This document shows, piece by piece, positions 1 to 21,376 of a stretch of DNA of 21,376 nucleotides (position 1 is its first letter; every line of letters starts with the position of its first letter). The position numbers and the translations under genes are program-made. The notes under the pieces are model-generated. The model was not told the origin of the DNA. It worked only from the letters and a program-made list of their open reading frames with translations, and did no database searches. This DNA is from Ginkgo biloba (taxonomy: Eukaryota; Plantae; Ginkgophyta). The DNA lies in the NCBI GenBank assembly GCA_024626585.2, contig JANKJI020000004.1, positions 97,990,748 through 98,012,123 of the forward strand, in the 5' to 3' direction.

Positions 1-105
1 ATTATAGAGAGATGGTTTGAAGAAAAAATGAGTAGCATTTATGTCCAATAATGGTGTCCTTTATCCCCTACACTATTTGGCTTATATCTTGATAAAAATG
101 AACAT
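1..105 (+). mobile_element. Degenerate non-LTR retrotransposon (LINE) reverse-transcriptase fragment
   Basis: 43-102 translates VQ*WCPLSPTLFGLYLDKNE, matching the LINE RT motif GV(K/R)QGCPLSPxLF with an in-frame stop at a conserved position. Confidence 0.65.
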
Positions 106-779
106 TATTATTAGTGAGGTGTTAATTTATCGAATTCTTACAATATGAATATCTAGTATAATAACAATGTTGCATACATACGTGGTTTCTTCAAAGATTA
201 GATTAGTTGATTCATATGGTAGAAGAAGTTTGAATGTATAAATATCTTTAGATAGACTACTTATCGAATCCTAACTAATAAATTTGTATGGAGAGAAGAA
301 TGAGTGGAGGGTGGAAATATTTCTTTGAAATAAATCAAAAAATACAAAATTTTGGCTATAATGAAAGAAAAATGTCTGGTGCAACATCCTAGCGATCCTA
401 ATTATCTCCTATGACTATTAAGAGTGGGAAGGTAGTATTTTACTTAAGATGTAGAAGGAATTAGAACAAATCTAAAAATAATTTATCTTAATTATAAAAA
501 ATATAAAGATCATAATTTTATACCACATCTACCTCTTCAAAGCTAGTGTAATCGTTGTAGAATCTAAAGAACTAATGAGATGCTTTATATATACGACAAG
601 GAAAAGGAAAATTAATAATGATAGAATTCTAGATTTCACATATATATAGGTAGTGAGATTTACCATAGAAAAAAATGAGGGTGAATTAAGGGCAATGCAN
701 NNNNNNNNNNNNNNNNNNNNNNNNNNNNNNNNNNNNNNNTGAAATTAAGAAAGTACATTGATAATAAGGTATTGAGAAA

Positions 780-1260
780 AATACTGGATTCCAATATCTT
801 TGTTCACCAAAATATTAATTATATAAAGTACTAAGTTGGAAAAATAAATAAAATGTTTTCATGATTAGAACGAACGTTGATGACATGCTAAGTGAAAATA
901 GGGTATGGAAAACCCACCAATTCCATAAAACAAAGCCACATACTAATCATGTAGTACATATAAAGTAGAATATGAACAACACACCCTTTTAGAGTACCTA
1001 GATATCCTAAATATCTTAAATAAATTTTGAGACATTGAAACCAAAAAAAATAACATACTAATCTTACTAAATACTAGAAACATTAGTATATTAGAAAGNN
1101 NNNNNNNNNNNNNNNNNNNNNNNNNNNNNNNNNNNNNNNNNNNNNNNNNNNNNNNNNNNNNNNNNNNNNNNNNNNNNNNNNNNNNNNNNNNNNNNNNNTG
1201 AAATAATTCCTTATGCAAGTATCAAGATATCATAGTCATCACTCCCTTTGATGTATTGAC
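780..1260 (-). mobile_element. Possible highly decayed Ty1/copia RT-RNaseH relic
   Basis: Short minus-strand peptides occur in copia order: QYIKGSDDYDIL (~1225-1258, cf. RYxKGTxDYGIxY), KRVCCSYST (~965-990, cf. KKQxxVALST) and NPVF (~790, cf. NPVFH). The matches are weak and interrupted by a gap. Confidence 0.25.
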
Positions 1261-3124
1261 CGGTTAATAAAAATCAAATGGTTAATCCTCAAGCATTAAG
1301 TAATAAATCATAAATGTTTATATGTTATTTTCCATATTTAGAGTGAACTATATTAAAAGCATAACTATTATCTTCTTCATAGACTAGTATCCTTTGATTA
1401 TGAATCATAATGTGAGGATTGAATGCATTAATATAGGTGATAAGATCTTGATCATGCAAGGTATATATAAAGCAAATATAATTACTTCCTTGAAAAATAA
1501 GGTAATCTCTTAGCATGAGAAATGGAATTCTTCTTTGTTGATTTCTAGAGTGTTGGCATTATAAAGATATAGACAAAGATTTAGCAGATTTTCAAGAGGT
1601 ACATACTTAGTAGTTCTTAGTTTTTGTTTTGATTTTTTGCTTCATATGCAGACCATTTGTTTTCTCTACTTTAATCTCAATTATCATGGTTAGTGAACTT
1701 TGCATATCCTCTTCTAGTTTTACCTTCTAAAGTGAACAATGTTTATCATGTCTCTAATTGTAAGATATGTTATTGATTATTGCATTATCACCTTAGTTTT
1801 ATTCTATTATATTAATCAAGGTATTCAAGTGACTATCATTCATAACCTCTTTTTTTTCCTAATGCTCTTACACACCCGTATCATGGTGTTCCTTATTTAT
1901 GCTATCAATTACTTATTTTTAAACTTCACACTTATCATATTCAACAATATATCTTTTAGCATGGTCTTCTTATTAGTTGACACTAATTACTTTATTTTTC
2001 TCATGATTCGTTTTCTTATTTATGTCAATGCATTCCTTAACTATGATATTATTTACCTTTCACACTACTTCATACTTATCATCTTTAATGATATATTTTT
2101 CTTGATGGTTTAGTTAACTATTATTTTGCATTATGATAATAGTCAATCAAAAACTTATTTAGAGTTTCAATTACATAGATTAATTCATGATCTATGAATA
2201 TAAAACATATTTCATAATAAACTAATCAATCACATATAATTAATAAATAACATGTTACAAGCTATCATGATTGAAAATTTCTTTCANNNNNNNNNNNNNN
2301 NNNNTTTCATTACTTTCAATCAACTATTGGTAATGAGACCACATAAATCAAGATCATGTATAACAACCTATTTTAATTAAAAAAATCATCAATTATTTTG
2401 ATATAATCCATGGTGAATATATAAAATTCTTTTGTTTATATAGGAAAAACTTCCCCTTATTGCAGGGGGATAACCTCTTTCTTGATCTTTGTCTGTAGTG
2501 GATGACTTAGAATCTTAATTAATGATGTATTTATCTTTTNNNNNNNNNNNNNNNNNNNNNNNNNNNNNNNNNNNNNNNNNNNNNNNNNNNNNNNNNNNNN
2601 NNNNNNNNNNNNNNNNNNNNNNNNNNNNNNNNNNNNNNNTTCCAATGTGAATGTGTCCTTCAAAATTTATTTATTCATAAAAATAATCCAATCGTTTATG
2701 GTAATCATTTCAAAATTCTTGTTTTTGCTCATAGGCCTTAGCATCGTACTTGAATAAGGGTATGCCTTTAACTACTTTATAATCCTTTATTATATTTATG
2801 CATATTATATTTTCATTATCATCCATTTATATTGTCCAGGTATTATTCCTTTCTCTAGGATTCCAATAATGTTGACTATTCAATATATTCACCATTAAAC
2901 AATATATATTTATGCCTTTATGCTTTTTATGTCTTGAATTCACTCTTATGATAAACAACCTTACACATATTATTTTAATTTATACTATAATATTCTTTTG
3001 AAATTGGAATATTTTAATTTTAACTATATATTTAAAAATTTATGAAAAGAATAATTAATTTTTATAACATTTGGACCACATTGTTACTGCAAACATGTTG
3101 CTTACTTCTATCACAATTAAGCCT

Positions 3125-4973
3125 ATTATCTTCTCCCTTCTACTTCCTTCATGTGTTCTATTGTGCGCCCAAATCTCTTGCTCAACATTCTAGTTGGTGG
3201 ATTCATTAATTTCATCCAACCATCCTCCTACTTATTTCTCCTGTCCTTGTGTTTGAACTCACTAAACTCCTTTTTCCACTTATCCTCGATGGATCTCCTC
3301 TATCTCTATTTTTCTTCCTCTCATGTATGCTCAAAATCCTTAGCGCCAAAGTCTCCCACTCTTGGATTTGGTTGGTGAGATCCTTTACTACTCCCTATTA
3401 ATTTCCTTATGGTCTAATATGGTCCTCCATCTTCCTCATAGATCCTTCTAGAGATACACATTTAAGTCTCCTTCTTAAATGTGGTATGGTAAGGACATGG
3501 ATCCCTCTCCTTAGAATTACACGTAGGCTCCATCACTTAGATCCGCATCAATATTATTTAATTACTCACACCTTGGTTTTGATAGCACATGTATCAACTC
3601 TATTGGCTCTTTAGGGATCTTCTCTCTTGCTCGAACTTCACCTTTGTCACCTTTGGGCATGAAATACCCAAATTCTAAACTATGTCTAATCCTCCAACCT
3701 AAGTCTTTAGACATGGGACTTCCTTCCATCATAACTACTTGCATATTTAGGTCTACGGGCACTCAAACCTTGCAACCTGCATCATACTCTAATGCCTCAA
3801 ACTCCTAAACACCTGAAAGCCCAAAATATATCTTCTTTTGTCAACACTTAGATGCGAGGCCTCTATCAACCACTCTTTATTTGTTGGCATAGGTCTACTC
3901 CCTCTCTTCAAGACTTTAGATGTGTAGCCTAACCACTAACTACTCTCGATCCTCTAAGAATTGATAAAATGTCTCCAATCTCTCTCACATGGCTATCATA
4001 GCTGATTGTGATAAGATTGGGGATGCCCTTACATCATCCTCCCATTCTTATAAAATTGTGTATGTGCTCTTGTTCATGCTTTTCTTCAACTCCTATCACA
4101 TCTATTCATCCAACTCCTTCAATCCTCCTACCATGCTTTATACACTGCTCTTCAATGGATATATTTTTCTACTTCTCCTAATGCCTACAACTTCTCTAAT
4201 CTTTTTCTTGTTCCATTTTTAGTTTATGTTCTTCATCTTCTAGAACCTATTCCAATTGCTCTATTAGCATCTTTATCTTAATATCTCCACTCCCATCTGT
4301 AAGTACTTGTAATAATTGCATCTCTATATCCTTCGATTGATGAAGGTTGTATGCATGATGACTCTCCACCCATTCATTCACTCCATCCATATGCTCATCC
4401 ACCTCATCTGTATGTTTTTCTTTTAGCACAACCACCTCATATTTATTCTCCATAAGTAATTCCATGTCCAATACCTCCTTCTCATGAGCTATGATTAAGT
4501 GATCACCACCACCTATAAAACTATCAAATGGGCAAAAGTCCTTATCAACTTTTGCCTACTCCCTTTGATCATTTTCTTAGCCTTCCATGGTTTATTCGCT
4601 TACCTACCTTGGTATGTTAGTTGAACTCTCCATAGGTTATTTGCTCAACTCCTTTGTGTTGTATGTCCAACCTTCTTGGTCGTTCATCACCCATTCCTTG
4701 GGTTTTTTTCTAACCTCACTTAGTTCGTTCATCCAACTTCTTGTGGACCATTCATTGATCTCCTTCTCAACTTCCTCATTTTTCTACAATCTATGCTCCC
4801 TAAGATCTCCATTGGCATAGTCGCATCCATCACCATCATTGGATCATGTTAAGGGAAAAGACCCATAAAATCCGAACTCATAGTAAGGTGACATATGTTG
4901 CGCTTCTCGCCTCTCTCAAGGATCCCCACGGGAAAATCATGAGCATACCAAAGCACTCCATGATCATGACAAA
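3125..4973 (-). repeat. Degenerate coding-like interspersed repeat, copy A (probably TE internal region)
   Basis: 3125-4033 is colinear with 5473-6364. The + strand is strongly pyrimidine-rich and the - strand reads as stop-ridden E/K/R-rich peptide. No domain recognised. Confidence 0.7.
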
Positions 4974-5073
4974 NNNNNNNNNNNNNNNNNNNNNNNNNNN
5001 NNNNNNNNNNNNNNNNNNNNNNNNNNNNNNNNNNNNNNNNNNNNNNNNNNNNNNNNNNNNNNNNNNNNNNNNN

Positions 5074-6364
5074 CTCCCATCACTCTTTTTTTCAAGCTCT
5101 CTCTCAACTTCCTTGTATCTATTTTAATCCTTGTCTTCTTCTTCCTTTGTGTTATCTCACAGTTGGCGATTTGCATTATACTCCTTCATCCTCTACTTTT
5201 CTCTAGAATTTCCTCACGTTCAATGATTTGCTCCTCTTCTATTACTTTCACTTAGGTTGCCTCACATTCGATAATCTACTTATTGTCCTCCTTTGGCTCA
5301 TCTATATCAATTCTTCTCCTCCTATATGACCCTCTATGTCTCTCCTCAATACTCCTCTTTTTTTCTCTCACTAGCTCACTCTATTGACTTCTACCCACTT
5401 CACTATGTTGCATCATAATAGGTGATCTACACTTAGGATCCCAACTCCCTTCACATTCAACATTGTTTTCCTTTTATATTCTCCCTTATGCTTGCTTCAT
5501 GTGCTCCATTGCACGTCCAAATATCCTATTCAATGTTCTAGTTAGTGGATCCATTAATCTCATCCAACCATCCTCTTGCTTGTTTCTCTTAGCCCTGTGT
5601 TTGAATGCACTATACTCATTCTTCCACTTGTCCTTGGTGGCTCTCCTTTATCTCTATTTTTCTTCATCTTATGTGCATTTAAAATCCTTAGTGCCAAAGT
5701 ATCCCACTCCTAGCTCTTATTGGTGAGCTCCTTTAATTCTCTCCATTAATTTCCTTATGGTCCTCCATCTTCCTCTTAGATCCTTCTAGAGATATGCATT
5801 TAAGTTTGCTTCTTAAATGTGGTATGGCGAGGATATGAATCCCTCTCTTTAGCATTACATATAGGCTCCATCACTTAGGTCCACATAAAGAGCATTTAAC
5901 TACTTGCACCTTGGTTTTGACATCACACGTGTCAGCTCTATTGGTTCTTTGCAGATCTTCTCTCCTACTTAGACTTCACCTTAATTACCTTTGGGGTTGA
6001 AATACCTGAACTCAAAACTATGTCTAAGCCTCCAACNNNNNNNNNNNNNNNNNNNNNNNNNNNNNNNNNNNNNNNNNNNNNNNNNNNNNNNNNNNNNNNN
6101 NNNNNNNNNNNNNCCACACTCCAATGTCTCGAACTCCCAAACAATCAAAAGCACAAAATGTCTCTTCTTTTGATAAGGCTTAGATGTAGGGCCTCCATGA
6201 AACACTCTTCATTCTTTAGCTTAGGTCTTCTCCCTCTCTTTAAGACTTTATACATGCGGCGTAACCATCATCTACTCCCGATCCTTTGAGACTTGACAAA
6301 ATGTATCCAAGCTCTCTCTTATGACTATCATAACTGATTGTGATAAAATTGGCTATGATCTTAT
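5074..6364 (-). repeat. Degenerate coding-like interspersed repeat, copy B
   Basis: Direct-orientation homolog of copy A. ORFs MCSIVRPNLLLNILVGG.. and MCSIARPNILFNVLVSG.. align. Shared strings include CTTCTTAAATGTGGTATGG, TAGGCTCCATCACTTAG, CACCTTGGTTTTGA and CTGATTGTGATAA. Confidence 0.75.
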
Positions 6365-9300
6365 ATTAGTTAGAGAGTGGGATTAGTTGGAGATAAAGAC
6401 ATAAATGGGTAAAATGTAAAGAACATAGAAGGAAAGAGATAAGGGATTTATTTGTTTATGCATGCTATTTATTTTAGATTGTACGACTAAGGTTGAACTA
6501 CTCTAGTACCACTTAGAGCATTCTTGGTAGGGTGGCTCTCAATAATGAGAGTTGAATGCTAAATATAAATTGGTAAAACCAAATATATTGAATTAATGAG
6601 TTAAAAATATATGATGATGATATATATTATGAGTTTATGAGTTTATGAGTTATAAAGGTAACATAGGGTTAACATGATTAGGTNNNNNNNNNNNNNNNNN
6701 NNNNNNNNNNNNNNNNNNNNNNNNNNNNNNNNNNNNNNNNNNNNNNNNNNNNNNNNNNNNNNNNNNNNNNNNNNNNNNNNNNNNNNNNNNNNNNNNNNNN
6801 NNNNNNNNNNNNNNNAACCATTTAGAAACAAAAATTAAAATACAGATGCTGATAAATCATTTAATTCCTACAACCATACAAATTTGTCAAGGCGCTAAAT
6901 ACACCAACTTGATAAATAATCTAATGGATGTGTTAAGAACTGGCATCTCATTTGAGAAATGGACTACATGGGGCCTTTTTGGCCTTATGAATTATCAAAT
7001 ATGTTGTTGTTTTTAAGATATTAAATTATATCCCAACATGATAAGATTTTTACTTATTTGCTCTATTTATGGATGATTAAGAGGATTTGATTTGCTCTCC
7101 TTATACTTTGCCTTCAATAAATTCTCAAACATGTCCTTTGTAACTAAAGAGGAATAATTTCAAACAAATTCTCACTTAGTATAATAATGAAGTACTCTTA
7201 TTTTTAAATAAAGCATAATAGAGCTAGCATAGATATATAAGCATTTATAAGTACATATAAGAAAATGATAGTTTATGTTTTCTTTTCTTTTATATTCAAT
7301 TTTAAAATGTTAAAGTACTCCATTGTTACCTAATCTAGTTTGGCTTCAGATGGATTTTGTAAGAAAAATTCTTTTGGCATATATTAATTGTCCCATTTTA
7401 TAAAAATACTTCTTACAAGTTTGTCTCTAATGTTGAACATTATGAAAATTGATGTGGTATTTTTATTTTATGTTGTTATTTTTCACTTTGAACTATGACA
7501 CTTATATACCACATAATACTTATTTTCTTTTGTATCTTAGATCCTTATTTTGTTGCTACAATAACACATAGACTTCACATATTAATGGTTTTCAATTTTC
7601 TTGTTTGTCCTTTACATAAAGGAATGGTCATTACTTATATATGATTAAATAAAATAATAGTGGTTATAAACTTATTAAATTTCATTACTTCGTAAACAAT
7701 AAGTTATGACCTGTTAATAATGCTAAACTTTATCTTTTGTCTATTAGCTATCCTAATTAGAAAGTTTGATTTGATTTATTGATTGGCTTTTCCTACTTTT
7801 AGGAAACTATACAAGAGGCTTAATAATGTAAAATTTAAANNNNNNNNNNNNNNNNNNNNNNNNNNNNNNNNNNNNNNNNNNNNNNNNNNNNNNNNNNNNN
7901 NNNNNNNNNNNNNNNNNNNNNNNNNNNNNNNNNNNNNNNNNNNNNNNNNNNNNNNNNNNNNNNNNNNNNNNNNNNNNNNNNNNNNNNNNNNNNNNNNNNN
8001 NNNNNNNNNNNNNNNNNNNNNNNNNNNNNNNNNNNNNNNNNNNNNNNNNNNNNNNNNNNNNNNNNNNNNNNNNNNNNNNNNNNNNNNNNNNNNNNNNNNN
8101 NNNNNNNNNNNNNNNNNNNNNNNNNNNNNNNNNNNNNNNNNNNNNNNNNNNNNNNNNNNNNNNNNNNNNNNNNNNNNNNNNNNNNNNNNNNNNNNNNNNN
8201 NNNNNNNNNNNNNNNNNNNNNNNNNNNNNNNNNNNNNNNNNNNNNNNNNNNNNNNNNNNNNNNNNNNNNNNNNNNNNNNNNNNNNNNNNNNNNNNNNNNN
8301 NNNNNNNNNNNNNNNNNNNNNNNNNNNNNNNNNNNNNNNNNNNNNNNNNNNNNNNNNNNNNNNNNNNNNNNNNNNNNNNNNNNNNNNNNNNNNNNNNNNN
8401 NNNNNNNNNNNNNNNNNNNNNNNNNNNNNNNNNNNNNNNNNNNNNNNNNNNNNNNNNNNNNNNNNNNNNNNNNNNNNNNNNNNNNNNNNNNNNNNNNNNN
8501 NNNNNNNNNNNNNNNNNNNNNNNNNNNNNNNNNNNNNNNNNNNNNNNNNNNNNNNNNNNNNNNNNNNNNNNNNNNNNNNNNNNNNNNNNNNNNNNNNNNN
8601 NNNNNNNNNNNNNNNNNNNNNNNNNNNNNNNNNNNNNNNNNNNNNNNNNNNNNNNNNNNNNNNNNNNNNNNNNNNNNNNNNNNNNNNNNNNNNNNNNNNN
8701 NNNNNNNNNNNNNNNNNNNNNNNNNNNNNNNNNNNNNNNNNNNNNNNNNNNNNNNNNNNNNNNNNNNNNNNNNNNNNNNNNNNNNNNNNNNNNNNNNNNN
8801 NNNNNNNATGGGATTAAAGCTAAAAAAAATTATGAAGAGCAAAGAGGCATGTGATCTTCCTTTATGCTTTCAAATCCTTTATAATGACCACGTACTTATC
8901 TTCATAACAAAAAATGACTTCTATGATTATTCCATCTTCACATTCCCTATGGTTTGAACCAAATTAGGGTCTCCACATTCCCTCTGACTTGAACGAATTT
9001 AATTGTGCTTGCCAAGCAATTTGTCCTATGGTGTTAAGACTAGTTGTGTTATGTTGAAAAGTGATATGACTCAATAATAATCAAACTAACCACCATTGAC
9101 TAATTGAACTAAGCCCAATCAATAATAACACTAATATTAAGTGGTATATATGAAGAATGACAATTTTTGCATGTCCCCTTTAAGGTTGTATACAAGAGAA
9201 ATTTAGTTGGCTAGTTAGGTATACGATAATCATGGTTTATGGTGGTATTCATGTAATGAACAAAGGTGAGGCCATGTGTACATATGATATAAAATGCACT

Positions 9301-10591
9301 AATGAGAGCGAATTTTAAATCTCTTACTTTGACTACAACTAAAACTCAAAAAGTAAAAGGCCAATTATTGTTCTTCTATGGAAGAATCTTTCTCATATTA
9401 CAAAATATTATGTTGCCATTTGCTTATAATTGGCTTCTATCTCATCCCGCCAATTCAAGAACCAAACTTCACACCTTGGCTCTAAAAAAGTTCCATGGAA
9501 AAGATACCTACTAATACAACATTGAATGACTCAAATCCTATTTGGCCTTTGATGCTAACAATACTTATTAACAAAAAAAGATATTAAGTTTTGAAATGTT
9601 TCATTACCTTATAAACAAACCAACAAAACTTATACTCCAAGTAAAAAATTTCTAGCCCTCAACCTACTTTGATAATTTAAAAAAGTTATAGGAAATAAAC
9701 AAATAATTTTACAATTGAGCCTCAAATGAGTAAAATTAATACGCAAGGTTGTCCTGATACACACCTTGGTCAATTTACCACACGTTTCATTTTAAGGGTT
9801 TGCCTTGAATATAACTAGTTGTTATCAAGATGTTAAAGAATGCTCCCCTTCATATAGTAACACGAGAGACTAACTTTTTATAAAATTAATATTTTTCAAA
9901 GACCATACCTTCTTTTGAATTATTTAGATTTCTTATTAGCGTTTATAAACAAATAAAATATTTGGTGCACTTGTTTGACAAGTGAANNNNNNNNNNNNNN
10001 NNNNNNNNNNNNNNNNNNNNNNNNNNNNNNNNNNNNNNNNNNNNNNNNNNNNNNNNNNNNNNNNNNNNNNNNNNNNNNNNNNNNNNNNNNNNNNNNNNNN
10101 NNNNNNNNNNNNNNNNNNNNNNNNNNNNNNNNNNNNNNNNNNNNNNNNNNNNNNNNNNNNNNNNNNNNNNNNNNNNNNNNNNNNNNNNNNNNNNNNNNNN
10201 NNNNNNNNNNNNNNNNNNNNNNNNNNNNNNNNNNNNNNNNNNNNNNNNNNNNNNNNNNNNNNNNNNNNNNNNNNNNNNNNNNNNNNNNNNNNNNNNNNNN
10301 NNNNNNNNNNNNNNNNNNNNNNNNNNNNNNNNNNNNNNNNNNNNNNNNNNNNNNNNNNNNNNNNNNNNNNNNNNNNNNNNNNNNNNNNNNNNNNNNNNNN
10401 NNNNNNNNNNNNNNNNNNNNNNNNNNNNNNNNNNNNNNNNNNNNNNNNNNNNNNNNNNNNNNNNNNNNNNNNNNNNNNNNNNNNNNNNNNNNNNNNNNNN
10501 NNNNNNNNNNNNNNNNNNNNNNNNNNNNNNNNNNNNNNNNNNNNNNNNNNNNNNNNNNNNNNNNNNNNNNNNNNNNNNNNNNNNNNNNNNN

Positions 10592-10644
<53 letters not shown>
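10592..10644. repeat. (TC)n microsatellite abutting an assembly gap
   Basis: Perfect TC dinucleotide run seen directly. Confidence 0.97.
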
Positions 10645-10648
<4 letters not shown>

Positions 10649-10740
10649 ATACATAGAAGGTAACCTAAGAGTAAAGTCACCTCGGCATTGAATTTGGTAC
10701 CTATGTAGGGGTAGTTAACATAGACATTAGGTCCTTTCAT

Positions 10741-10806
10741 ATGTACATATACATACCCACACGTACACACGCACACACCTACACCTATATCCATAAATAC
10801 CTACAT
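10741..10806. repeat. Degenerate (CA/TA)n low-complexity tract
   Basis: atgtacatatacatacccacacgtacacacgcacacacctacacc... Confidence 0.55.
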
Positions 10807-11623
10807 GGATTTCCATTTGTAACTAGGCTTGACAAAGTCCATGAACCTAACCATTTAAGCTACTCCATTTTGTTCATGTACACAACTTTACACTTAAAGA
10901 CTACCAATGGAGGGAGAGAGACATGGAGGCTATGATTATATTTGGGTTCAAGTTACATATAAACAAAGCGATGCCTAGGGGAATACATATACACACAGTT
11001 TTCATTTCATGGCAAAAACATCAAACATCTTGCTAAAAATGTGTGTACAAGGTAAAAGCAGTTACTAAGGGCGTGCTATATTATACAATTTAGGGGTTGA
11101 TGGTCCCATGGAAATACGCAAAAAGCTAATGTCCTCTTTTAGTTATTTTCATAAGGGGACAATAGCTACAACTAATGAAACCCCAATGGATCTATATGAT
11201 GATGCATCCATCAAGGGGCGATACAAAGATGATCTTTCTTATGAATTTCCTACAATAATAGCCACCTTTTGACTGTGAATCCATCTGATCAACTCATTTA
11301 AGAGAAGTTTATACCGCCAATAACTAAACAACTCTCACAATTGCCCTAAAGCACTAACTCTTTTGGAGAATACAAAAGTTCCCCTCCATGGGACCTCTCT
11401 CCCTCTCAAATTTCCACTAGAAGAATTAATAATCCCTACTCACCTTGGGAGCTCAACTCACCCCTCACCCCTCACCCCCTTGTCCACTTTTTAACTAAAA
11501 ACAGTAAAGGAACCTGTTTACCGAGAAGACAGCCGAATATGCTCTGATTTGGTTGTCGACGGTCAAATTTTTAAGGTAAAAAAGACGATAAAATCGAAAG
11601 TAAAACAGCTCACTGATTAGGGT

Positions 11624-11640
11624 TATATAAATATATAAAA
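11624..11640 (+). promoter_or_regulatory. Tandem TATA boxes of the importin beta core promoter
   Basis: TATATAAA at 11624-11631 and 11632-11639, 40-50 nt upstream of 11672/3, where homology to the mRNA-derived copy begins. A telo-box-like TTAGGGTTA overlaps the 5' edge. Confidence 0.6.
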
Positions 11641-11671
11641 ATATTTTTAGAGATGATAGATAAGGTTATAG

Positions 11672-11813
11672 CGCACAGATCGAGCTTTAGAGTGTATCTC
11701 TTCTTTTGCGTCTGGTGCGAGGGTTTCAGAGCTCCGAGATCGGGAGCTTCAGCTGCTGTGGATTGCATCGGCCTTGCTCGATTTGTTCGTCTCTGGAATC
11801 GGTGTTCAAAGAG
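11672..11813 (+). other. KPNB1: Non-coding 5'UTR exon 1 of an importin beta-1 gene
   Basis: CpG-rich, ATG-free segment ending in a consensus donor GAG|GTAAGT (GT at 11814). A copy of exactly this segment is joined to the importin coding sequence at 13327/13328. Confidence 0.85.
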
Positions 11814-11995
11814 GTAAGTTTTAAGCTCTGTTTGCTTTAATGTGATGAGCTACATTGCAAAGTGCCCTGGATGTTGTTTATAAAAGATTTCTGATCTATG
11901 AGCTGGATTAGTGAACAAGACGATCGTGAAAGTTTGTTTGCATATTTTGGAATTCAAAAAGATTGTGGTCGAGCCCGTGTTTGAATCAGTAACTG

Positions 11996-12003
11996 TAGGG
12001 TTT
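11996..12003. promoter_or_regulatory. Telo-box (TAGGGTTT = AAACCCTA) in intron 1
   Basis: Exact match to the plant telo-box near the 5' end of a housekeeping gene. An 8-mer can occur by chance. Confidence 0.35.
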
Positions 12004-12606
12004 GAATCGAGAAAAGGACGATATTTCTCCTTATCGTTGAANNNNNNNNNNGGCATGGTAAGGGAGCATCATACGTATGTTGTGTAGGGCAGATTGTGGG
12101 GTGCAGTTTTAGATGGATTTTTTGGGTTTACGGTTGGGTTTGATTTGAAAAGGGAAAGTGGCCGATGATTTAGCTTAAAACTATGTTAAATCTTCTAAAT
12201 AGCGATGAATCTGAATGTTTGGAATGCGGCCGTAGCTTTTGTCTGTTATAGACATGCTTTCTGATGATTGTATTGGTTTCTGTGGTCATGAATATGCTTG
12301 ATTGTCCNNNNNNNNNNNNNNNNNNTTTAAATTTCGAATGGGGAAAATAGCTCAGGTTTGGAATCGAAAGGAGGAGCAAATGATCTGCTTTTCGGGTCTG
12401 TGTGAATTTGGATAGAATAGCGATAATTTAGCGTATTTAGCGTATTTGTTGCCAGGCTGTAGCTACTTAGTAGTGTTAACGTGTCCAAATGATATTGATC
12501 ACCCTTTTCCGCATTTCTAGTCAGTTTTCTTAGCATGAAATTAAGTTTCATTTAGCTATAGTGTGATCCCCATTTTATTGCCGGATTAATGTTTTCGAGA
12601 TGTATT

Positions 12607-12706
12607 NNNNNNNNNNNNNNNNNNNNNNNNNNNNNNNNNNNNNNNNNNNNNNNNNNNNNNNNNNNNNNNNNNNNNNNNNNNNNNNNNNNNNNNNNNNNNN
12701 NNNNNN
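12607..12706. other. Exactly 100-N (likely unsized) assembly gap between exon 1/intron 1 and the retrocopy block
   Basis: N count is 100, the same as gaps at 1099, 2540, 4974, 15963 and 20201. Confidence 0.9.
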
Positions 12707-13187
12707 GAATAGAATTAGATTGAGCATCAACGAGAATAGATTTTGGTTAATTATGGTAAAAAATCTTATAAATTTTGACTTTTTTGAATGATATTCATGG
12801 AGGGAACGTTCTCTTTTGTTATTATTTTTTTATAGCTATGATCCATTTGGAGACTTGGGCACTCATTAATTTTTTGAATATACCTACGAAGGAAGTTTTT
12901 CGGTGGGCAGAATCACAAGGTTTTTGAGTAGGTGTAGGCACTCTAATTTATATGGCTGTCATCATGGTGTACCTTGCTATTGAAGCATGTAACTTGATAG
13001 AAATATCGTGCATGATAACAATAATACTCGATGCATAGAAGTAATGAGATAATGGCACATAGGAAAAGTTGGAGATGCAAATGGAAGAAAATGGCATTCA
13101 AAACAAAAAGAATATTGAAGGAAGATAGAGAAACCCATGAATAAATGAGTAGGTCGCTTGATGGAAAAAGAATTCGAGTAAAAGAAT

Positions 13188-14865
13188 GCACAAATCGAGT
13201 TTATAGTGCATCTTTTCTTTTGCGTCTGGTGTGAGGGTTTTAGAGCTCCGAGATTGGGAGCTTCAGCTGCTGTGAATTACATTGGCCTTGTTCGATTTGT
13301 TTATCTCTAGAATTGATGTTCAAATAGGTCAAAAAATAGCCTTGGAGGAAAAACAAATCCTTAGTAACACACAATCGGTTGATGGTGGAGTTCGGAAGCT
13401 TGCTGAGGAGAATCTGAAACAGTTTCAGGATCAGAATTTGCCGGCTTTTCTTATATCCCTTTCTGGCGAGCTTGCAAATAATGAGAAGCCCATCGAGAGC
13501 CGTAAACTGGCTGGTTTGATTTTGAAGAATACTCTAGATGCTAAGGAACCACACAGAAAGGCTGAGTTAGTACAGAGGTGGATCTCCTTAGACAGCATCG
13601 TAAAGAACCAAATTAAAGGATGCTTACTGCAAACCCTGTCCTCGCCTAATTCGGATGCACGCTCTACTTCCGCACAAGTTATAGCAAAGATTGCTGGTGT
13701 TGAGTTGCCGCAAGGTGAGTGGCCGGAACTCATTACAACATTATTGCTAAACATGGGTGGCCCGCAAATGGAACCACCTGTTCACCTTAAGCAGGCCACC
13801 CTAGAAACTCTTGGATATCTCTGCGAGGAAGTTTCATCAGAAGTTCTTGCTCAGGATCAGGTGAATTCCATTCTCACTGCCGTTGTGCAGGGTATGAATT
13901 CATCTGAGCGTAACAATGATGTCAGGCTTGCTGCCACTCGAGCTTTGTATAACGCTTTGAATTTTGCTCAGACAAATTTTGACAACGATATGGAGAGGGA
14001 TTATATCATGAGAGTAGTCTGTGAAGCAACTTTGTCTCCTGAACTGAGGATTCGGCAAGCTGCCTTTGAATGCTTAGTGTCTATATCTTCAACATACTAT
14101 GAGAAGCTCGCCTCCTACATGCAGGACATATTTTCTATCACAGCGAAGGCTGTGAAAACAGATGAGGAGCCTGTTGCCCTTCAAGCTATTGAGTTTTGGA
14201 GCTCTATTTGTGATGAGGAAATTGATATACAAGAGGAATATGGAGGGGATTTCAGTGGGGATTCAGATGTTCCGTGCTATTATTTTATTAAACAGGCACT
14301 CCCTGCTCTTGTCCCGATGCTGTTGGAGACCTTGCTGAAACAAGAAGAGGATCAGGATCAGGATGAAGGGGCTTGGAATCTGTCTATGGCTGGAGGAACA
14401 TGCTTAGGCCTTGTTGCCAGAACTGTTGGAGATGATGTTGTCCCTCTTGTAATGCCTTTTGTTGAAGAAAACATATCAAAGCCTGATTGGAGATGTCGAG
14501 AGGCAGCCACTTATGCCTTTGGATCAATTTTGGAGGGTCCTTCACCAGATAAACTTACTCCTCTTGTGAATGTAGCTCTCAGCTTTATGCTCAGTGCTAT
14601 GAAGGATGAGAATAATCATGTTAAAGACACAACTGCATGGACCCTCGGGAGAATATTTGAGTTTCTCAATGGTCCAACAATGGAGACTCCCATAATCACA
14701 CAGTCAAATTTCCCACACATTCTATCAGTGCTAATTGAGAGCATGAAGGATGTGCCAAATGTTGCCGAGAAAGTCTGTGGTGCTCTGTATTTCCTGGCGC
14801 AGGGGTATGAGGATGCAGGGGCAAGCTCCTCCCCACTCTCTCCATTTTTTCAGAACATTGTTCAC
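13188..14865 (+). pseudogene. KPNB1: Processed (spliced-mRNA-derived) partial copy of importin beta-1: exon 1 copy plus ~aa 1-510
   Basis: 13188-13327 aligns to exon 1 (17 substitutions plus 1 indel) and continues directly into GTCAAAAA-ATA-GCC-TTG-GAG, with no intron. ATA (13336-13338) sits where the ATG of MALEVTQ is expected. Homology stops at ..FFQNIVH. Confidence 0.75.
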
Positions 14866-14877
14866 TGTGAACAATAA
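13336..14877 (+). CDS. KPNB1: Importin subunit beta-1 N-terminal ORF (IBN_N plus HEAT repeats); start codon lost, 3'-truncated
   Basis: Uninterrupted frame with diagnostic motifs RKLAGLILKN, WPELI, KQATLETLGYLCEE, VALQAIEFWSSICDEE, the acidic loop EEDQDQDEGAWN, and DWRCREAATYAFGSILEGP. It stops at TAA 14875-14877 in non-homologous sequence. The ORF-track start at 13282 is TTG, not ATG. Confidence 0.85.
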   Translation: MALEEKQILSNTQSVDGGVRKLAEENLKQFQDQNLPAFLISLSGELANNEKPIESRKLAGLILKNTLDAKEPHRKAELVQRWISLDSIVKNQIKGCLLQTLSSPNSDARSTSAQVIAKIAGVELPQGEWPELITTLLLNMGGPQMEPPVHLKQATLETLGYLCEEVSSEVLAQDQVNSILTAVVQGMNSSERNNDVRLAATRALYNALNFAQTNFDNDMERDYIMRVVCEATLSPELRIRQAAFECLVSISSTYYEKLASYMQDIFSITAKAVKTDEEPVALQAIEFWSSICDEEIDIQEEYGGDFSGDSDVPCYYFIKQALPALVPMLLETLLKQEEDQDQDEGAWNLSMAGGTCLGLVARTVGDDVVPLVMPFVEENISKPDWRCREAATYAFGSILEGPSPDKLTPLVNVALSFMLSAMKDENNHVKDTTAWTLGRIFEFLNGPTMETPIITQSNFPHILSVLIESMKDVPNVAEKVCGALYFLAQGYEDAGASSSPLSPFFQNIVHCEQ

Positions 14878-15396
14878 AATCGTTTAATGTCAGTGGAATG
14901 AAATTCGATCGAGTCAATCAAATTGATCGAAGGGCAGATCGAGGTTGCTCGACTCTCATCTCCACGACCTCAATGCAAATGTGGGATTTTTTTCTAAATC
15001 GGTCTACAAACAATCTAGTTACAGTCACCTCAAAAAAACTCCTACATACGACGCACACCTCCCACGTGTCCTTCTTTGTTCAGCGAATCTCCAGCATACG
15101 TCTGCCTCTCCTACTTGACGTTTTTGTGTTTTTTTTTCTCTCTTTCACAGCATGTGGCTCCATGCACTTCCTCTCCTACACATGTCCTCTCAATGTCAAT
15201 CGGATCGTGTGCGCACTATAGCACGTGCAATCTAATCTCCATGGGTCTACTACGACGACTCGTCACGGTCGATTTGTTTTCCACTCTACGGTAGTTTATC
15301 TCAGAACCCAGGCCTCTTCTCAGATCTGGATCAATCTTCAACCTGCACACTCCTCTTCGAGATTAAACCCTATTCACAAGCACAAAACAGAAGACG

Positions 15397-15408
15397 ACTT
15401 TAATACAA
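15397..15408 (-). other. Degenerate tRNA-iMet primer-binding site
   Basis: The + strand reads ACTTTAATACAA versus GCTCTGATACCA (reverse complement of TGGTATCAGAGC): 8/12 match, and 3 of the 4 mismatches are G>A or C>T. It is followed by AA-TGTAAG. Confidence 0.5.
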
Positions 15409-15410
15409 AA

Positions 15411-15755
15411 TGTAAGCAATAAATGGGCCAAGAAAGAAGAATGCAATCACACAAGCAAAGAATAACACAGAGATTTAGGTGGTAGAATTAGTCTACCAAC
15501 AAATAAACAATTGAATTACTCAATACTTTGATACATAATGTGTACTATTGAACACGCGTATATACAAGCTTGCGCTTGTGCATGCTAGACACATGTCATC
15601 CCTACAGCGACTCCCTCATGGACCCTTATTCGTAACTAGGACTCACGACATTATGTCTTAACCCTATAAATGAATATAATGATGTACATTAAGTACAATG
15701 AAGTATACANNNNNNNNNNNNNNNNNNNNNNNNNNNNNNNNNNNNNNNNNNNNNN
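15411..15755 (-). repeat. Putative LTR (~345 nt; far end lies in the 15710-15755 gap)
   Basis: Starts TGT next to the PBS and has an A/C-rich + strand typical of a reversed U5. The PPT-like tract follows immediately after the gap. No partner LTR was seen in the window. Confidence 0.45.
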
Positions 15756-15837
15756 ACCCCTTCCTTAATTCCTCACCTTGTTTAAATAGAAAAGAGAGGT
15801 GACCTTGGTCTCCATGAGCTTTGGCTCTTCACATATT

Positions 15838-15962
15838 GTGACCTTTCACCTTTCGGTGACTCTTCAACTTCTAGTTACCCTTCACCTTCCAGTGCTTGTT
15901 CAACTTCTCATGACCATCCAAAGTTTGACAACCTTTCAACTATCAATGACCATTCACCTCTA
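15838..15962. repeat. Degenerate 18-bp tandem repeat, at least 7 units
   Basis: gtgacctttcacctttcg / gtgactcttcaacttcta / gttacccttcaccttcca / gtgcttgttcaacttctc / atgaccatccaaagtttg / acaacctttcaactatca / atgaccattcacctcta, then the gap. Confidence 0.8.
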
Positions 15963-16062
15963 NNNNNNNNNNNNNNNNNNNNNNNNNNNNNNNNNNNNNN
16001 NNNNNNNNNNNNNNNNNNNNNNNNNNNNNNNNNNNNNNNNNNNNNNNNNNNNNNNNNNNNNN
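15963..16062. other. Exactly 100-N (likely unsized) assembly gap between the retrocopy/LTR block and the second paralog
   Basis: N count is 100. Confidence 0.9.
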
Positions 16063-16097
16063 ATTTTTGGAGATGGGGCTATTGGGTCTAATTTTTG

Positions 16098-17548
16098 CCA
16101 ATGCTTCTTGAAACTTTATTGAAGCAGGAAGAGGATCAGGATCTGGATGAAGGTGCTTGGAATCTGGCAATGGCAGGGGGGACATGCTTAGGTCTTGTTG
16201 CTAGGACTGTGGGAGATGATGTTGTCCCTCTTGTGATGCCATTTGTACAAGAAAACATATCAAAGCAGGATTGGCGGTGCCGGGAGGCAGCTACTTATGC
16301 ATTTGGTTCAATTTTGGAGGGGCCATCACCTGAGAAGGTTAGTCCTCTTGTCAGCATTGCTCTCAGTTTCATGCTCAATGCTATGAAGGATGAGAATAGT
16401 CATGTCAAGGACACAACTGCTTGGACGCTTCGCAGGATTTTTGAGTTCCTCCATGGACCTACAATGGAGACTCCTATAATCACACAGGCGAATCTCCCAC
16501 TCATTCTCTCTGTTTTACTTGAAAGCACAAAAGATGTTCCGAACGTGGCTGAAAAAGTCTGCGGTGCCTTGTTATATCTTGCCCAAGGTTATGAAGACAT
16601 GGCAGGAAGCTCTTCTCCGCTCTCGCCCTTTCTTCAGAACATTATAGAGGCTCTTATTGTTGCTGCACGTCGAGTTGATGCTGGGGAATCTAGGCTTAGG
16701 GCCGCTGCATATGAGACACTGAATGAAGTTGTGAGATGCTCAACAGAAGAGACAGCTCCCGTAGTGATACAGCTTGTTCCAGTCATGTTGACAACCCTCA
16801 ATGAAACTCTGGAGATAGTGAAACTATCTTCAGAAGACAAAGAGAAACAAAATGAGCTGCAAGCACTTCTCTGTGGCTGCTTGCAGGTGATCATCCAGAA
16901 ACTGGGGACTTCTGAGTCTACAAAGTATGGGATAGTACAGTATGCTGATCAAATGATGAACATTTTCTTGAGAATATTTTCTTGTAGGAGTGCCACTGTC
17001 CATGAGGAAGCGATGCTAGCCATTGGAGCACTTGCATATGCAACTGGTGTGGAGTTTGGGAAGTATATGCAAGAATTTTATCGCTATTTAGAGATGGGTC
17101 TTCAGAATTTTGAAGAATATCAGGTCTGTGCTATCACTGTCGGTGTGGTTGGTGATATATGTAGGGCATTGGAGGACAAGGTGCTGCCTTTCTGTGATGG
17201 CATTATGACACAACTTCTTAAGGACCTGTCAAGTAATCAGCTACATCGTTCAGTAAAGCCCCCAATATTTTCTTGCTTTGGAGATATTGCATTGGCTATT
17301 GGAGAGCATTTTGAGAAATATTTGATCTATGCAATGCCTATGCTTCAAAGTGCAGCAGAGCTATCAGTGCAGTCTGCAGGCCCTGACGATGAAATGATTG
17401 AATACACTAATCAATTGCGCATTGGAATTCTAGAAGCTTACTCAGGGATTTTCCAAGGTTTCAAAAGTTCTCCTAAGGCTGAGTTGCTGATGCCTTATGC
17501 AGGTCACATTTTGCAATTCCTTGAGAGTATTTATCAAGGAAAGGACAT
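16098..17548 (+). CDS. KPNB1: Importin subunit beta-1 paralog, large coding exon, 5'-truncated (~aa 327-810)
   Basis: Open frame PMLLETLLKQEEDQD...VHEEAMLAIGALAYATG...LHRSVKPPIFSCFGDIALAIG...GKD(M), ending at donor AT|GTAAGA. An in-frame TAA lies at 16089-16091 and no importin homology is seen upstream of about 16096. Confidence 0.88.
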
Positions 17549-17745
17549 GTAAGAATCTTCCCTTTTTCATTTGGATGATTTTCTATTTAGCTTTTTCTTG
17601 ACATTAGTCTTCATTCGTGCCTTGTCTTTAGTGATTAAACTGTTAGATCTCTGTCTTTTGAATCCTATTTCAGACAAGGCATTCAGGGGTTATTATATGC
17701 ACCTGGGCTAGGTTCTCATTCACTTTGCCATGTGTGTTAATGCAG
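17549..17745 (+). other. 197-nt phase-2 GT-AG intron
   Basis: GTAAGA...TTAATGCAG, U-rich. Splicing restores GKD-M-DDQVTKAAIGVLGDLADTLG in frame. Confidence 0.92.
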
Positions 17746-17944
17746 GGATGACCAGGTGACGAAGGCTGCAATTGGTGTTCTGGGTGACTTGGCTGATACA
17801 TTAGGTTCAAGTGCTGCACCCTTGCTCCGGCAGTCTGTCTTTTACAAAGATTTTGTAGATGAATGTTTGTCATCTGACGATCAACATATCAAGGAGATTG
17901 CTGAGTGGGTCCAGATGACTGTCAGTCGAGTTGTTTCAGGTTGA
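17746..17944 (+). CDS. KPNB1: Importin subunit beta-1 terminal coding exon
   Basis: DDQVTKAAIGVLGDLADTLGSSAAPLL...IKEIAEWVQMTVSRVVSG* is the conserved C-terminus. The implied total length is ~875 aa, as expected for importin beta-1. Confidence 0.92.
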
Positions 17945-18175
17945 TTGTATCTGGGAAGTCTGGAAATGCATACAGTCATTTGGGTGCGTTGAGTTAAGGT
18001 GTCTGGGATTGCATACTTGTTGTCGTGTCAAATGATGATTCTGCATGAAGATTGCCAACATGGTTACAGGTCCTCAGGTATTTCAGAGCATCACCTTGAG
18101 AGTCAGGTTTTTGGCCAAGAGGATCTGGAAATCTAATCCCCGCCTCTGCTAACTTTTCATTTCCCCTCCCTTGGC

Positions 18176-18181
18176 AATAAA
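18176..18181 (+). terminator. Candidate polyadenylation signal AATAAA
   Basis: Canonical hexamer ~230 nt after the stop; another lies at 19131. Plant signals are loose. Confidence 0.3.
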
Positions 18182-21100
18182 ACACAGAATTGTTGCATTG
18201 CTTCAAGTCCTGCTTGTCAGCAGGCCTCAAAGGGAGCTCAAGCTGCATTCATGAATATGAAAGCAGTCCTTTATACTGTTGTCCTGTCAACAGTTAACAC
18301 ACATCCACCTTTCCTGCTCTTTGCGCTATTCACAGAAGCACCCAAGGCGTGCTTCAAATAAGAAGCAGTGATATCAACATTGCATCTTAAGAAAGGGAAA
18401 ATTCGCACTGCTTCTGCTTCTTTTGTAAGCCAACCATGCCATTTCTTGTGGTCTGCCAGAAACCATATGGCGAAGACTAATTAACACACATGTTTCTATT
18501 GCATCTACAAGGAAGCAGCAGTTGCTTTCCGAGGATCAATTCAAATGCAATGGCCATGGTCATCCACTATGTAGATCTGCCCTTGATTGTTTCTTTCCTC
18601 AATCTTTTTGCATCCTTCCTCCTTTTTCTAGTGGGATGGGCCAAGCGCTCACTATCCATTGCATTCTGTTTGCAATTCTAATCAAGCTTGCATGTGCAGN
18701 NNNNNNNNNNNNNNNNNNNNNNNNNNNNNNNNNNNNNNNNNNNNNNNNNNNNNNNNNNNNNCTCTTAATGGCAATCTAGGCCAAAGGGTGAGATTGGTCC
18801 ATCTTCTATCTGCCCACTTGTTTATGGCAATTTAGGCCGAAGGGCCATATACTGTTGTCGATGGATGGTTCTACTACTTTTTGATTGAAAGGTTTAGTGC
18901 ATCTGTGGATATCCAAGTCGTGCATCTTTATTATGGTACTCTTTGCATGGAATGATGATTCGAACCATGTCAGCAATCCTCCTGACTAGTTGGTCTCTGA
19001 TTGGTGCGAATGTAGTACAAAGGGTGTTGTTTTGCTATTCATTGACCTTCAGATGATCAAATTTAAGGGTTGATGAAGCAGCAGTCTTCATGTCTTCTGC
19101 TTCCTCATCTTGGAGGTCCATTTTGTACTGAATAAAGAAGTTTTGATTCGTATAGTGCGATTTGCACCCTGCTTCAAGCCAGGATGAGCTATTTGTATTA
19201 CTGTGTTGGTGGAAATTTGAGAAAGATTATGCTTTTGCTGTACAAACAGTCTCTTTGCAGTTAGTTTTAAATTGGTTTCCTGGTGTCATTGCTGTTAAGT
19301 GAATCTTAGGCCTGCTAGGTTCTCAAATGCATGCCTTCATTATTTGAAAGGGGCTTCTGGTAGAAATATCCTATTTTACATTGCATGAACTTATTCTACA
19401 CTTACCCTGCCAAAGTCAAGATAAAAAGGCACAAGGAAAAGATAAAGTACGAAAAAGAACCATGATGGTGGAGTTTGCCAGTGGGTTATACTATTCTGCA
19501 GTCATTCTTGTTTAGTTTCGTCTGAATGTGAAAGGAATTTCATTTTTATTGGAAAAAAGAGAGGAATTGTTGGAGTGTATACATCCCCAAGAATTTGAAT
19601 CTTCCATCATCTCCCAATGGATGGTAGAAGTTTGAAATGCGACTGCTCCTCCCGACAGATTCCTCCTTTCAAACTGAATTCAACATCACAATTCAATAGC
19701 AAAGAGAAAATTCAACGAACCTGCAAAAGTCCTCCATCTTGCTAGTTGTTGGTACAAGTATGTGAAGGGACAAGACTGAAAATTTAGAGCAAGAAAGAAA
19801 TAACTTTGGGAAAGCAAGCTTAGGATGGGATGTACCAATCATTATGCATAATACAATTATTCTTTCAATGGTAGACTAATTTTACCCTCCATATTTTCTG
19901 AGTTTTCATGTGCATGTCTTTAAGTTCTCTCCATTATTCTTTGTGTTCTCAATTTTCACAAAGTGATATGAATGATGATAATCATCTATCTAGTATTCTT
20001 TCAGTGAGAAAAGCCACCTGCTACGCAACTCCACAAAAGCCTACTCAAAACATCTAGTTGTTCTCCCAACGTGTCTACATGTTTTCCTGTGTAACTAATC
20101 AGGAATGTAGCTTAGAGTTCTGAACAAGCAACCTGGAAATTTTGTTATACAACCCTGCACCAAATGATAGCACGAGGAAAGATCCCTCTGAAGAGGGTTT
20201 NNNNNNNNNNNNNNNNNNNNNNNNNNNNNNNNNNNNNNNNNNNNNNNNNNNNNNNNNNNNNNNNNNNNNNNNNNNNNNNNNNNNNNNNNNNNNNNNNNNN
20301 CCAGCCACTCTGTTGCTTCTGGGTTCAAGCTGTGTTAAGAGTCCTTGATTTATTTTATGTTCTATTGTATGCGTATCATTCTGTCTGATGCTGCTCCTTT
20401 AAGGTTACTGGCTTGCCAGAGGCCTGTTCTGAAAGCATTAGTTGCACCAGAGGAAGAAAAGTGTTCATAATAAACATATTGGACTTTGCACTATTTTAAA
20501 AATCTCCATGGGCATCCTTGTGTATGCTTTCCACATGTTGCCAACATCACCTGTTTGGTCGGTTTTGAGGTATGGATAGTTCGTCCTGTCTGTCAGTGAG
20601 AATATATCCTTTCCAGGGAATAGGGAATAGATGTATAATCACACCCTGAGAGTAGAAATGTACTGTTCCAAATTGAATGAAAATCTTTTCCATTTTGAAA
20701 GTCAACTTAGTGAATATGAAATGACTAAAGCATGTAAGGGAACGAGGGATAACTTAGTTCATATATTGGCCCATTGAAGTTCATAGCACTAGAAGAATAA
20801 ATTTATAAATAATTAAAAAGATACCATTCAAATTAAAATAAAAGGATATTTCAAAACATACTTGTAGATATGGAATTTACACTCTACGCACTGAGCATCA
20901 AGAGATGACAAGTATCTCTCTATTATTTTTGATGTACAAGTACTCAAGTATTCAACTCCTCAAAATGTAGGTAATATCTTTGTTTGAAAATTGAAGTTGT
21001 CTTCCTTCTATGCAAAGTGCTCCTTGTCTAACTTGTCACATGCAAAGCTAGGAACAATTCTGTCCTTCAACACACTACCTGAATCAACAAAGCAAGCTAT

Positions 21101-21376
21101 GCTGCGCATCATTTGACAATAACTACATTTTTTAATTTGAAGGGAAATTACATTTGGAGCCCCTCTACGGTGGGAAAAATGGCTGTTAAAGATATTCTGA
21201 AGTTTTCAAATTCGATTCTTTTGTACACACCTTTTACAGTCAAAAGATGTTTAGTAAGAAAACCATTACCCTTGGCTTGATCCAAGTGCAACAAATATAT
21301 GCTTTGTTGGCCTTCATTTTATACTAACAACCACAAAAGTAGAAAAAATTGATAACATGGTTAAAATTGCGTTTAC

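Follow-up and report, generated by a model that had tools for sequence, protein, structure and literature searches.

Apparent nesting of an importin beta-1 retrocopy in its parent's first intron in a Ginkgo biloba assembly very probably reflects mis-assembly

Does the Ginkgo biloba importin beta-1 gene carry a spliced copy of its own mRNA inside its first intron? The question arises from a stretch of 21,376 nucleotides (GenBank assembly GCA_024626585.2, contig JANKJI020000004.1, positions 97,990,748 to 98,012,123, forward strand), referred to here as the window, in which an initial annotation made from the sequence alone had placed a spliced copy running to 14865 within intron 1 of its source gene. 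Three models had been offered for it: a retrocopy inserted in its parent's first intron, a trapped intermediate of intron loss mediated by reverse transcriptase (RT), and a distant retrocopy wrongly placed. We aligned four runs (X1, X2, X4 and the RNA run X14) to window positions 11640-17620 (5981 letters); X4 is a 2016 run from another sample and study, from which the Gb_ annotation may have been made. We conclude that the nesting is very probably a mis-assembly, with the real gene, Gb_35028, intact and a family of processed fragments lying elsewhere.

The 1.5-kb frame at 13336-14865 encodes importin beta-1: it matched Pfam PF03810, PF13513 and PF25574, giving an IBN_N domain followed by HEAT repeats in a protein of about 870 aa, the make-up of importin beta-1 (KPNB1). 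This frame was 98.6% identical to Ginkgo biloba Gb_35028 (99.8% between the protein of 13370-14864 and the Gb_35028 protein), and a second frame, starting at 16095, was 97.5% identical to Ginkgo Gb_04236. By sequence similarity, the window locus is the Ginkgo biloba importin beta-1 gene Gb_35028, for which an independent annotation gives an intact N-terminus and a contiguous reading frame. Looked up by exact match among public contigs, neither the 531-aa ORF of the window nor Gb_35028 was on record. The 5' part of the locus comprises the following features.

11615..11639, + strand: putative promoter of Gb_35028, with a telo-box-like motif and TATATAAA boxes (from sequence)
11673..11813, + strand: exon 1 (5' UTR) of Gb_35028, spliced to exon 2 in RNA contig X14 rec 7 and identical in X4 rec 21
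11814..12606, + strand: intron 1 of Gb_35028 minus its last 29 letters (X4 rec 21; true length 793 nt)
12607..12706, no strand: 100-N scaffold gap, a false join; in X4, 12606 is followed by 27 letters and AG, then by exon 2 from 13326
12707..13187, no strand: foreign, moderately repeated flank of the retro-fragment's own locus (many contigs at 85-90% in X2 and X4)
13188..13369, + strand: processed 5' mRNA fragment of Gb_35028, with the exon-1 copy, the junction 13327/13328 and the head of exon 2 (ATG>ATA)
13370..14864, + strand: Gb_35028's own exon 2, codons 12-510, fused chimerically behind the retro-fragment (X4 DNA, X14 RNA)

Land-plant importin beta genes share a layout in which an untranslated exon 1 is followed by a single coding exon of some 810 codons and then by a short last exon, as seen in a cycad-like locus (L003, 810 codons without introns) and in Amborella (L004). 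An intron-free frame of 1.5 kb is therefore normal for a plant importin beta gene, and only the junction between exons 1 and 2 can speak for a cDNA origin; we rejected the frame, which is the normal giant exon 2, as evidence of retroposition. Several observations concern the gene and its orthologues themselves. The 16-nt telo-box-like and TATA motif (window 11615-11630) was identical in the promoter of the cycad-like orthologue at L003. In the same 5' UTR intron, the acceptor used by the cycad-like transcript lies about 40 nt upstream of the Ginkgo-homologous one (L001:126 vs L003:4957). The 3' UTR region (window 17942-18570 and 18847-19194) was 72-78% conserved over more than 800 nt against cycad-like and Cupressaceae-like transcripts, and the public model of Gb_35028 has its C-terminus wrongly extended into this region, giving 961 aa instead of 875.

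Independent DNA contradicted the nesting. One 5397-nt contig (X4 rec 21) contains 11640-12606, then 27 letters ending TTTTTCACC, then 13326-14864 and a normal coding continuation to the 3' end. Its intron 1 is 793 nt long and holds no insert; the AG acceptor, GTCAG and ATG are intact, exon 2 is unbroken, and 260 nt, exactly the coding distance, separate 14864 from the equivalent of 16909. It was the one independent DNA contig spanning the intact gene, with 41% of X2 read. The 5' UTR intron of the cycad-like locus is about 780 nt long and its end is similar to the end of Ginkgo intron 1. RNA contigs X14 recs 7 and 9 represent a spliced, ATG-bearing, full-length mRNA, the frame of rec 9 being uninterrupted. 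These contigs show Gb_35028 to be intact, with exon 1, a 793-nt intron 1, a large exon 2, intron 2 and exon 3 encoding 875 aa, and, since X4 rec 21 and X14 rec 9 are both intact, nothing is nested in it.

Passage from 12606 into an acceptor and an ATG-bearing exon 2 is the very outcome that the initial annotation had named beforehand as speaking against nesting in intron 1. The checks it had proposed came out accordingly: continuity from 12606 to 12707 across the gap gave way, in independent DNA, to the 27 letters, the acceptor and exon 2; another exon 2 with acceptor and ATG was present in X4 rec 21; and an RNA junction from donor 11813 was found in X14 rec 7, which ends exon 1 and continues with CAGAAAATGGCC. 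A retrocopy inserted in its parent's first intron should be bounded by parent intron on both sides in real DNA. Only X1 joins 12606 to 12707, the window holds no remainder of intron 1 after the copy, and what follows the copy is the parent's exon 2 and then foreign DNA. This first model is refuted by the intact passage from intron 1 to exon 2 in X4 rec 21.

The one dataset that agrees with the window, X1, repeats all of its joints at about 77x with zero differences, 12606 meeting 12707 with no letters between. Its contigs bridge 12606/12707 and 13188-14865 at full depth, as would be expected if a genuine retrocopy in parent intron 1 were a private allele of the assembled tree. We consider such an allele very unlikely, X1 behaving as text derived from the assembly. 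The X1 contigs amount to 1.6 Gb at a flat 70-90x (ordinary runs, 6.6-7.8 Gb at about 9x) and are without the parental allele at 13363, 13368, 13369 and 14668. X1 also removes exactly 10, 18, 46 and 100 Ns; X4 and X14 are likewise continuous across the small gaps at 12042 and 12308, but depart from such an exact deletion (29 and 21 gap letters). X1 thus reads as the assembly with its Ns deleted, from which it appears to derive, and is not independent support; its flat depth, missing alleles and exact N removal led us to reject it as confirmation of the window layout. The private allele would further need five homozygous rearrangements in 6 kb, destroying both importin-beta paralogues, in a dataset that lacks the parental allele. 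The 1.5-kb frame is 99.9% parental against 14% decay in the first 182 nt, and it is not followed by a second exon 2. The fragment has its own locus in X2 and X4, and for other trees X4 rec 21 contradicts the private allele.

The exon-1 copy itself is genuine. Exon 1 at 11673-11813, ending at a GT donor, was confirmed as letters, and 13188-13327 is an 88% copy of it, with 17 substitutions and one deletion in 141 nt, a match (130 nt at 88%) far beyond chance. Most substitutions (14/17) are C>T or G>A, ten of those in CG or CHG context. The initial annotation had read this segment as a second copy whose homology ends at the donor and which runs into the importin N-terminus, and both the alignment and the RNA junction bear it out: homology to the parent halts at the donor and resumes as the importin N-terminus, in which the ATG has become ATA. 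The junction is authentic: past the shared GT, X14 rec 7 goes from exon 1 into CAGAAAATGGCC. The same exon 1/exon 2 junction occurs in a Cupressaceae-like transcript (L002), and X2 rec 16 spans the junction in genomic DNA with 94 and 80 letters on its sides. The copy starts within the transcript and carries neither promoter nor intron, and the cDNA (processed) origin proposed for it was right. Its 5' end corresponds to 11670-11673, 34-41 nt after a TATA box (TATATAAA), and coincides with the first letters of the cycad-like orthologue transcript contig L001. The position fits reverse transcription that ran to about the cap site, and the earlier placing of this end near the cap is reasonable.

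The copy is much shorter than had been supposed. Against the parent, the window has 25 differences in the 182 nt at 13188-13369 (18 of them C>T or G>A) and one difference in the 1495 nt at 13370-14864, the latter by comparison with both X4 DNA and X14 RNA. Eight of the nine differences from 13326 onward fall in 13326-13369, leaving one for the 1495 nt that follow (Fisher p ~4e-24, exon 1 being counted in). Letter by letter, the window is a mosaic of a decayed copy joined to pristine parent exon 2. Of the spliced copy said to extend to 14865, 13188-13369 stands, and the remainder to 14864 belongs to the parent. The single difference, an A for C at 14668 (His to Asn) relative to parent DNA and RNA, is an allele or an assembly error. 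At its own locus the copy reaches about the equivalent of 13407-13411: X2 rec 16 covers 13234-13407 and then continues into 371 unrelated letters. Past 13440, X2 depth is zero and X4 is single-copy, so that no copy extends further; the fragment measures about 220 nt, not the overestimated 1.7 kb.

With its exon-1 copy, junction and pristine exon 2, the window superficially fits one-sided recombination, as in a trapped intermediate of RT-mediated intron loss whose cDNA recombined into exon 2 and was ligated into intron 1. A fresh cDNA, however, would match exon 1 and not be 14% decayed, 480 nt of foreign repeat separate the intron from the copy, and in X2 the decayed copy passes into non-importin DNA at 13407. 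Instead of a near-identical cDNA recombined at the native locus, we found 14% decay, foreign flanks of the copy's own in X2 and X4, and a gene intact in X4 and RNA; X4 rec 21 together with X2 rec 16 refutes the intermediate, to which we give virtually no credence. It is also highly improbable that natural gene-retrocopy recombination took place in the assembled tree, giving an allele of the parent locus whose exon 2 begins with an old processed 5' fragment in place of its own start.

Five false joints, including a swap with Gb_04236, lie within 6 kb of the window. Besides the gap and the fusion of the copy, the joints at 14854, ~16096 and ~17310 were absent from the independent runs, and they delimit three further features.

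14854..15709, no strand: foreign DNA joined to exon 2 at an 11-nt shared word, 14854-14864 (X4 rec 25, X14 rec 11)
16096..17309, + strand: middle of the paralogue Gb_04236, swapped in (99.8% to Gb_04236; RNA rec 10)
17310..17944, + strand: 3' end of Gb_35028, with exon 2 to 17548, intron 2 (17549-17745) and exon 3 to the stop

At the first of these joints, X4 rec 25 and X14 rec 11 have non-importin letters upstream of 14854, while in X4 rec 21 and X14 rec 9 the gene continues normally past 14864. The reading of position 14865 as the point where an LTR had inserted into the copy was rejected, as independent contigs put that DNA at another locus. In 16096..17309, 51/51 diagnostic residues are of the Gb_04236 type; the frame returns to Gb_35028 between 17286 and 17349, where these 51 residues of one type are followed by 12 of the other. 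The 17310..17944 piece is 100% identical to Gb_35028 over 80 aa, with 12/12 diagnostic residues and an RNA splice at 17549. Gb_35028 and Gb_04236 are old paralogues, the latter grouping with a pine protein. The second importin frame (window 16063-17549) is accordingly chimeric, with a foreign head, Gb_04236 from ~16096 and Gb_35028 from ~17310, and the reciprocal piece seems to lie in X1 rec 6 (7890 nt). Repeats were also seen in the window: a very high-copy one at 15440-15962 (summed depth in the thousands), probably LTR-retrotransposon derived, in which a degenerate 18-nt unit recurs in tandem at 15838-15894, and two decayed copies (78-84%) of a minus-strand repeat of about 900 nt at 3122-4034 and 5470-6366, probably gag-like retrotransposon remnants.

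In the scaffold, the pieces of the gene stand in their true order, from exon 1 with its intron through the 5' part of exon 2 to the 3' end, and foreign DNA trails behind each of them, as is typical of chimeric contigs that were ordered by homology. Extra partial copies exist at the switch points at 13370-13407 and near 17310. We infer an assembler path followed by homology-guided scaffolding. The assembler would have passed from the fragment into parent exon 2 through the near-identical overlap at 13370-13407, so that the fragment and 480 nt of flanking DNA came along in a chimeric contig; this contig would then have been given the place behind intron 1 that fits its exon-2 part, separated by a 100-N spacer. 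As a lead only, the assembly may be a short-read one finished against references (SPAdes plus Zanfona type). The third model of the initial annotation, a distant retrocopy wrongly placed, is thereby supported in a refined form, that of a fragment of about 220 nt fused chimerically to parent exon 2.

The decayed copy is real DNA at a separate locus, where X4 rec 23 joins it to the flank at 12946-13187 with zero differences (12946-13239), and X4 rec 24 runs through the flank, the exon copy and the junction at 89%. Sister copies share its features. At 13363, four X2 and two X4 contigs read A against the parent's C, and three of these six match the parent at 13368-13369. The alignments of these contigs stop near 13407-13411, and X2 rec 13 begins at the same 11673 boundary. 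We count these copies as "several", with 41-48% of the X2 and X4 runs read and some contigs perhaps being alleles. For the flank, Pfam searches with ten ORF pieces and an Rfam search of 11400-16100 gave nothing meaningful, and a metagenome scan with a degenerate exon-1 pattern gave no match. Additional importin-beta pseudogene pieces for window 17095-17411 occur in X2 and X4, differing at 19-32 positions and having a gap of one letter. Processed 5' fragments of importin beta-1 mRNA, old and methylation-decayed, do form a small family in the genome, which is ordinary for gymnosperms.

On the simplest reading, the spliced fragment of about 220 nt was captured once and then amplified within a repeat. 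We somewhat favour LTR-mediated capture, with amplification as a non-autonomous element, as the mechanism. A reverse transcriptase in an LTR retroelement would have switched template onto Gb_35028 mRNA and back at the mRNA 5' end, and the captured fragment (cap region, exon 1/exon 2 junction and first ~80 nt of exon 2) would have spread as a non-autonomous element. The family may consist of non-autonomous retroelements holding a capped mRNA 5' end through a template switch at the cap. Copies that share switch points and derived changes, as expected of LTR-mediated retrocopies, were found, though the contigs may include alleles.

For the origin of the fragment alone, there are two other candidate routes, jointly the less probable: a full-length LINE processed pseudogene that an insertion or deletion at ~13410 later cut and that was duplicated together with the flanking DNA, or a DNA transposon (Pack-MULE, CACTA, Helitron) that captured spliced mRNA. 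A 5' end at the cap is also expected from complete target-primed cDNA, frameshifted importin-beta fragments exist for 17095-17411 (X2 recs 19 and 20, X4 rec 26), and no LTR or gag/pol was seen in the 480-nt flank. DNA-transposon capture normally retains introns, which counts against that version. LINE copies are usually 5'-truncated with the 3' end kept, whereas here, among the features of a LINE-type pseudogene (poly(A), target-site duplication, 3' end), the 3' part is absent after ~13410. The copies also share both ends and a substitution, which is typical of re-mobilised LTR chimeras (PMC5131818).

The biological weight of the locus is small, as the nested arrangement does not exist and its real part is one of many processed fragments in gymnosperms. 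Its relevance is to quality control: the assembly fuses genes with their own pseudogene fragments and with paralogues. Before further gene findings of a mosaic, nested or chimeric kind in this Ginkgo assembly are believed, they need independent reads, and X1 should count as support for no finding in this genome.

Among known systems, plant importin beta-1 (KPNB1) genes differ in nothing from the real Ginkgo gene, which shares the 5' UTR intron, giant coding exon and short last exon of L003 and Amborella. LTR-mediated retroposition, as in maize Bs1 (Tan et al. 2016, PMC5131818), proceeds by a double template switch with secondary mobilisation; the fragment resembles its products in being a partial spliced mRNA with a 3' truncation larger than the 5' one and in having several dispersed copies with common switch points and derived substitutions. 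The likeness shown lies in the copies, a flanking LTR element, microsimilarity at the switch points and target-site duplications being further marks expected of such products; the fragment differs in having its 5' end at about the cap. Gymnosperm transposable elements commonly capture first and second exons of genes, and such captured fragments and processed pseudogenes number hundreds of thousands per genome (PMC13477047). The Ginkgo fragment shares their preference for these exons and their heavy CG/CHG decay, but is mostly 5' UTR and demonstrably spliced.

The layout in the window is also close to collapsed or chimeric short-read contigs ordered by homology: it switches path in near-identical overlaps between gene, pseudogene and paralogue, and has contigs placed by their largest part, fixed 100-N spacers, and joints absent from independent DNA and RNA. 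Nothing essential differs, the joint at the 11-nt shared word being below the usual k-mer and implying a chimeric read or a finishing step there.
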